DNA of 64,000 nucleotides from an uncultured Planctomycetales bacterium (GTDB lineage Bacteria > Omnitrophota > Gorgyraeia > Zapsychrales > JBDRMG01): contig CAYZIY010000007.1 in assembly GCA_964478715.1 (NCBI GenBank), positions 20,220 through 84,219 of the forward strand, read 5' to 3'. Made by a program: the position numbers and the translations under genes. Shown here in pieces: positions 1 to 64,000 of the stretch. The notes under the pieces were generated by a model. It made no database searches. It saw nothing but the letters and a program-made list of their open reading frames with translations, and had not been told where the DNA came from. Positions within the stretch are counted from its first letter, which is position 1; each line of letters begins with the position of its first letter.

Positions 1-823
1 GGGAGTTTCTCAAAAGAAATTCATCCTGCCCCTCCACAGAAAAGCCTAGGGGATAAAGTCCGGTGATTTGATTGAGAGGAGCTTTTCTCAATGTGGGAAG
101 ATCCATCTCCAGATATTTTTCGTAAATTAAAGAACTTCGCTGGCGGTCGATCTCAAGAATCCTCTCGCCGATTGATTTATTAACGAAATGAGGTTTTCCT
201 AAAGGTTTGAACCCATGCCGGGATCCAAAACCGATAGTAAGATCGCCTCCTAAAACGAGACCCACAGCCGATTTCTTGAGAGATTTTTCTTGGTAGAACT
301 GAAAGGTATTTCTGAATCGAAAATTATCGCTTGCGCAACCACCAATAATGGGTAGAAGCCGTCCAAGAATTTCCTGAGTGCCTAGCAGAAAAGACATACA
401 ATTATTGACTAGGCTATCGGTGATGATTAGAGCGCATGCTCGCTTGCTATGTTCAAAATTCTTAAACATGGTTCTGGCTAAGTGAACACCGGCTGAACGC
501 TTGTCTTGATTGAGGAGATCTTCAACGCAGGCGATACCGCACTCAAAATCGTTTCCCGAGAAAGCGGCCAGCCCGATTCCTTGAAGGGTAATCATATCCG
601 CTAAAAAAAGACCGAATGTCGAGCACCCGAGAATTTTGGCTTCGGGGAAAGTTTTTCTTATAATCGGCAAGCTTTCGGAAGGATGATGATGTACTGTCGA
701 AAATAATAAGATCAGCCTGATCGACTGGTTGGAGATCCTGGATTTTGCCTCAAGAGCGGCTTCCCGAGTCGCTAGGGGGGTTCGAAGATCTTGGCTGAAT
801 CCAATTCCGACTTCTATGGGCAC
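1..823 (-). CDS. FIST-domain signalling protein, partial (3' end runs off the window start). Reverse-strand frame is open for more than 270 codons from a GTG at 823, with AAGGAG 11 nt upstream
   Basis: Own translation of the reverse strand gives ...IILLFSTVHHHPSESLPIIRKTF...GIACVEDL...ITDSLVNNCMSFLLG..., resembling FIST N/C domains. It is absent from the ORF track because no stop codon lies inside the window. Confidence 0.45.
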   Translation of the reverse strand, partial: MPIEVGIGFSQDLRTPLATREAALEAKSRISNQSIRLILLFSTVHHHPSESLPIIRKTFPEAKILGCSTFGLFLADMITLQGIGLAAFSGNDFECGIACVEDLLNQDKRSAGVHLARTMFKNFEHSKRACALIITDSLVNNCMSFLLGTQEILGRLLPIIGGCASDNFRFRNTFQFYQEKSLKKSAVGLVLGGDLTIGFGSRHGFKPLGKPHFVNKSIGERILEIDRQRSSLIYEKYLEMDLPTLRKAPLNQITGLYPLGFSVEGQDEFLLRNS

Positions 824-952
824 CGATGACAGAGCTCCTTAAAAGCATTGAAGGGGGCAAATTAATTTTTATTTTATCGACTAATAACTGGAGTGTCAAT
901 ATTTATTGTTGACCTCGAGGAGAAATGTGTTATTATTGAAGAGTTTTCAGGT

Positions 953-1010
953 TTCAGCCCGCAGATATCAGAGATTGTCAATTGAGATTTGAGGGCTGAG
1001 GGCTGAAACC
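953..1010. repeat. 13-bp inverted repeat (CAGGTTTCAGCCC ... GGGCTGAAACCTG) with a ~33-nt loop, in the divergent intergenic region between the FIST gene and tRNA-Glu
   Basis: Perfect reverse-complement arms seen directly in the sequence. Confidence 0.5.
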
Positions 1011-1025
1011 TGAACGCTTACAAAT

Positions 1026-1100
1026 GGCCCCATCGTCTAGCCCGGTCCAGGACAGATGGTTCTCAGCCATCAGACACGAGTTCAAATCTCGTTGGGGCTA
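1026..1100 (+). tRNA. tRNA-Glu (anticodon CTC)
   Basis: 7-bp acceptor stem GGCCCCA/TGGGGCT with a G-U at 1:72. Anticodon stem GATGG/CCATC with loop TTCTCAG. T-arm with TTCAAAT loop. 75 nt. Confidence 0.85.
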
Positions 1101-1148
1101 CAAAAATTTAGGAAATATCCCTCATTCTTACGGCCAGCTTTGATTTTT

Positions 1149-1997
1149 ATGCTTAAAGTTTTTCAATCAAATAAGTTAAGACTCCTTTTTGTTGTAGTTG
1201 TGCTTTCCGGATTTATTTTTTCATCAGCCGAGTATGCGCTTGCTTCCCGCAAAAAGAAATATCACATCAGCGCCAAATCGGTGATCTTTTCAGACTCTAC
1301 GCGCGTTAAACGTCTTTACGGCAAGAGGGTTCATAAGAAAATCCTGCCGGCCAGCACCGTGAAAGTAATGACCGCTTTGCTTGTTCTGGAAAATCTACCG
1401 CTTAATAAAGTGATTACTGTTAGCCGCCGGGCGACGAAAGCCCAGCCCAGCAAGATATATCTGAAACCAGGTGAAAAATATCGGGTTGCGGATCTTTTGT
1501 TGGCGATCTTGATGAAATCTGCCAATGATGCCAGCATTGTTTTGGCCGAAGCGGTGGCCGGCAGTGAGGAAAAATTTGTCGAAATGATGAATCAAAGAGC
1601 CCGCGAGCTAGGGTGCCGCAGTACAAAATTCGCCAACCCCAATGGGCTTCCTAGCAAGCAATCTCAGTATTCGACGGCTTATGATATTTATGTGATTTTT
1701 TTGCAGGCCCTGAAGCATCCTTTTTTTAAAAAGGCTTTAAACTACAAAACCATGACGATCCGCTCGACCTCCGGAAGAAAAATAAACCTCAAGGCACATA
1801 ATAAAATACTTTTTAAAAATTGGAGAAGAAAAATCTACGGAAAAACGGGATATACTCAAAAAGCCAAATCCTGTTTTGTTGGCTATATTCAAAAAGGGAA
1901 CAATACGCTGGTCATCGCGATTTTTGGTTGTGCAAGCGGGCGGCGCTGGGGCGAGATTAAACATATCGTCTCAAGCTATGGAGGGATCTCTCTTTGA
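1149..1997 (+). CDS. D-alanyl-D-alanine carboxypeptidase (peptidase S11, PBP5/6-like) with an N-terminal signal peptide
   Basis: ASTVK (SxxK) and SANDAS (SxN) motifs. The ORF-track start at 1056 would overlap tRNA-Glu, so the ATG at 1149 (MLKVFQSNKLRLLFVVVVLSGFIF, signal-like) is taken as the start. Confidence 0.8.
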   Translation: MLKVFQSNKLRLLFVVVVLSGFIFSSAEYALASRKKKYHISAKSVIFSDSTRVKRLYGKRVHKKILPASTVKVMTALLVLENLPLNKVITVSRRATKAQPSKIYLKPGEKYRVADLLLAILMKSANDASIVLAEAVAGSEEKFVEMMNQRARELGCRSTKFANPNGLPSKQSQYSTAYDIYVIFLQALKHPFFKKALNYKTMTIRSTSGRKINLKAHNKILFKNWRRKIYGKTGYTQKAKSCFVGYIQKGNNTLVIAIFGCASGRRWGEIKHIVSSYGGISL

Positions 1998-2096
1998 TCA
2001 TAGCAGTGTGCGAAACTCATTGAAAAAACAACAACTTTAGGTTAGAATAAAAACACTTTTGGGTTGATTGAAAAGACCAGTGAAGGAGGATTGAGC

Positions 2097-2474
2097 ATGA
2101 AACAGCCCTTATCCATCGATGATGATAAGAGAATTCATCCGCGTTTTAAGAGCCGATTTCGCCAGAATTATCGCATAGACTTGGGCGATATGCAGGATAT
2201 CGGTTGGTTGGTTGACTTTTCGCGTGGCGGCATGTCTTTTATCACAAACCAGGAGATCAAACAAGGACAACCTTATCATTTAAGAATTCGTAATATAGAT
2301 CAGGATAGCGTCATTCCTTGCGAAATTTTTGTTCTATGGGTTCGGCCTAATGTTTTGGAGAAAAACTGTATCTGCGGAGCCAGTATTATCACAATTGATT
2401 CCGAACAAAAAACGGACATTCTCGATAATCTCTACCAAAGCTGGAAGCAGGAATCATTAAGCCGGATATCCTAA
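2097..2474 (+). CDS. PilZ-domain protein (c-di-GMP receptor type)
   Basis: RxxxR-like HPRFKSRF and D-x-S-x-G-G (DFSRGGMSF) motifs. Strong RBS AAGGAGGattgagcATG at 2083-2099. Confidence 0.6.
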   Translation: MKQPLSIDDDKRIHPRFKSRFRQNYRIDLGDMQDIGWLVDFSRGGMSFITNQEIKQGQPYHLRIRNIDQDSVIPCEIFVLWVRPNVLEKNCICGASIITIDSEQKTDILDNLYQSWKQESLSRIS

Positions 2475-2499
2475 CCTATATGCGCCCAAAGGAGATAAA

Positions 2500-3384
2500 A
2501 TGAATAAAGGATTAAAATCGTTTTTATTTTTCGCAGCAACCTTGATCCTATGCAGTTTTTTTTCTTCGGCTCAGGGTGAAGAAGCAACGATTGATCAGCA
2601 GTTGAAAATGATTATTGAAAACCAAAAACGTATGGAACAAAGGTTAACAGTTATCGAGAATTACCAAAAAGCTTTCACGCAAAATATGGTAAAATCTCTC
2701 TCGGAGGCCATCGGGCAGAGGCCCCAGCAGCCTCAGCCGCCACAGATTGATTACGATGAAGTACATGATATCGAAATCGGATCTTCTCCTATCCAAGGAC
2801 CGAAGGATGCTAAGGTGACTATTTATGAATTTTCCGAGATCCAGTGCCCCTATTCTAAGCGATTCCACCCCATTGTCGAGGAGGTTTTAAAGACCTACCC
2901 CAAAGACGTCCGTCATGTGTTTAAACATTTTCCTTTGGGTTTCCATCCCCTGGCCAGGCCTGGGGCTAAAGCCATATTGGCTGCTGGAGAACAGGGCAAA
3001 TACTTCGAGATGCTCGATGCCCTTTTTGCGCTCGACCGCGAAAAGTTAATGGAGATTCGTAAGGTTCCGAAGGATCAGCAGATAGACAAATTTGGAGAAA
3101 TACTCCAGGACGTAGCCGAAGATCTTAAGCTCGATGTAAAAAGGTTTATGAAAGATTACAAAGATAAAGATGCTGATTGGGAAAAGGTGATTGTGCAGGA
3201 TGTGCAAAGTGCGCGCGAGGCTAATGTGCGTGGAACACCTACCTTTTTTATCAACGGACGGCTCACACGGGCTCGGACTCTGGAGCAGTTCAAGCAGGAG
3301 ATTGATAATATTATTGCAGAAAAAGAATCGCAAAAAGAAGCTAAACGTTATACCAACAAAGTCCCGAGAGGTTGCGGAGGTTAA
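2500..3384 (+). CDS. Secreted DsbA-like thioredoxin-fold protein with a CPYS (CxxS) active-site variant
   Basis: Signal peptide FLFFAATLILCSFFSSAQG. QCPYSKRFHP motif. C-terminal GTPTFFINGR typical of the DsbA family. Confidence 0.65.
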   Translation: MNKGLKSFLFFAATLILCSFFSSAQGEEATIDQQLKMIIENQKRMEQRLTVIENYQKAFTQNMVKSLSEAIGQRPQQPQPPQIDYDEVHDIEIGSSPIQGPKDAKVTIYEFSEIQCPYSKRFHPIVEEVLKTYPKDVRHVFKHFPLGFHPLARPGAKAILAAGEQGKYFEMLDALFALDREKLMEIRKVPKDQQIDKFGEILQDVAEDLKLDVKRFMKDYKDKDADWEKVIVQDVQSAREANVRGTPTFFINGRLTRARTLEQFKQEIDNIIAEKESQKEAKRYTNKVPRGCGG

Positions 3385-3402
3385 CGGGAAAGGAGAATTT
3401 TC

Positions 3403-3705
3403 ATGTCACGTCGAGGAGGAATGACAACCAGGTATTATAAAGAAACCCGCGGCTTGAAAGTTAGCGGGGGCCAGTTTGTCAAATCGGGTACGGTTTTAAC
3501 CCGTCAGGGAGATCGCTGGAAGCCGGGCCAGAATGTGACAGGTCGTATGCATTTAGCGGCTGCTTGCGATGGAGAGGTGTATTTTACAAAGAAAAAAGGC
3601 AATTACAAAAGAGCCGTGACTGTTGTTCATATCAAGCCGCTAGAGCAAAAAACCAAAGAAAACAAACTACCCAAAGCCAAAAAAGAAAAACCGAAGAAAT
3701 CTTAA
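3403..3705 (+). CDS. rpmA: Ribosomal protein bL27 homologue with a lysine-rich C-terminal extension
   Basis: GLKVSGGQFVKSGTVLTRQGDRWKPGQNVTGRMHLAAACDGEVYF aligns by eye to the L27 core [61 protein letters not shown]. No rplU next to it. Confidence 0.7.
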   Translation: MSRRGGMTTRYYKETRGLKVSGGQFVKSGTVLTRQGDRWKPGQNVTGRMHLAAACDGEVYFTKKKGNYKRAVTVVHIKPLEQKTKENKLPKAKKEKPKKS

Positions 3706-3714
3706 AACCAAATC

Positions 3715-5547
3715 ATGTGCGGAATTGTCGGATACACCGGGGACAAGCAAGCTGTCCCTGTTTTGCTTGATAGCCTAAAAAAACTGGAATATCGAGGATA
3801 TGATTCCAGCGGAATCGGGGTCATCGCATCGTCAAACGGACACATTGCTCTTCGAAAAACTCAGGGAAAGATTCAGGACCTAGTGTCCTTAATTAAAACC
3901 AAAGTTCTCCCTTCTTCTCATGTCGGTATATCCCATACGCGTTGGGCCACTCATGGCAAGCCTAGTCGCAGTAATGCCCATCCTCATTTTGACGGTTCAA
4001 GAAAATTTCTTGTTGTTCACAACGGGATTATTGAAAACTATCAAATTCTTAAAGATATTCTCAAAAAGAAAGGCCATCGCTTCTTATCGGAAACCGATAC
4101 GGAAATCATTGCGCACTTGATCGAAGATTATTATCATGGTGATCTTCTCAAGGCTGTTCGCCTGGCCATCAAAAGATTGAAAGGGGCTTTTGCCTTGGGC
4201 GTAATCTCTAGCTATCACCCTAAACAGCTTGTCGCGGCTCGCATTGGGTCTCCTCTGATTGTCGGGATTGGGAAAGACGAAAACTATATTGCTTCCGATG
4301 TTCCGGCTATTTTGGATAAAACTAAAAAGGTGATTTATTTAAAAGACGAAGAAATGGCTCTGTTGACCAAAGACAGAGTTGGTATTTATTCCTTCTCGGG
4401 GTGCGAGGTCAAGGGTAAAATTCATACTGTTAACTATCCAATCGGCTCCGCCCAAAAAGAGGGCTTTCCTCATTTTATGCTCAAAGAAATTCATGAGCAG
4501 CCCAAAGTTTTATCTTCTATGTTTTCTTCTCGGATTAAAAAAGAGCGGATTGTTTTTGATGATTTAGGTTTAAAAGAAGAGGAGATTAAGCAGATTTCTA
4601 ATATTGAGATTGTGGCCTGCGGAACAGCCTATCATGCGGGTTTAGTCGGCCGATATGCGATCGAGAAGCTTTCGGGAATTCCCGTTCATGTAGATTTTTC
4701 CAGCGAATTTCGATATCGTCAGCCCATTATTGGCAAAAAAACTTTGGTCATGGCGATCAGTCAGTCGGGAGAGACGGCCGATACTCTAGCGGCTGTTCGG
4801 GAAGCTCGGAAAAAAGGAGCAAAGATTGTCTCAATTGTCAATGTTGTTGGCTCTTCCCTCGCACGAGAATCTCAAGGTGTTCTTTATACTCATGCCGGTC
4901 CCGAAATCGGGGTGGCTTCAACAAAAGCCTATACAGCACAATTGGGAATTCTGTATTTATTGGCTATCAATCTGGGAATGGCCAAAAAAAATCTGTCTGC
5001 CGGAGAGGCTAAAGAAATTTTTAAAAAACTAAAGGCTATTCCTCAGCTTTTAGCTGAGATTTTAAAAGAAAAAAATAAAATTGCCCAGATTGCCCGGGTT
5101 AATGCTCATTTTGGTTGTTTCCTTTTCTTAGGACGCAATGTGAATTTTCCTTCGGCTTTAGAAGGGGCTTTGAAACTCAAAGAAATTTCTTACATTCCGG
5201 CTGAAGGATATGCCGCCGGAGAAATGAAACATGGACCGATTGCTCTCATTGATGAATACCGAGCGGTTGTTTGTATTGCGCCGGAATCGGAGATTTACGA
5301 GAAAATGATTTCCAATATTCAGGAAATTCGGGCGCGAAAAGGAAAAATCATTGCGATAGCCACCAAAGGCGATACGGTAATCACTCAGAATGCCAACCAG
5401 GTTATTTTTTTGCCTTTGGTTGATCCTTTGCTTTCTCCCCTGGCTGTCACTCTGCCTCTGCAATTGATTGCTTATTACATTGCTGTCAAACGGGGTTGTG
5501 ATGTAGATCAGCCCAGGAATTTGGCGAAGTCGGTAACTGTTGAATAA
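3715..5547 (+). CDS. glmS: Glutamine--fructose-6-phosphate aminotransferase
   Basis: N-terminal MCGIVGY (Ntn amidotransferase Cys1), two SIS domains, 610 aa. Confidence 0.95.
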   Translation: MCGIVGYTGDKQAVPVLLDSLKKLEYRGYDSSGIGVIASSNGHIALRKTQGKIQDLVSLIKTKVLPSSHVGISHTRWATHGKPSRSNAHPHFDGSRKFLVVHNGIIENYQILKDILKKKGHRFLSETDTEIIAHLIEDYYHGDLLKAVRLAIKRLKGAFALGVISSYHPKQLVAARIGSPLIVGIGKDENYIASDVPAILDKTKKVIYLKDEEMALLTKDRVGIYSFSGCEVKGKIHTVNYPIGSAQKEGFPHFMLKEIHEQPKVLSSMFSSRIKKERIVFDDLGLKEEEIKQISNIEIVACGTAYHAGLVGRYAIEKLSGIPVHVDFSSEFRYRQPIIGKKTLVMAISQSGETADTLAAVREARKKGAKIVSIVNVVGSSLARESQGVLYTHAGPEIGVASTKAYTAQLGILYLLAINLGMAKKNLSAGEAKEIFKKLKAIPQLLAEILKEKNKIAQIARVNAHFGCFLFLGRNVNFPSALEGALKLKEISYIPAEGYAAGEMKHGPIALIDEYRAVVCIAPESEIYEKMISNIQEIRARKGKIIAIATKGDTVITQNANQVIFLPLVDPLLSPLAVTLPLQLIAYYIAVKRGCDVDQPRNLAKSVTVE

Positions 5548-5582
5548 AGCTATCAGACGTCAGGTGTCAGCTATCAGCTGAT

Positions 5583-5612
5583 GGCTTCTGATACCTGATA
5601 CCTGATACCTGA
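5583..5612. repeat. Tandem heptamer (CTGATAC) about 4.3 copies, preceded by an ATCAGCTGAT palindrome, in the glmS-rsmI intergenic region
   Basis: Direct reading: ctgatacctgatacctgatacctgatacctga. Confidence 0.6.
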
Positions 5613-5628
5613 TACCTGAAAGCTAGAA

Positions 5629-6321
5629 ATGCTATACATCATCTCCACCCCCATCGGCAACCTGAAAGATATCACTTATCGTGCTGTTGAAACGCTAAAC
5701 CAAGTTGATTTAATTGCCGCCGAAGATACCCGCCATACAAAAATTCTATGCAAACACTATGCGATCGAAACACCTCTAACCAGCTATTTTGAACATAACA
5801 AACTCAAAAAAGCGGAGATTCTTATTGAGTGTCTCAAACAGGGCAAGGATATTGCCCTGGTCAGTGATGCCGGTACGCCGGGGATCAGTGATCCGGGATT
5901 TCATTTGATTCGCTTAGCCGGGAAGCATCATATCGCGATGACAGCTATTCCGGGGCCGGCAGCCTTGATTGTGGCTTTGACATTATCCGGGCTGCCGGCC
6001 CATTCTTTTGTTTTTCAAGGGTTTTTGCCAGTTAAAGTTGGCGCCCGACGTAAAATGATTCAACAATTCAAACAACAGGAGGGAACCATCATTTTTTATG
6101 AATCACCTCATCGCATCGTTAAAACCCTTTTTGATTTGAACGACATTCTTAGCGATCCCCTTGTTGTCGTTGCACGCGAGCTGACCAAAAAATTCGAAGA
6201 AATCCGCACAGGTAAATCCAGTGAACTGATTAAACATTTCCAAAAATCAACTCCCAAAGGAGAATTTGTCGTTCTTTTCAACAAAAATTCTAACAAAAAT
6301 TCCTCTGTCTTTTCTCCTTGA
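5629..6321 (+). CDS. rsmI: 16S rRNA (cytidine1402-2'-O)-methyltransferase, tetrapyrrole-methylase fold
   Basis: MLYIISTPIGNLKDITYRAVETL...AAEDTR N-terminus is typical of RsmI. Confidence 0.85.
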   Translation: MLYIISTPIGNLKDITYRAVETLNQVDLIAAEDTRHTKILCKHYAIETPLTSYFEHNKLKKAEILIECLKQGKDIALVSDAGTPGISDPGFHLIRLAGKHHIAMTAIPGPAALIVALTLSGLPAHSFVFQGFLPVKVGARRKMIQQFKQQEGTIIFYESPHRIVKTLFDLNDILSDPLVVVARELTKKFEEIRTGKSSELIKHFQKSTPKGEFVVLFNKNSNKNSSVFSP

Positions 6322-6364
6322 CACTCGCTTCGAAGAATGTTATATTTTCTTAAATATTAGAAAC

Positions 6365-6462
6365 CTTTAAGCTGGTCCGGCGAGGCTGGCAAGGAGTAAA
6401 AATGTTAGATTTAAAGTCAAACGATTGAGCTCACCTTTCAGAAGGGTGGGCATTTTTTATAG
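6365..6462 (+). promoter_or_regulatory. PyrR-binding attenuator: binding loop GGUCCGGCGAGGCUGG followed by an intrinsic terminator (CACCTTTCAGAAGGGTG plus T-run)
   Basis: Matches the ARUCCNGNGAGGYU PyrR RNA motif. Stem-loop plus TTTTTT sits immediately upstream of pyrR. Confidence 0.6.
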
Positions 6463-6490
6463 AATTTCGATTCCGTATCCGGAAAAATGA

Positions 6491-8010
<1,520 letters not shown>

Positions 8011-8015
8011 AATAT

Positions 8016-9296
8016 ATGGGGTTGTTAATAAAAAATGCTCTGATTGTCGACTCAGATTATTCTCAAGATCTGTCTTATGATATTTTGATTGAGAAAAAAA
8101 GCATTGTGAGAGTGGCTTCCTCTATCACGATCGGGAAACACAAAATTATGGATGCCAAGGGCAAACATGTTTTTCCGGGTTTGATTGACATGCACGCGCA
8201 TTTGCGGGAACCGGGATTTGAACATAAAGAGACAATTGAGAGTGGTTCTCGCTCGGCCGCTAAAGGAGGGTTTACTTCAGTTTGCTGTATGCCCAATACC
8301 AATCCTGTGATTGATAATCAAATGGTGATTGAAGGTATTCTCAAAGAGTCCAAACGCGTTGGCTTGATTAATATTTTTCCAATTGGGGCGGTGACCAAAC
8401 AGCAAAAAGGTCAGGAGATGACAGATCTCTTTGAGCTCAAAAAAGCAGGTTGTATTGGCATCTCCGACGATGGATATTCTGTCTTAGATAGTCAATTATT
8501 ACGCCACGCTTTAGATTATGCCCAAATGGTTGGATTGCTTCTTATTGAGCACTGCGAAGAACCGGCATTGAGTTCTTGCGGGGTTATGAACGAGGGATAT
8601 ACATCCACCCTTTTAGGACTCAAAGGTCAAGCCGCGATGGCAGAAACAGCGATTATGGCCCGCGATATCGAAATTGCCCGTTATTGTAAAACAAAAATAC
8701 ATTTTGCGCATATCAGTTTGGAGAGATCCGTTCAGTTAATAAAGGTAGCCAAAAAGCAGGGAATTTCCGTTACCTGCGAGGTCACGCCTCATCACTTTAC
8801 CCTTGATGAAGAAGCGGTAAAAAATTTCGATACCAATACCAAGGTGAATCCTCCTCTTCGCACCAAAAGTGATGTGGATGCCATCAAGGCGGCCCTTAAA
8901 GACGGCATTATCGATTGTATCGCCACGGATCATGCCCCGCATACTATTGAAGATAAAGAGGCAGAATTTGATCATGCCGCCTTTGGGGTTATCGGTTTCG
9001 AGACGGCTTTTGCCTTAGGGATTACTCAGCTCGTCAATCCCGGCATTCTCAGCTTAGTACAGTTGGCTGAGAAAATGTCTGGCCATCCGGCCGCCATTTT
9101 AGGACTCTCTGCTAAAGGGCGAATTCGTGAAGGATTTGATGCGGACCTCATTCTCGTGGATATCGATAAATCCTGGCAGGTTGATTCCGATCAATTTTTT
9201 TCAAAGGCAAGTAATTCTCCTTTTATCGGCCAAAGACTTTTTGGACAGATAGAGAAAACTATATGTAATGGAAAAGTTGTTTACTCAGTTGAATAG
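8016..9296 (+). CDS. pyrC: Dihydroorotase
   Basis: DMHAHLREPG and DHAPH metal-binding motifs. Confidence 0.9.
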   Translation: MGLLIKNALIVDSDYSQDLSYDILIEKKSIVRVASSITIGKHKIMDAKGKHVFPGLIDMHAHLREPGFEHKETIESGSRSAAKGGFTSVCCMPNTNPVIDNQMVIEGILKESKRVGLINIFPIGAVTKQQKGQEMTDLFELKKAGCIGISDDGYSVLDSQLLRHALDYAQMVGLLLIEHCEEPALSSCGVMNEGYTSTLLGLKGQAAMAETAIMARDIEIARYCKTKIHFAHISLERSVQLIKVAKKQGISVTCEVTPHHFTLDEEAVKNFDTNTKVNPPLRTKSDVDAIKAALKDGIIDCIATDHAPHTIEDKEAEFDHAAFGVIGFETAFALGITQLVNPGILSLVQLAEKMSGHPAAILGLSAKGRIREGFDADLILVDIDKSWQVDSDQFFSKASNSPFIGQRLFGQIEKTICNGKVVYSVE

Positions 9297-9366
9297 ACCG
9301 AAAATTCTATCTATAATAGACCAATCTCTATTTGATTGGTTTTTTCTTTTTGATTTATGGAAATTT

Positions 9367-9438
9367 GCGCCTGTAGCCTAATGGATAGGGCATCGGCCTC
9401 CGGCGCCGTGCGTGGTAGTTCGAATCTACCCAGGCGCA
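9367..9438 (+). tRNA. tRNA-Arg (anticodon CCG)
   Basis: Acceptor stem GCGCCTG/CAGGCGC. T-arm GGTAG-TTCGAAT-CTACC. Anticodon loop CTCCGGC with U33 and G37. 72 nt with a 4-nt variable loop. Confidence 0.8.
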
Positions 9439-9635
9439 TTATATAAGAATGTTGGTTTCCATCCCATCCTTGCTTTTGACGCAGGTGAGTTTTTTGCTAA
9501 GCTTCAGGCGGGTGGTTGATTTCTGTCAGACACATTGATTTATGCAGATAACCATTTTTCCACAGGATATACACAATTAAAAGAAATTTTATAAGTGGAG
9601 TATTAAGACCAATTATAATAATATATTAATGTAAA

Positions 9636-10127
9636 GTGGAGAATAAGAATATGTCAAAGAGATCAAACAAACAATTTTTAATATCAGTCATTGGAGGTCA
9701 TAAGATTGATCATGTAATGGAGTGTAATGCCCACCAAATTGGAAAAATAATTGCAGAAATGGGGGCAATATTGGTATGTGGTGGACTCGATGGAGCAATG
9801 AAAGCGACTGCAAAAGGGGTCAAAGAGGGGAATGGTCTATCGATAGGCCTTCTTCCGGGAATAAACAAAAAAGATGCCAATCCTTATATTGATATTGCGT
9901 TACCAACTACAATAGGTTATGCGAGAAATGCTATGGTTGCGGCTGCGGCTGACTTGATTATTGCTCTGCCCGGTAGTCATGGAACAAGATCGGAAATTTC
10001 CTATGGTTTTGTCTACAAGAAACCAATTGTAGATTTCGGAAATTGGAATGTTGAGGGAATGATAAAAGTCAAAACACTCAACGAGTTGCGGCAGTTTATT
10101 GAAGATTATATGAAAAGAAAGTGTTAA
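9636..10127 (+). CDS. TIGR00725 / LOG-SLOG family Rossmann-fold protein
   Basis: GAILVCGGLDGAMKATAKGVKEGNGLSIGLLPG...LPGSHGTRSEI pattern is typical of TIGR00725/LOG. Confidence 0.7.
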   Translation: MENKNMSKRSNKQFLISVIGGHKIDHVMECNAHQIGKIIAEMGAILVCGGLDGAMKATAKGVKEGNGLSIGLLPGINKKDANPYIDIALPTTIGYARNAMVAAAADLIIALPGSHGTRSEISYGFVYKKPIVDFGNWNVEGMIKVKTLNELRQFIEDYMKRKC

Positions 10128-10169
10128 CTTTACGAAGTTCGTTTTAAAAACTATAATAAGAACATTATC

Positions 10170-10844
10170 ATGAAAAGAAGAATCAAAATCGACAGCTCCA
10201 TTCTTTCTTTTATCATCATTTTGACCGGACTTCTTTATCAATTTCAGTGGTTTTATGCTTATGGACTACAGGTTGACGATGTTTTTGATTTTTTGGGAAT
10301 GATTTTGCTTCTTGCCGGCGTATATCTGAGAATGATCGCCCGTGGTCATAAAAAAATGCACTCTGGAAAAGGTCACGAACTTGTAATAGACGGTCCCTAC
10401 ATGGTGACGCGCAATCCCATGTATCTGGGTAGTTTTCTTTTAGGTGCGGGATTTGTCTTGATTGTCTGGCCGTGGTGGACGCTGGTCCTTTTCGGACTTT
10501 TATTTTACTGGAGATTCGAAAAACAGATAAGACTGGAGCAGAAGCATTTGCTTAAAATATTCGGAAAGGAATATGAAGATTACTGCAAACAAGTTCCTCA
10601 GATTTTCCCCGGTATTTGTATCTTATTTAAAAAGAAATTCAGTAAAGTTTTTCCATGGGAGTGCGCCTTAAATACTAAAGAGAAAAGAGGGTTGTTAGCT
10701 TGGCCGCTTCTAGCCCTTGTGCTTGAAGTGCTTCAGGAGAATATTGTTTACGGTGTAATCGACATAAGAAACGCGATGATGGTTTTCTTAAAAGCTATGA
10801 TTCTTTTTGCGATTGGCTTGGGGCTTCTTTACCGTTATGCATAA
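10170..10844 (+). CDS. Isoprenylcysteine carboxyl methyltransferase (ICMT)-family membrane methyltransferase
   Basis: Multi-TM protein with VxDGPYxxxRNPMYLG motif. Confidence 0.7.
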   Translation: MKRRIKIDSSILSFIIILTGLLYQFQWFYAYGLQVDDVFDFLGMILLLAGVYLRMIARGHKKMHSGKGHELVIDGPYMVTRNPMYLGSFLLGAGFVLIVWPWWTLVLFGLLFYWRFEKQIRLEQKHLLKIFGKEYEDYCKQVPQIFPGICILFKKKFSKVFPWECALNTKEKRGLLAWPLLALVLEVLQENIVYGVIDIRNAMMVFLKAMILFAIGLGLLYRYA

Positions 10845-11607
10845 GGTCCATTTTACGGCGGAAATACGATCGAATAAAAAGATTTGCCCAAAGTATTATC
10901 GACTTTCACTTGATGCCAAAGGGATTGTCAAGAAAGTGAAGCCGGGTCAGTTCATTCACCTGAGGGTCACCCAAGGCCTTAATCCATTTTTCCGACGGCC
11001 CTTTAGTATTTTCCAGGCAAAGAAAACTTGTGATATTCTTTACGAGGTGGTCGGACAAGGAACCCAAATACTGGCTGAAAAGAAAAAGGGAGAACATTTG
11101 GATGTTTTAGGTCCACTGGGGCACGGGTTTTCTCTGCCTCAGAGGAGAATCAAACAGATCATTATGGTTGCCGGGGGAGTGGGTATCGCTCCTTTTTTGA
11201 TTCTTTCTGATGCGCTCAAAGAATTTCGAGGGCGAAAGATCTTGCTTTATGGAGCCCGAAGTAAAGGCCATATTTTTCCGTTTAAGGGTTTTCGCGACAG
11301 TGGAGTGAAGACACAAATTTCAACGAATGATGGAAGCGTGGGGCATAAAGGATACGTGACAGAACTGCTTTCTGAGCTGAAAGTGAATCCGAAGGAAGCA
11401 TTTCTTTATGCTTGCGGACCCCGGCCCATGTTAAGGGCTGTCAGCCAGTACGCTCTTGAAAAACAGATTGCTGCTGAAGGATCTTTTGAAGAAGTGATGG
11501 CCTGCGGATTGGGAGCCTGTTTGGGCTGTGCTATTAAAACAAAACAGGGATATCAAACTGTCTGTCGCGACGGCCCTGTTTTTAAGTTCGAGGATATCGT
11601 TTCTTGA
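10836..11607 (+). CDS. pyrK: Dihydroorotate dehydrogenase electron-transfer subunit
   Basis: FAD/NAD-binding fold and C-terminal CGLGACLGC...C 2Fe-2S cysteine cluster. ATG at 10836 overlaps the upstream stop. Confidence 0.85.
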
Positions 11608-11618
11608 GACAGGGGAGC

Positions 11619-12040
11619 TATGTTGTCCGTGCGAGCATTATTGTTGGAACTGTCCGGTAGACTTATCGGGGGAATTTTTGGTATCGGCGGTGGCATTGTC
11701 AGGGTGCCGATTCCAGCCTATTTCTTGAGTTTGGCTCAGCAGGATACTTAGGTAGCTTCGTTTGTGATCATGCTCGCGCGGGTTACCTGTTTCGCTGAAT
11801 CGCTTTACTGCTATGCGGGTCATGTGAAAGTCAGGATTTCGATTTTTTTCCGCTTCGGGATTTTTTAGGCGCTTTTATCGGAATGCCTATTACTCAAGCT
11901 TTTCCGGATCAGAACTTGAAAAGGGATTTGGAATCTTTCTGATTTCTATTGGAATGCAAAGGGCACTATTGCAGTAAGGCATCAAGTGCCCGGTCTCATC
12001 CATTAGATTCATCTTTACTGACACCTGAAGCCTAAATGAT
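11619..12040 (+). pseudogene. Decayed TauE/SafE (DUF81) family permease remnant between pyrK and pyrD
   Basis: A 43-codon ORF, MLSVRALLLELSGRLIGGIFGIGGGIVRVPIPAYFLSLAQQDT*, carries a GxGGG motif. Further TauE-like segments (GAFIGMPITQ...) continue in other frames across stops. No intact ORF of 60 aa or more in 440 bp. Confidence 0.5.
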
Positions 12041-12049
12041 GACCGTATA

Positions 12050-12979
12050 TTGAGCTCAAAAATGAACTTATCCGTCCACATAGGAAAACTAAAACTAAAG
12101 AATCCGGTGACTGTTGCCTCCGGAACGTTTGGTTATGTCGACGCCTATTGCGATACTAAAAAACTCAGTCGGCTCGGCTGCCTGATTCCCAAGACTGTCA
12201 CACTCAAGGCTCAGCAAGGCAATCGGCCGCCTCGGATATGTGAAACCGCTTCGGGGATGCTCAATGCCATAGGAATTGAAAATGAAGGAGTGGATTCTTT
12301 TATTAAGAATAAGATTCCATTTCTCAAAAAGATTGGCGTTCCTTTGATTATCAGTATTCTCGGTTATTCGGATCGGGAATTTTCCATCTTGACAGAAAAA
12401 CTTCAAGGCATTAAAGGCGTGAAAGCTCTCGAGGCCAATCTTTCTTGTCCTAATTTGAAACAAAAAGAACTTGTGGCTCAGGATCCCCGGGCAACTGAGA
12501 GGGTTATTCGCAAGATAAAAAAAGCCAGTCGTTTACCAGTAATAGCCAAGCTTTCTCCTAATGTTACCGATATTGTTTCCATTGCCAAGGCCGCAGAAGC
12601 TGCCGGAGCGGATGCTCTGAGTTTGATCAATACTTATCGGGGAATGGCGATTGACAGCAAGGGTCGGAAACCGGTCTTAGGTAATATCACCGGTGGATTG
12701 AGCGGGCCAGCCATAAAACCTTTGGCTTTACGGATTGTATTTGAGGCGGCCGCAAACGTGCAAATTCCCATTATAGCCATGGGCGGAATAACAAACGCGC
12801 AGGATGCGATTGAGTTCTTTTTAGCCGGGGCCACAGTTGTGGCTGTGGGGACCGCTAATTTCCTTAATCCCTTAACGCCTCTTATCGTTATTGACGGAAT
12901 AAAGAAATATATGAAAAAATATCAATATCGTGATATCAATGATTTGATTGGAGATCTTGAGTCCCATGACAGAAAATAA
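12050..12979 (+). CDS. pyrD: Dihydroorotate dehydrogenase (class 1B) catalytic subunit
   Basis: KLKNPVTVASGTFGY N-terminus, TIM-barrel motifs. Downstream of pyrK. Confidence 0.9.
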   Translation: MSSKMNLSVHIGKLKLKNPVTVASGTFGYVDAYCDTKKLSRLGCLIPKTVTLKAQQGNRPPRICETASGMLNAIGIENEGVDSFIKNKIPFLKKIGVPLIISILGYSDREFSILTEKLQGIKGVKALEANLSCPNLKQKELVAQDPRATERVIRKIKKASRLPVIAKLSPNVTDIVSIAKAAEAAGADALSLINTYRGMAIDSKGRKPVLGNITGGLSGPAIKPLALRIVFEAAANVQIPIIAMGGITNAQDAIEFFLAGATVVAVGTANFLNPLTPLIVIDGIKKYMKKYQYRDINDLIGDLESHDRK

Positions 12980-13712
12980 ATCCAGACTGATTGTTGCTTT
13001 GGATGTAGAATCATTGGCTAAAGCCGGGGAACTAATCGATCTTCTGTATCCGGTTGTTGAGATTTTTAAAGTCGGTAGCCAACTTTTTACAGCCTGTGGT
13101 CCCGCTGCGGTGCGTTTTGTCCAGGCTCGCGGAGGAAAAGTTTTTTTGGATCTGAAATATCACGATATTCCAAATACGGTCGCTCAGGCCGTTACCCGGG
13201 CGGTGAGCCTGACTCTTCCTGAGCACGATGCCTCTGGATCAAATGGACAGACACCATCGGAAAAAGGCCTTTTTATGTTGACGATTCATACGCAAGGCGG
13301 CCTCGAGATGTGTCAGAGAGCTGCCGAGGCCGCCCAAAAAACAGCCTTAGAAAAAGGTCTGCGTAAGCCCGTTGTGTTAGGGATTACTGTCTTGACAAGC
13401 GAAAAGAAAGCCGATAGGATACAATTTCTTGTTATCGAACGAGCTCAACTAGCCAGGAAATCCGGCTGTGACGGAGTAGTCGCCTCTGTTGAGGAGGCTG
13501 CCTTAATCCGGCGAGAAATTGGAGAAGATTTCATTATTGTCACGCCGGGAATCCGATCCGAAGGTGCGCAAAAAGGGGATCAAAAAAGGGTTGCTACCCC
13601 CAAAGAGGCTATCACTCAGGGCAGTGATTTTATTGTTGTTGGACGACCAGTCATCCAAGCACAGGATCCCCTTAAAGCAGTTCGCGCGATTATTGATGAA
13701 ATGAATTCATGA
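12966..13712 (+). CDS. pyrF: Orotidine 5'-phosphate decarboxylase
   Basis: LIVALDV...K motif. Start taken at the internal ATG (MTENKSR). Confidence 0.9.
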   Translation: MTENKSRLIVALDVESLAKAGELIDLLYPVVEIFKVGSQLFTACGPAAVRFVQARGGKVFLDLKYHDIPNTVAQAVTRAVSLTLPEHDASGSNGQTPSEKGLFMLTIHTQGGLEMCQRAAEAAQKTALEKGLRKPVVLGITVLTSEKKADRIQFLVIERAQLARKSGCDGVVASVEEAALIRREIGEDFIIVTPGIRSEGAQKGDQKRVATPKEAITQGSDFIVVGRPVIQAQDPLKAVRAIIDEMNS

Positions 13713-13728
13713 TAAGGAGAACGCAACG

Positions 13729-14364
13729 ATGTCTCAGCAAGTTCAGGAATTGATTAATAAGATCAAGAGCGAAGGAATTGATTCGGCCAAACAAAAAGCC
13801 TCTGAGATAGAAAAGCAGGCACAACAAAAAGCCCAGGATATTATCGAAAAGGCCCAGCAAGAAGCTGAGCAAATCATCCAGAAGGCCGAAAATGAATCTC
13901 AGCTGAAGAAAGAAAAAACGGAAAATGCTCTTAAGCAGTCTTCCCGCGATATGATTCTCACGCTGAAAAAAGAGATTAAAAAAATTCTTGATAACATTAT
14001 CCAGGAGGATGTCAAGGAGGTTTTATCTCGGGATCGGATGGCCCAGATCATCGCTGTTTCCATCAATGCATTTCTGGATCAAGGAAAACCAGATCACGAC
14101 ATCATCGTGACCGTTTCCGAAAAAGATCAGCAAGCGATCAAGAAAAGCGTTTTTACCAAAATCAAGGGTAAAGTCAAAGAGGGGATTGTTTTTAGAACGA
14201 GCGGTCTGCTCGATAAGGGTTTTTCAATCAGCTTCGATGCAGGAAAATCGGCTTTTGATTTTAGCGACCAGGCATTAGCGGAGTATTTAAGCAATTTTCT
14301 CCACGCGGAAACATCCCAGATCATTCAAAGCGCAGTAGATCAAAAAGACTCAAAAATCCAATGA
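13729..14364 (+). CDS. atpE: V/A-type ATP synthase subunit E
   Basis: 211 aa, lysine- and glutamate-rich coiled-coil N-terminus. First gene of the V-ATPase operon. Confidence 0.8.
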   Translation: MSQQVQELINKIKSEGIDSAKQKASEIEKQAQQKAQDIIEKAQQEAEQIIQKAENESQLKKEKTENALKQSSRDMILTLKKEIKKILDNIIQEDVKEVLSRDRMAQIIAVSINAFLDQGKPDHDIIVTVSEKDQQAIKKSVFTKIKGKVKEGIVFRTSGLLDKGFSISFDAGKSAFDFSDQALAEYLSNFLHAETSQIIQSAVDQKDSKIQ

Positions 14365-14924
14365 CAAACTATTATTATCTGGTCTCAAGTTTGCCGATAC
14401 TTAAAAAAGACGAGAAGCCTTTTCTGAGTTACGGAGATTTTCTTAAAGAATGCGAGAGGATTTGTTCACGCGATGATTTCTCACTGATTCAAAAAGCGAA
14501 TTTTGAGATTTCTGTGGATGATCCCGCATGCCGGCGCAACGATCTCTTAAAGCATTGGGCTGTTTATCTCAATTGCTATTCTAATGAAATGGCTCGATTC
14601 CGGGCCTTGCGTGCTCATAAAGATCCCATGGGTTATCTGCGCGGGGATAAATGCGTCAATCCGTTTCTTGCCGATGCCGTGAGCCAGGCTTTCAAGCAAA
14701 CCGATCCTCTCAAAGGAGAATTATTTTTAGATGAAACAATATGGGAATTTATTGAATGTTTGAGCAGTTACCATCAATTTGATCTGGAAACGCTGATTGC
14801 CTATGGATTGAAGCTACAGATTCTTGATCGCAAGCAAGTCTTTGAGTCCTCTGAAGGTCAAAAAATTTTGGACAGTTACAGCGGGGAAGTCCTGGAAGCT
14901 ATCAATAAAGGTGGAGACTCATGA
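14361..14924 (+). CDS. DUF2764-like V-ATPase-associated protein
   Basis: 187-aa ORF between atpE and atpA, the same position as the conserved hypothetical gene in Chlamydia and spirochaete V-ATPase operons. Confidence 0.6.
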   Translation: MTNYYYLVSSLPILKKDEKPFLSYGDFLKECERICSRDDFSLIQKANFEISVDDPACRRNDLLKHWAVYLNCYSNEMARFRALRAHKDPMGYLRGDKCVNPFLADAVSQAFKQTDPLKGELFLDETIWEFIECLSSYHQFDLETLIAYGLKLQILDRKQVFESSEGQKILDSYSGEVLEAINKGGDS

Positions 14925-16675
14925 CACAAACACAAGAAAAAAGACGAATAGGAAAAGTTATCGGTGTTAACGGTAACATGGTCAAAGTTGCCTTTGATAC
15001 TCACGTGATCCAAAATGAGGTCGCTTATATTCTCTGCGGGCAAGAACGTCTTAAATCAGAAGTGATTCGTATCCGGGGAAAACAGGCCGAGATTCAATGT
15101 TTCGAAGATACCCAGAACATTCAAGTGGGTTTTGATGTGGAATTTAGCAATGAACTTCTTAGCGTCGAACTCGGTCCGGGTTTGATCGGTCAAGTATTTG
15201 ACGGGTTGCAGAATCCCTTGCCGCAGTTGGCGAAAAAATATGGTTTTTTCTTAAAGCGCGGGAAATATCTGGATCCTTTGCCCGATGACAGTCGCTGGGA
15301 ATTCACGCCGAGAGCAAAAGAAGGCGATAGGGTGCGCGCCGGTTCAAAACTTGGAGAGGTTCCTGAGAAGATCTTCCAGCATTGGATTATGGTTCCTTTT
15401 TATTTGCGGGGAGAATGCGAAATCACTGAAATCGCATTCAAAGGAACTTATCGCTTGACGCAGGAGATTGCTAAAGTACGTGATGAAAAGGGACAAGTCC
15501 ATCCAGTGACAATGCAGCAAACCTGGCCTGTGAAAATTCCTATCAGTGCTTATGAGCAGAAACTGCTCCCCCGGGAACCTTTAGTTACCAAAATTCGAAT
15601 CATTGATGCCTTAATGCCGGTGGCCCGCGGAGGAACTTTTTGTACGCCCGGTCCCTTTGGTAGCGGTAAAACTGTTCTGCAGCATTTGATCAGCCGGCAT
15701 GCGGAAGCCGATCTTGTCATTATCGCTGCCTGCGGAGAGCGCGCCGGTGAAGTCGTTGAAGTCTTAAGAACCTTTCCGGAGTTGACAGATCCACGGACCG
15801 GAAAGAAATTGATTGATCGGACCATTATTATCTGCAACACAAGTTCCATGCCGGTGGCTGCCCGGGAATCCAGCGTCTATACAGCGGTAACCCTGGGGGA
15901 ATATTATCGCCAGATGGGATTAAATGTTTTACTTTTGGCTGATTCGACTTCCCGATGGGCGCAGGCCATGCGTGAAGTGTCCGGTCGCTTAGAAGAAATA
16001 CCCGGCGAGGAAGCTTTTCCAGCCTATTTAGAAACGCGCATTGCCTCTTTTTATGAGCGGGCCGGTCTGGTTAAGTTGCATGACGGAAGCTGTGGGTCTG
16101 TTACTATCGGTGGGGCGGTTTCTCCCGCCGGAGGCAATTTTGAAGAACCGGTTACACAGGCCACACTAAAGGTTGTTGGTGCTTTTCACGGGCTCTCGCG
16201 AGATCGGGCTAATGCCAGACGGTATCCGGCCATAGATCCTTTAGAAAGTTGGAGTAAATACCAAAGCTTTATCCCTCAGCAGGCTATTCAAAAGGGGACG
16301 AAAATTATCCAAAGAAGCAATTCCGTTCATCAAATGATGAAAGTGATTGGCGAAGAAGGGACATCTTTGGGAGATTTTATTGATTATTTAAAAGGAGAAT
16401 TTTTTGATGCCGTTTTCTTGCAGCAGAACGCTTTCGATAAGGTTGATGAGGCTACAACCGCAGAGCGTCAGAAACATGTTATTGGTTTGATCGAAGAAAT
16501 TCTTGATCTTGAGATGGATTTTGAGTCTAAAGAAAAAGCCCGGCGGTTTTTTCAGGAGTTAAGGCAAAAATTCATCAACTGGAATTCAACGGAATTTCAG
16601 GTCGATGCTTTCAAGAGAATCGAAAAAGAATTGCGCGACAAAATCGGTAATAAAGGCGGTTCTGACAATGCGTAA
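14921..16675 (+). CDS. atpA: V-type ATP synthase catalytic subunit A
   Basis: P-loop GPFGSGKTV, 584 aa. Confidence 0.95.
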
Positions 16676-18005
16676 AATTTACAGTCAAATTCTTCAGATC
16701 GCAGGTGATGTCATCACAGTGGAAGCCGAAAACGTAGGCTATCGGGAGCTTGCTGAAATCAAGACAAAACGGGGCGCGTCATTGGCCCAGGTGATTCGGT
16801 TGGACGGGAACAAGGTTTCCCTTCAAGTGCTCGCCGGAAGCCGCGGTATTTCAACAGACGATCAAGTGCGTTTTCTTCGGCATCCAATGCGTATTTCCTA
16901 TTCAAGTAATCTTTTGGGTCGTATATTTACCGGAAGCGGTCTGCCGCGCGATCAAGGCCCGTCTTTGTCCGAGAATATGATTGATATCGGAGGTCCCCCT
17001 GTCAATCCTTCCAAGAGAATCATTCCTAAGAATATGATCAGGACAGGAATCCCGATGATCGATATTTTCAATTCGCTGGTGGAATCGCAAAAACTGCCTG
17101 TTTTTTCTGTCGCCGGCGAACCCTACAATCCTCTGCTCGCCAGGATAGCGATGCAGGCTGAGGTAGATATCATCATTTTGGGTGCGATGGGTTTAAAGTA
17201 CGACGATTATCTTTATTTTAAAAATACCTTCGAACAAAATGGTTCGCTGTCACGATCCATCTTCTTTGTTCATACGGCCAGCGATCCAACGGTGGAATGT
17301 TTACTTGTTCCCGATGTGAGTTTGGCTGTGGCCGAGCAGTTTGCGCTTGAAGGCAAACGGGTATTGGTGCTTTTAAGCGACATGACCAATTTCTGTGATG
17401 CCTTAAAGGAAATTGCCATTACGATGGAACAGATTCCCTCTAATCGGGGGTATCCCGGAGATCTCTACAGCCAGTTAGCCGGCCGTTATGAAAAGGCCGT
17501 AGATTTTGATACGGCCGGCTCCATCACTATCCTGGCGGCGACAACCATGCCGGGTGACGACGTGACCCATCCGGTTCCTGACAACACAGGCTATATCACC
17601 GAGGGCCAATTTTATCTTAGGGGTGGACATATTGAACCCTTCGGCTCCTTGAGCCGTTTAAAGCAACAGGTAAACGGTGAGACAAGAGATGATCATCGCG
17701 CGATCATGGATCGAATGATTCAGTTATTCGCCGATTATCGCGAAGCCTTGGAGAAGAAATCTCTGGGTTTTCAGATGAGTCATTGGGATAAAAAGCTTTT
17801 GGCTTATGGAAAACGTTTCGAAGAAGAACTCATGGATCTTTCGGTCAACATTCCTCTTGAAGAGGCTTTGGATCGGGGATGGACCATTTTGGCGGACATA
17901 TTCGATCAGACTGAGACGGGAATGAAGGATTTCTTGCTGGAAAAACACTGGCCGAAGGAAAAAAAGCAAAAAGATCATGAGCAAGATCAAACTGACCAAA
18001 GGTGA
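16668..18005 (+). CDS. atpB: V-type ATP synthase subunit B
   Basis: Non-catalytic nucleotide-binding fold. ATG at 16668 overlaps the atpA stop (ATGCGTAA). Confidence 0.95.
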
Positions 18006-18585
18006 ACTCAAGCGCCAGCGTGACAGCTTGCAGCAATATGAGCATTATCTACCGACCTTACAGCTTAAGAAACAGCAGCTTCAAGCTAAAATTCTGGAAG
18101 TCAAAAGAGGATTGGCTGAAAGGGAAAAACTTTTGGATGAAAAAAAGCAATTCATTGAACAATGGAGCGGGTTGCTGGCCGACGTTCGCTTTGAAATCAG
18201 ACCATGGGTGATCCCTGTTCAGGTTGTAAAGGAAGATGTCAATATCGCAGGCGTCAGACTTCCGTTGTGCAAATCCATCCAGTATAAAGACATTGATTAC
18301 GATTTTTATGCAACTCCTTTTTGGACTGACCAAGCCATTGAGCGGATGAGAGATTTCTTTAATATCCTTATTGAAGTAAATCTGATCAAAAGACAAATAG
18401 ATATTCTGGCTCAAGAGTTACGCATAATTACTCAACGCGTTAATCTTTTTGAGAAGGTCAAAATACCCGAATGCATGGATCATATCAGAAAAATACGGAT
18501 TTATCTTGGTGATCAGCAGGCTAGTGCCGTTGGGATCAGTAAGGTTGCCAAGAAAAAGATCGAATCCCTCAGCGTGGTCGGATAA
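17977..18585 (+). CDS. atpD: V-type ATP synthase subunit D
   Basis: 202 aa, N-terminal [15 protein letters not shown]...LKKQQL coiled coil typical of subunit D. Confidence 0.85.
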
Positions 18586-18587
18586 CT

Positions 18588-20354
18588 ATGATTGTTTCCA
18601 TGAAAAAAGTTTATGTCATTACCCAAGACAAGGACGTCTCTCTTGCTGTAGGGGCACTTAAAAGTTTCGGTGCTTTGCACATTGAGCATGAACAATCTCC
18701 TTTAAGCGATGATGTGAACAAACTAAAAGAACAGATTGATACTGTTTCTCGCGTCATTGAATTTTTATCGATTAAGCAGGAGAAGCAGGGGAATATGGCC
18801 ACCGATCAGTGGCTGGAGACGGCACAGCGTATTGTCCGTACTCAGGAAGAGATTCATGAGCTTCAAGATGAAATGATTAGCCGCAAGATGGTCATTCAGC
18901 AATGGGAGCCCTGGGGCGATTTTTCTCTTAAAGATATCAATTATTTAAAGAACCATGGCATTTATCTCGGACTTTATCGAATTCCCTTAAAAGCATTGAA
19001 AAGCATCGGTGAGGATATTGTTTTGCAGGTGGTTTTCCGTTTTTCCGGCATGGCTTATTGTGTGGTCGTTAGTGATTATGAGATTAAACTTGATTTTGAA
19101 CAAATAAAATTTCCTGAAACGGGACTGAGTCAACTAAAGATATTGCAGAGCCAAGATGCTGACAAGCTAGAGAAAAAAGAAAAAAGACTCAAAGAAATGG
19201 CTCAATATCGGCAGTATTATCTGGAGCTGATCGAACAGCTGAAAATGGAATTAAAAACCAAGGAAGCTATCGCCGCTGTAAAACAGGCAGAATCTCTGGC
19301 TTATCTCAAGGGTTTTTGTCCGAAACCGTCTTGTGAGTCTCTGCGCCATTATGCCAAAAGAAAGAAATGGGGTCTTATCATGGAGGACCCGGGCGAAGGT
19401 GAAAGAGTGCCTACCATGCTTCGTAATCCAAGATGGGTCGAAATCATTCAGCCGGTTTTTAGGATGATGAATATTCTTCCCGGATATTGCGAAGTGGATA
19501 TCAGTCTGTTTTTTCTGATTTTCTTTTCAGTTTTCTTCGGTATGCTGATTGGCGATGCTGGATATGGGCTGGTTTTTGCAGGGCTGACGATTTGGGGACA
19601 TCTAAAAACAAAAGGAAAACCGAATCAGTCTCTTTTTATTCTGATGTATGTTCTTAGCGGTTGTGCGGTTATCTGGGGAGTCTTAACCGGGACGTTTTTC
19701 GGGCAAAAGTGGCTGGCTGGAAACATCCAGCCACTTTTGCCCTGGCTTGCGGATAATACGCATATCCAGAAACTTTGTTTTTTGATTGGCGCGATTCATT
19801 TAAGTATTGCGCACGCCTGGCGGGCGTTAATTAAATGGCCTTCGAAAAGCGTTGTCAGTGAATTTGGCTGGCTGAGTTTGCTTTGGGGGATGTATTTTCT
19901 GGCAAAGTTATTAATTTTGAATCAACCGTTGCCTCCATTTTCAAACGTTCTTTTTATCGGCGGAGCGCTGGGTGTAATATTTTTTAGCAAACCGCAAAAG
20001 AATATCCTGAAAGGTATGGCGGTTGGCTTAGGGGAATTATTAATTAATGTTCTAAATACGTTTACCGATGTGGTGTCCTATATCCGACTATTTGCCGTTG
20101 GTTTAGCGACCGTTGCCGTAGCTGATGCCTTTAATCAGATGGCGGCGGAAATCGGCATGGGGAGTTTTCTATCGGGCCTGGCCATGTCCCTGATTCTGGT
20201 TTTTGGACACTTGCTGAATATTCTTCTAGGAGCGATGGCGATCTTGGTACACGGGGTAAGATTAAATGTTTTGGAATTTTCTAGTCATTTGAATATGGAA
20301 TGGAGCGGGATCCCGTATGATCCCCTAAGAGAGACCAAAAACATCAAAGTTTAA
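18588..20354 (+). CDS. atpI: V-type ATP synthase subunit I (membrane a subunit)
   Basis: 588 aa, soluble coiled-coil N-terminal half and multi-TM C-terminal half with conserved Arg (YIRLFAVGLA). Confidence 0.85.
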   Translation: MIVSMKKVYVITQDKDVSLAVGALKSFGALHIEHEQSPLSDDVNKLKEQIDTVSRVIEFLSIKQEKQGNMATDQWLETAQRIVRTQEEIHELQDEMISRKMVIQQWEPWGDFSLKDINYLKNHGIYLGLYRIPLKALKSIGEDIVLQVVFRFSGMAYCVVVSDYEIKLDFEQIKFPETGLSQLKILQSQDADKLEKKEKRLKEMAQYRQYYLELIEQLKMELKTKEAIAAVKQAESLAYLKGFCPKPSCESLRHYAKRKKWGLIMEDPGEGERVPTMLRNPRWVEIIQPVFRMMNILPGYCEVDISLFFLIFFSVFFGMLIGDAGYGLVFAGLTIWGHLKTKGKPNQSLFILMYVLSGCAVIWGVLTGTFFGQKWLAGNIQPLLPWLADNTHIQKLCFLIGAIHLSIAHAWRALIKWPSKSVVSEFGWLSLLWGMYFLAKLLILNQPLPPFSNVLFIGGALGVIFFSKPQKNILKGMAVGLGELLINVLNTFTDVVSYIRLFAVGLATVAVADAFNQMAAEIGMGSFLSGLAMSLILVFGHLLNILLGAMAILVHGVRLNVLEFSSHLNMEWSGIPYDPLRETKNIKV

Positions 20355-20364
20355 CACAAGGAGT

Positions 20365-20826
20365 TTGATTATGGAAAATGCGGTTCTTTGGCAGCTTCAG
20401 GATTTAGGGGTCGCCGGTGCTTTAGCTTTGGCAGCGGCAGGTTCAGCTCTGGGCACCGGGGTAGCCGGTATGGCGGCTGTCGGAGCGTGGAAAAAGTGTT
20501 TTGCGATGAGTAAAGCGGCACCTTTTATCTTAACGGTTTTTGTGGGTGCGCCATTATCCCAAACGATTTACGGGATGATTGTGATGAATTCCTTAATCAA
20601 TAACGTGACTCAGGGAGATTTCTTCTGGGGCGCGGGTCTGCTCGGCGGAATAGCGATGGGACTGTCGGCCTGGATGCAGGGCAAAGCCGGTGCTGCCGCC
20701 GCCGATGCGCTAGCCGAAACAGGCAAGGGATTTGGAAATTATCTGATTGTTTTAGGGATTATCGAGACGGTCGCCCTGTTTGTTATGGTTTTTACTTTGA
20801 TGGGTACCGGGAAGATAGTTGGCTAG
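20365..20826 (+). CDS. atpK: V-type ATP synthase proteolipid subunit K
   Basis: 153-aa glycine- and alanine-rich hairpin protein with the essential acidic residue (GIIETVAL). Confidence 0.8.
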   Translation: MIMENAVLWQLQDLGVAGALALAAAGSALGTGVAGMAAVGAWKKCFAMSKAAPFILTVFVGAPLSQTIYGMIVMNSLINNVTQGDFFWGAGLLGGIAMGLSAWMQGKAGAAAADALAETGKGFGNYLIVLGIIETVALFVMVFTLMGTGKIVG

Positions 20827-20833
20827 ATTTAAC

Positions 20834-20907
20834 GGGGAATTAGCTCAGTTGGTTAGAGCGTCTGACTTACATTCAGAAGGCCAGGGGTTCGAGTCCTCTA
20901 TTCCCCA
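20834..20907 (+). tRNA. tRNA-Val (anticodon TAC)
   Basis: Acceptor stem GGGGAAT/ATTCCCC. D-arm GCTC...GAGC. Anticodon stem TCTGA/TCAGA with loop CTTACAT. T-arm CCAGGGG-TTCGAGT-CCTCT? 74 nt. Confidence 0.85.
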
Positions 20908-20971
20908 TTAAACAGAATGAAATTGAATGCGGGCTAGGGAGTTCTGCACTGCCCACCATTTTTTTAGACCT

Positions 20972-21008
20972 CATTTATTAAACTGCGTAGTCACTACGCA
21001 GTTTTTTT
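20972..21008 (+). terminator. Rho-independent terminator (CTGCGTAGT-CACTACGCAG plus 7 T) after the atp operon and tRNA-Val
   Basis: Perfect 9-bp stem followed by TTTTTTT. Confidence 0.6.
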
Positions 21009-21087
21009 ATCAAGAACGAACCCAGTTAACGGCTGAATCCATATCTTCAAAAATCTTCACGCGATTGGTGGTTTTAATCTTTTGACC

Positions 21088-21294
21088 CTAACTCCAGAGG
21101 CGATTCCAATTCGATTCAGATTCTACCACAATGGCGCATTTGCCGTCTCCGATTTTTTCTTCATTTTCCATGTGAAATTTCCTGATCATTTTGAGGTCTT
21201 CTAAAGTCGCTTGAGAAAGATCAATGCCGCGGTGGTCGAAGATTATCTTTCCGCTTGGTTGATAAGAAGGAGATTCAAGGATCGCTTTGGCCAT
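21088..21294 (-). CDS. Hypothetical small protein (68 aa), uncharacterised
   Basis: ORF only. No recognisable motif. Lies in an AT-rich region with a 15-bp direct repeat (gtgatcaaaagtttt, two copies) upstream of tRNA-Asp. Confidence 0.25.
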   Translation of the reverse strand: MAKAILESPSYQPSGKIIFDHRGIDLSQATLEDLKMIRKFHMENEEKIGDGKCAIVVESESNWNRLWS

Positions 21295-21589
21295 ATCAAT
21301 AAAACCCTCCTTGGCCGTTCATGAGCTCTGTGGTTTTGATTAACAAAAAATCTTCAGGATTATGAGATGTTAAGTCAACTTCCAATATTTTCTATATAAA
21401 TCCGTGTTTATCGTTTTATGTTGTAAGTTGCTCAGTTTATCATTAATACATTTTATAAACAATAGGTTGCGACCATTTCCAAAAATTAACCTTAACAATG
21501 TGTTGTGATCAAAAGTTTTCGTGATCAAAAGTTTTTCTTTACAAACCCTTATTTCCATATTAAACTTGGAATCAAAATTTAAATTGGAT

Positions 21590-21667
21590 GGGCCCGTGGT
21601 GTAGCCCGGTTAACATATCTGCTTGTCACGCAGAAGATCGCGAGTTCAAATCTCGTCGGGCCCGCCA
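21590..21667 (+). tRNA. tRNA-Asp (anticodon GTC) with encoded 3' CCA
   Basis: Acceptor stem GGGCCCG/CGGGCCC. Anticodon stem TCTGC/GCAGA with loop TTGTCAC. T-arm GCGAG-TTCAAAT-CTCGT. Ends GCCA. Confidence 0.85.
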
Positions 21668-22094
21668 AATGAAATCCTGCTTTTGCAGGATTTCTTATTT
21701 GGTAAAGCTCACCCGTTTATCATAACGATGGTAGGGTTGATATAGCGGTCCGCTAGTGTGATTCTTTTAAATCAACTCTGGCGCATAAACGGAAGTCAAA
21801 ATTAATGCCGAGCCCTTCCTTGCTTTACTGACACGATTTTCAAATAAAAAAGAAGTTGTCTTGCGTCTTCTTTCGGTTGACGCGCTAGTTAAAAACTATT
21901 GGCTTTTTGCTCAAGAATGATCACGCCTTGATTTCAGGCCCAGCCGGGCCGACTGGTAAACTGGTTGAACTGTGCTGTAATCTCGAAGTGTTTTTATAGA
22001 AAACTATTAAAACGATTGTTGGGCATATCAATGAAAATAAATGATACCAAGTATGCAGACAACGCCTTCGATATGGTTGTATGCGTGAAACACT

Positions 22095-22470
22095 TCAGGG
22101 CGAAACAGTAAAAAACAGGTCACAGCGATACCCCCCCATGATGGGGAGCCTCCCCAAAGACAGGCTGGCATAAATAAGAATCCTCGCAGCCAAAACCAGC
22201 AATAAATATCCGGACAAAGCGCTTTGAATGCTTACGCCTAAAACTTTAAAAATCAGAGCATAATAGTAAGGCATAAAAGGTCTATAGTGCCACCAGAAAT
22301 AGCAGTAAGGTAAGGTGCCTTTACATGCTTTCTTGAATGCGTACAAATCCCGGCCATGGTCACCAGCGGCAAGGAAATATTGGAAATTGTAAAATGGCCA
22401 CAGGGTAAAGGCACCAAGACGCCCTAAGAGTCTCCAGCCAAAATATTTTTTATACTTAGACGTAAATAAA
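22095..22470 (-). pseudogene. N-terminal remnant of an ArnT/PMT-like (GT83/GT39) membrane glycosyltransferase
   Basis: Reverse-frame translation ...GDHGRDLYAFKKACKGTLPYCYFWWHYRPFMPYYYALIFKVLGVSIQSALSGYLLLVLAARILIYASLSLGRL matches the ArnT N-terminal pattern D..RYA...G.W..P...Y..KPPL.YW..A..FKLFGV.E...RL.SAL.G. No in-frame ATG, GTG or TTG after an upstream TAA. Frame stops after about 110 codons. Downstream sequence is non-coding. Confidence 0.4.
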
Positions 22471-22640
22471 GATGAATGCCAGATTTAATTAGTTTAATTC
22501 TAAAAGAGTTTTCATGAAGCGGCAAATACCTTTCCTCTTTTCAATAAGTGGGGGTGGGTATCAGGACATAAATTATAGAAAAATAATTTGACATTGTATA
22601 GATTATAATATATAAGTATATACGTATAAAGGAATAATGC

Positions 22641-22997
22641 ATGAACAAAAAAATGACCATGAATATTAAATTCTTAAGACAAATATTAAAAACGCTTGGA
22701 GACGACACAAGGCTAAGGATTCTTTATCTTCTTTCTCAAAAAGAAATCAGTGTCAAAGATATCTGTAAAAAGCTTCATGTCTCACAGCCAACTATTTCAA
22801 AGCATTTGATGCGTTTGCGTATGATGCGTATGGTCACCGATCGAAGATGCGGCAATCAGGTTAATTACAGAATTGAATATGACAGCGAGCAGGGGCAATT
22901 GATTCATTTGGTGATCCAAGAGGGCCGCAGGCTGGGCGTTTTCTCAAAAAAGACGGAAGCAGAAAAAGGTCATAAAGTCTCAGCGGGAAGGAGGTGA
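22641..22997 (+). CDS. ArsR/SmtB-family metalloregulator-type transcriptional repressor
   Basis: LGDDTRLRILYLLSQKEISVKDICKKLHVSQPTISKHLMRL winged-HTH. TTGACA and an AT-rich palindrome (tatagattataatatata) upstream. Confidence 0.8.
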   Translation: MNKKMTMNIKFLRQILKTLGDDTRLRILYLLSQKEISVKDICKKLHVSQPTISKHLMRLRMMRMVTDRRCGNQVNYRIEYDSEQGQLIHLVIQEGRRLGVFSKKTEAEKGHKVSAGRR

Positions 22998-23004
22998 TGT
23001 AGAC

Positions 23005-23364
23005 ATGATTAGTAGAAGTGCAACGATATTATTAATATTGTCTTTAGTCTTTGCGGGAGGCGGGGTTTGGGCGCAAGAGAATGAGCAAGCAATGAAAATC
23101 AATTTTTCATACGGCAGGGTTGTAAGAATTTTGGATGATCAGATTGTGGTGAATGAATATGATGAAATGGGAGAAAAAGAGATTGAAGTTATTTATGTCA
23201 TCAACGATCAGACTGCTCTTGAGAACGCAAATTCTATCACAGACCTAATTGAGGGAGATTATATTGATATTGATTATCGTATTATTGATGGACAAAATAT
23301 AGCTTTGTTGATAGTCGGAGATACTTATGATGAAGAAGAATTCGAATTCTGGGGCAATGAATGA
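23005..23364 (+). CDS. Hypothetical secreted protein (signal peptide, acidic)
   Basis: N-terminal ILLILSLVFAGGGVWA signal peptide. No known domain. Confidence 0.5.
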   Translation: MISRSATILLILSLVFAGGGVWAQENEQAMKINFSYGRVVRILDDQIVVNEYDEMGEKEIEVIYVINDQTALENANSITDLIEGDYIDIDYRIIDGQNIALLIVGDTYDEEEFEFWGNE

Positions 23365-23429
23365 CAATAGACAAGTGTCTTAGGGCGTCTATTCTCTGGG
23401 ACATTCAGTCATACTGAAAGGATGAAGAA

Positions 23430-23705
23430 ATGAGAAGATTAGGCGTTATTGTATTGATTATTCTACTTATGAGTTCCACAATGGCTTCGGCGGCGCTTCG
23501 CAGTGATCGAATCGCGGTGCGTGGGGAAATCGTGTCGACCGATACTTACAGGGGCACAGTAACGGTTAAGGTTGGTGATGAAAGAATGACATTCCAGGTT
23601 TTAAAAGGGGTGAGCCCTTCTTTGAGCCAGGGAGATCGCGTTCTAGTTATCTACAAGAAGGGGACGACACAAGCAACAATGGTCAGAAAAACAAAGGTCA
23701 GATAA
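23430..23705 (+). CDS. Hypothetical small secreted protein
   Basis: Signal peptide VIVLIILLMSSTMASA. 91 aa. Confidence 0.5.
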   Translation: MRRLGVIVLIILLMSSTMASAALRSDRIAVRGEIVSTDTYRGTVTVKVGDERMTFQVLKGVSPSLSQGDRVLVIYKKGTTQATMVRKTKVR

Positions 23706-23735
23706 CAGGACCTATTGAATTTTGGAAAAGAGGCT

Positions 23736-23786
23736 CAAGAAGCGGCCGTCAGTCGAATGATTGTTTTCAAGGCCGCTTCTTGAGCC
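23736..23786 (+). terminator. 16-bp perfect inverted repeat (GGCTCAAGAAGCGGCC ... GGCCGCTTCTTGAGCC), a likely terminator for the ArsR island
   Basis: Seen directly. No long T-run, so it may be a bidirectional or Rho-assisted stop. Confidence 0.45.
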
Positions 23787-23868
23787 TATTCTGTTAAATA
23801 AAACCTTTGACTGTCTTTCTTGATATGATATAAATACTAGCATTAACTCCAATTAAAAAATAACAATT

Positions 23869-24522
23869 ATGCAAAAATTTCATTTTACTGATTGCATTGA
23901 AATCAAAGAGCTTTTGGGGAAGAAAGCAGAAAACGAAAAACAGCTTCTCGATTATATTGAAGAAGTTCCGGCGGATTCGATTTATTTTCATACGCACAGT
24001 TATTTCTTAAGACATTTCTATATTGCCGGACCTTATCCCAATGATTTTGCCAATTGGGCTGCCATTCAGTTGCGCGACAAAGTTCTGGGGGAAAAGCTTT
24101 CGGCTATTACTCCTAAGGCCAGTTACAGTATTGAATCAATCCGCAATGAATTGATCGAAGTGATCGACGATCATCTGTCCTCTTATCAAGTTGCCCCCGC
24201 TTTGCAGTACGGTCAGCCTTTTTATTTTATGAAATCCAAGATTATCGAAGTGCCTACTCATTTAAAGGCGGAGAATCTTAACGAGTTCAGAGAGGCTTTG
24301 AAAATTGTTGACGCTAGCGCGATCTATAATCATATTTTTGAATCGCGAATGCGTATACGCAAAGGCAAAAGCGATTTTTCTATTTGGCTGGACCAGTCAC
24401 TGGGATTAAAAGAATTATCCGATAAAATCGAAGGGATTGATTGTTATATGTATTCTCTCGAAGACCTGCGGGAAAGAATCCTTCATTTATGCGATCAGCA
24501 ACTGAAAAGGATCCAGTTATGA
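23869..24522 (+). CDS. Conserved hypothetical protein (DUF5752-like), translationally coupled to treT
   Basis: 217-aa ORF whose stop overlaps the treT ATG (ATGA). Assignment to DUF5752 is from memory only. Confidence 0.5.
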   Translation: MQKFHFTDCIEIKELLGKKAENEKQLLDYIEEVPADSIYFHTHSYFLRHFYIAGPYPNDFANWAAIQLRDKVLGEKLSAITPKASYSIESIRNELIEVIDDHLSSYQVAPALQYGQPFYFMKSKIIEVPTHLKAENLNEFREALKIVDASAIYNHIFESRMRIRKGKSDFSIWLDQSLGLKELSDKIEGIDCYMYSLEDLRERILHLCDQQLKRIQL

Positions 24523-25730
24523 ACCGCCATTCAGTGACGATAGAATCCTATCGCGAGATTGCCCCTCCGGGTATTGTTGATTTGGCCTATCGCTTGGCCG
24601 AAAAACTCAAAGGCCGTTCTTTTCTTCATGTCAATTCAACGCGTTACGGCGGTGGCGTGGCCGAAATGCTTCATCGCTTGCTTCCTCTTTTTGAGAACCT
24701 CGGATTAAATGTTCGCTGGGAAGTGATCGAAGGTTATCCGGAATTCTATCAGGTCACCAAAAGTTTTCATAATGCTCTCCAGGGACAGTTGCAAATCATC
24801 ACGGATGAAATGTACGATGCTTATGTGAAATGTAATCGAAAAAACGCCAGGTCGTTGGATCTTAAGGCCGATATGGTTGTCATTCATGATCCCCAACCCG
24901 CCGCCATGATTCCTAAAAACCGACGTTCCTCCAAATGGGTATGGCGTTGTCATATAGATGCATCTAGACCCCAGCGTAAAGTTTGGAATTTTTTAAGAAA
25001 TTACGTCTCTCTTTATGATGGAGCCATATTTTCACTACCGGATTTTGCCCAGAAGCTGAGTATCCCCCAGTTTTTGATTTATCCGTCCATTGATCCTCTG
25101 GCCGATAAAAACCGAGATCTCTCGAATAAAGAAATCGATACCGTGATAAAAAAATATGATTTGCCAACGGATAAGCCAATGATTTTACAAGTATCCCGTT
25201 TTGATCGTTTTAAAGATCCTATCGGAGTGATTCAGGCTTATCAGATGGTCAAGAAACACAATGACTGTTGCCTCGTATTGGCTGGGGGCGGAGCTGCTGA
25301 CGATCCTGAGGGGCTCCAGGTCCTCAATGAGGTTAAGGACGTGGCTAGCCACGATTCGGATCTTTATATTTTAGATCTTCCGCCGGATTCCAATATAGAA
25401 ATCAATGCTCTGCAAAGAGCGGCTGCCGTGGTTTTGCAAAAATCTATTAAAGAAGGATTCGGTTTGACCGTGGCTGAAGCGATGTGGAAGGCCAAGCCGG
25501 TGATCGGTGGATTTGTGGGTGGGATTACTGTCCAGGTTGTTTATGGACAAACAGGTTATACCGTTCACTCCATTGAAGGGTGTGCTCACCGAATCCGTTA
25601 TTTTCTTAATAATCCGCTTATTGCCCAAGAAATGGGCCAGAGAGCTAAAGAATATACCCGAAGAAATTTCTTGATCACCCGTCATGTTTGCGACTACCTA
25701 GCCTTGATGACATCTCTGTTGAAGCTTTAA
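24519..25730 (+). CDS. treT: Trehalose glycosyltransferring synthase (GT4; NDP-glucose plus glucose gives trehalose)
   Basis: LKGRSFLHVNSTRYGGGVAEMLHRLLPLF...EFYQVTKSFHNALQG and REGFGLTVAEAMWKAKPVIGG blocks closely parallel archaeal/Thermococcales TreT. Confidence 0.85.
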   Translation: MNRHSVTIESYREIAPPGIVDLAYRLAEKLKGRSFLHVNSTRYGGGVAEMLHRLLPLFENLGLNVRWEVIEGYPEFYQVTKSFHNALQGQLQIITDEMYDAYVKCNRKNARSLDLKADMVVIHDPQPAAMIPKNRRSSKWVWRCHIDASRPQRKVWNFLRNYVSLYDGAIFSLPDFAQKLSIPQFLIYPSIDPLADKNRDLSNKEIDTVIKKYDLPTDKPMILQVSRFDRFKDPIGVIQAYQMVKKHNDCCLVLAGGGAADDPEGLQVLNEVKDVASHDSDLYILDLPPDSNIEINALQRAAAVVLQKSIKEGFGLTVAEAMWKAKPVIGGFVGGITVQVVYGQTGYTVHSIEGCAHRIRYFLNNPLIAQEMGQRAKEYTRRNFLITRHVCDYLALMTSLLKL

Positions 25731-25837
25731 TTTGCTCAATTTTGGCTCAATTTTGGCCTTTTCATTTCTCCTGCCTTTTTGCACGAATTGTGTTAAAATA
25801 GCCCGCAATAAAAACACATTAGCGAGAGGGTTGTTAA

Positions 25838-26161
25838 ATGCCAATTTCCATTGACGAATTTAAGAAATTAGAACTCAAAATAGGCCAAATTAAGGAAGCT
25901 TCCGATCATCCCAACGCCGACAAGCTGTATCTTCTGAAGGTCGATATCGGCGGGGAGATTAGGCAGCTGGTGGCTGGAATCAGAAATTCGTACACAAAAG
26001 AGTCCCTGATAGGAAAATATGTAGCCGTTGTTTCTAATCTTCAGCCGGCAACGATCCGGGGAGAAGAGTCTCAGGGAATGGTGTTGGCTGCATCCGATAA
26101 GAAAGGCATTGCCTTACTTTCTCCAGATCGGGAAGTGGTCCCGGGAAGCGGGATTCGTTAA
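25838..26161 (+). CDS. tRNA-binding OB-fold protein (CsaA / Trbp111 / EMAP-II-like)
   Basis: LELKIGQIKEASDHPNADKLYLLKVDIGGEIRQLVAGIRNSY is the classic Myf/EMAP tRNA-binding domain signature. Confidence 0.7.
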   Translation: MPISIDEFKKLELKIGQIKEASDHPNADKLYLLKVDIGGEIRQLVAGIRNSYTKESLIGKYVAVVSNLQPATIRGEESQGMVLAASDKKGIALLSPDREVVPGSGIR

Positions 26162-26163
26162 TT

Positions 26164-26580
26164 ATGACAGTCAAAACCCAATATCTTCATTTTTCTTCTC
26201 AGGGTCATACGGATATTATTGATTTGACGCGCAAGGTTATCCAGGAACTTGAGACAACCCGATTACAAAACGGCATAGTGACTATGAATGTGGGCGGCTC
26301 TACCGCGGCCTTGACGACTTGCGAATATGAATCCGGATTAATCCAGGATCTCAAAGAACTTTTTGCCCGCCTGATTCCTCCCGGCAATTATCATCATGAC
26401 CGGGCCTGGGGTGATGGTAACGGACATTCGCATTTGCGCGCTTCACTGATAGGGCCGTCTTTGAGTATTCCCTTTTCGAAGGGAGAGCTGGTCTTGGGGA
26501 CCTGGCAGCAGATTATTTTTATCGATTTTGATAACCGAGCCCGTCGGCGAAAAGTTATTCTGCAGTTTTTGGGAGAATAG
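26164..26580 (+). CDS. YjbQ/UPF0047 family protein (secondary thiamine-phosphate synthase-like)
   Basis: HTDIIDLT...GIVTMNVGGSTAALTTCEYESG...HLRASLIGPSLSIP family pattern. Second paralogue at 40721-41137. Confidence 0.8.
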   Translation: MTVKTQYLHFSSQGHTDIIDLTRKVIQELETTRLQNGIVTMNVGGSTAALTTCEYESGLIQDLKELFARLIPPGNYHHDRAWGDGNGHSHLRASLIGPSLSIPFSKGELVLGTWQQIIFIDFDNRARRRKVILQFLGE

Positions 26581-26582
26581 GA

Positions 26583-27068
26583 ATGTTGAAAAATCTCAAA
26601 TCCTTTGTTTCTGAAACCTTTTGTTTGCAGTGCGAAGGATGCTGTCGCTTTGATCAGAAAGACAGTGTCTGGCGTCCTCGTATCAGTGATTCAGAGAAAG
26701 AGACTTTTGCTTCTGCAATGGATGAAAATGGATTCTTGATGACGAACAAATCGGATGATCACTATATTTGCCAGTTTTTTGATCCGGCCAGTCACCGCTG
26801 CCATATCTATCAAACGCGACCGTTTGAATGTCGTCTTTATCCGTTTATGATCACAAAGAGCAGTGATTTTCTTCATTTGCTGGCGCATCGGCACTGTGCT
26901 TTTATCCTGCAGACAGAGAAAACGGACGAATTTGTTTCCTATATTGAATATTTAAGAGAACTTTTTTCTCAACAAGCCGTACGAAGATGGCTTGCGCAAT
27001 ATCAACCTTACGCTTTGGATTATTCCCGCTTTCATGAGGAATTTGCTTATCTTTTCCAGCTCACCTAA
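26583..27068 (+). CDS. YkgJ-family CxxCxxCC zinc/iron-sulfur cluster protein (UPF0153)
   Basis: CLQCEGCCRF ... CQFFDPASHRCHIYQTRPFECRLYPF cysteine pattern. Confidence 0.65.
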   Translation: MLKNLKSFVSETFCLQCEGCCRFDQKDSVWRPRISDSEKETFASAMDENGFLMTNKSDDHYICQFFDPASHRCHIYQTRPFECRLYPFMITKSSDFLHLLAHRHCAFILQTEKTDEFVSYIEYLRELFSQQAVRRWLAQYQPYALDYSRFHEEFAYLFQLT

Positions 27069-27071
27069 AGG

Positions 27072-27968
27072 ATGGTTAAGGTGTCGTTTTTATTTCATAA
27101 AGAAAAAATTGAATTCTATTTGAAAAAAACAGATCGTTATTGTTCCGCTTTCTCCTTTGTTAGCTTATTTGCCTGGGATGATTATTTTGATTATGATTGT
27201 CAAGTTCATGACGATCAGTTGTGTATTTTTGCCGAAAATAATGTGGGAACGTTTTTGGTTCTGCCGCCTTTGGGAAAAACGCTTAATCGAGAAGTCATAG
27301 ATTTCTGTTTTAAGCAGATGCAGTATAAAAACAAAAACGGTGGAATTTCACGCATCGAAAACATCACTGAGTCTCTTTTGCCTTTCTATAGGGCAAACAA
27401 ATATTGTTTGTATGAAAAATCTAAGGAATATATCTATCGACGGGAAGATATTGCCGAGCTTAAAGGCGCGCGCTTTAAAAACAGACGCCATCAGCTGAAT
27501 CAGTTTCAAAGTCATTTCCGGGGTCGTTTTGTTCCTTATGAGTCCAGTATGCTGGATGACTGTGGCAGGCTCTATTCCCGTTGGTCCAAACAGCGCCTGA
27601 CTAAAAACCAGGATTCTGTTTACGCGCAGATGATTAAAGACAATGAGAGCGTTCATCAAAAACTTCTTCGTTTTCATAGGGAACTGGGACTGATTGGGCG
27701 CGTGGTGGAAATTGACGAGAGTCTCTGCGGTTACAGCTTTGGATACGCTTTAAACGAAACAACATTTTGTATTGTATTGGAGATTGCGGATCTTGAGGTC
27801 AAAGGATTACCGGCTTATATCTTTAATCAATTCTGCCGGGATGATGAAGTCAAAAATTATCTCTGGATCAATGCCATGGATGACTTTGAGATGGAACAAT
27901 TGCAAAGGACGAAACTATCCTATCGGCCAACCTCAACACCGGGGATGTATGTAGCCAGCCAGAACTAG
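27072..27968 (+). CDS. DUF2156 / LPG-synthase C-terminal-domain-like protein (aminoacyl-tRNA-dependent acyltransferase fold?)
   Basis: CSAFSFVSLFAWDDYF resembles the conserved opening of PF09924 (ysdfsFaNLfsW). No membrane domain. Confidence 0.45.
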   Translation: MVKVSFLFHKEKIEFYLKKTDRYCSAFSFVSLFAWDDYFDYDCQVHDDQLCIFAENNVGTFLVLPPLGKTLNREVIDFCFKQMQYKNKNGGISRIENITESLLPFYRANKYCLYEKSKEYIYRREDIAELKGARFKNRRHQLNQFQSHFRGRFVPYESSMLDDCGRLYSRWSKQRLTKNQDSVYAQMIKDNESVHQKLLRFHRELGLIGRVVEIDESLCGYSFGYALNETTFCIVLEIADLEVKGLPAYIFNQFCRDDEVKNYLWINAMDDFEMEQLQRTKLSYRPTSTPGMYVASQN

Positions 27969-27972
27969 AGCC

Positions 27973-28791
27973 ATGCAGGAATTATTTACAAATCGGTATA
28001 TCATTTTTGATGTCGAGACGACGGGATTATCCCCGGCTTATGGAGATCGAGTCGTTGAAATTGCCGCTGTGAAACTTCAAGATATGAAGATTGTTGATCA
28101 GTTTCATGCACTGGTTAATCCTGAGCGCGAAATTTCCTTTCGGGCCTACCTCGTTAACGGCATTACCCCGGAAATGGTTCAGGATGCCTTGAAGGCGGAG
28201 GATGTCTTTCCTTCATTTTTGCAGTTTATCGGCTCTTCCACTTTGGTGGGGCACAATGTCAAATTCGATACAGCTTTTCTAAGCAATGAGTTGGCATTAA
28301 TCGGCGAGAGACAAAAAAGGAAGTGGAAAACGGTTGATACGCTTCGTATGGCCAGGGGGCTTCGGCCCGGTCTTTCCAGTTATTCTTTATTATCAGTCGC
28401 CCAAAGTTTTCAGATTAAGAAAAACCAGGAGCATAGAGCTCTCTCCGATGTTTATCTTACATATGATATTTTCTGCCGATTGATGGAGTTAGCCGCAGAA
28501 AAAGCTTTGAACGAGGATCACCTTTTAGTGCGCTTGTTTGGTCAGGGAGAAACAAGCCGTCGCGAAGAAGAGAGGCAGAAGATTTCTTTGATCCGCGAAG
28601 CCATTGAACAAAAGAGAGAAGTACGCCTCGCTTACTTTAGCGCCGCAAGAATTTCTTTAACAGAGCGAAGAGTGCTGCCTCAAAAAATTGTCAAAGAGAG
28701 AAGCATAACCAAACTGGTCGGTTTTTGTCACTTGCGTAGAGAGCAAAGGGATTTTCGTCTTGATCGAATCATGCAATTACAAAAAATATAA
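27973..28791 (+). CDS. DEDDh 3'-5' exonuclease (DnaQ/epsilon-like) fused to a C-terminal WYL-like domain
   Basis: IIFDVETTGL Exo I motif and H-x4-D (HRALSDV) Exo III motif. C-terminal LVGFCHLRREQRDFRLDRI matches the WYL core (ayc.lr...R.FrldRI). Confidence 0.65.
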   Translation: MQELFTNRYIIFDVETTGLSPAYGDRVVEIAAVKLQDMKIVDQFHALVNPEREISFRAYLVNGITPEMVQDALKAEDVFPSFLQFIGSSTLVGHNVKFDTAFLSNELALIGERQKRKWKTVDTLRMARGLRPGLSSYSLLSVAQSFQIKKNQEHRALSDVYLTYDIFCRLMELAAEKALNEDHLLVRLFGQGETSRREEERQKISLIREAIEQKREVRLAYFSAARISLTERRVLPQKIVKERSITKLVGFCHLRREQRDFRLDRIMQLQKI

Positions 28792-30169
28792 GGTTGATGC
28801 GGATGCTTTTGATATCTTTTCTCTGTTTTGTAATCGACCTTATTGTTTTTTTCTTGATAGCAGCTTAAAAAACGTTTCCAGCAGTCGGTATTCCTTTATC
28901 GGTTTTGATCCTTTCGACGTTTTCGAAGCCAAAGATGCCAAGGAGCTTTGCTCCTTACGCCGGAAGTTCAATAAATATCAGCTTCCTCGTCAATATTGGC
29001 CTACTCCTTTTCCTGCCGGACTGATGGGTTTTTTCAGCTATGATTTTGGTTTGACCTTTGAACGGTTGAAAAGAAGTATTCCCTCTGAATTAAATGGATC
29101 CGAATGCCTGTTTGGTTTTTATGATACGGTTATCACGATAGATCATCAAAGAAAGACGTTAATTATCACATCAACCGGATTGCCGGAAACAAACACTTCG
29201 ATGAGAGAAAAACGAAGCCGACAGAGACTTAAGATGATCGAAAAACGTCTTTCTCAATTACGTCCAAAAAAAGAATGGGAAGGTAGTCCTTTCGATTCCG
29301 ATGATCTTCGCATAAACACAGAGCGGATGATATCCAATTTTACCAAAGGGGATTATCTTCAAGCTGTTCAAAAAGCCCGGGATTACATCGAGCAGGGAGA
29401 TATTTATCAGGTCAACTTATCTCAAAAATTCCAATGTCCTTTTGTAAATGATTTCTCTAATTCGCTTGCGGGTCTCTATCAAAGATTGCGCGAACTTTCT
29501 CCATCAAGTTTCGGGGCTTATTTTGATGCCCAATCTTTGCGAATATTGTGCACATCACCGGAAGAGTTCGTTAAGATTAACGGCCAGAAAATTTGGACTC
29601 GTCCCATGAAAGGAACACGTCCGCGCGGGTCAGATGCCCAAAAGGATAATCTATTGCGCAAAGAATTGCTGGCAAGTTCCAAAGAACGGGCCGAGCTGAT
29701 GATGATCACCGATATGTTACGAAATGACTTAGGGCGGATCTGCCGTTTTGGAAGTGTCAATGTCCGTCAATTGAGAACTTTGGAAGCTTATGCAACAGTG
29801 TTTCAAACAACCTCATGGATCGAGGGAATCCTTGACAGAAATAGGGATGTTTTTGATGTTTGGGAGGCCCTTTTGCCAGGGGGATCCATTACCGGTTGTC
29901 CTAAAATTCGCGCCATGGAGATTATCGAAGAGCTGGAGCCCAGCCGTCGGTCGCTTTATACCGGCACGCTGGGTTATTTGAGTTTTACCGGTAATGTAAA
30001 CTTCAATATTTTGATCCGGACAGCCTTGGCCCGGAGAAATACGTTAAGCTTTCAGGTCGGAGGCGGTATTGTCGCCGACAGCGACCCCGAAAGAGAATAT
30101 GCCGAAACTTTGGTCAAGGCTAAGGCGATGATTCAGGCGATGAACAAACGAGCTTTAACTGCAGGATGA
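28760..30169 (+). CDS. pabB: Aminodeoxychorismate synthase component I (chorismate-binding enzyme)
   Basis: N-terminal PYCFFLDSS and GDIYQVNLSQKF, C-terminal chorismate-binding block (PGGSITGCPK). The start is uncertain because the ORF overlaps the upstream gene by 32 nt. Confidence 0.8.
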   Translation: MIESCNYKKYKVDADAFDIFSLFCNRPYCFFLDSSLKNVSSSRYSFIGFDPFDVFEAKDAKELCSLRRKFNKYQLPRQYWPTPFPAGLMGFFSYDFGLTFERLKRSIPSELNGSECLFGFYDTVITIDHQRKTLIITSTGLPETNTSMREKRSRQRLKMIEKRLSQLRPKKEWEGSPFDSDDLRINTERMISNFTKGDYLQAVQKARDYIEQGDIYQVNLSQKFQCPFVNDFSNSLAGLYQRLRELSPSSFGAYFDAQSLRILCTSPEEFVKINGQKIWTRPMKGTRPRGSDAQKDNLLRKELLASSKERAELMMITDMLRNDLGRICRFGSVNVRQLRTLEAYATVFQTTSWIEGILDRNRDVFDVWEALLPGGSITGCPKIRAMEIIEELEPSRRSLYTGTLGYLSFTGNVNFNILIRTALARRNTLSFQVGGGIVADSDPEREYAETLVKAKAMIQAMNKRALTAG

Positions 30170-30176
30170 TCTATCG

Positions 30177-31001
30177 ATGAAATGCGCTTTTATCATTATT
30201 GACGATCGGGTAATGCCCCCAAATCCAAGAATTTTGCGCGATTATTCCCCCGGTTACTTGCTCGGTAATGGTTTGTTTGAAACCTTGCGGCTAAGAAAGG
30301 GGTATCCTGTTGATTTCAAGGCGCATTTAACGCGCATGAAAAAAGGAATTTCCGTATTGAATCTTTCTCCTCCTTTTTCGTTTAAAAAAGTTGAAAGATC
30401 TGTTTTAGAAGCGATTGAAAAAAGCGGTATCGATAACGGTCGCTTACGTTTTAGCATTTGGAAAAGATACGGGAAAATCCATACGAGCACGGTCATCCAG
30501 CGCCAGGGGGTGCGTTTAAAGAGTGATTCGTCAAAAGCGTACAGGGCGTGTTGGGCTCATCTAATTATCAATGAGGCATCACCGACAATCGGTATTAAAT
30601 CATTTGACTACAGATTATTTCTTAGGGCTCGCCGTTATGCAGAGCGAAGAGGATACGAGGAGGCGCTTTTGTGCAATCGCAAAAATTGTATCGTCGAAGG
30701 ATCTCACTCCAATATTTTTTGGATCAAGAGGGGTTGTCTGCATACTCCCGACCTGAAGACCGGCTGTCTGCCCGGCATTACCAGGGCCAGGGTGATGCGG
30801 ATTGCTAAACAGCTCGGCCTTAAGATTCGCCGAACCCAAAGCCGCAGGAAAGAGCTTTTTGATTGTCAGGAGGTTTTTCTGACAAATAGCCTGTTTGGAA
30901 TCATGCCCCTGGTATCTCTGGAAAGAATCAAAATTGCCGACGGCAGACCTGGGCAATTGACAAAGCAATTACGCGTAAAATTAGAAAAAGAGATTGGGTA
31001 A
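30177..31001 (+). CDS. pabC: Class IV aminotransferase-fold protein, probable aminodeoxychorismate lyase
   Basis: Fold-type IV PLP enzyme pattern (GLFET, EGSHSNIF). Adjacent to pabB. Confidence 0.7.
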   Translation: MKCAFIIIDDRVMPPNPRILRDYSPGYLLGNGLFETLRLRKGYPVDFKAHLTRMKKGISVLNLSPPFSFKKVERSVLEAIEKSGIDNGRLRFSIWKRYGKIHTSTVIQRQGVRLKSDSSKAYRACWAHLIINEASPTIGIKSFDYRLFLRARRYAERRGYEEALLCNRKNCIVEGSHSNIFWIKRGCLHTPDLKTGCLPGITRARVMRIAKQLGLKIRRTQSRRKELFDCQEVFLTNSLFGIMPLVSLERIKIADGRPGQLTKQLRVKLEKEIG

Positions 31002-31039
31002 TTTCTTAAAAAAATATAAGTTTTTAGTTTGCTTGTCTT

Positions 31040-32446
31040 TTGTTTGATCGGTATAATAAAAGAAAAATGCGAATATTAATATTCATCCTAATAAGCCTAT
31101 TAGTATCAAGCCTCATTCCGGAATACGGCTTTGGGCAAGATTCTTATCCCTACACCATCAAACGTCAAGAAGGTATCTCTCCCACTTATATTTGGCGTGA
31201 AAGTGTTGATTCCCTCAGGCGAAGTGTCGGTCACGTGATCCAGGATTTCGATTTGATTGTCAAAGAGAACGATCTCCTCAAGGAAGAAATTGTGTACATC
31301 CAGAAAGAAATCGAAGACGCCAAAAAAGAAAACGAGAGGTTACGTAATGAGCCTCCTCGATTAAAAAGCCTTATCCGGGAATCGGGGAAAATTATTCAAA
31401 AACTGGAAAATGACAAGAAATTCTTCAATGAGAAAATCAAAACCCTTCAAGATGAAGAGGCTTATTTGACTAAAGAACTCGCCCGTCTCGAAGAAGAAAA
31501 AATAAAATGGAGCCAACAGAAGCAAGATGCGCAAGACAATCAACAAAGCGCCAAGGAAAAATTGGAGTATGCCCGGAATTTGCTTAAGATCGAGATTAGC
31601 GATATGAAGAAAGAGATTGACAATTTGCAATCCGCTATACCGGAAACCCGTCAAGAGATCGAGCAGATTGACCAAAACATTACGCAAAGCAAACAAAAAT
31701 TGGCGGATTTGCAGACAGAGATTCGGGAAATCCAGTCTGGCAATCGGGATATCGAAGGAGAAATCGCTCGAATAAACAGAGAGATGGATATCATCGAACG
31801 CGACATCAACAGGCAACAAACGAAGAATGAACGCTTAAAGTATTCCGAGAATCGATTAACCGATCGTCTCGAAAATGAGCGTCAGAATTGGCAGCAGCAG
31901 CTTGACAATCTTTCTGGAGATCTGCAAGCTGAGCGGGCCGAAATTCCTGAAATTCCAGCGGCTCTTGAGAGGGAAGAAGAAAAGATTAACGAAAGACGCA
32001 AAGACATTCAAGTGGAAATTAACTCCTATCAATCCAAGGTGGCTGATTTAACAGACGCTCTGCAAGACCTGAAGCGGGAAAAAAGCATGGCGGAAGCTCT
32101 TCTGGCCGAGAACCGCCGGGCCCGTCAAGAAACCATGGACCAGGGCGAGGATATTGATCTAACACCGTTTCTGGAATCCCACGAGTTTGATAATATTCAG
32201 GAAGCCATGGCCTATGCCTATGCCCATCAGGATCTTTACGAAAAAGCGATTGAAAAATACAAAGAGGCCTTAGAGGCAGGAGCGGATCCCAAGAATGTTT
32301 ATTTTAATCTCGGGTACATTTATTATCGCATGGGAAATCTGAAATACGCTTTGCATTATTATAAGAAATCTTATGCTCAAGACCGCAGCGACAAGGAAGC
32401 TCTTGCCAATATTGAACTGATCAAACAAGAGATGAGGAACCGCTGA
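31040..32446 (+). CDS. Membrane-anchored coiled-coil protein with C-terminal TPR repeats
   Basis: N-terminal TM/signal, about 300 aa of heptad-rich lysine/glutamate/glutamine sequence, C-terminal TPR-like YEKAIEKYKEALEAGADPKNVYFNLGYIYYRMGNLKYALHYYKKS. Confidence 0.5.
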   Translation: MFDRYNKRKMRILIFILISLLVSSLIPEYGFGQDSYPYTIKRQEGISPTYIWRESVDSLRRSVGHVIQDFDLIVKENDLLKEEIVYIQKEIEDAKKENERLRNEPPRLKSLIRESGKIIQKLENDKKFFNEKIKTLQDEEAYLTKELARLEEEKIKWSQQKQDAQDNQQSAKEKLEYARNLLKIEISDMKKEIDNLQSAIPETRQEIEQIDQNITQSKQKLADLQTEIREIQSGNRDIEGEIARINREMDIIERDINRQQTKNERLKYSENRLTDRLENERQNWQQQLDNLSGDLQAERAEIPEIPAALEREEEKINERRKDIQVEINSYQSKVADLTDALQDLKREKSMAEALLAENRRARQETMDQGEDIDLTPFLESHEFDNIQEAMAYAYAHQDLYEKAIEKYKEALEAGADPKNVYFNLGYIYYRMGNLKYALHYYKKSYAQDRSDKEALANIELIKQEMRNR

Positions 32447-32582
32447 GGCGGCTCTTCGTTTTCCTGCCGAAGAGATGACTGGCCCGGGGAAAGGGCCGGA
32501 ATCAGGGAACCTATTGACGCGAAAGACCCACCTGGGTTACAATAACTTATTCTTGAAAAAGCAATCAATCAAGGGGGATAAT

Positions 32583-33068
32583 ATGGATGAGATACTCGAA
32601 GTTTTAACCCAAGATGCCCGTCGTACATCGGCGGAGATCGCCAGATTAACCGGAAAGACGGAGCAGGCGGTCAAAAAAGCGATCAAAAACTATGAAAAAA
32701 ACGGTACGATTGTGAAATATAAAACCGTGATCAACCGGGAGCTGGCGGAAGATGAGGGTGCTTTTGTCCAGGCGCTGATTGAGGTGAGCATTACCCCGCA
32801 AAAAAATGTCGGATTCGATTATATCGCCGAGAGGATTTACAGCTTTCCGGAAGTCAAGAGCTGCTATCTTCTTTCGGGAACCTATGATTTGCTCTTGATC
32901 GTGGAAGGCCAAAATATCCAGACGGTGGCGAATTTTGTTGCCTCCAAGCTTTCTCCCATGGAAAATGTGAGAGCGACGACCACACATTTTCTATTAAAAA
33001 AATATAAAGAAGACGGACATATTTTGAAAAAATCCAAACCGAAAGGAAGATTAAACATTTCCTATTAA
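32583..33068 (+). CDS. Lrp/AsnC-family transcriptional regulator
   Basis: HTH (ARRTSAEIARLTGKTEQAVKKAIKNYEKNG) plus RAM domain. RBS AAGGGGGATAAT-ATG. The ORF-track start at 32475 is an upstream extension. Confidence 0.8.
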   Translation: MDEILEVLTQDARRTSAEIARLTGKTEQAVKKAIKNYEKNGTIVKYKTVINRELAEDEGAFVQALIEVSITPQKNVGFDYIAERIYSFPEVKSCYLLSGTYDLLLIVEGQNIQTVANFVASKLSPMENVRATTTHFLLKKYKEDGHILKKSKPKGRLNISY

Positions 33069-33091
33069 TCTACGATTATTAAGGATTTCTA

Positions 33092-34249
33092 TTGATGGTG
33101 ATATCAAAAAAAGTAAATCAAATCCCCCCGTCGGGCATTCGGGAATTCTTCGATCTGGTTTTAACAATGAAAAATGTCATTTCGTTGGGCGTCGGAGAGC
33201 CTGATTTCGTGACCCCCTGGCGAATCAGGGAAAAAGCCATTTATGCGATCGAAAAGGGATATACGTCTTACACATCCAACCAGGGATTGATTGAGCTAAG
33301 AACACAAATTGCCTCTTTTCTGCGTCATCGCTACGGAATATCTTACAATCCTCAAAACGAAATTTTAATTACGGTTGGAGTGAGCGAAGGCATGGATTTG
33401 GTTGTGCGCTCTCTTGTTGATCCCGGCGATAAAGTGATGATCCCTCAGCCGTGCTATGTTTCCTATGCGCCCGAAGTGGAACTGGCCGGCGGAAAGCCTG
33501 TTACCATTGAGACCAGTGCCGATAACGGCTTTAAATGTACGCCTGAACTTGTTAAAAAAAGCTATCGAGAAGGCGTTAAGGCTCTTATCCTGAACTATCC
33601 GGCCAATCCAACGGGAACGTCTTATTCTAAGAAAGAACTTAGCGACCTGTGCAGGATTTTTAAAAAACTTAATCTTTTTGTGATTAGCGATGAAATTTAT
33701 GATGAATTGACTTATGATTTTCAGCACATTCCGCTGGCCGTATTTCCGGGGATGAAAGAGAGAGTGATTACTCTCAATGGTTTTTCCAAAGGATACGCGA
33801 TGACAGGTTTTCGAATCGGGTGGGCTTGCGGGAACCGCCAAATTATTTCGGCGATGACAAAAATCCATCAATATACCATGATGTGCGTTCCTATCATAAG
33901 CCAAATGGCCGGCATCGAGGCCCTCAAGCATGGACAGCGCGATGTCGCTGACATGAAAAGGGAATATATGCGACGCCGGCGGTTCATTGTCGCTGCCTTA
34001 AATGACATCGGCCTGGATTGCCATATGCCGCAGGGGGCTTTCTATGCCTTTCCGTCTATTAAAAGGACAAAAATGAAATCTTTGGATTTTGCCAAAGATC
34101 TTCTAAAAGAACAAAAAGTCGCCCTCGTGCCTGGCGTGGCCTTTGGGCCTTCAGCTGAAGGATATGTCAGGATTTCTTACGCTTCCAGTTATGAAAATCT
34201 CAAAGAAGCTGTTTCAAGAATTGACCGCTATCTTCAAAGAAAAAAATAG
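33092..34249 (+). CDS. Class I/II pyridoxal-phosphate aminotransferase (aspartate/aromatic family)
   Basis: GVGEPDF, NPTGT and SFSKGYAMTGFRIGW (PLP lysine) motifs. Confidence 0.85.
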   Translation: MMVISKKVNQIPPSGIREFFDLVLTMKNVISLGVGEPDFVTPWRIREKAIYAIEKGYTSYTSNQGLIELRTQIASFLRHRYGISYNPQNEILITVGVSEGMDLVVRSLVDPGDKVMIPQPCYVSYAPEVELAGGKPVTIETSADNGFKCTPELVKKSYREGVKALILNYPANPTGTSYSKKELSDLCRIFKKLNLFVISDEIYDELTYDFQHIPLAVFPGMKERVITLNGFSKGYAMTGFRIGWACGNRQIISAMTKIHQYTMMCVPIISQMAGIEALKHGQRDVADMKREYMRRRRFIVAALNDIGLDCHMPQGAFYAFPSIKRTKMKSLDFAKDLLKEQKVALVPGVAFGPSAEGYVRISYASSYENLKEAVSRIDRYLQRKK

Positions 34250-34263
34250 GGTGGCATCATCTC

Positions 34264-34656
34264 ATGAGGAATCCGCATAAAAAAACAGAAGATCTCGACT
34301 TTGAAATTTCTTTTTATGAAGGAATTATAAGAAATTCTCCCGGCTTTGTTCAGGCCTTGGCCGCCTTGGGGGATCTCTATACTAAGGCTGGACGCTATCA
34401 ACAGGGATTGGCTATTGATCAACGGTTGATTCTTCTTTGTCCCGACGATCCGATTGTGCACTATAATCTGGCCTGCAGCTATTCACTCTGCGGGAATTTG
34501 CCTCAAGCCTTGGAGGCCTTAAAGAGGGCTGTCGAATTTGGCTATGATGATTTTAAATATATGATGAAAGATGAAGACTTGAAGTCTTTAATGGAAGATT
34601 CTCAATTCAAGGACTTCATTCAGAAAATGGCCACGCAGAAAAACATGCAATTATGA
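34264..34656 (+). CDS. TPR-repeat protein (130 aa)
   Basis: Tandem TPR-like helices (ALAALGDLYTKAGRYQQGL..., HYNLACSYSLCGNLPQALEALKRAVEFGY). Confidence 0.5.
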   Translation: MRNPHKKTEDLDFEISFYEGIIRNSPGFVQALAALGDLYTKAGRYQQGLAIDQRLILLCPDDPIVHYNLACSYSLCGNLPQALEALKRAVEFGYDDFKYMMKDEDLKSLMEDSQFKDFIQKMATQKNMQL

Positions 34657-35786
34657 CACAAGCCAATCAGCATCCCGAAGCCAAACAGTATCATGCGATC
34701 AAAAACCGTCTGTTTTTTGTTCATTTAGGCCTTAATGTCTTATTTCTTGTTCTATTTTTCTTAAGCGGTTTTAGTGAACAAATTCGCTCAATGGCTTTTG
34801 GTTTGAGCAACAATTATTATTTGGGTAATGCGATTTATTTGATGGGTTTCTTTGCCATCCTTTTACTCATCAATCTTCCTTTAGATATCTATGAGGGATT
34901 TTTTCTGGAACATCGCTACCAGCTTTCTAACCAGGCTTTTTTATCCTGGTCAATCGATGAAATGAAAAAGGCCCTTTTAAGCGGCCTGATTATGTTGATT
35001 GCCATTGAAGTTGTATATTTCTTCCTACGAGCTTTTCCCAATCAGTGGTGGCTGTTAGCGACTTTTTTCTGGCTTTTCTTTAGCTTGATTCTGGCCCGTT
35101 TGGTGCCCACTGTTATTCTTCCTCTGTTTTACAAATATAAAGATTTCGACAATGCGCAAATTAAGGGGCGCATTATCAGTCTTTTTCAGAAAGTCGGTCT
35201 GAAGCTGAAAGATATCTATCTTATCGATTTCTCATCCAAGACAAAGAAGGTTAATGCCATGGTCTGCGGCCTGGGGCGCAATCGGCGGGTTATTTTAACC
35301 GATAATCTTTTAAATCTCTTCAGCGACGGAGAGATTGAGAGCATTGTGGCTCATGAAATGGGTCATTATGTTCACAAGGATATCATCAAATTAACAGCTT
35401 TTAATACATTGTTGACCTTTGGCAGTTTTTATCTGATGAATTTGGTTTTAAAACATACATTGAAATTTACACATATCAGTTCTGTCGATGATATTGCCTT
35501 TTTGCCTGTCATGGCCCTGGTTTTTCTTCTGTTTAGTTTTCTGATGATGCCGCTAGCCAATGCTTTCAGCCGTTTTCTGGAAGAGCAGGCCGATCGGTAT
35601 TCTCTTTTCTTGACGCAGAATGCGAAAGATTTCATGGCGGCCTTTGAGAAGCTGGGAGAGATGAATTTATCTGAATTCCAGCCCTCGGCCTTGGTAGAAA
35701 TGCTGTTTTATGACCACCCCCCGCTATCTAAGCGAATCCAAATGTGCCGGAAATTTCAGAATCAAGCATTGCATCCGAATTTATGA
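34653..35786 (+). CDS. M48-family (Ste24/HtpX-like) integral-membrane zinc metalloprotease
   Basis: Multi-TM with HEMGHYVHKD (HExxH) and downstream E in LEEQADRYS. Confidence 0.8.
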   Translation: MTQANQHPEAKQYHAIKNRLFFVHLGLNVLFLVLFFLSGFSEQIRSMAFGLSNNYYLGNAIYLMGFFAILLLINLPLDIYEGFFLEHRYQLSNQAFLSWSIDEMKKALLSGLIMLIAIEVVYFFLRAFPNQWWLLATFFWLFFSLILARLVPTVILPLFYKYKDFDNAQIKGRIISLFQKVGLKLKDIYLIDFSSKTKKVNAMVCGLGRNRRVILTDNLLNLFSDGEIESIVAHEMGHYVHKDIIKLTAFNTLLTFGSFYLMNLVLKHTLKFTHISSVDDIAFLPVMALVFLLFSFLMMPLANAFSRFLEEQADRYSLFLTQNAKDFMAAFEKLGEMNLSEFQPSALVEMLFYDHPPLSKRIQMCRKFQNQALHPNL

Positions 35787-37786
35787 ATCGCTTAAAGCAA
35801 AAAGTTGAGAATGAAAAAAGACGCTATCTGCGGCTTGCGCATGTTTATCCTGTGGAATTTGCTTTTTGCAATTTGCAGGGCCAACTCATTTCTTCCTGGC
35901 AGCAGGGTTTTACCTGCAATATCAGTCAGGGCGGTATTTGTCTTAATGCGCAGGCCAGTTCTCTGGTAGTCGATCATCTAAAGGAAGAAAAAGAGCGTTA
36001 TCTTCGGCTCAAGATCAGTATTCCGCTTTTCTCTCCGCCGGTTGAGGCATTTTCTAAGGTTGCCTGGATGGCTCAGCAGACTGAATCTTATCCGAGAGGA
36101 TTTCTTATCGGTCTGCAGTTTTTGGAGATCCAGAAATCGCAAGCTAGACGGATGCTTAGATATGCGCGGATTATTAAACGCACGCCTCTGGTGATGGCCG
36201 CATTTATCTGTATTTTGTTTACTTTTCTAGCCGGGCATACCTACATGAATTATCGTCTGCGGATAAGTAATGAAGAACTGGTTCAGCAGTTTGTGTTCTT
36301 GCAAAGCGACCAGACGAAAAACCAGAACCGCCTGAAGACCATTCAAGGTGAGAAAACACTTCTGGCAGAAACCATCAATGATTATAATGCTGATATTCGC
36401 GATCTCAAGCGGGGGCTTGATCGCGCTCTTGGCGAAATTAATAGAAAGACACAGAACCAGAAAGTATTGCGCGATCAAGCCAATCAGCTGACACGAACTA
36501 TCGCCGAGCTTCAAACCAGGATTCAGCTTTTGGAGAGTGAAAAGGCCCCTTTAGCCAATCAGCTTGAGATTCTTGTGAAAAACGAAGAAATGATCCAGGA
36601 CCGATTAAGACTCATGGAAAGAAATAAGCGGGACTTAGAGAATGAAATTGTTGCCCAGATGATTCAGTGGCTTAAAAATCATCAAAATCAGTCGACTGGA
36701 CTGATTTCGAGTTTCGAGGGGCCGGTCGGTATCATCAAGCATTGGGCTTTTATTTACGATCAGGCCCTGGCCGCGAATGTCTTTCTTATTGATAATGATC
36801 TTAAGGCTTGCAAAAAGATTCTCAATTTCTTTGCCCGGAAAATGCAAAACGATTTTAATGGTTTTCATAATGCCTATTACAGCGATACTGAAGATATTGC
36901 CGAATTTACGATTCACAGCGGTCCCAATATTTGGGCTGGCATGGCTATTGCCCAGTATGCGGATCAAACAGGAGATCGCCAGTATTTGCCTTTGGCGCAA
37001 AAGATTGCCGATTGGCTTATTGCTTTACAGGAACAGGATAAAGACGGAGGTTTACGCGGAGGACCGGACGTTTTCTGGTATGCAACTGAGCATAATCTAG
37101 ATGCCTATGCTTTTCTTGACATGATGGCGAAGCTGACCGGTGAGGAAAAATATTATTTGGCCCAGAAAAAGATTTTGAGCTGGCTTGAAAAACATGCCAT
37201 GGTGGCTCATGAAAACGATCACCGCAAGCCGCCGGTAAAAAGAGGCCGCGGAGACGCCACAATCGCCACCGACACATTTGCCTGGTCCCTGGCTGCGATC
37301 GGCCCTCCCGTCTTGAGACAATTACAGATGGATCCTGAGGCGATCATGGCATTTGCCGAAAAACACTGCAAAGTCCAAACAAGATTTCGCCGACCCAGCG
37401 GAGTAGTTATTGATGTAGAAGGTTTTGATTTTTCCAAACCGGCTCATGTGGCTCGCGGTGGCATTCTTTCTCCGGAATGGACTTCTCAGATGATTGTCTC
37501 GTTTCAAATTTTGGCCGATGATTTCCAAAAGGAAAATGATTTAACCAAGACTGTTTTTTACCGTCAAAAAGCCGTCCACTATCTCAATGAACTCAATAAA
37601 CTGATTATATCGAGTCCTTCTCCGCGCGGGTTGGGTGAAGGATGTCTTCCTTATGCGACTGTCCCGCAGGCTGATACAGGTCACGGCTGGCGCACGCCCA
37701 AAGGGACAGATACCGGATCGATCGCTGGTACGGCCTATATGATTATGGCTATTTATGGCTACAATCCGTTGGAGCTGGGAGGCTAA
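35783..37786 (+). CDS. PilZ-domain / TM / coiled-coil / (alpha/alpha)6-barrel-like multidomain protein
   Basis: N-terminal RRYLRL...NISQGGICL (PilZ RxxxR and D/NxSxGG), a second PilZ-like half, a TM helix, about 150 aa of coiled coil, and a C-terminal region with six-hairpin-glycosidase-like composition. ATGA overlap with the M48 gene. Confidence 0.5.
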   Translation: MNRLKQKVENEKRRYLRLAHVYPVEFAFCNLQGQLISSWQQGFTCNISQGGICLNAQASSLVVDHLKEEKERYLRLKISIPLFSPPVEAFSKVAWMAQQTESYPRGFLIGLQFLEIQKSQARRMLRYARIIKRTPLVMAAFICILFTFLAGHTYMNYRLRISNEELVQQFVFLQSDQTKNQNRLKTIQGEKTLLAETINDYNADIRDLKRGLDRALGEINRKTQNQKVLRDQANQLTRTIAELQTRIQLLESEKAPLANQLEILVKNEEMIQDRLRLMERNKRDLENEIVAQMIQWLKNHQNQSTGLISSFEGPVGIIKHWAFIYDQALAANVFLIDNDLKACKKILNFFARKMQNDFNGFHNAYYSDTEDIAEFTIHSGPNIWAGMAIAQYADQTGDRQYLPLAQKIADWLIALQEQDKDGGLRGGPDVFWYATEHNLDAYAFLDMMAKLTGEEKYYLAQKKILSWLEKHAMVAHENDHRKPPVKRGRGDATIATDTFAWSLAAIGPPVLRQLQMDPEAIMAFAEKHCKVQTRFRRPSGVVIDVEGFDFSKPAHVARGGILSPEWTSQMIVSFQILADDFQKENDLTKTVFYRQKAVHYLNELNKLIISSPSPRGLGEGCLPYATVPQADTGHGWRTPKGTDTGSIAGTAYMIMAIYGYNPLELGG

Positions 37787-40606
37787 ATGCGAAAGAAGGA
37801 AATAACAGAAAATTTAACTATGTGTTTGTTTGCGATTTTTTTTCTGTCTAGCGCAAAACCTCTCATGGCCTTTGAGCATCCTGCTTATACAATCAAGGCC
37901 CAACTGGATGTCTCAAGCAAACAGCTTGAGGTTCAACAAAAGGTTCGTTTCAGTAATCAATCGGCTAGAGCAGTCGAAGCCATCTATTTCCATGTTTATC
38001 CCAACCGAATTTTCTCAAAGGCCGAAAAAGTTTTCATGCAGCAGTATGCCAGTTATTTCAAAGTTGATCCCTTTCCGGATGGTTTTCAGCAGGGAAAGGT
38101 GGTATTCGGTTCGATTTTCGCAGAAAACCGGAATCTAAACTTTTCTTACGAAGGCGAAGATCAAACGCTTCTGAAAGTCGAATTGGACCAAGTTCTGGCA
38201 CCCGGTTCATCCGTAGAGGTCAATATGGAATATCAGCTAAGAATTCCCCATTCCTACGGTCGTTTTGGCTGGCATAATGATATTATTGCTCTCTCGCGAT
38301 TTTATCCGATTTTAGCTGTTTTATCCGATGAGGGATGGAATAAAAATCCATTCTATCCCTTTCACCGGCCCTTTTATTCTGAAGCCGCTTATTATCAGGT
38401 GCAACTGACTATGCCGTCCTCATGGGAAGCGATTCATAGCGGGGTTCTCAAAAAAGAAAAACAAAACGGCGCCAATAAACAGCTCGTGATTGAATCGGAC
38501 CATCCTATTCGCGAATTTACTGTTGCGCTAAGCCCTGATTACCGTTTAATCGAAAAAAAAATTGAGGGTGTTACGGTGAAGTCGTTTTACCTTCCAGGTG
38601 ATCGAGACCGTGCCAGTGAGGCCCTTTCCCATGCCGCGGATCTTATGAAATTTTATGCGGATCTTTTCAAACCTTATCCTTATGCGCAATTTAGCATCGC
38701 GCCGGTTTATCTGGGTTATGGTGGAGAACAGATGTCCAATATGATCTTGATCGATACCCGGGTTTATCAACTCCCCAGAATTCTCGATCGCCATTTCGAA
38801 TTTTTGATTGCGCACGAAACCGGTCATCAATGGTTTTATAATCTGGTGGGGATTGACGAGTTTCATCACATGTGGCTGGAAGAAGGGGTCAATTCCTATT
38901 TTATTTTGCAATATCTCGAAGATAAATACGGAGACAATGCGAAAGTCATCGAATGGCCCAGGCCGCTTGAGTGGTTTCTGCCCAGTTTTTCTTTCCGGCG
39001 CGCTCGCGATTTCCGATATAAAATGATTGCCCGCACGAAGATGAATTATTCGCTCTCCGGAAAACTATCGAGCTTCAAAGAGCCCAGCAGTATTTTTTCG
39101 ATTGCTTATGGAAAAGGATCGGCGGTTGTGGCTATGCTCAAAAGCGTTGCGGGCAGAGAGGCTTTTAGGAAAATTTTCCAGAGAATTTTTAAGCAATATT
39201 CCTATAGGAATCTTAGCTTGAGAGAATTTCAAGATATCTGCCATCATGAAAGCCAAATAGATTTGGAATATTTCTTTGATCAATGGTTGACGACTACCCA
39301 TAACTGTGATTATGCGGTCAATGGCATCAAAGACGCGAAGGTATTGATTGAAAACAGAGCCTCAATCGAAATGCCGCTTGATGTAAGAATCGATTATCAG
39401 GACGGGAATTCAAAGACAATCCAAACCGGCTTTGATGATCAGGTCAAAAATGTATTTGTCAATCCGCGAAAAAAAATTAAGAGAATTATTCTGGATCCGC
39501 AAAAAGAAATCTTGGATATTGACCGTACCAATAATATTTGGCCGCGACGTATTCACATCAAGGTGGTGCCTTTGTATTTGCCTGTTCACGATTTAGCCAT
39601 CACGCTTCCCGAAGATTCTTATAATGTGGTGATCGGTCCTGAGACAAGCGGCGGCGGCTTAGGCTTAAAGGCCTCTTTGCAGAAACCCATGGACTGGATG
39701 AGTTATGCGGCGACAACGTATGAATTCCGTGAGAGCATCCAGCACACTCGAGGGGGCTTTGTGCTCAAGAATGTCGCCCATCAGATGAATTCTCTAGGAT
39801 TTGAACTATTCAATAAATCCGATTATGACGGCGGTGATCAGGATTTGGTCGGCGGGAAGGTTTTTTTCAGAAGAGAATTAAAACTGGCTGCCTATAGCCT
39901 GAGTGATCTCAATGATCATGTGAGCCTTTATTTTCTGCGCAATCAGAGCCTCAATCGCGGGGCCTTAAGCGCGCAGGAAGATGAGCGCAATATTTCTTAT
40001 TTGAAAAAGAATGAAGCGATTTGGGGTACGGCGCTTCATCTGGCTTCCTGTGGGCCTCATCCGGATCCGCGTCAGGGCTATCGGGCCGATCTTATTTTAG
40101 AGAACTCAAACCATATTCTGGGAGGCACACAGTTCTTTTACAGAGGATCGGCAGATTTCAGTTATTACTATCCGTTGGCATTTAAATCCAAGCTGGCTTT
40201 TCGTCTGAAATACGGCTGGGGGTTTCCCGACGATAAAAATCTCTATGAACTCGGAGGATGGGACGGGTTAAGAGGATATGACCGTAAGACTTTGCGCGGC
40301 TCGCATGTGGCCCTGGGCGCTTTAGAGCTTCGTTTTCCGCTTCTTCAGAATATCAATGTATCTTTTGCGGATAATATTTTGCGGCTGGATGAAATCTCGG
40401 GCGTTGTTTTTGCCGAGACCGGCCAGAATTGGTTTGATGATATGGATGAAACAACTTTAAGAAAAGATGCCGGCGGGGGACTGCGTTTTATTTTCAGTGT
40501 CGGTTCATTTCTTGAAAAAGTGATGGTTCGAGTGGATGTGGCCCAGGCGATTAATGACAGCAGCGAAGAGACAAAAGTGTGGGCTGGCGTGAATCATGCT
40601 TTCTAA
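37787..40606 (+). CDS. Secreted M1-family zinc aminopeptidase domain fused to a C-terminal Omp85/bacterial-surface-antigen beta-barrel
   Basis: Signal peptide. HETGHQWFYNLVGIDEFHHMWLEEG equals the gluzincin HExxH-x18-E with WLxEG. The C-terminal block YYPLAFKSKLAFRLKYGWGF...ELGGWDGLRGY...ALELRFPL matches the PF01103 barrel motifs. Confidence 0.6.
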   Translation: MRKKEITENLTMCLFAIFFLSSAKPLMAFEHPAYTIKAQLDVSSKQLEVQQKVRFSNQSARAVEAIYFHVYPNRIFSKAEKVFMQQYASYFKVDPFPDGFQQGKVVFGSIFAENRNLNFSYEGEDQTLLKVELDQVLAPGSSVEVNMEYQLRIPHSYGRFGWHNDIIALSRFYPILAVLSDEGWNKNPFYPFHRPFYSEAAYYQVQLTMPSSWEAIHSGVLKKEKQNGANKQLVIESDHPIREFTVALSPDYRLIEKKIEGVTVKSFYLPGDRDRASEALSHAADLMKFYADLFKPYPYAQFSIAPVYLGYGGEQMSNMILIDTRVYQLPRILDRHFEFLIAHETGHQWFYNLVGIDEFHHMWLEEGVNSYFILQYLEDKYGDNAKVIEWPRPLEWFLPSFSFRRARDFRYKMIARTKMNYSLSGKLSSFKEPSSIFSIAYGKGSAVVAMLKSVAGREAFRKIFQRIFKQYSYRNLSLREFQDICHHESQIDLEYFFDQWLTTTHNCDYAVNGIKDAKVLIENRASIEMPLDVRIDYQDGNSKTIQTGFDDQVKNVFVNPRKKIKRIILDPQKEILDIDRTNNIWPRRIHIKVVPLYLPVHDLAITLPEDSYNVVIGPETSGGGLGLKASLQKPMDWMSYAATTYEFRESIQHTRGGFVLKNVAHQMNSLGFELFNKSDYDGGDQDLVGGKVFFRRELKLAAYSLSDLNDHVSLYFLRNQSLNRGALSAQEDERNISYLKKNEAIWGTALHLASCGPHPDPRQGYRADLILENSNHILGGTQFFYRGSADFSYYYPLAFKSKLAFRLKYGWGFPDDKNLYELGGWDGLRGYDRKTLRGSHVALGALELRFPLLQNINVSFADNILRLDEISGVVFAETGQNWFDDMDETTLRKDAGGGLRFIFSVGSFLEKVMVRVDVAQAINDSSEETKVWAGVNHAF

Positions 40607-40720
40607 ATGAGGACACAGCTTGCGGATTTCTTGTGCAGATTACTTGTGATCTTTCGCTTCCTGAATGCCAGCAGGCGCTCGCTTTATAAGTAACGAGCTG
40701 ATCGAAGGGAGAATGGAATT

Positions 40721-41137
40721 ATGAAGTCATATCGCGAAGAACTCTGGTTTAATACAAAGTCTCGTCGAGACTATATCAATATAACCGATACAGTGCAAGG
40801 CATTGTGACCAAAAGCGGCATCCAGGAAGGCTTGGTTTTGGTCAATGCCATGCATATCACGGCCAGTGTTTATATTAATGATGATGAAAGCGGATTGATC
40901 CAGGATTTTGACGACTGGCTGGAAGGATTGGCTCCGCATGAACCGGTGACGCACTATCGTCATAATGTCGGTGAGGATAACGGCGATGCCCACTGCAAAC
41001 GCCAGATCATGGGCCGTGAAGTAGTGGTAGCTGTTACCAAAGGCAAGCTGGATTTCGGCCCTTGGGAACAGATTTTTTACGGGGAGTTCGACGGCAGAAG
41101 ACGTAAAAGAGTCCTTGTGAAAGTCATCGGAGAATAA
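40721..41137 (+). CDS. YjbQ/UPF0047 family protein (second paralogue)
   Basis: Same family pattern as 26164-26580 ([21 protein letters not shown]...[11 protein letters not shown]). Confidence 0.8.
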
Positions 41138-41196
41138 GGACAGGGAATTTTTTATTTGCATGAATGAAAGACGATAGATAAAATGGGAGTATATTT

Positions 41197-42099
41197 ATGA
41201 GCTTGCTTGTTTTAGGAACAGTCGCCTTAGATCATGTCAAAACACCCAGCGGGAATAAAAAAGATCTGTTGGGTGGTTCAGCCGCCCATTTTGCCATGGC
41301 GGCCCGTCTTTTTACCAAGGTCCATATGGTGGGCATTATCGGCTGGGATTTCCCGACCCGCCATTTAAATTACCTGAAAAAAAAAGAAATCGATATTGCT
41401 TCCTTAAAGAAAACATCAGGAAAAAGCTTCCGCTGGATGGGGGAATACAAAAAGGAAAATCTCAACCAGGCCCTCACTCTCAAAACTGAACTGGGTGTTC
41501 TCGCCGATTATGACCCCTGGATTGCGGCTCGCCAGCAGTCTCTTAAGGATATTTTTCTGGCCAATATTGATCCGGATATGCAGATGAATCTTTTACAGAA
41601 ACTGAAGAAGGTGCACTTTGTCGGTTGTGACAGTATGAATTTATGGATTCATCATAAGAGAAAATCACTCAAGAAATTACTGAAAAAAGTGGATCTTTTT
41701 GTCGTTAATGATCAGGAAGCCCGTGATCTTTCCGGCGAAATGAATTTAATCAAAGCGGCCAAGCTGTTGAGAAAGATGGGCCCGAGTCTTATCGTCATTA
41801 AAAAAGGGGAGCATGGCGTTTATTTTTATTGTGACCGTTTTCATTTTTCTTATCCGGCTTATCCGATTGAAAAAGTAATTGATCCTACCGGAGCGGGAGA
41901 CACCTTTGCCGGAGGGCTGATGGGTTATCTGACCAAAGTGAAAAAACATAACAACCCATCTTTAAAAAAGGCCGTTTTATATGCCACAACCGTGGCTTCA
42001 TTTAATGTGGAGGGATTTGGATTAAGCAGAACTTCGCGCCTGTCGATGGCACGCGTAAATCGAAGGCTTAAGGAATATCAACAGTTCATTTCTTTTTAA
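41197..42099 (+). CDS. PfkB-family carbohydrate/nucleoside kinase
   Basis: Ribokinase fold with DPTGAGDTFAGG anion-hole motif. Confidence 0.8.
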   Translation: MSLLVLGTVALDHVKTPSGNKKDLLGGSAAHFAMAARLFTKVHMVGIIGWDFPTRHLNYLKKKEIDIASLKKTSGKSFRWMGEYKKENLNQALTLKTELGVLADYDPWIAARQQSLKDIFLANIDPDMQMNLLQKLKKVHFVGCDSMNLWIHHKRKSLKKLLKKVDLFVVNDQEARDLSGEMNLIKAAKLLRKMGPSLIVIKKGEHGVYFYCDRFHFSYPAYPIEKVIDPTGAGDTFAGGLMGYLTKVKKHNNPSLKKAVLYATTVASFNVEGFGLSRTSRLSMARVNRRLKEYQQFISF

Positions 42100-42105
42100 A
42101 ACTTT

Positions 42106-43122
42106 ATGGCTTCTTATTCTTTTGAAAAAAATCTCAACGAGACAGCTCAGCTGATCCGTAAGGCGAAAAAAATCATCATTGCCTGTCATATGAATCCTGA
42201 TGGGGATGCCCTGGGATCCCTGCTGGGGCTGGGAATTGCCTTAAGACGGATTAAGAAGAAAGTGATTCTTCTTTGTCCGGATAAGGTCCCCAGCCGGTAT
42301 ATCGCCTTGCCCTGCGCCAGGCAGGTTCGTCAAAAATATTCTCAAGGGGCCGATGTGGCGATTAGCGTGGATTGCGGCTCACTGGCCCAGCTTTCCCGCC
42401 TAGAGCAGGCCTTTCATCAGTCCAGGCGGATTATCGAAATTGATCATCATGAATATCGCACCCGGTTTGGCGACATCCAGCTTGTGGATCGCAAAAAGGC
42501 CTCGGTGGGCGAGATCATTTATTTGCTGGCCAGAAAAATGAGGATCAAGATCACCAAGCCGGTGGCCGAATGCCTGCTTACGTCGATGTTGGTTGAAACC
42601 TGCTCTTTTTCCCGTCCGGATGTCAAAGAATCCACTTTCGAGATTTGCTCTCATTTGATGCAGTCTGGCGCGGATTTTATGAAAATCAGCAATCATTATT
42701 ACTGGAAGAAGAAACTTTCCGTTCTGCGTTTAAGCGGTTTATGTTTTGTTCGGATTCGTATAAGCGTCAGCAACCAGCTGGCCTGGTCCATCCTTACTCA
42801 AAAAGATTTCGAAGATTATCAGGGTGGTCAGGAAGATGTGGATTCGGTTCCGGATGATATGCTCACCATAGATAGCGTGCAGGTGACTCTGCTTTTCAGG
42901 GAGATAGACAATAATATGCTGCGCGTTAGCCTGCGCTCTAAAGGAAAAATCGATGTCGGGTATTTGGCCAGTATTTACGGTGGCGGCGGACATCAGAATG
43001 TGGGCGGCTGTCGCATTCATAACAATAAGAAAATGATTGAGCGCTTTATCGAACAGGCCGGCCAGCTTATTCAATACAAGAAAACGATTCCAATCCATCC
43101 TGCCCAAAGTGCCATCCGATAA
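42106..43122 (+). CDS. nrnA: DHH/DHHA1 phosphoesterase (NrnA-type oligoribonuclease / pAp phosphatase)
   Basis: DHH motifs (HMNPDGDALGS, DHH) and GGGH in the DHHA1 domain. Confidence 0.8.
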   Translation: MASYSFEKNLNETAQLIRKAKKIIIACHMNPDGDALGSLLGLGIALRRIKKKVILLCPDKVPSRYIALPCARQVRQKYSQGADVAISVDCGSLAQLSRLEQAFHQSRRIIEIDHHEYRTRFGDIQLVDRKKASVGEIIYLLARKMRIKITKPVAECLLTSMLVETCSFSRPDVKESTFEICSHLMQSGADFMKISNHYYWKKKLSVLRLSGLCFVRIRISVSNQLAWSILTQKDFEDYQGGQEDVDSVPDDMLTIDSVQVTLLFREIDNNMLRVSLRSKGKIDVGYLASIYGGGGHQNVGGCRIHNNKKMIERFIEQAGQLIQYKKTIPIHPAQSAIR

Positions 43123-43123
43123 A

Positions 43124-44044
43124 ATGACAACACGCTGCGGTTTTGTTTCTATTGTGGGTCGGCCCAATGTCGGCAAATCCACGCTTTTAAATACCATTCT
43201 TAAAAGAAAAGTGGCGATTGTTTCCAAAATCCCCCAGACCACCCGTAATCAAATCCGGGGTATTTATAATGAAGAGCGCGGGCAGATTGTTTTTCTGGAT
43301 ACTCCGGGTATGCATTTAGCCAAAGACCGCCTGGATCAGATGATGAATAAAGACAGCCTGGCCACTTTAGAGGGAGCCGATTGCGTGATTCATGTGACAG
43401 ATCCGACCCGCGCCATTGGTCCGGAAGAGCGAATGGTTGTAGACCGCTTAAAGACTATTGAGGCGCCTGTGATTTTGGCTTTCAATAAAGCGGACTGTAA
43501 GCCGCGATTTATGGATCAGTATATTTCCTTGTGGGAGCAGGTGAAGCTCCGAAGCATTCAGGAATGTGACCATATGATTCTGCTTCCTATTTCGGCTAAG
43601 ACAGGCGTCAATATCGCGAAAATGATCGATCTAATTTTTGAAAAACTTCCCTCAAGCCCGCCCTTTTATCCGCTCACCCAATTTTCGGATATCCCTCAGC
43701 CTGTATGGATTGGCGATATTATTCGGGAAAAGTTCTTAGATTTGATGCGTCAGGAAATTCCCCATGCCCTGGCTGTGGTGATCGAAAACATGACCTTTAA
43801 AGCGAGTAAGGTTCTGGTCCTTCAGGTGGCCGTTTATGTAGAGCGGCCATCACAGAAAGAAATCGTGATCGGGAAAAAGGGTCAGATTTTGAAGAAAGTC
43901 GGCACAAAATCCCGTCAGGAACTCGAGCAGGAATTTAAACGCAAAATATTCTTGGAATTAAACGTGAAAGTCAAGAAAAACTGGCGGGACAATAGCGAAG
44001 TTCTCGAAAGATTAGGTTATGATTTGTTCTCTTCCCAGCAATGA
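43124..44044 (+). CDS. era: GTPase Era
   Basis: GRPNVGKSTLLN G1 motif, DTPG, NKAD, C-terminal KH domain. ATG one nucleotide after the nrnA stop. Confidence 0.9.
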   Translation: MTTRCGFVSIVGRPNVGKSTLLNTILKRKVAIVSKIPQTTRNQIRGIYNEERGQIVFLDTPGMHLAKDRLDQMMNKDSLATLEGADCVIHVTDPTRAIGPEERMVVDRLKTIEAPVILAFNKADCKPRFMDQYISLWEQVKLRSIQECDHMILLPISAKTGVNIAKMIDLIFEKLPSSPPFYPLTQFSDIPQPVWIGDIIREKFLDLMRQEIPHALAVVIENMTFKASKVLVLQVAVYVERPSQKEIVIGKKGQILKKVGTKSRQELEQEFKRKIFLELNVKVKKNWRDNSEVLERLGYDLFSSQQ

Positions 44045-44054
44045 TCCCCTGCTG

Positions 44055-46916
44055 TTACATTTCTTTCGGTTGAGTTAAGAGAATTTCGTCATCCGGGGTC
44101 AGAGCCAGCGGGTGATAATCCCAGGTATTTCCGCTTAAGGCCGAGGCGGCCGTGGCATTTAACGGCAGTTCCACAGAAAGAATTTCCGAAATAAAAACAA
44201 GGTCTCCCGGAGGTCGGCTACTTGAGAGCAGATAGCTGATATCGTAAATTTTTCTCGGCTCGCCATTAAAACTCAGCAAATCCCAGGGGGCCGCTTCTGT
44301 GACACCAAACGCCGATTGTCCTGACTGATCACGTCCGCGAACCCAGTAGGCGGAATGCCCCGAAAAATTATCTATTAAATTCTGTGGTTCCGGTGACAAT
44401 GCGCTGAAAGGAATAGGATTCTCCGTATATGACTGGTCCCAGTATCTGCTGTTGGGCTCAATCGGGCCGTGAAGAGGCCGGAATTCATTACCCAGCTGGA
44501 TGAAAGATCCGGTAACAACAGGTTCATTTTGATGCCAGCAGGATAAAGGATCTCCGCCGCAAGGCGGGGTTAAGTGATCTCCGGGATCGCTGTGAAAATT
44601 CCAGAGTTCTTCGGTGACATGCGGATCCCAGGCTCTGGGCCCAATAAGAGAGATATTATAATTAATCACATTGTTGCCAGAACTGTCTTCAACGGTCCCC
44701 TCGACGAAATTGGGCATTTGCGGCTCATCGGGATTTTCATCATCCGGAAACATATCATAAAGATAATTGTAGCCATCCTGGCCGTTTTCATCAAAGGCAT
44801 AATCGGTCTCAAAACCGGATCCTTCCGGTAGAGTGATATAGACAGCTGAAGCGGGATTGATAGGAGAGACTACTGTTTCTGCGTAAGGATAGTCTGGATG
44901 ATGATGCGGCATGCGCAGATAGCGGGGATAGCGAAAGCCTTCGCTTACTAAAAAGACATCATCGCTGACAATGGCGGCCGAGGGTTTTCGGGCATTTGTA
45001 TTGTAATGACCTTCCAGAATCAGATCGCCATGGATGACGAAGGTGGCTCCGTTGGGGGCACCGTCTTTTTGAGGGAGTTCTCCGGCATTATACACGGCAG
45101 CACCGACGTAATACTGCCTTTGATCCCCTTCGGATTCGATAAATTGTACGTCAGAAATATATAGCCCGTTTTCAGGCAGCCAGTCTGAAGAATCATTGGC
45201 CGCGCAGTCTTTCAAGGCCGACATGTTTGTTCGCAAAACTGTCATGGGAAGCCCGTCGACATGCCGGATAAAACTGCGCAGTTCAAAAAGGCTCTCTTCG
45301 TCTGATCCGCATTCTATCGGGGGAGCAATGGACCGATTCTCATAAGGGTTGTCAAAATCGAAACGCAGATCCGTATCATCGGTAACGGGAATTCCGTTTA
45401 CGCTGACTTCGAGGTAATAAGTACCGTTTTTTTCTTTGGCTGCGGCCACAAAGGCCTGGTCCGAATTTTTATTGAGAATCGAGTTCAGATTCATTTCAGG
45501 CGGGCTGATGGTGCTGACATCATCCTGGAACACTCCGGCGAGTCCTTCAATTCTATAAGGGGTATCTTCTCCGGAAGGATAATTTCGATTGATGCTTTCA
45601 CTGAAGGCAAAAAATTCCGGTTGCTTTTCGGAATCTGTCAACTGCATGCCGGTCACCCGCGGATCGCCCGGCGCATGACGGCCCATATACATGAATCTGT
45701 CATTGTAAGCGGTGCCAAAACGATTGGGGAGATAATAGTCGTTGATCTTGGGCATCGCCTCGTAATAATTTTCGTTATTGGAAGTTCCGTCGGCGCAGGT
45801 ATTTGTTGAATGGCAATTGATATCCTGCTGCCAGTACACATAGGCCCGGCTTTCTGACGACCCGTCCCAGGCCCCCGCATCAAACGGTGGATTTAAAAAT
45901 GGTGTCTGCGGCCAGGGCCAGATTGGCAGATTGTTGGATTCTTGGTCCCATTCGACGAATTTGCCTGTAGCGGTATCAAAGGCCAGCAAGCCCTGTCTGT
46001 CACCGGCATAATGGCCGTCCATTTTATTGATATAGTTTTCCTGATCCCACAGCCATCTATCTAGTGTATCGTTAGGTAAAATCAGAGGTCGGCGCAGATG
46101 GGGATAGATATTTGTATAATCATGACTATCGACTGCTCCTCCGCTGACAGGATCATATACCTGGCCGTCGATAAAATCATCAGGATGGACAAAGGGCGAG
46201 AAGGCATAGGAAATCTTTCCGGTGGCCTTAAGCTCATCCACGTTTTCGATGATGGTGTAATCATTCAAAAGGATATTGCCGTTAGTGTGGATTTTTCCGC
46301 CCTGGGCGTTAAGCAGCTGCCATCCGAGAGAGAGGTCTTCGTTGTTAAACAGGGCATATTGAAACATATCGGTGATTTCTATTTTCATGGCAAAAAGGCG
46401 GGTCACCGTATTATGAATGCCCAGAGCCAGGACATAGAGAGCGTTCTCATTGTCTTTACAATATGTTTTTAGGGCAAAAAGAGGATGGCCGTTTTCATCC
46501 AGCGCTCCGTAGTCAATAGAATCAATACCCCGGCTCACCAAATAAGGGAAATCATCAGCCGATAACTGGTGGTTAAATACAATACCGGGGATGTCGGAAT
46601 CTGTCGGGCAATTATCAACACAATGTTCAAGCGCGTTATTTTCGGTATTGAGAATATGGGTGGTGAATTCACCTGTGGATATCGATGCATTATTTTTGAT
46701 TTCATGATAGGCGTATTCTACGCCTTTACGGGCATGCAATTCCGCGGCCAAACTGTCATGCAGGATATGCCCTTGATTATTGCCCGAGACAGCCCGGGCA
46801 AAATTGGCCGCGGCATAGGTGACCACCAGGATCAAGACAGGATACAAAACCAGCGAGAAGGCGATGCCTTTTTGATTCTTTTTTCTTTGATCTTTTTTTA
46901 AAATTATTTGGCTCAT
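44055..46916 (-). CDS. Giant (953 aa) secreted or pilus-associated protein with a TadE/TadG-like pseudopilin N-terminus. Paralogue of 49211-52015
   Basis: N-terminal KGIAFSLVLYPVLILVVTYAAANFARAV resembles the TadE-like anchor (RGAAAVEFALVLPVLLLLLFGIVEFG). Shared blocks with the paralogue include KIHTNGNILLNDYTIIENV...FVHPDD, ILEGHYNTN...SEGFRYPRYL..HHPDYPYAE and a C-terminal PWDLLSFN. Confidence 0.6.
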   Translation of the reverse strand: MSQIILKKDQRKKNQKGIAFSLVLYPVLILVVTYAAANFARAVSGNNQGHILHDSLAAELHARKGVEYAYHEIKNNASISTGEFTTHILNTENNALEHCVDNCPTDSDIPGIVFNHQLSADDFPYLVSRGIDSIDYGALDENGHPLFALKTYCKDNENALYVLALGIHNTVTRLFAMKIEITDMFQYALFNNEDLSLGWQLLNAQGGKIHTNGNILLNDYTIIENVDELKATGKISYAFSPFVHPDDFIDGQVYDPVSGGAVDSHDYTNIYPHLRRPLILPNDTLDRWLWDQENYINKMDGHYAGDRQGLLAFDTATGKFVEWDQESNNLPIWPWPQTPFLNPPFDAGAWDGSSESRAYVYWQQDINCHSTNTCADGTSNNENYYEAMPKINDYYLPNRFGTAYNDRFMYMGRHAPGDPRVTGMQLTDSEKQPEFFAFSESINRNYPSGEDTPYRIEGLAGVFQDDVSTISPPEMNLNSILNKNSDQAFVAAAKEKNGTYYLEVSVNGIPVTDDTDLRFDFDNPYENRSIAPPIECGSDEESLFELRSFIRHVDGLPMTVLRTNMSALKDCAANDSSDWLPENGLYISDVQFIESEGDQRQYYVGAAVYNAGELPQKDGAPNGATFVIHGDLILEGHYNTNARKPSAAIVSDDVFLVSEGFRYPRYLRMPHHHPDYPYAETVVSPINPASAVYITLPEGSGFETDYAFDENGQDGYNYLYDMFPDDENPDEPQMPNFVEGTVEDSSGNNVINYNISLIGPRAWDPHVTEELWNFHSDPGDHLTPPCGGDPLSCWHQNEPVVTGSFIQLGNEFRPLHGPIEPNSRYWDQSYTENPIPFSALSPEPQNLIDNFSGHSAYWVRGRDQSGQSAFGVTEAAPWDLLSFNGEPRKIYDISYLLSSSRPPGDLVFISEILSVELPLNATAASALSGNTWDYHPLALTPDDEILLTQPKEM

Positions 46917-46942
46917 GATTATTGCTCGTTTTGCTTACTTTA

Positions 46943-47812
46943 TCAGCGTATTTCTTTAGGCGCCGTTCGGCAGTCATCAGGGCAAGTTACTGATGTTTCA
47001 TCACCGCTGCAAATTCCGTCACCGCAGCGCGTGCAATCTTCCGGACAGCTTATGGCGGTTTCATCACCGTTACACATTTCGTCACCGCAATGTTGACAAT
47101 CTTGAGCACAATTGTCCGGGTCTTCATCAATGTCGCAGTTTCCATCGCCGCAAAAAGTTTGAGGCTCACAATCCGCGGGGCAGGTGGTTTCGCTCTCAGT
47201 GGCATCGCAGACGCCGTCACCGCAGACCACACACACGCCGCAGTCCTGAGGGCAGGAATAACAGTCTTCGGATTGGTCACATTTATCATTGCCGCAGAAC
47301 TCGCAAGTGGTCATATCTTGCTGACAGTTTTCGCAGGTTTCGTCGGGGTCTTCTATGCCGTTTCCGCAGTCCGGCAGTTCATCGCAGTCCTGGGGGCATT
47401 CTTCGAACGTTTCGCGGATATCGCATAGGCCGTTACCGCAGAGAATGGAGGTATAAATATTATCGATATCATTAAGCTGAACTTTTGTTTCGATGTTCAT
47501 GGCTCTGATAGAGGGATAAAGCTCTTGATCGGGTGTGATTTTGATGTGCACCGTCTGGTTACTCAAGTTTCGGGTTACTTCCAGAGAATCAGCCACACCC
47601 AGAGTGCGCCACGAGCGGATTTCGGGGTCAGGAACCTCATCCGCGCCGGTTTGCATCCCGCCGCCAGGTTGGCCGCCTCCGGGGAGGCTATCCGCCCAAG
47701 ATGTCGCCGATGCGAGGCTTATGCAAAACCAAACGATTAAAAAGAAAAAGACGCTAAAAAAGGAAAGATTTTTTGCTAGGATGTTTATCTTGAATGTTTT
47801 CATTGAGAGCAT
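46943..47812 (-). CDS. Secreted cysteine-rich repeat protein with about 7 tandem CGDGxC-x8-10-CPxDC modules
   Basis: Signal peptide MKTFKINILAKNLSFFSVFFFLIVWFCISLASA. Repeats include CGNGLCDIRETFEECPQDC, CGDGVCDATESETTCPADC, CGDGNCDIDEDPDNCAQDC and CGDGICSGDETSVTCPDDC. The ORF-track N-terminal extension into the upstream gene is probably spurious, so the start is uncertain (47812 or 47803). Confidence 0.55.
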   Translation of the reverse strand: MLSMKTFKINILAKNLSFFSVFFFLIVWFCISLASATSWADSLPGGGQPGGGMQTGADEVPDPEIRSWRTLGVADSLEVTRNLSNQTVHIKITPDQELYPSIRAMNIETKVQLNDIDNIYTSILCGNGLCDIRETFEECPQDCDELPDCGNGIEDPDETCENCQQDMTTCEFCGNDKCDQSEDCYSCPQDCGVCVVCGDGVCDATESETTCPADCEPQTFCGDGNCDIDEDPDNCAQDCQHCGDEMCNGDETAISCPEDCTRCGDGICSGDETSVTCPDDCRTAPKEIR

Positions 47813-47819
47813 GTTCTTT

Positions 47820-48905
47820 CTATTTTTCATTATTTTCTGGACCCTCATTATGGACAATAATCCCATCGGCGATATACGTATGCAGAGGATTGACGACAAA
47901 ATTATAGCTTGTAACTGTTTCATGAATTTCGTCGATCGAATTAATGCGAAAGTCACGGCCTTGTTCATCGGTCAGAAAGTCTCCTATCCGCAAAGTGTCC
48001 AACCGCACATAACGGCCCCGGCTTAAGACCGGATGATTAGGAGAGACTTTGATCGAATCATTGATGATCCAGTATTTATGAGTATTATTGTGCGACAGGG
48101 TGCCTGTGACACGGTCGGGTTGAAATTTTTGACTGGAAGCATCGAAGGCCAGAACGATATCCCCGACAGCGATATTTTCAATTGGCTTGGTGGATCCCCC
48201 GGCCATCGTGATTTTGGTCCCGGCCAGAAAACAGTTTCCGGCGCCGCAGGTTCCACAGTCGGCGCTGCACGAGCAGGCGGTCTCTCCGGCCTCACCACAG
48301 CAGACCCCATCCCCGCAGACAATTGCCCCGCACTCCGCGCAATTGCACACACTTTCTCCTCGGGTGGATTCACAGACCCCGTCACCGCAGCAATCGGTGC
48401 CGGTGGCTATATAATCTTCCTCGCACCAGGAGCAGTCTTCACCAAGATCCACATCTACTTTGCCGTCTCCGCAGAAATCTTCGTAACAAAGCACCCGCTC
48501 TATCAATTGCCCGTCGGTTGCGCCGCCGGAAGCCACATAATATTCATAATAACAACCGATATCATTAAGCGCGCCGAATTTAATATTGTCGTATTCATTA
48601 ATATAGCTTTCGCCGACTTTGGTGGGAATTTTAAAGCGGATCAGATGGCCCGAGCACGGGGGAGAATCCAATTCGTCACAGTTTTTGATGGTAACCATTT
48701 TGATATCCGATTGGCTAAGTATATTGGCCATACGCCCGACCGCATTACGGGCATCGGAGACCTGCTGAATAGCTTCATCCGCGATCTTGTAGCTTTCGCG
48801 TGTTTGAATCAAGGATGTGGCAAAGGCCCCGCCGATGATCACCAGAATAGTCATCACGGCCAGGATCTCAGTCAGGGTAAAGGCGTTTATTCTAAAGATT
48901 TTCAT
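47820..48905 (-). CDS. Type IV pilin/pseudopilin-like protein with extracellular Cys-rich repeats and a C-terminal Hint (bacterial intein-like) domain
   Basis: MKIFRINA-FTLTEILAVMTILVIIGG is a class III signal with Glu at +5. Repeats CGDGKVDVDLGEDCSWC, CGDGVCESTRGESVCNCAEC, CGDGVCCGEAGETACSCSADC. Hint block CFLAGTKITMAGG...IAVGDIVLAFD...VSPNHPVL...HTYIADGIIVHN ending in HN then E. Confidence 0.65.
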   Translation of the reverse strand: MKIFRINAFTLTEILAVMTILVIIGGAFATSLIQTRESYKIADEAIQQVSDARNAVGRMANILSQSDIKMVTIKNCDELDSPPCSGHLIRFKIPTKVGESYINEYDNIKFGALNDIGCYYEYYVASGGATDGQLIERVLCYEDFCGDGKVDVDLGEDCSWCEEDYIATGTDCCGDGVCESTRGESVCNCAECGAIVCGDGVCCGEAGETACSCSADCGTCGAGNCFLAGTKITMAGGSTKPIENIAVGDIVLAFDASSQKFQPDRVTGTLSHNNTHKYWIINDSIKVSPNHPVLSRGRYVRLDTLRIGDFLTDEQGRDFRINSIDEIHETVTSYNFVVNPLHTYIADGIIVHNEGPENNEK

Positions 48906-49107
48906 TGCCGGCTCCTAAACAAAAAACCCATCCGCAAAGGATGGGTTTTAAAGAGTTGACAGTATGTTGGCGGCCAGGCTGTCTCACCGATTAAATCGGC
49001 GGACCCTATAGCTTTGCGTCCTATCCTTGCGGATTCCGCTGAAAACTTAAGCGGATCTACCGTTGTTAGCGGCGGAAGTTTACCTTTATCAGCATCTAAT
49101 AGTACTC
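48906..49107 (-). promoter_or_regulatory. Conserved structured 5' leader RNA (copy 1) with a terminator-like hairpin abutting the RBS. Candidate riboswitch or attenuator
   Basis: Minus-strand reading: ...GCGGAATCCGCAAGGATAGGACGCAAAGCTATAGGGTCC...GCCAACATA...AAAACCCATCC-TTTGC-GGATGGGTTTTTTGTTT-AGGAGCCGGCA-ATG. Homologous to copy 2 (53659-53916) with compensatory stem changes. Confidence 0.45.
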
Positions 49108-49150
49108 TAGGATAAGTATAACACATAGATATGTCCCGACAAGAAGAGCA
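49108..49150 (-). promoter_or_regulatory. Sigma70-like promoter (TTGTCG, 18 nt, TGTGTTATACT extended -10) driving leader copy 1
   Basis: The -35, spacer and extended -10 arrangement is conserved with copy 2 (TTGTCC, 17 nt, TGTGTTATACT). Confidence 0.4.
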
Positions 49151-49210
49151 TACCAAAAATGGGAGTGAAAAGGAAGCGTTTTTCTAAAAACTACTTCTAA
49201 AAACTGCCTT

Positions 49211-52015
49211 TTATGTGGGGGGTTCGTATTTATTTCTCCAATGATCAGAAGTCCATGCAATTTCCACTACCCTTGATCGCAAACCCAGCATCTCTCCGGG
49301 AGGGTAGATCGGATCCGCAAGCCCTTCCCGGCGCAGATAATCCTGATCGTATTCATGGGCCGGCTGGGGATTGCTGGCCAAAAGGTCCCAGGGAGTCGAT
49401 TTATTATCTGTAGCCCGGCAAGGATGGGGATCCTTATCGGAGTTCCATCCAATCTGGGTATCTAAGTCAGAAAAGGGAATGGCAAAGTTCTTGTAAGAAT
49501 TCTGGTTGCAATCTCGGTTGTTGGCCGTCGTGGGAACCAGGCCGACAGGAGGAAACTCATTACCCAGTTGAATGACCGAGCCGATAATAACCGGCTGGAT
49601 TTCCGTCCAGCTGGAAGGGTCGGGAGCATTAAGGAGATCTCCAAGTTCTGTATAATAAGACCAGCGTTCCAAGAGATCAGGGTCAGGGGCATATTTTCCG
49701 ATCAAAGAGACATTATACACATAAGAATTCGGAGTTTCGGGGTCATTATCATGATCGACTGGGCCGATCGTATCCTGATCGGATTCCCAGGGTACTTTGT
49801 TTGCCATATTGCCATCTTGTTCTGCGAGCCAGTTGGCAACGCCTGGAATAAAATCGGCACGGAAACCATGTCCATCCTGGTTAAACTCTTCAAAATCCAT
49901 TCCACTTAATTCTGCTTCGGGATAGGACGGATGATGCTGGGGCCACGTTAATTTCCGGGGATAATCAAAATCTTCGGAAACTAAAGAGATTCTATTGGAG
50001 GCAATGATGGCTGCCGATTGCTTGGTCCAATCAGCATAGCCAGCATCAGCCTCATGGACATAATTGACATGGCCTTCCAAAATGGCATTATTGGCAATAA
50101 CGGTTAGTCCTCCTTGGGGCAATTGCCGCGCGTTGTAGAGCGCTACTCCGATCGGCTTGTCCGTGACCTGTGGAGAGTCTGCGGCAATAATGATCCCGCT
50201 CGAAGGCAGAAAATTTGGCTGTCCGCCTTCAGGAGGATTAACGACGCCAAATTGATGACAGCGATTTAAGTGTTCGATATTCATGCGAATCGTATTCTCG
50301 GGCAGTCCCGATTTGGGATTGATGAATTCTTTTTTTTCAAAGAGAGTGTCATTTATATCTTCGGAGCAATTTAGATCTGCGCAGCATCTTTCGTTTTTCA
50401 TCCATGAAGTCGTATCGTTTAATTTGATACTATTATTTCCCACATTGATAATATATTCTTTAAGCGCGCTTTCTTCAATCTCTTGCTCGATAGTCATTTG
50501 AATTTGTCCCGCACTGTGGCTGGATGAGTCACTTGAACTGTTGATTGTCTTTAAGGTATCAAGATGTATTTGGGGCACGGTGATTTCTTCAACACCGTCT
50601 GTGCTGTCCTTGAGCACATTAATTTGATCTTCCACAACGGCTGCCAGGCCTGTGATGGTGTCGTCTAAGGGATTATCCGGATCATCGCCTTGATCTATTT
50701 CAATGGGAAAATGGGACACATAATTATCCCAGTCCGACTCTTGATCAACAGAGTCGGTTAACCGGACAGGGGCTGTAAGATTACGTCCGTAATAAACTTC
50801 TTTATCATAGGGGGAGGAATCCGGCAGGATACTGGGAATAAAGTAACCGTTGATCTTGACATTGGCTTCATAATAGTTGGCATTATTATTTCCGTAAGGA
50901 TCTTGCCAGGCGCATGTATTTGTTTCATAACAACTGAGATCTTGTTCCCAATAGGAATTAACGAGGGTATTATGCCATTCAGGTTTATTATTAATCCAGC
51001 TTCCTTCATACCACATATTTTGATCACCCCAAGCAGGATCCCATATATAAGGAGAAGTGTCTTCCGGCACAGGTGCCGTGAAATTCGTATCCCAATAAAA
51101 AGGCCAGACGGGTTGCTTAATGTCCTGTGTTATTGTCTCTCCCTTCCAGGGGATAATACCATTTGTTGACATACGAAAAAGCCCCCGACGCATCCCTGGA
51201 TAATGGCCGTCCATGCTGTTGACATAATTGCCTTGGTTTAGTCCCACAGGAACCACTTCACCGCCCGAATAGGTTAAGTCATTCGGGTTAACGTGCGGCC
51301 AACGTCTGGTCTGATACTTGTTTTTATCATCCGGGTGGACAAAAGGTGTCATTTCCCATTCAAATTTTCCTGCTGTTGATATTTCACTGACATTTTCGAT
51401 TTCCACAAAATCATTGAATTTAATTTTCCCGTTGGCGTGGATTTTCGCCTGGCCGGCATTGATTTTTTTCCATCCGAAATCCGCATCATTCGAGTAAAAG
51501 GCCAGATAATCAAAAAGAGGCGTTCCTTTTATGATCCCCACAAAAAGACGGGTTTGGCCTTCTCTGTTGGTTTCTGCGAAACTGGTTGATTTCACTAGCG
51601 CATAATAGGCCCCGTCTTCCATGTAGACTTTAGCTTGGAAAATACTTCCCGTTTCTTCGTCACGAACCTGATACACATAGTCTTCGTTTTTATTAATCTG
51701 GGCGTCGGGAACATACAAATCAGCGGTGGCCGGCGGGTCATCGTGGGGGGCCAATGTGTCAGTCCCTGCTGCGATTTTGTGTGTCAGAAACGGATTACTG
51801 GTATATTGCCGGGCGGCAATTTCGGCAAAGACATATTCCACGCCGCTCATGGCGGTCATCTCGGTTTGATTGCGGGTATAAATCCGCCGGAAATGACGGG
51901 TATTATGCGTAGATTGCACAAAAACCGTTATTCCGTATCCTGCCAGCAGAATCAACAGAGGCAGGACAATCACATTCATGAGAAATTGTCCGTTTTTGTT
52001 TGAAATGCGTATCAT
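49211..52015 (-). CDS. Giant (934 aa) secreted or pilus-associated protein with a TadE/TadG-like N-terminus. Paralogue of 44055-46916
   Basis: N-terminal NGQFLMNVIVLPLLILLAGYGITVF (TadE-like). Conserved blocks as listed for the paralogue. RBS AGGGAGA upstream. Confidence 0.6.
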   Translation of the reverse strand: MIRISNKNGQFLMNVIVLPLLILLAGYGITVFVQSTHNTRHFRRIYTRNQTEMTAMSGVEYVFAEIAARQYTSNPFLTHKIAAGTDTLAPHDDPPATADLYVPDAQINKNEDYVYQVRDEETGSIFQAKVYMEDGAYYALVKSTSFAETNREGQTRLFVGIIKGTPLFDYLAFYSNDADFGWKKINAGQAKIHANGKIKFNDFVEIENVSEISTAGKFEWEMTPFVHPDDKNKYQTRRWPHVNPNDLTYSGGEVVPVGLNQGNYVNSMDGHYPGMRRGLFRMSTNGIIPWKGETITQDIKQPVWPFYWDTNFTAPVPEDTSPYIWDPAWGDQNMWYEGSWINNKPEWHNTLVNSYWEQDLSCYETNTCAWQDPYGNNNANYYEANVKINGYFIPSILPDSSPYDKEVYYGRNLTAPVRLTDSVDQESDWDNYVSHFPIEIDQGDDPDNPLDDTITGLAAVVEDQINVLKDSTDGVEEITVPQIHLDTLKTINSSSDSSSHSAGQIQMTIEQEIEESALKEYIINVGNNSIKLNDTTSWMKNERCCADLNCSEDINDTLFEKKEFINPKSGLPENTIRMNIEHLNRCHQFGVVNPPEGGQPNFLPSSGIIIAADSPQVTDKPIGVALYNARQLPQGGLTVIANNAILEGHVNYVHEADAGYADWTKQSAAIIASNRISLVSEDFDYPRKLTWPQHHPSYPEAELSGMDFEEFNQDGHGFRADFIPGVANWLAEQDGNMANKVPWESDQDTIGPVDHDNDPETPNSYVYNVSLIGKYAPDPDLLERWSYYTELGDLLNAPDPSSWTEIQPVIIGSVIQLGNEFPPVGLVPTTANNRDCNQNSYKNFAIPFSDLDTQIGWNSDKDPHPCRATDNKSTPWDLLASNPQPAHEYDQDYLRREGLADPIYPPGEMLGLRSRVVEIAWTSDHWRNKYEPPT

Positions 52016-52054
52016 GAGTTATTTTTCTCCCTCTCGAGATTGATCCTAATTACT

Positions 52055-52783
52055 TCATTCGGGTTCTCCCCAGTTATTGAATTCACAATTAAGTTCTTGT
52101 CCGCCTTCGGCTACATAGATCGACAAATCAACAAGGTCTGATATGTTGATTCCGTATTCATTACCTCCGCTACCTGAATTATTAACATTGGCGCGCTCGG
52201 GGTCTTCGGGAGGCGGGCAGATTGTATTTGGTGGCTCTGTTTCAGTACAGGCATCACTGCCTTCAGCACAACAGTTGGGCAGATCACCAAACATATAAGC
52301 GGATAATAAATCTAGGTCCGCTTTATTGACTATTCCGTCTCCGGTGAGCTCTCCGCATTCCGGGGCCGGCGGGCAGTCTTGAGCGCACCATTGCGAATTT
52401 TCGCTGGGGGGATCGCAAAAACCATCCCCGCAGACGGTAATGGTCAGAGGATCCGAGTCATTATCCGGATAAACAGTGGTGCTGAGCTTAATTTCCCCGC
52501 CTGATGGATAAGAGGAAGAGCTTATCTCCGGTTGAGCGGCGTAGAAACCGATCTGGACTGTTTTTGGGATATAGGTTGTGGAAAAAGTACCCTTTTCGAT
52601 GCGGCTGGCGATTACCTGAGAGGAGCGCACGGTTTCGACTGGTTGGGCGTAGGCAATTTGACCGCCTATAAGGAAAATCCAAAAAAAGACAGTTATCCCG
52701 ACAACCATCACAAATAGCATACTGAGAAAGGGCCTAATCTCATTTAACGTTTTTACATTAGGATAATCCATTAATCTAATCAT
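52055..52783 (-). CDS. Signal-anchored small protein with one Cys-rich repeat and a dockerin-like calcium-binding repeat pair
   Basis: TM anchor FLSMLFVMVVGITVFFWIFLIGG. CGDGFCDPPSENSQWCAQDC repeat. TGDGIVNKADLDLLSAYMFG and NNSGSGGNEYGINISDLVDLSIYV fit the dockerin D-x-D/N-x-DG-x-V/I-N-x2-D-x3-L-x2-Y pattern. Strong RBS AAAGGAG. Confidence 0.55.
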   Translation of the reverse strand: MIRLMDYPNVKTLNEIRPFLSMLFVMVVGITVFFWIFLIGGQIAYAQPVETVRSSQVIASRIEKGTFSTTYIPKTVQIGFYAAQPEISSSSYPSGGEIKLSTTVYPDNDSDPLTITVCGDGFCDPPSENSQWCAQDCPPAPECGELTGDGIVNKADLDLLSAYMFGDLPNCCAEGSDACTETEPPNTICPPPEDPERANVNNSGSGGNEYGINISDLVDLSIYVAEGGQELNCEFNNWGEPE

Positions 52784-52815
52784 CGCACGACTCCTTTTAT
52801 GGTTTTCTTTCTGTC

Positions 52816-53658
52816 CTATCTGTCCACGGGGGTCTCTCCGGTATCACAGTCGGCTGCGCAGGAAGAAACCGTTTCTCCGATACTGGCATCGCAAAAGCGG
52901 TCACCGCACCAGCCGAAATTCTCTTGTGCGGCCGCGACCTGATTTTCGCAGATACCGCAGTCGGCCGGACATTTTAAGCAATCTTCATGGATATCACAGA
53001 ATCCGTTCGGGCAGCAGACACCTCCGCAATCCTCAGGGCAGGACAGGCAGTTTTCTCCCAAATCCTCTTCAGGGTTGGGACCGCCAGTTTCCGGAATGCC
53101 GTCTTGGCAGATTCGGTCGCCGCAGGTACAGCGGTCTTCGCAATCAGGAAAACAGGTGTCGCAGTCTTCGCCGTAGTCTTCATTACAAGTACCATCGCCG
53201 CAATAGGGCTGGCTTTCATCGCAAATAACCTGTTTGTAGAGTTGATTGTCATTGACCAAGTATCTGTACCAGCAATATTGGTAACATTCATTCTCAGAAA
53301 TACAAGCGCCGAAAGCGACTCGGCCGTCATTGATTTCTAATGTATCCACAATAGGAGTTTTGAAGATTAAATAACTTCCTTGACAGACCGGCTCTCCCTC
53401 TTCGGGGCATGGATGGTGAACCGGAGCGCCCGGTTTATTGCTCTGGGGGGGCACCGACTGCTGAACATGGGCAGCGACACGCTGTAAAATATTTTCCAGA
53501 TGAATATTTTGATCGCTGCGGATTTTCGATATAATCGACGCCTGCATTCCTTTTTGCGCGGCAGCCGAAATCCCGCCGATGACAATGACCGAAGCCGCGA
53601 TGGAGACGACAAGCTCGGTTAGCGTAAATGCTTCTTTATTTTTTGTGTATCTTTTCAT
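52816..53658 (-). CDS. Type IV pilin/pseudopilin-like protein with 4 extracellular Cys-rich repeats
   Basis: MKRYTKNKEA-FTLTELVVSIAASVIVIGG prepilin-type N-terminus. Repeats CGDGTCNEDYGEDCDTCFPDC, CGDRICQDG...CLSCPEDC, CPNGFCDIHEDCLKCPADC, CGDRFCDASIGETVSSCAADC. The ORF-track start at 53712 would translate through the leader hairpin. The ATG at 53658 has RBS GGGAGAAG. Confidence 0.6.
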   Translation of the reverse strand: MKRYTKNKEAFTLTELVVSIAASVIVIGGISAAAQKGMQASIISKIRSDQNIHLENILQRVAAHVQQSVPPQSNKPGAPVHHPCPEEGEPVCQGSYLIFKTPIVDTLEINDGRVAFGACISENECYQYCWYRYLVNDNQLYKQVICDESQPYCGDGTCNEDYGEDCDTCFPDCEDRCTCGDRICQDGIPETGGPNPEEDLGENCLSCPEDCGGVCCPNGFCDIHEDCLKCPADCGICENQVAAAQENFGWCGDRFCDASIGETVSSCAADCDTGETPVDR

Positions 53659-53916
53659 GTCTTCTCCCAATTTCTGTTGTAACCGAAAAAAATCCCACTC
53701 CTTAAACTTCAAGGAATGGGTTTATCCGTTTTGTTGGCAGCTGGCTGCCCCTCTGCTTTCTTGCCTGCCTTTCAGAAAACAAGCGAAAACAAGAAGCGGG
53801 GTCCTTTAGCTTTGTGCCCCATCCTTGCGGTCCCGCGTGGGTTTCTCGCGGGATCTCCGGTCTCAAAGGATTGCAGGCCGGAGAATAGTTTACCTTTTTC
53901 AACACCAATGAATTGT
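53659..53916 (-). promoter_or_regulatory. Conserved structured 5' leader RNA (copy 2) with a terminator-like hairpin abutting the RBS
   Basis: Minus-strand reading: ...CCCGCGAGAAACCCACGCGGGACCGCAAGGATGGGGCACAAAGCTAAAGGACCCC...GCCAACAAA...AAACCCATTCCTT-GAAGTTT-AAGGAGTGGGATTTTTTT-CGG...GGGAGAAGAC-ATG. Confidence 0.45.
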
Positions 53917-53960
53917 TAATAAAAGTATAACACATTTTTTCTTGCGGACAATTCAGCATC
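53917..53960 (-). promoter_or_regulatory. Sigma70-like promoter (TTGTCC, 17 nt, TGTGTTATACT) driving leader copy 2
   Basis: Same architecture as the 49108-49150 promoter. Confidence 0.4.
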
Positions 53961-54159
53961 AAAAAAAAAGCCCAAAGCGAAAAAACGCTTTCTTTTTCAG
54001 TTAAGACGCCTGACTTTAATTTTATTATATTATAAGGGAAGCCCGAAGAGACTGTCTAGATAAATATGGCAAAAAAGAGCCGGACAATCCATTTGCAAAT
54101 GTCAAAATCGCGTGATAAAATGGCTGCGAAAAATACAATGAGATAAAAAAATAAAAATT

Positions 54160-55131
54160 ATGATTCAGGTGACCCGAAAAATTTCTGCCAAAAATCCGGT
54201 TTTGATTGCCGCCTGGCCGGGCATGGGCTATGTGGCTCTCAATGCGGCTAATTATCTGAAAGACCAGCTGAAGCCTGAAACCTTTGCCCGCTATCGAAGC
54301 GACCGGGTATTTTTCCAAAGAGACATTGAGGTCAGCGGCGGCTTGATCCGTCTGCCAAAAATTCCCGACGGCCAGTTTTATCACTGGAAAAATCCGGCTG
54401 GTCGTCATGATGTGATTTTTTTTATCAGTACCCAGCAGCCGCCGATGGAAAAAGGCCTGATCTATGCCCGCTCGATTGTTGATTTTATCGCTACATTCAA
54501 TATTCATACCGTCTATACCTTTGCCGCGCTTTTAACCTCGATGGATTACCTGCAGAGGCCCAAGGTTTGGTTGACAGCCACCGATAAAGATCTTTTGCAC
54601 CAACTCAAGGGAAAGAAAACGAAAATTCTACGCTCCGGTCATGTCAGCGGACTCAATGGTTTGTTTTTAGGCGCAGCCAAACAGCGCCATATCCGCGGGG
54701 CCTGTCTGCTGGGGGAGATTCCTTTTTACATGACGCAGATTGAAAACCCGCGCGCCTCTATGGCAGTGTTGGAGAAAATAAGCAGCATTTTGGGAATCAC
54801 TCTGGATTACCGTGAGCTGATCGCCGCCGATCAAACCCTGATTGAAGAAATAGAGAAATTGATTGAACAGGTCAGGGATCCCTCTAAAGAGCTACCCAGC
54901 GAACAGCCGATCTCCGACGAGGATATGGCTGTCTTTCGGAAAATGCTATCGGCCCAGTGCCGTCTGCCCAATTCGGCCCGGGAAGAAATCGAAGAGTTGT
55001 TTCACCGCGCCAAAGATGATCTGTCTCAGGCCCATTCGCTGAAGAAAAAGCTCGACGAATGGCATGCCTACCGTGATTATGAAGATCGGTTTCTGAGTCT
55101 TTTTAAGAAACATAACGAAGAAAACAATTAA
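54160..55131 (+). CDS. PAC2-family (proteasome-assembly-chaperone-like) protein
   Basis: N-terminal NPVLIAAWPGMGYVALNAANYL resembles the PAC2 family opening. 323 aa with an acidic C-terminal tail. Confidence 0.5.
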   Translation: MIQVTRKISAKNPVLIAAWPGMGYVALNAANYLKDQLKPETFARYRSDRVFFQRDIEVSGGLIRLPKIPDGQFYHWKNPAGRHDVIFFISTQQPPMEKGLIYARSIVDFIATFNIHTVYTFAALLTSMDYLQRPKVWLTATDKDLLHQLKGKKTKILRSGHVSGLNGLFLGAAKQRHIRGACLLGEIPFYMTQIENPRASMAVLEKISSILGITLDYRELIAADQTLIEEIEKLIEQVRDPSKELPSEQPISDEDMAVFRKMLSAQCRLPNSAREEIEELFHRAKDDLSQAHSLKKKLDEWHAYRDYEDRFLSLFKKHNEENN

Positions 55132-55133
55132 GG

Positions 55134-55802
55134 GTGAATACTCTAACGACCAAGCAAGCCCAAAGACTGGATCGTTATGCCATCGAGATTTTCGGGATCC
55201 CCTCGATTGTTTTGATGGAAAATGCCGGACGTCTGGTAGCAGAGTCGGTCAAGCGGAGATGGAAAAGAAAAAAGGATCGCGTGGTTGTGATTTGCGGCCC
55301 GGGAAACAATGCCGGCGACGGTTTTGTGACGGCGCGTCATCTTTATCTAAGCGGGATTCCTTGCCGTGTTTATTGTCTGAGTGATCCGCGAAAATTCAAG
55401 GAAGATTCCCGTATCAATTTTTCGCTTTTGAAAAAAAGTCAGTGTCCGGTAGCTCTCATCCGCAAAGTCGATGCCAAGGTTTTGCGTCAGTGGCGACAGG
55501 CCGCTTTGATTGTTGATGCGATTTTCGGTATTGGTTTGAACCGTGAGGTGGCCTCGCCCTTTAAGGAAGCAATTGAAGCGATCAATATCTGCCGTGGGCG
55601 TGTATTTGCCGTTGATATTCCTTCAGGGCTTAATGCTACCACTGGAGACATTTTTGGTTCTTGCATCAAAGCCGATGAAACCATTACGTTTGTGACGGTC
55701 AAAAGAGGATTTTGTCTTTCACAGGGTAAAGAAAGAGCGGGTCAAATCAAGGTGGTCGATATCGGTATTCCCGAGACGGTGATCCGTAAAGTGTTGCGAT
55801 GA
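55134..55802 (+). CDS. nnrE: NAD(P)H-hydrate epimerase (YjeF N-terminal domain)
   Basis: VVVICGPGNNAGDGFV and DAIFGIGL motifs of YjeF_N. Confidence 0.75.
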   Translation: MNTLTTKQAQRLDRYAIEIFGIPSIVLMENAGRLVAESVKRRWKRKKDRVVVICGPGNNAGDGFVTARHLYLSGIPCRVYCLSDPRKFKEDSRINFSLLKKSQCPVALIRKVDAKVLRQWRQAALIVDAIFGIGLNREVASPFKEAIEAINICRGRVFAVDIPSGLNATTGDIFGSCIKADETITFVTVKRGFCLSQGKERAGQIKVVDIGIPETVIRKVLR

Positions 55803-56461
55803 AAAATCCTACCCGCACAATCAGTCGCATCATTGAAATATTACAAAAAAATGCCGAAGAACTTAAAGATCCTTCCGTGACAATGGTCGCCAGGCAGTTT
55901 CAAGATCCGTTTCTGGTTCTGATTTCTTGTCTGCTGAGTTTGCGCACTAAAGACGCGGTCACGCTTAAGGCCAGCGAGCGGCTTTTTCGAATAGGCAAAA
56001 CACCCCAAACGATTACCCGGATTCCAGTTTCCAAAATTGAAAGGGCGATTTACCCGGTTGGATTTTACCGGACCAAGGCCCGGACCATTCGAACTCTTTG
56101 CCGCGATTTGGTCAAGAATTTTCACGGGCGTGTTCCCGATGATATCGAAACGCTCTTGACCTTTAAAGGCGTGGGACGCAAAACCGCTAATCTGGTTTTA
56201 ACCGAAGGATTTGGAAAACCGGGGATGTGTGTGGATACACATGTGCATCGGATTTCCAACCGGCTGGGATTTGTTCAAACCGCAAACCCTTTAGAAACCG
56301 AGATGGCCTTAAGAAAAAAGTTGCCTCAACGCTTTTGGATCGAGTATAATGCCTTACTTGTTATGTGGGGGCAGAATGTGTGCAAACCTGTTTCTCCTTT
56401 ATGTTCGCGTTGTGCTGTTTTTAAGTGGTGCGATCGAAAGAAAGTGAGTGTCAGCCGTTGA
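55799..56461 (+). CDS. nth: Endonuclease III (HhH-GPD DNA glycosylase with 4Fe-4S cluster)
   Basis: HhH-GPD (LLTFKGVGRKTANLVL...D) and C-x6-C-x2-C-x5-C (CKPVSPLCSRCAVFKWC). Confidence 0.85.
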   Translation: MKNPTRTISRIIEILQKNAEELKDPSVTMVARQFQDPFLVLISCLLSLRTKDAVTLKASERLFRIGKTPQTITRIPVSKIERAIYPVGFYRTKARTIRTLCRDLVKNFHGRVPDDIETLLTFKGVGRKTANLVLTEGFGKPGMCVDTHVHRISNRLGFVQTANPLETEMALRKKLPQRFWIEYNALLVMWGQNVCKPVSPLCSRCAVFKWCDRKKVSVSR

Positions 56462-56469
56462 ATAAGTAC

Positions 56470-56600
56470 ATTCAAGAAACAAGAAACAAGAAATAAATAA
56501 GCACCAAGTTCCAAATTACAAATCACAAGCGTTTGAAATCTGAATTTTTGAATTTGCATCTTGTTTGCATCTCGTAATTTGTATCTTCGTTACTGAAATC
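56470..56600. repeat. AT-rich leader containing short direct repeats (aacaagaaacaagaaa; ttgcatcttgtttgcatctcg; tttgtatcttcg) upstream of the MgtE-like gene
   Basis: Direct reading. No match to the M-box consensus recognisable. Confidence 0.4.
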
Positions 56601-56607
56601 GAAAATC

Positions 56608-57894
56608 ATGGACATCTTTATTTACTTTTCAGATTTATTAGGTTTGCCTGTTATCGATCATGCCGGTGAGAAAATCGGGGTATTTGATGATATGGCTCTA
56701 CGGGTGACCGATGAGAATTTCCCTCGGGCTACAACTCTCGTCGTCAAAAGAGGCAGGTTGCGTCCGCAGTTTGCCGAGATTGACTGGAGCCTGATCAAGA
56801 AAATCGATCAAACCATTACGCTTAAAGAAGAAGCGGGCGACGTTTCTTTTTCTCATTTTAAACCCAAACAGGATTTAGCGATCTGTGCCGATATCCTCGA
56901 CCGGCAGGTCGTGGATACCGATCACCAGAAAGTTGTGCGGGTCAATGATGTGCATCTTCTTCGCGTTGATCAACAGCTTTATCTGGCCCATGTGGATGTG
57001 AGTCTGCGTGCACTTTTGCGTCGTCTGGGGTGGGGTTCTTTTATCGATCGCTTGATGCATCTGCTGGTTCCGCGTTCTGCCTATTTTACAAAAGAAGAAT
57101 TTATCCCCTGGAAATACACTCAAGTATTGACTCTCGGGCGGACCCGCAATCTCCTGCGTCTGGAAGTGGCCCGGAAAAAGCTGGCTCAGATTCCTCCCAC
57201 GGAAATGGCCGAGATCATGGAAGATCTGGACATTTTTGAGAAATATTCCTTTTTCAAATCTTTGGATGTCGGCATCCAGAGAAAAGTTTTCTCCGATATG
57301 GCGACCAGCGAACAGGAAGAGCTGATCGATCAGATGAATGATCAGGAAGCCGTTGATCTGATCGAAGATATTCCCTCTGATGAGGCGGCTGACCTTTTGA
57401 TGAACCTGCCGAAAGAGAAAACCCTCAAATTTATGCGTCTGATGGAGACTGGCGATTCGAAACGGCTGCGCAAGCTACTGGGATTTGCGAAAGATTCAGC
57501 CGGCGGGTTAATGACAACGGAATATCTTTCCTTGCCTGAAGACTCTCTGGTCGAAGATGCCCTTCAGAAAATCAAAGACAATGTTCACTATCCAGGCAAT
57601 ATCTATCATATTTATCTGGTCGATTCTAAAGAGCGCTTAGAAGGCATTACTCCTTTAAGACGTTTTATCAGCGAGGACTTGAAAAAACCGCTGGCCGAGT
57701 GCTGCTTCCCTAAGACCGTCTCGGTGAAAACGGATGACGGCATGGAAGAGATTGCCTTGCTTTTGGAAAAATATAAATTCAGCGCCATTCCGGTTGTCGA
57801 TGAACAGAATGTTTTACAGGGTGTGATCACCGCCGATGACGTGATGGAAGAATTGATCGCCAATATTTGGGGCAAATACAAGGAGAAACTTTAG
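56608..57894 (+). CDS. Stand-alone MgtE-type cytosolic magnesium-sensing module (PRC-barrel, MgtE_N and tandem CBS) without the MgtE membrane domain
   Basis: MgtE_N-like acidic helices (DIPSDEAADLLMNLPKEKTLKFMRLME), CBS pair (IYHIYLVDSKERLEGITPLRRFI; IPVVDEQNVLQGVITADDVME). No TM segments. Confidence 0.7.
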   Translation: MDIFIYFSDLLGLPVIDHAGEKIGVFDDMALRVTDENFPRATTLVVKRGRLRPQFAEIDWSLIKKIDQTITLKEEAGDVSFSHFKPKQDLAICADILDRQVVDTDHQKVVRVNDVHLLRVDQQLYLAHVDVSLRALLRRLGWGSFIDRLMHLLVPRSAYFTKEEFIPWKYTQVLTLGRTRNLLRLEVARKKLAQIPPTEMAEIMEDLDIFEKYSFFKSLDVGIQRKVFSDMATSEQEELIDQMNDQEAVDLIEDIPSDEAADLLMNLPKEKTLKFMRLMETGDSKRLRKLLGFAKDSAGGLMTTEYLSLPEDSLVEDALQKIKDNVHYPGNIYHIYLVDSKERLEGITPLRRFISEDLKKPLAECCFPKTVSVKTDDGMEEIALLLEKYKFSAIPVVDEQNVLQGVITADDVMEELIANIWGKYKEKL

Positions 57895-59150
57895 TGGCCT
57901 TTAAGGACAATCGTTTTATCAAAAACATGCTTTTATTTCTGGCCATTATGGGTCCGGGTATTATCACGGCCAATGTGGATAATGACGCCGGCGGGATTGC
58001 GACGTATTCTTTGGCCGGCGCTCAATTCGGTTATTCGCTTTTATGGTCGCTGATTCCGATAACCCTTTCTCTCATTGTGGTTCAGGAAATGTGCGCGCGC
58101 ATGGCTGTGGCGACAGGCAAGGGCCTGGCGGATTTGATTCGTGAAAATTTTGGCGTCAAGGTTACGTTTTATCTGATGCTGGTGCTTTTATTTGTCAATC
58201 TCCTCAACACCATGGCTGAATTTGCCGGTGTGGCGGCGGCAATGGAGATTTTCGGAATTTATAAATGGCTTTCAGTTCCTCTGGCCGGGCTTTTTGTCTG
58301 GATGCTGGTGGTACGCGGGACATATAAATCCGTCGAGAAAATATTCCTGGCGGCCTGCTTTTTTTATGTGGCCTATGTGATTTCCGGTTTTATTGCTGAT
58401 CCCGATTGGGGGGAAGTGGCTCGGTCAACGATCCGGCCGCAGTTTTCTTTTGATTTGAAATATGCGGTGATGCTGGTCGGATTGATTGGAACCACCATTG
58501 CGCCCTGGATGCAGTTTTATCTACAGTCTTCCATTGTCGATAAAGGGATCAGTGCCGAGGAATACCGGCACTTGCGCATGGATGTCGTTGGCGGATGTAT
58601 CATCGCTCCTGTAGTGGCTTTTTTTATCGTAGTGGCTTGTGCGGCCACCATGCATCAGCACGGGGTTCATATCGAAAGCGCGAAAGATGCGGCTCTCGCT
58701 TTGCGTCCTTTGGCCGGGCCTTATGCCAGTCTGCTTTTTGCATTCGGACTTTTTAATGCCTCTATTTTTGCCGCCTCCGTGCTTCCTTTATCCACTGCTT
58801 ATTGTATCTGTGAGGGGATGGGCTGGAACGCGGGTGTGGACAGCCGTTTTGAAGAAGCGCCCCAGTTTTTCGGGCTCTACACGGCTATCATTCTGATCGG
58901 TGCCGGCGTTGTTCTCATTCCAAAATTTCCGCTTTTGAAAATCATGTATTTTTCTCAGGTCGGAAATGGAATCCTCCTTCCCTTTATTTTGATTTTCATG
59001 CTGATTCTCATTAACAATAAGGAGATCATGGGAGAATTCGTCAACAGCCGGTTGTTTAATATCGTGGCCTGGCTGACGGTTATTGTTGTCATCGCCTTGA
59101 CGTTTTTGATGTGCGCGTTTTTGGTGATGATGCCCGAGACGGTTCTTTAG
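57867..59150 (+). CDS. NRAMP-family divalent metal cation transporter
   Basis: GPGIITANVDNDAGGIATYSLAGAQFGYSLLW (NRAMP DPGN-type motif region), 11-12 TM. An alternative GTG start at 57894 has RBS AAGGAG 8 nt upstream. Confidence 0.8.
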   Translation: MGQIQGETLVAFKDNRFIKNMLLFLAIMGPGIITANVDNDAGGIATYSLAGAQFGYSLLWSLIPITLSLIVVQEMCARMAVATGKGLADLIRENFGVKVTFYLMLVLLFVNLLNTMAEFAGVAAAMEIFGIYKWLSVPLAGLFVWMLVVRGTYKSVEKIFLAACFFYVAYVISGFIADPDWGEVARSTIRPQFSFDLKYAVMLVGLIGTTIAPWMQFYLQSSIVDKGISAEEYRHLRMDVVGGCIIAPVVAFFIVVACAATMHQHGVHIESAKDAALALRPLAGPYASLLFAFGLFNASIFAASVLPLSTAYCICEGMGWNAGVDSRFEEAPQFFGLYTAIILIGAGVVLIPKFPLLKIMYFSQVGNGILLPFILIFMLILINNKEIMGEFVNSRLFNIVAWLTVIVVIALTFLMCAFLVMMPETVL

Positions 59151-59194
59151 ATTTCGAAATATACAAAATATACAAAAGGAAGTGAAAAATCTTG

Positions 59195-59403
59195 ACAACA
59201 CTTTTGATATATGATAAAAAAAATGATAATAGAAACTGAAAAGATAAGAAAAATTATATGAGAATTATCGACGAGAATCAAATATCAATGGAAGGCAAGG
59301 TGAAGGGAAGCTTCACTGAAAAGCTTCCTTTGGGAAGTTAGGAGAACAAAAGGAATTGAAAGAAGCGATACGATAGGGGACCTTAAAATTAAGGTCCCTT
59401 TTT
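59195..59403 (+). promoter_or_regulatory. Leader region upstream of the ATP-grasp/kamA pair: promoter-like TTGACA...TAAAAA, a 27-codon mini-ORF (MRIIDENQISMEGKVKGSFTEKLPLGS), an 8-bp hairpin and an intrinsic terminator (AGGGACCTTAAAATTAAGGTCCC plus TTTTT) ending 10 nt before the gene start
   Basis: Seen directly. The gene start at 59413 lacks a Shine-Dalgarno sequence, while AGGAG lies inside the leader. Confidence 0.4.
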
Positions 59404-59412
59404 CTGTGTATT

Positions 59413-60432
59413 ATGAAAAAAGTTATTGGACTGACATACGATTGCAAAGAAGATTGGAAGATGACAGAGGGTCTTCCGCGCGATTTTAACGCCGAGTTTG
59501 ATCCCCCTCAAACGATTGCGCAGATTATCGAGGCGATAGAAGCCTGTGGTTATCAAACAAAAAAGATTGGCAATGTTTATCAGTTATTGAAAATGATTGA
59601 TACGCTGGATGTGGACATTGTTTTCAATATTGCCGAAGGGTATTACGGGCGCAATCGCGAATCGCAGGTTCCTATTCTTTTAGAGGCCAAAAATATTCCC
59701 TACATAGGCAGCGACGGATTAACGCTGGGTTTGACTTTGGATAAAATCATTGCCAAGAAAATATTTCAGGCCGAAGGGGTTCCCACTCCGCGGTATTTTG
59801 AAGCCTCTTCCGTTGACAATTTAGAAAGAATGAACATGCTCGGCTATCCACTTTTCGTTAAAACCCGGCATGAAGGATCATCTAAAGGGCTTTCGGAAAA
59901 ATCCCGCGTTCACAGCAAGGAGGAATTAAAACGTCAGGTGGCTTTGATCAATGATGTCTATCAACAAAGTGCATTGGTCGAAGAATTTATCCGCGGCAGT
60001 GAATTTACCGTGGCCGTGATCGGCAATAAACAGCCCGAGGCGCTTCCGGTGGTTCAGATTCAGATCAACGGAAAGCTTGATTTGAAAGACGACTTCTATA
60101 CCTTTGCCCATATTTCTTCTGATAAAGTTCAATACATTTGCCCGGCGCCGATTGATGCAGGTCTTGAAAAGAAATTGAAAGACTTAGCCTTAAAGGTTTA
60201 TCAATCGGTGGGCTGTCGCGATCTCGGACGGATTGATTTTCGCGTTGATGAAAAAGGTAATCCTTATGTCCTTGAAATCAATCCTCTGCCCTGCTTGGGA
60301 CGTGATGATGTCTTTTATTTTATCCCCAAGGCGCTGGGATTCTCTTACGAAGAGATGATCGGCCGGATTATCGATCAGGGATTAGAGCGCAACGGACTTA
60401 ATAACGGAAAACTTGAGGAAGCAATCCGGTGA
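59413..60432 (+). CDS. D-alanine--D-alanine ligase-family ATP-grasp enzyme
   Basis: Ddl-like N-domain and ATP-grasp motifs (YPLFVKTRHEGSSKG, EINPLPCLG). Overlaps kamA by ATGA. Confidence 0.7.
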   Translation: MKKVIGLTYDCKEDWKMTEGLPRDFNAEFDPPQTIAQIIEAIEACGYQTKKIGNVYQLLKMIDTLDVDIVFNIAEGYYGRNRESQVPILLEAKNIPYIGSDGLTLGLTLDKIIAKKIFQAEGVPTPRYFEASSVDNLERMNMLGYPLFVKTRHEGSSKGLSEKSRVHSKEELKRQVALINDVYQQSALVEEFIRGSEFTVAVIGNKQPEALPVVQIQINGKLDLKDDFYTFAHISSDKVQYICPAPIDAGLEKKLKDLALKVYQSVGCRDLGRIDFRVDEKGNPYVLEINPLPCLGRDDVFYFIPKALGFSYEEMIGRIIDQGLERNGLNNGKLEEAIR

Positions 60433-61625
60433 AATCGTCAGAAACTATTGAAAGACAAAAAATCGTTCTCAAACAGGAAACCCAATCGCAGCCTGTCATT
60501 AATCTGACACGCAAAGAAAACCGTGTGTTTAACTTCTTTCATGATGCCACGCCTCTAGATTGGGAAGACTGGCGCTGGCAGCTTAGAAATCGCATTCGCA
60601 CCAAAGATGTTTTATCCAATGTGATCAATCTCACCGAAGAAGAGATTCAGGGTCTGGAGATGGTTAACGGACGGCCGAATATGGCTATTCCGCCTTATTT
60701 TGCTTCTCTAATGGATCCCGATGATCCCAAATGCCCGATTCGTCTTCAGTGCGTTCCCCGCAAACAGGAATTCATCAAAAGCGAGCACGAAATGGAAGAT
60801 CCCTGTGGGGAGGATAATCATTCACCCACACCGGGATTGGTTCATCGCTATCCGGATCGGGTTTTATTTTTGGTCAGCGAGATGTGTCCCATGTATTGCC
60901 GTTATTGTACCCGTTCGCGTTTAGTGGGAGACGGAAAGAAGAAACTCCGATCCTCCACTTATCAGGCCGCTTTTGATTATATCCGGACGAATAAAAAAAT
61001 CCGCGATGTTTTGATTTCCGGCGGTGATCCCTTGATTCTCGGCGATGAAATCCTCGAAGATATTATCGCTCAGGTCAAGGCCATTCCACATGTGGAATTT
61101 GTGCGCCTGGGCACGCGGGTTCCCGTAACATTGCCGCAGAGAATCACAGACGATCTTATCCGGATCTTTAAAAAATACAGTCCTCTTTGGATCAGTATTC
61201 ATTTTACGCATCCTAAGGAAATCACCAAGCGGGTACGGTTTGCCTGTGATTTGCTGGCCGAGAGCGGGATGCCTTTAGGGAGCCAGACCGTTTTGCTTAA
61301 GGGCATCAACGACAAGCCTTATATAATAAAGAAACTCATGCAGGAGCTTCTCAAGATTCGCGTCAGACCCTATTATATTTATCAATGCGATCCTATTTAC
61401 GGATCGGCGCATTTCCGCACGCCTCTTATCAGTGGAATCAATATCATCGATAAGCTCAGGGGGCACACCAGCGGTTATGCGGTGCCTACCTTTGTGGTCG
61501 ACAGTCCCGGCGGGGGCGGAAAAATTCCGGTTGGACCCGATTATGTTGTTTCCAAGACGGAAAAGACCGTTGTCCTTAAGAATTTTGCCGGCGAACAATA
61601 CACCCATTATGATCCCGATCAATAG
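60429..61625 (+). CDS. kamA: Lysine 2,3-aminomutase (radical SAM, KamA/AblA family)
   Basis: CPMYCRYCTRS radical-SAM cluster motif, PLP-binding region, C-terminal zinc-site cysteines. Confidence 0.85.
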   Translation: MKSSETIERQKIVLKQETQSQPVINLTRKENRVFNFFHDATPLDWEDWRWQLRNRIRTKDVLSNVINLTEEEIQGLEMVNGRPNMAIPPYFASLMDPDDPKCPIRLQCVPRKQEFIKSEHEMEDPCGEDNHSPTPGLVHRYPDRVLFLVSEMCPMYCRYCTRSRLVGDGKKKLRSSTYQAAFDYIRTNKKIRDVLISGGDPLILGDEILEDIIAQVKAIPHVEFVRLGTRVPVTLPQRITDDLIRIFKKYSPLWISIHFTHPKEITKRVRFACDLLAESGMPLGSQTVLLKGINDKPYIIKKLMQELLKIRVRPYYIYQCDPIYGSAHFRTPLISGINIIDKLRGHTSGYAVPTFVVDSPGGGGKIPVGPDYVVSKTEKTVVLKNFAGEQYTHYDPDQ

Positions 61626-61773
61626 GTTTTTCTTTCCCGAGCCAGTTAATCTTAAGAACATCTTAAGGATATCTTCTTAAGGATATCTTTCTTTACAAAT
61701 CAGATGTCTTTTGTATAATAGGGGCATCCTTTACCAAGTGAAAATATTCAGGAAAGTAGGTGAATAACTTAAT

Positions 61774-61935
61774 ATGGTAGAAATCAAAGTCAGAGATAAA
61801 GCCGGCTTCGAGAAGGCCATGAGGATCTTCAAAAAGCAGTGCCAAAAAGAAGGATTTCTCATGGAAATCAAAGAACGGCGATATTATTCTAAACCGTCAG
61901 AAAAAAAGAGACGCCGCGGAAAGAAAAAACGCTGA
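61774..61935 (+). CDS. rpsU: Ribosomal protein bS21
   Basis: 53-aa ORF MVEIKVRDKAGFEKAMRIFKKQCQKEGFLMEIKERRYYSKPSEKKRRRGKKKR parallels E. coli S21 ([42 protein letters not shown]...). Below the ORF-track length cutoff. SD AGGTGA 10 nt upstream. Confidence 0.8.
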   Translation: MVEIKVRDKAGFEKAMRIFKKQCQKEGFLMEIKERRYYSKPSEKKRRRGKKKR

Positions 61936-61953
61936 TCGTAACGATTTGTCTTT

Positions 61954-62472
61954 ATGGAACAAAATCCGAAAAAAATCGCTATTTTGATTGAAGACCTTTA
62001 TCAGGTTTTGGAAGTCTGGTATCCTCTTTTTCGGCTTAAAGAAGAAGGATACGATGTTATTTTGGTCGGTACCGGTACCAAGGACCAATATGCCAGCAAG
62101 GAAGGTTATCCCGTTAGGGTTGATTGTGCGATCGATGATGTTGATCCCCAGACCTTTGCTGCGGTGGTGATTCCCGGCGGGTATGCGCCCGATATTCTCA
62201 GGCGGTATCCGCAGATAGTATCTTTTATCAAGGAGATCGAGAAGCAGAAGAAAATTGTCGCTGCGATCTGTCATGGCGGGTGGCTTTTGGTTTCGGCTGA
62301 TATTGTCCGCGGTAAAAAAGCTACCTGTTTTTACGCGATCAAAGACGATTTGATCGCTGCCGGAGCAAGCTATGTGGATGAAGAAACCGTTGTCGACGGA
62401 AATTTAATTACGGCCCGAAAACCCAGTGATCTGATTCGCTTTACCAAGGCTATCATCGACGGTGTTCAGTAA
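61954..62472 (+). CDS. DJ-1/PfpI-family protein (class I glutamine-amidotransferase-like)
   Basis: Nucleophile-elbow AICHGG with conserved His, 172 aa. Confidence 0.8.
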   Translation: MEQNPKKIAILIEDLYQVLEVWYPLFRLKEEGYDVILVGTGTKDQYASKEGYPVRVDCAIDDVDPQTFAAVVIPGGYAPDILRRYPQIVSFIKEIEKQKKIVAAICHGGWLLVSADIVRGKKATCFYAIKDDLIAAGASYVDEETVVDGNLITARKPSDLIRFTKAIIDGVQ

Positions 62473-62508
62473 ATATATCTTTCCTGATTCGAGCGAAATC
62501 CAAATTCC

Positions 62509-64000
62509 ATGATTAAAGTCAAGCGTGCGCTTATCAGTGTTTCCGATAAAACCGGGCTCATTCCTTTTGCCAAAGGACTTTATCGCTCAGGTATCGAGAT
62601 CATATCGACGGGAGGAACGGCTAAACAGTTAAAAAAGGCCGGGATTCCGGTAGGGGAGGTTGATACCTACACCGGCTTCCCTGAGATGCTTGACGGCAGA
62701 GTCAAGACACTTCATCCGGTGATTCACGCCGGCCTTTTAGCTTTACGCGATAATCCCCAGCATATGCAGGAGGTCAGTCAACATCAGATCGGTTTGATCG
62801 ATATGGTGGTTGTCAATCTTTATCCCTTTGAGCAAATTATCCGCAAACCGAATGTATTGCTCGCGGAGGTGATCGATCATATTGATATCGGGGGTCCTTC
62901 CATGATCCGCTCGGCCGCGAAAAACTACAGGAGCGTAGCGGTGATCTGCAATCCGGCGCGTTATCATGATATCCTCAAAGAACTGGATACCAACAGCGGT
63001 ATCCTCGCCGATACTGTTTTGATGGGTTTAGCTTTAGAGGCATTCGATCGTTCGGCTCGCTATGACAGCGCGATTTATCATTATCTCAATGAACGATTGC
63101 GTACAGGAGAGATCACCCAATTCCCAAAGGAATTATCCGTGCGTTTGCAGAAAGTGCGGGATCTGCGTTACGGAGAAAATCCGCATCAACAGGCCGCTTT
63201 TTATCAATATGGCTCTCAGGCAAGCGGTATGGCGGCTATCAGACAATTGCACGGGAAAGAGCTATCTTTTAATAATTATCTCGATCTGGAGGCAGCGGCC
63301 AAGGTGGTGTGTGATTTTAAGGAACCCGCAGCTGTCATTGTTAAACATAATAATCCGACGGGAGTAGCCCTTGAGAAAACGGCCACCAAAGCTTTCCGCC
63401 TGGCCTTACAATGCGACCGGCTCTCGGCTTTTGGCGGGATTATCGGATTTAATAGAAAGATTGACGGTCCTTGCGCCAAAGAAATAATCAAAAGCGGTTT
63501 TATGGAATGTGTGCTGGCTCCTTCTTTTAACCGGCAGGCGCTTAAAACCTTGAGAACAAAAAAGAATCTGCGGTTGATTGAAGTTTCTCTGGATAAATAC
63601 CGTTACAAACAGCATGATCTTAAAGGTCTTCAAGGCGGCTTTTTGGCTCAGGACCAGGACCGCCGGGAGATCAGCAAGAAGGAAGTCAAGTGCGTTACAA
63701 AAATCAAGCCGACATCAGCTCAGATAGACGCACTGCTTTTCGGATGGACAGTCGTCAAGCATGTGCGCTCTAATGCGATTGTTTTGGTGAAAGGCAGAAA
63801 GACCGTCGGCATTGGCTGCGGACAGACTTCTCGGGTTGAAGCCGTTGATCTGGCGATTAAAAAAGCAGGAAAAAAAGCCAAAGGTGCCTGCCTGGCTTCC
63901 GATGCATTTTTCCCGAAAGCCGATAATATCCATCTGGCGGCCAAGGCCGGAGTTAAAGCGATCATTCAGCCCGGCGGCTCAATCGCTGATCAGGAAGTTA
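62509..64000 (+). CDS. purH: Bifunctional AICAR transformylase / IMP cyclohydrolase, partial (runs off the window end)
   Basis: MIKVKRALISVSDKTGL MGS-like N-terminus and downstream AICARFT domain. Open to the window end. Confidence 0.9.
   Translation, partial: MIKVKRALISVSDKTGLIPFAKGLYRSGIEIISTGGTAKQLKKAGIPVGEVDTYTGFPEMLDGRVKTLHPVIHAGLLALRDNPQHMQEVSQHQIGLIDMVVVNLYPFEQIIRKPNVLLAEVIDHIDIGGPSMIRSAAKNYRSVAVICNPARYHDILKELDTNSGILADTVLMGLALEAFDRSARYDSAIYHYLNERLRTGEITQFPKELSVRLQKVRDLRYGENPHQQAAFYQYGSQASGMAAIRQLHGKELSFNNYLDLEAAAKVVCDFKEPAAVIVKHNNPTGVALEKTATKAFRLALQCDRLSAFGGIIGFNRKIDGPCAKEIIKSGFMECVLAPSFNRQALKTLRTKKNLRLIEVSLDKYRYKQHDLKGLQGGFLAQDQDRREISKKEVKCVTKIKPTSAQIDALLFGWTVVKHVRSNAIVLVKGRKTVGIGCGQTSRVEAVDLAIKKAGKKAKGACLASDAFFPKADNIHLAAKAGVKAIIQPGGSIADQEV

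Follow-up and report, generated by a model that had tools for sequence, protein, structure and literature searches.

Among bacterial Mg2+ importers, the NRAMP-related Mg2+ transporters (NRMTs) form the fourth class. The closest described counterparts of the gene pair analyzed here, which belongs to an Omnitrophota bacterium, are those of C. acetobutylicum and A. capsulatum, for which Shin et al. (2014, PLoS Genet, PMC4072509) reported the adjacency of NrmT and MgtE-like fragment genes and proposed feedback regulation. In these pairs (the Ca_c0685 operon and Acp2976/Acp2977), as in ours, a gene for a homolog of the MgtE cytoplasmic domain lies just upstream of, and co-oriented with, a gene for an Nramp-related outgroup transporter. 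The C. acetobutylicum MgtE-like homolog is split in two, whereas ORF1 of our locus is a single gene; the MgtE-like protein was described as "small", with no mention of a PRC region; and the A. capsulatum pair, like ours, lacks an M-box, an element found upstream of many, but not all, NrmT-associated MgtE-like members (PMC4072509). In functional terms, co-expression of the A. capsulatum partner left the rescue of a Mg2+ transport mutant unchanged, the A. capsulatum transporter carried chiefly Mn2+ (PMC4072509), and the NRMTs of C. acetobutylicum (PMC4072509) and E. lenta (PMC8806188) transport without a partner. The 2014 study had growth rescue as its sole read-out, which would overlook a missing negative regulator; MgtE regulatory mutants have been scored by Mg2+ content and Co2+/Ni2+ hypersensitivity. 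The E. lenta protein, EleNRMT (PDB 7QIA/7QIC/7QJI/7QJJ), was studied alone, whereas in Eggerthellaceae a PRC-MgtE_N-CBS gene lies 4 nt upstream of the genes for its close relatives, which share 91-92% identity with the crystallized transporter; the native partner of EleNRMT is 450 aa long. The third point of reference is MgtE of Thermus thermophilus (TtMgtE; PDB 2YVX/2ZY9), whose N-domain and CBS domains are homologous to those of ORF1.

By its homology, its lack of a pore, and its conserved linkage, ORF1 is an NrmT-associated MgtE-like cytoplasmic fragment of the kind described by Shin et al. (2014). The pairing itself, which had been put forward as a possible novelty, has therefore been known since 2014. 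A search of the later literature, which missed most subscription journals, returned nothing on an accessory protein or on a combination of PRC and MgtE, and the conservation of the PRC region, the module fusions, the conservation of Mg4 and Mg6, and the 12 orphan-sensor loci described below were likewise not found in the searchable literature.

The two genes lie in a window of 64,000 nucleotides, which is the whole stretch of DNA that was analyzed (Table 1). Although the open reading frame list began ORF2 at a TTG at 57867, we rejected this codon in favor of the GTG at 57894, which is almost certainly the true start because it overlaps the ORF1 stop (TAGTG), has an AAGGAG upstream, and yields the 418-aa protein present in public collections. 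The reported overlap between the ORF1 stop and the start region of the NRAMP gene is thus confirmed, and the presence of a real stop/start overlap together with AAGGAG makes ORF1 and ORF2 look translationally coupled.

Table 1. Features of the ORF1-ORF2 locus, in window coordinates
Feature	Coordinates	Strand	Description or basis
Intergenic leader, nth-like gene to ORF1	56462..56607	+	Repeats; no Rfam family
ORF1	56608..57894	+	428-aa soluble MgtE-like cytosolic module (PRC, PRC-like lobe, MgtE_N, CBS pair), without pore
PRC-barrel domain, residues 4-74	56617..56829	+	Pfam PF05239, 25.6 bits against a cut-off of 21.2
Second β-rich PRC-like lobe, residues 97-173	56896..57126	+	Invariant columns; most conserved stretch of the family
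MgtE N-domain, residues 188-296	57169..57495	+	Pfam; alignment to TtMgtE
CBS pair, residues 297-418	57496..57861	+	Pfam; alignment to TtMgtE
Conserved basic/aromatic C-terminal tail, W421-x-K-Y424-K-x-x-L	57862..57891	+	In place of the MgtE plug helix
ORF2 ribosome-binding site AAGGAG	57880..57885	+	Within the end of ORF1, 8 nt before GTG
ORF2	57894..59150	+	418-aa NRMT-clade NRAMP-family transporter; GTG start overlaps ORF1 stop (TAGTG)
Terminator-like hairpin	59375..59400	+	11-bp stem then T-run, after ORF2; consensus scan only

ORF2 matches the Pfam Nramp family over its full profile (PF01566, E 5.3e-105, positions 1-357 of 357), which bears out the original prediction of an NRAMP-family partner. 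The partner is more specifically of the NRMT type: ORF2 scores 389.7 bits against EleNRMT (7QIA) versus 118.8 bits against the best MntH (DraNramp), and its 152 bits against the NCBIfam MntH model fall under the cut-off of 430. Its identity with EleNRMT is 46.6% over 408 ungapped aligned positions. The metal site carries Mg-type substitutions, namely (i) DPGN to DAGG in TM1, with Asn replaced by Gly; (ii) MPH to APW in TM6 (within TTIAPW), with Ala replaced by Thr, Met by Ala, and His by Trp; and (iii) a Gln in TM10. In the numbering of the 418-aa protein, ORF2 keeps Asp31, Gly34, Thr200, Ala203, Trp205, and Gln355, among which Asp31, Gly34, Thr200, and Gln355 correspond to Asp55, Gly58, Thr224, and Gln379 of EleNRMT, which have functional roles (PMC8806188), and Ala203 and Trp205 occupy the Met-to-Ala and His-to-Trp positions. 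The two proteins agree in the D, G, T, A, and Q of the substrate site and in the exchange of His for Trp. ORF2 has neither of the TM6b histidines, with Trp at the first position and Leu at the second (Asn in EleNRMT), which is indirect evidence for Mg2+ transport that would not be coupled to H+. The transporters linked to the sensor in other loci keep the NRMT signature as well. On these sequence grounds, ORF2 belongs to the NRMT clade rather than to the generic NRAMPs, and by homology to EleNRMT it would transport Mg2+ (and Mn2+) without proton coupling.

The 428-aa product of ORF1 had been described as a PRC-barrel, an MgtE N-domain, and two CBS domains without the MgtE pore, and Pfam finds every one of these domains, with MgtE_N at residues 196-296 (E 1.5e-19) and two CBS stretches (E 1.4e-17), and no PF01769 pore in ORF1. 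Against the NCBIfam mgtE equivalog (TIGR00400), ORF1 scores 156 bits, under the cut-off of 232.75, and the match covers only profile positions 21-251 of 450. The Kyte-Doolittle hydropathy of ORF1 reaches a maximum of 1.08 in 19-residue windows, against a threshold of 1.6, and we therefore find no hydrophobic segment and no TM helix. A reading of ORF1 as a complete MgtE was rejected on the missing pore, the missing TM segment, and the half-length equivalog match. Residues 188-418 are homologous to MgtE (E 7e-33), and the AF2 model of ORF1 (mean pLDDT 80) has MgtE cytosolic domains as its top structural matches (E about 1e-18). Unlike MgtE, ORF1 is without the plug helix, the five-helix pore, and the Mg2, Mg3, and Mg7 ligands, and its N-terminus carries an extra stretch of about 187 residues, the PRC region.

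This PRC region makes up ∼40% of ORF1, is present in every member of the module, and is the most conserved part of it. Its beginning is a PRC-barrel domain, given a PF05239 score above the gathering score and a PRC-type β-barrel in the AF2 model. The model of residues 1-190 (pLDDT 81) matches CdpB1/B2, MTH1859, RimM, and reaction-center H subunits, and its alignments with A. fulgidus CdpB1 and CdpB2 (137-148 columns, E 4e-5) exceed one barrel. The second lobe, with the consensus LDxQVVDxxxxKVVRVND...VDV..R..RRL, shows weak similarity to the first PRC (hhalign E 2e-4, probability 47%, 34 columns) and, when run alone against Pfam, has no match.

Aligned with TtMgtE, ORF1 keeps acidic residues at several Mg2+ sites: Asp258 and Asp262 correspond to Asp91 (site Mg4) and Asp95 (site Mg6), Asp411 to Asp247 (Mg4), and Glu414 to Asp250 (Mg5). 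The Mg4 and Mg6 residues, which have gating roles in TtMgtE (PMC5882242), are conserved in 34-39 of 39 diverse sensors. The acidic residues of Mg2 and Mg3 (in the plug helix), of Mg7, and of half of Mg5 are not conserved in the ORF1 clade, and the C-terminal tail of ORF1 is without the acidic Mg2/Mg3 residues.

The pairing of the MgtE-like sensor with an NRMT is real and widespread. In 66 of 80 Omnitrophota genome loci (66 of 79 informative), the sensor gene is followed directly by an NRMT gene on its own strand. A second, more distant clade came from a metagenome scan with a 10-sequence alignment; of its 80 loci, 72 have an adjoining NRMT (72 of the 73 informative ones), which in 71 cases lies downstream of the sensor on its strand. 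The co-occurrence that the original prediction proposed to check is therefore near-obligate in two clades, and it recurs in the Eggerthellaceae.

Further, the proposal of a split or swapped architecture gains support from other proteins, in which the same module is joined to a transporter in one chain. In about 22 of the best 150 representatives, the PRC-MgtE_N-CBS module is fused to MgtE-type pores; these PRC-bearing MgtE-like proteins are about 600 aa long, with PF01769 in P0378 and P0464 and 4-5 hydrophobic segments. A 1314-aa protein, P0466, joins the module to a P-type ATPase that scores 1121 bits (cut-off 611) with the magnesium-translocating model TIGR01524, and this MgtA-type fusion is one 90%-identity cluster from 2 contigs. 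The N-terminal 400 residues of the PRC-bearing MgtE-like proteins and of P0466 align with ORF1 residues ∼5-415 at 31-37% identity. These fusions hold their transporter in cis, whereas the partner of ORF1 is a separate LeuT-fold protein. With these two kinds of fusion and its place beside an NRMT, the module thus travels with three Mg2+ importer classes. We tentatively suggest, with rather less than even confidence, that PRC-MgtE_N-CBS could be a portable Mg2+-sensing gate on three unrelated importers, acting in cis on an MgtE pore and on an MgtA-type ATPase and in trans on an NRMT.

Our preferred reading, to which we assign a probability of roughly 55%, is that the locus is a two-gene NRMT Mg2+-uptake module in which ORF1 is a soluble accessory subunit that confers Mg2+-dependent negative feedback. 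By analogy with MgtE, Mg2+/ATP sensing by ORF1 may gate the ORF2 transporter. ORF1 and ORF2 would share one transcript, and their translation would be coupled. Cytosolic Mg2+ would bind to ORF1 where its N-domain meets its CBS domains, as in MgtE at Mg4 and Mg6, and under Mg2+-replete conditions ORF1 would close like a clamp; its PRC region and/or its basic C-terminal tail would then keep the transporter inactive. The outcome would be fast negative feedback on a transporter that would otherwise still load Mg2+ down the membrane potential.

Several observations run against a feedback model, namely the co-expression without effect, the activity of NRMTs alone, the lost acidic residues of Mg2, Mg3, Mg7, and half of Mg5, and the 12 orphan-sensor loci.

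A first alternative, which we regard as unlikely, is that ORF1 acts positively and not as an inhibitory gate: it could activate the transporter, help to assemble or stabilize it as a subunit, or accept Mg2+/Mn2+ from it in the cytosol as a chaperone. Shin et al. (2014) themselves raised a metal chaperone as an alternative (PMC4072509). The acidic bias of its domains (24 D+E versus 16 K+R in MgtE_N, and 23 versus 12 in the CBS pair) speaks for such a role, and the tight 1:1 translational coupling and the near-obligate linkage would fit a stoichiometric subunit. However, free cytosolic Mg2+ is millimolar, so that a Mg2+ chaperone would have no obvious role, and NRMTs need no partner to work in liposomes or in heterologous cells. 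Moreover, the homologous module in MgtE is an inhibitory Mg2+ clamp (PMC5882242).

The adjacency might instead reflect co-expression only, with the ORF1-type protein making no contact with the NRMT and acting on a target of its own, be it a different transporter or a process other than transport. In 12 Omnitrophota loci, the sensor has no NRMT in the fetched flanks (≤4 kb on each side), and the sequence runs from the sensor straight into ddl-like and kamA-like genes; orphan sensors such as P0091 and P0120 keep the invariant residues and the C-terminal tail. The negative co-expression test of 2014 (PMC4072509) points the same way. Against this stand the same-strand adjacency, which extends across phyla and is seen in 66 of the 79 informative loci of one set and 72 of the 73 of the other, the overlap of the ORF1 stop with the ORF2 start, and the cis fusions to two other Mg2+ importers, which argue for a direct physical coupling to transporters, and we consider co-expression alone quite unlikely.

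Sensor-NRMT covariation showed no excess in a crude mirror-tree comparison on only 15-33 taxa (r 0.31-0.46, versus r 0.32-0.61 for the sensor and its nth-like, ddl-like, and kamA-like neighbors), a result that is uninformative and weighs neither for nor against a coupling of the two proteins.

It is distinctly unlikely, in our view, that ORF1 mainly reads adenine nucleotides (the energy state) through its CBS domains and couples transport to ATP, with Mg2+ binding being secondary. The CBS pair of TtMgtE binds ATP, which tunes its Mg2+ sensitivity (PMC5529423); Arg351, Val371, and Phe391 of ORF1 align with the ATP-contact residues Arg187, Val207, and Phe227; and the structure search with ORF1 also brings up CBS proteins that bind nucleotides (AcuB and CBSX, for example). 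However, three of six ATP-contact positions are changed in the ORF1 clade (Tyr170 to His, Asp188 to Arg, and Asn203 to Phe), the Phe227 position is a Leu in 22 of 39 diverse sensors, and across the family the Mg4/Mg6 interface aspartates are far better conserved than the ATP-contact positions.

Finally, the idea that ORF1 is what is left of a full-length mgtE gene in decay after loss of the pore, as the match to just the first half of the equivalog model might suggest, is effectively refuted by an intact, conserved ∼428-aa form in a family of 402 clusters (50% identity, E ≤ 1e-30), most of which are 400-450 aa long and align over their whole length, and by a mean column identity of 68% within the ORF1 clade, with the C-terminus and the stop conserved.

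The significance of Mg2+-dependent feedback by ORF1 follows from the transport mode: NRMTs, being not proton-coupled by homology with EleNRMT, would need a brake that keeps the cell from overloading. Since 2014, the obvious candidate for this putative role has been the MgtE-like partner, and the ORF1-ORF2 locus does not represent a novel type of system. The brake hypothesis is sharpened and made easier to test by (i) the linkage in EleNRMT relatives, (ii) the conservation of Mg4 and Mg6, (iii) the fusions to MgtE- and MgtA-type importers, and (iv) the conserved PRC-like lobe. If the module were indeed a portable gate, SLC11-family carriers could be regulated post-translationally by a dissociable CBS-domain subunit; the conserved PRC-like lobe, unmentioned in the literature searched, would be a docking surface; and the published in vitro and structural work on NRMTs would have covered only half of the native machine.

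The leader upstream of ORF1 contains short direct repeats, as stated in the original prediction, with three copies of TTTGYATCTYG at 56553-56588 and an A-rich repeat at 56473-56496. Neither an M-box (RF00380) nor any other Rfam family was detected at E ≤ 10 in 55500-59600, and none reached the gathering threshold in 18 further loci, of which 16 are related ones and 2 are from Eggerthellaceae. A riboswitch was rejected as an explanation of the repeats on the empty Rfam search, on leader folding that is not better than that of shuffled sequence (z-score 0.11), and on the lack of conservation of the motif, which is absent upstream of 23 orthologous genes. Elsewhere in the window, TTTGYATCTYG occurs at chance level, and we treat the repeats as local and unexplained. 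At the other end of the locus, the terminator-like hairpin probably marks the end of the two-gene unit.

The interval 56608-59150 is occupied by two ORFs of the same orientation, encoding a soluble protein (ORF1, the putative sensor) and a transporter (ORF2). The original prediction, namely a pore-less MgtE-like protein whose stop codon overlaps the start region of an NRAMP-family transporter gene, was real and correctly read, and it is borne out by domain, hydropathy, and start-site evidence. A TTG start for ORF2 at 57867, taken from the ORF list, was set aside in favor of a GTG, because the latter overlaps the ORF1 stop, is preceded by an AAGGAG motif, and yields a 418-aa protein that matches an entry in public collections. 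ORF1 and ORF2 form a translationally coupled two-gene unit of an NRMT-type (NRAMP-related Mg2+) transporter and a soluble PRC/MgtE_N/CBS protein, a linkage that crosses phyla.

Features of the sensor-NRMT locus, of ORF1, and of related loci (TtMgtE, Thermus thermophilus MgtE)
Feature	Position	Strand	Detail
Upstream genes	54160-56461	+	PAC2-family, YjeF_N (NAD(P)HX epimerase-like), HhH-GPD (endonuclease III-like)
A-rich repeat	56473-56496		leader
Three TTTGYATCTYG copies, tandem-like	56553-56588		20-55 nt upstream of ORF1 start
ORF1	56608-57894	+	428 aa
AAGGAG	57880-57885		8 nt upstream of ORF2 GTG
ORF2 start GTG	57894		overlaps ORF1 stop as TAGTG
Terminator-like hairpin	59375-59400		downstream of ORF2
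ATP-grasp gene	59413-60432		D-Ala-D-Ala-ligase-like
KamA-family radical-SAM gene	60429-61625		lysine 2,3-aminomutase-like
PRC-barrel	ORF1 residues 4-74		25.6 bits (cut-off 21.2)
MgtE_N	ORF1 residues 196-296		E 1.5e-19
Two CBS stretches	ORF1, up to residue 416		E 1.4e-17
Mg4, TtMgtE D91	ORF1 D258		kept in 20/20 close homologues, 36/39 diverse sensors
Mg4, TtMgtE D247	ORF1 D411		kept in 20/20 close, 34/39 diverse
Mg6, TtMgtE D95	ORF1 D262		kept in 20/20 close, 39/39 diverse
Mg5, TtMgtE D226	ORF1 K390		lost
Mg5, TtMgtE D250	ORF1 E414		acidic residue retained
Mg7, TtMgtE E59	ORF1 K226		basic in ORF1's clade
Mg2/Mg3, TtMgtE E258, D259 (plug helix)			no ORF1 equivalent; short tail instead
Eggerthellaceae sensor gene	L082 3644-4996; L084 3645-4997		450 aa
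Sensor gene in twelve NRMT-less loci	about 4001-5290 in most		

ORF1 has the predicted PRC-barrel, MgtE N-domain, and two CBS domains, and a Pfam search gave no match to the MgtE pore domain (PF01769). No membrane helix is present (maximum Kyte-Doolittle value over 19-residue windows, 1.08), and the NCBIfam mgtE equivalog scored 156 bits, below its cut-off of 232.75, with only profile positions 21-251 of 450 covered. Among solved structures, the closest are cytosolic domains of MgtE (E 7e-33 for T. thermophilus 2YVY over residues 188-418). An AlphaFold2 model, with 20 homologues as input (mean pLDDT 80), comprises (i) beta-rich lobes at residues 4-72 and 100-173, (ii) an all-helical N-domain, and (iii) a CBS pair closing in a long helix; its top structural matches are likewise MgtE cytosolic domains (E about 1e-18).

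ORF2 belongs to the Nramp family (Pfam, E 5e-105), and its scores of 389.7 bits to EleNRMT, the solved Eggerthella lenta member (PDB 7QIA), versus 118.8 bits to the best MntH, together with its site motifs, rule out a generic NRAMP in favor of an NRMT. Of 408 ungapped aligned positions, 46.6% are identical in ORF2 and EleNRMT. The canonical DPGN is replaced by DAGG and A-x-x-M-P-H by T-T-I-A-P-W; in the 418-aa numbering, D31, G34, and T200 correspond to EleNRMT D55, G58, and T224, and A203, W205, and Q355 to its Met-to-Ala position, its His-to-Trp position, and Q379. Since these residues match those of EleNRMT, the metal site is of the Mg type. In EleNRMT, D55 and Q379 are essential (eLife 2022, PMC8806188) and T224 is needed specifically for Mg2+, while two TM6b histidines were lost along with proton coupling (PMC8806188).

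NrmT was defined by Shin et al. 2014 (PLoS Genet, PMC4072509), who speculated that the MgtE-like partner acts in cytoplasmic feedback regulation or as a metal chaperone. In the same paper, Mg2+ rescue was no better when the A. capsulatum transporter, which behaved mostly as a carrier of Mn2+, was expressed together with its partner Acp2976. Because that paper reported the pairing and proposed the hypothesis, both the gene pair and the hypothesis of a gating or feedback role are already known, and the novelty of our locus, an instance of the pair described in 2014, is low. The later papers that we searched, among them the EleNRMT structure paper, the Cellier reviews, and a 2026 review of Mg2+ transporters, do not discuss the accessory protein, and the EleNRMT structural study makes no mention of a sensor partner gene (PMC8806188).

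The pair recurs widely, which clearly excludes the outcome named originally as refuting, a pairing seen nowhere else. Scanning a 20-sequence ORF1 alignment against 185,579 species genomes returned 380 relatives; the best 80 loci come almost entirely from Omnitrophota MAGs, which identifies the source of the window as Omnitrophota, and 66 of them have an NRMT immediately downstream in the same orientation (gap usually 13-170 nt). In a second clade, reached by a metagenome scan whose seed sensors share only about 30-35% identity with ORF1, 72 of the 80 loci have an adjacent NRMT, which lies downstream on the sensor's strand in 71 and upstream in one; seven of the remainder end too early to judge, and only one, with 705 nt of room, has no match. 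Sensor-linked transporters retain the NRMT signature (second clade: D31 in 72/72, T200 in 64/64, W205 in 64/64). Paraeggerthella contigs and related ones carry NRMTs that share 91-92% identity with the crystallised EleNRMT; in front of them is a PRC/MgtE_N/CBS gene that ends 4 nt before the NRMT start and whose product matches ORF1 at 33% identity over 418 residues. In the Eggerthellaceae loci L082 and L084, a gene for an Rrf2-family regulator sits close downstream in convergent orientation. Elsewhere, the similarities of the two partners to those in the window are discordant (sensors 48-52% and NRMTs only 51-54% in loci L043, L044, L048-L051, and L033; sensors 38-41% and NRMTs 60-64% in L053-L080), a pattern suggestive of exchanged partners or of unequal rates of evolution.

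A homologue search with ORF1 over 1.84 billion representatives gave 402 clusters at E <= 1e-30. A length of 398-498 aa is shared by 121 of the top 150 representatives, nearly all of which align to ORF1 from around residue 5 to around residue 415; the PRC region belongs to the family. The family's most conserved block (LDxQVVDxxxxKVVRVND...VDV..R..RRL) sits in the second beta lobe, which alone falls below Pfam significance. When residues 1-190 were modelled separately (AlphaFold2; pLDDT 81, pTM 0.75), the top match was to the archaeal PRC-barrel division proteins CdpB1/CdpB2 (137-148 columns, E 4e-5), with single PRC barrels ranking after them.

Another 22 of the top 150 are about 574-656 aa long, most with 4-5 hydrophobic segments past the CBS pair, and PF01769 was detected in two full-length MgtE-like proteins with an N-terminal PRC region as in ORF1 (P0378 and P0464). 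In this ∼600-aa PRC-bearing subfamily (these two and about 20 others), several membrane parts are too divergent for PF01769. In P0466 (1314 aa; one cluster at 90% identity, found on two contigs), the module lies N-terminal to a magnesium-translocating P-type ATPase of the MgtA/MgtB family (1121 bits to TIGR01524, cut-off 611; 1146 bits to NF011702, cut-off 975). The PRC-MgtE_N-CBS module thus accompanies three of the four known Mg2+ importer classes, the strongest comparative argument that it would act directly on a transporter and in Mg2+ homeostasis. We found no description in the searched literature of these fusions, of the PRC region as a constant part of the sensor family, or of loci that have the sensor but no neighboring NRMT. 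The fusions, together with the conserved PRC-like lobe and with a partner gene next to EleNRMT relatives, offer concrete ways into the accessory protein's function.

TtMgtE Mg2+-site residues, with roles taken from PMC5882242, were transferred to ORF1 through a HMMER alignment. ORF1 shares the acidic Mg4 and Mg6 residues of TtMgtE, but lacks the plug-helix acids of Mg2/Mg3, in place of which it carries the tail W421-x-K-Y424-K-x-x-L. As the Mg4 and Mg6 acids are kept, the N-domain could plausibly be clamped onto the CBS pair by Mg2+. We favor, with a probability of roughly 55%, a feedback mechanism in which the soluble protein would bind Mg2+ at the conserved N-domain/CBS interface, close as MgtE does, and inhibit the transporter, probably by way of the PRC-like lobe, the basic aromatic tail, or both, giving rapid negative feedback. 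A crude mirror-tree test spoke neither for nor against this mechanism. That the sensor is a positive subunit or a chaperone, the latter a role already considered in 2014, is unlikely. Co-expression alone, with sensor and NRMT making no contact, is rather unlikely beside the overlapping genes and the fusions. A mainly nucleotide-sensing role seems quite unlikely: among six ATP-contact positions of TtMgtE (PMC5529423), R187, V207, and F227 are retained (R351, V371, and F391), whereas Y170, D188, and N203 are changed to H, R, and F, and with only three of six kept, ATP binding by ORF1 is uncertain. A pseudogene remnant can be dismissed.

The leader was originally described as having short direct repeats and no recognisable M-box, and both points hold: the TTTGYATCTYG copies and an A-rich repeat are present, and the region gave no Rfam match. 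The leader folds no better than shuffled sequence. TTTGYATCTYG is absent upstream of 23 orthologous genes and occurs at chance level elsewhere in the window, where the triple cluster is unique; there is no evidence that the repeats are important, and the cluster could be a strain-specific operator or meaningless. M-box-based transcriptional Mg2+ control has been reported for many other group members (Shin et al. 2014, PMC4072509); no M-box able to supply it was found in the examined loci, including 18 related ones.

No NRMT match was obtained for 14 of the 80 Omnitrophota loci. In 12 of them (L008, L010, L012, L014, L020, L026, L027, L030, L032, L034, L047, and L052), the intact sensor gene is directly followed by ddl-like and KamA-like genes, as ORF2 is in the window, and the retrieved flanking sequence, at most 4 kb per side, holds no NRMT; in L036 a different gene follows, and L045 stops at the sensor. 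In such loci, either the NRMT has been relocated within the genome or the sensor has another target. The ATP-grasp and KamA-family genes of the window overlap by 4 nt, and in many Omnitrophota this pair, which may have a beta-lysine-derived product as its output, is found in synteny with the sensor locus. Upstream, the YjeF_N and HhH-GPD genes also share a 4-nt overlap, and an nth-like gene lies immediately 5' of the sensor in many related loci.
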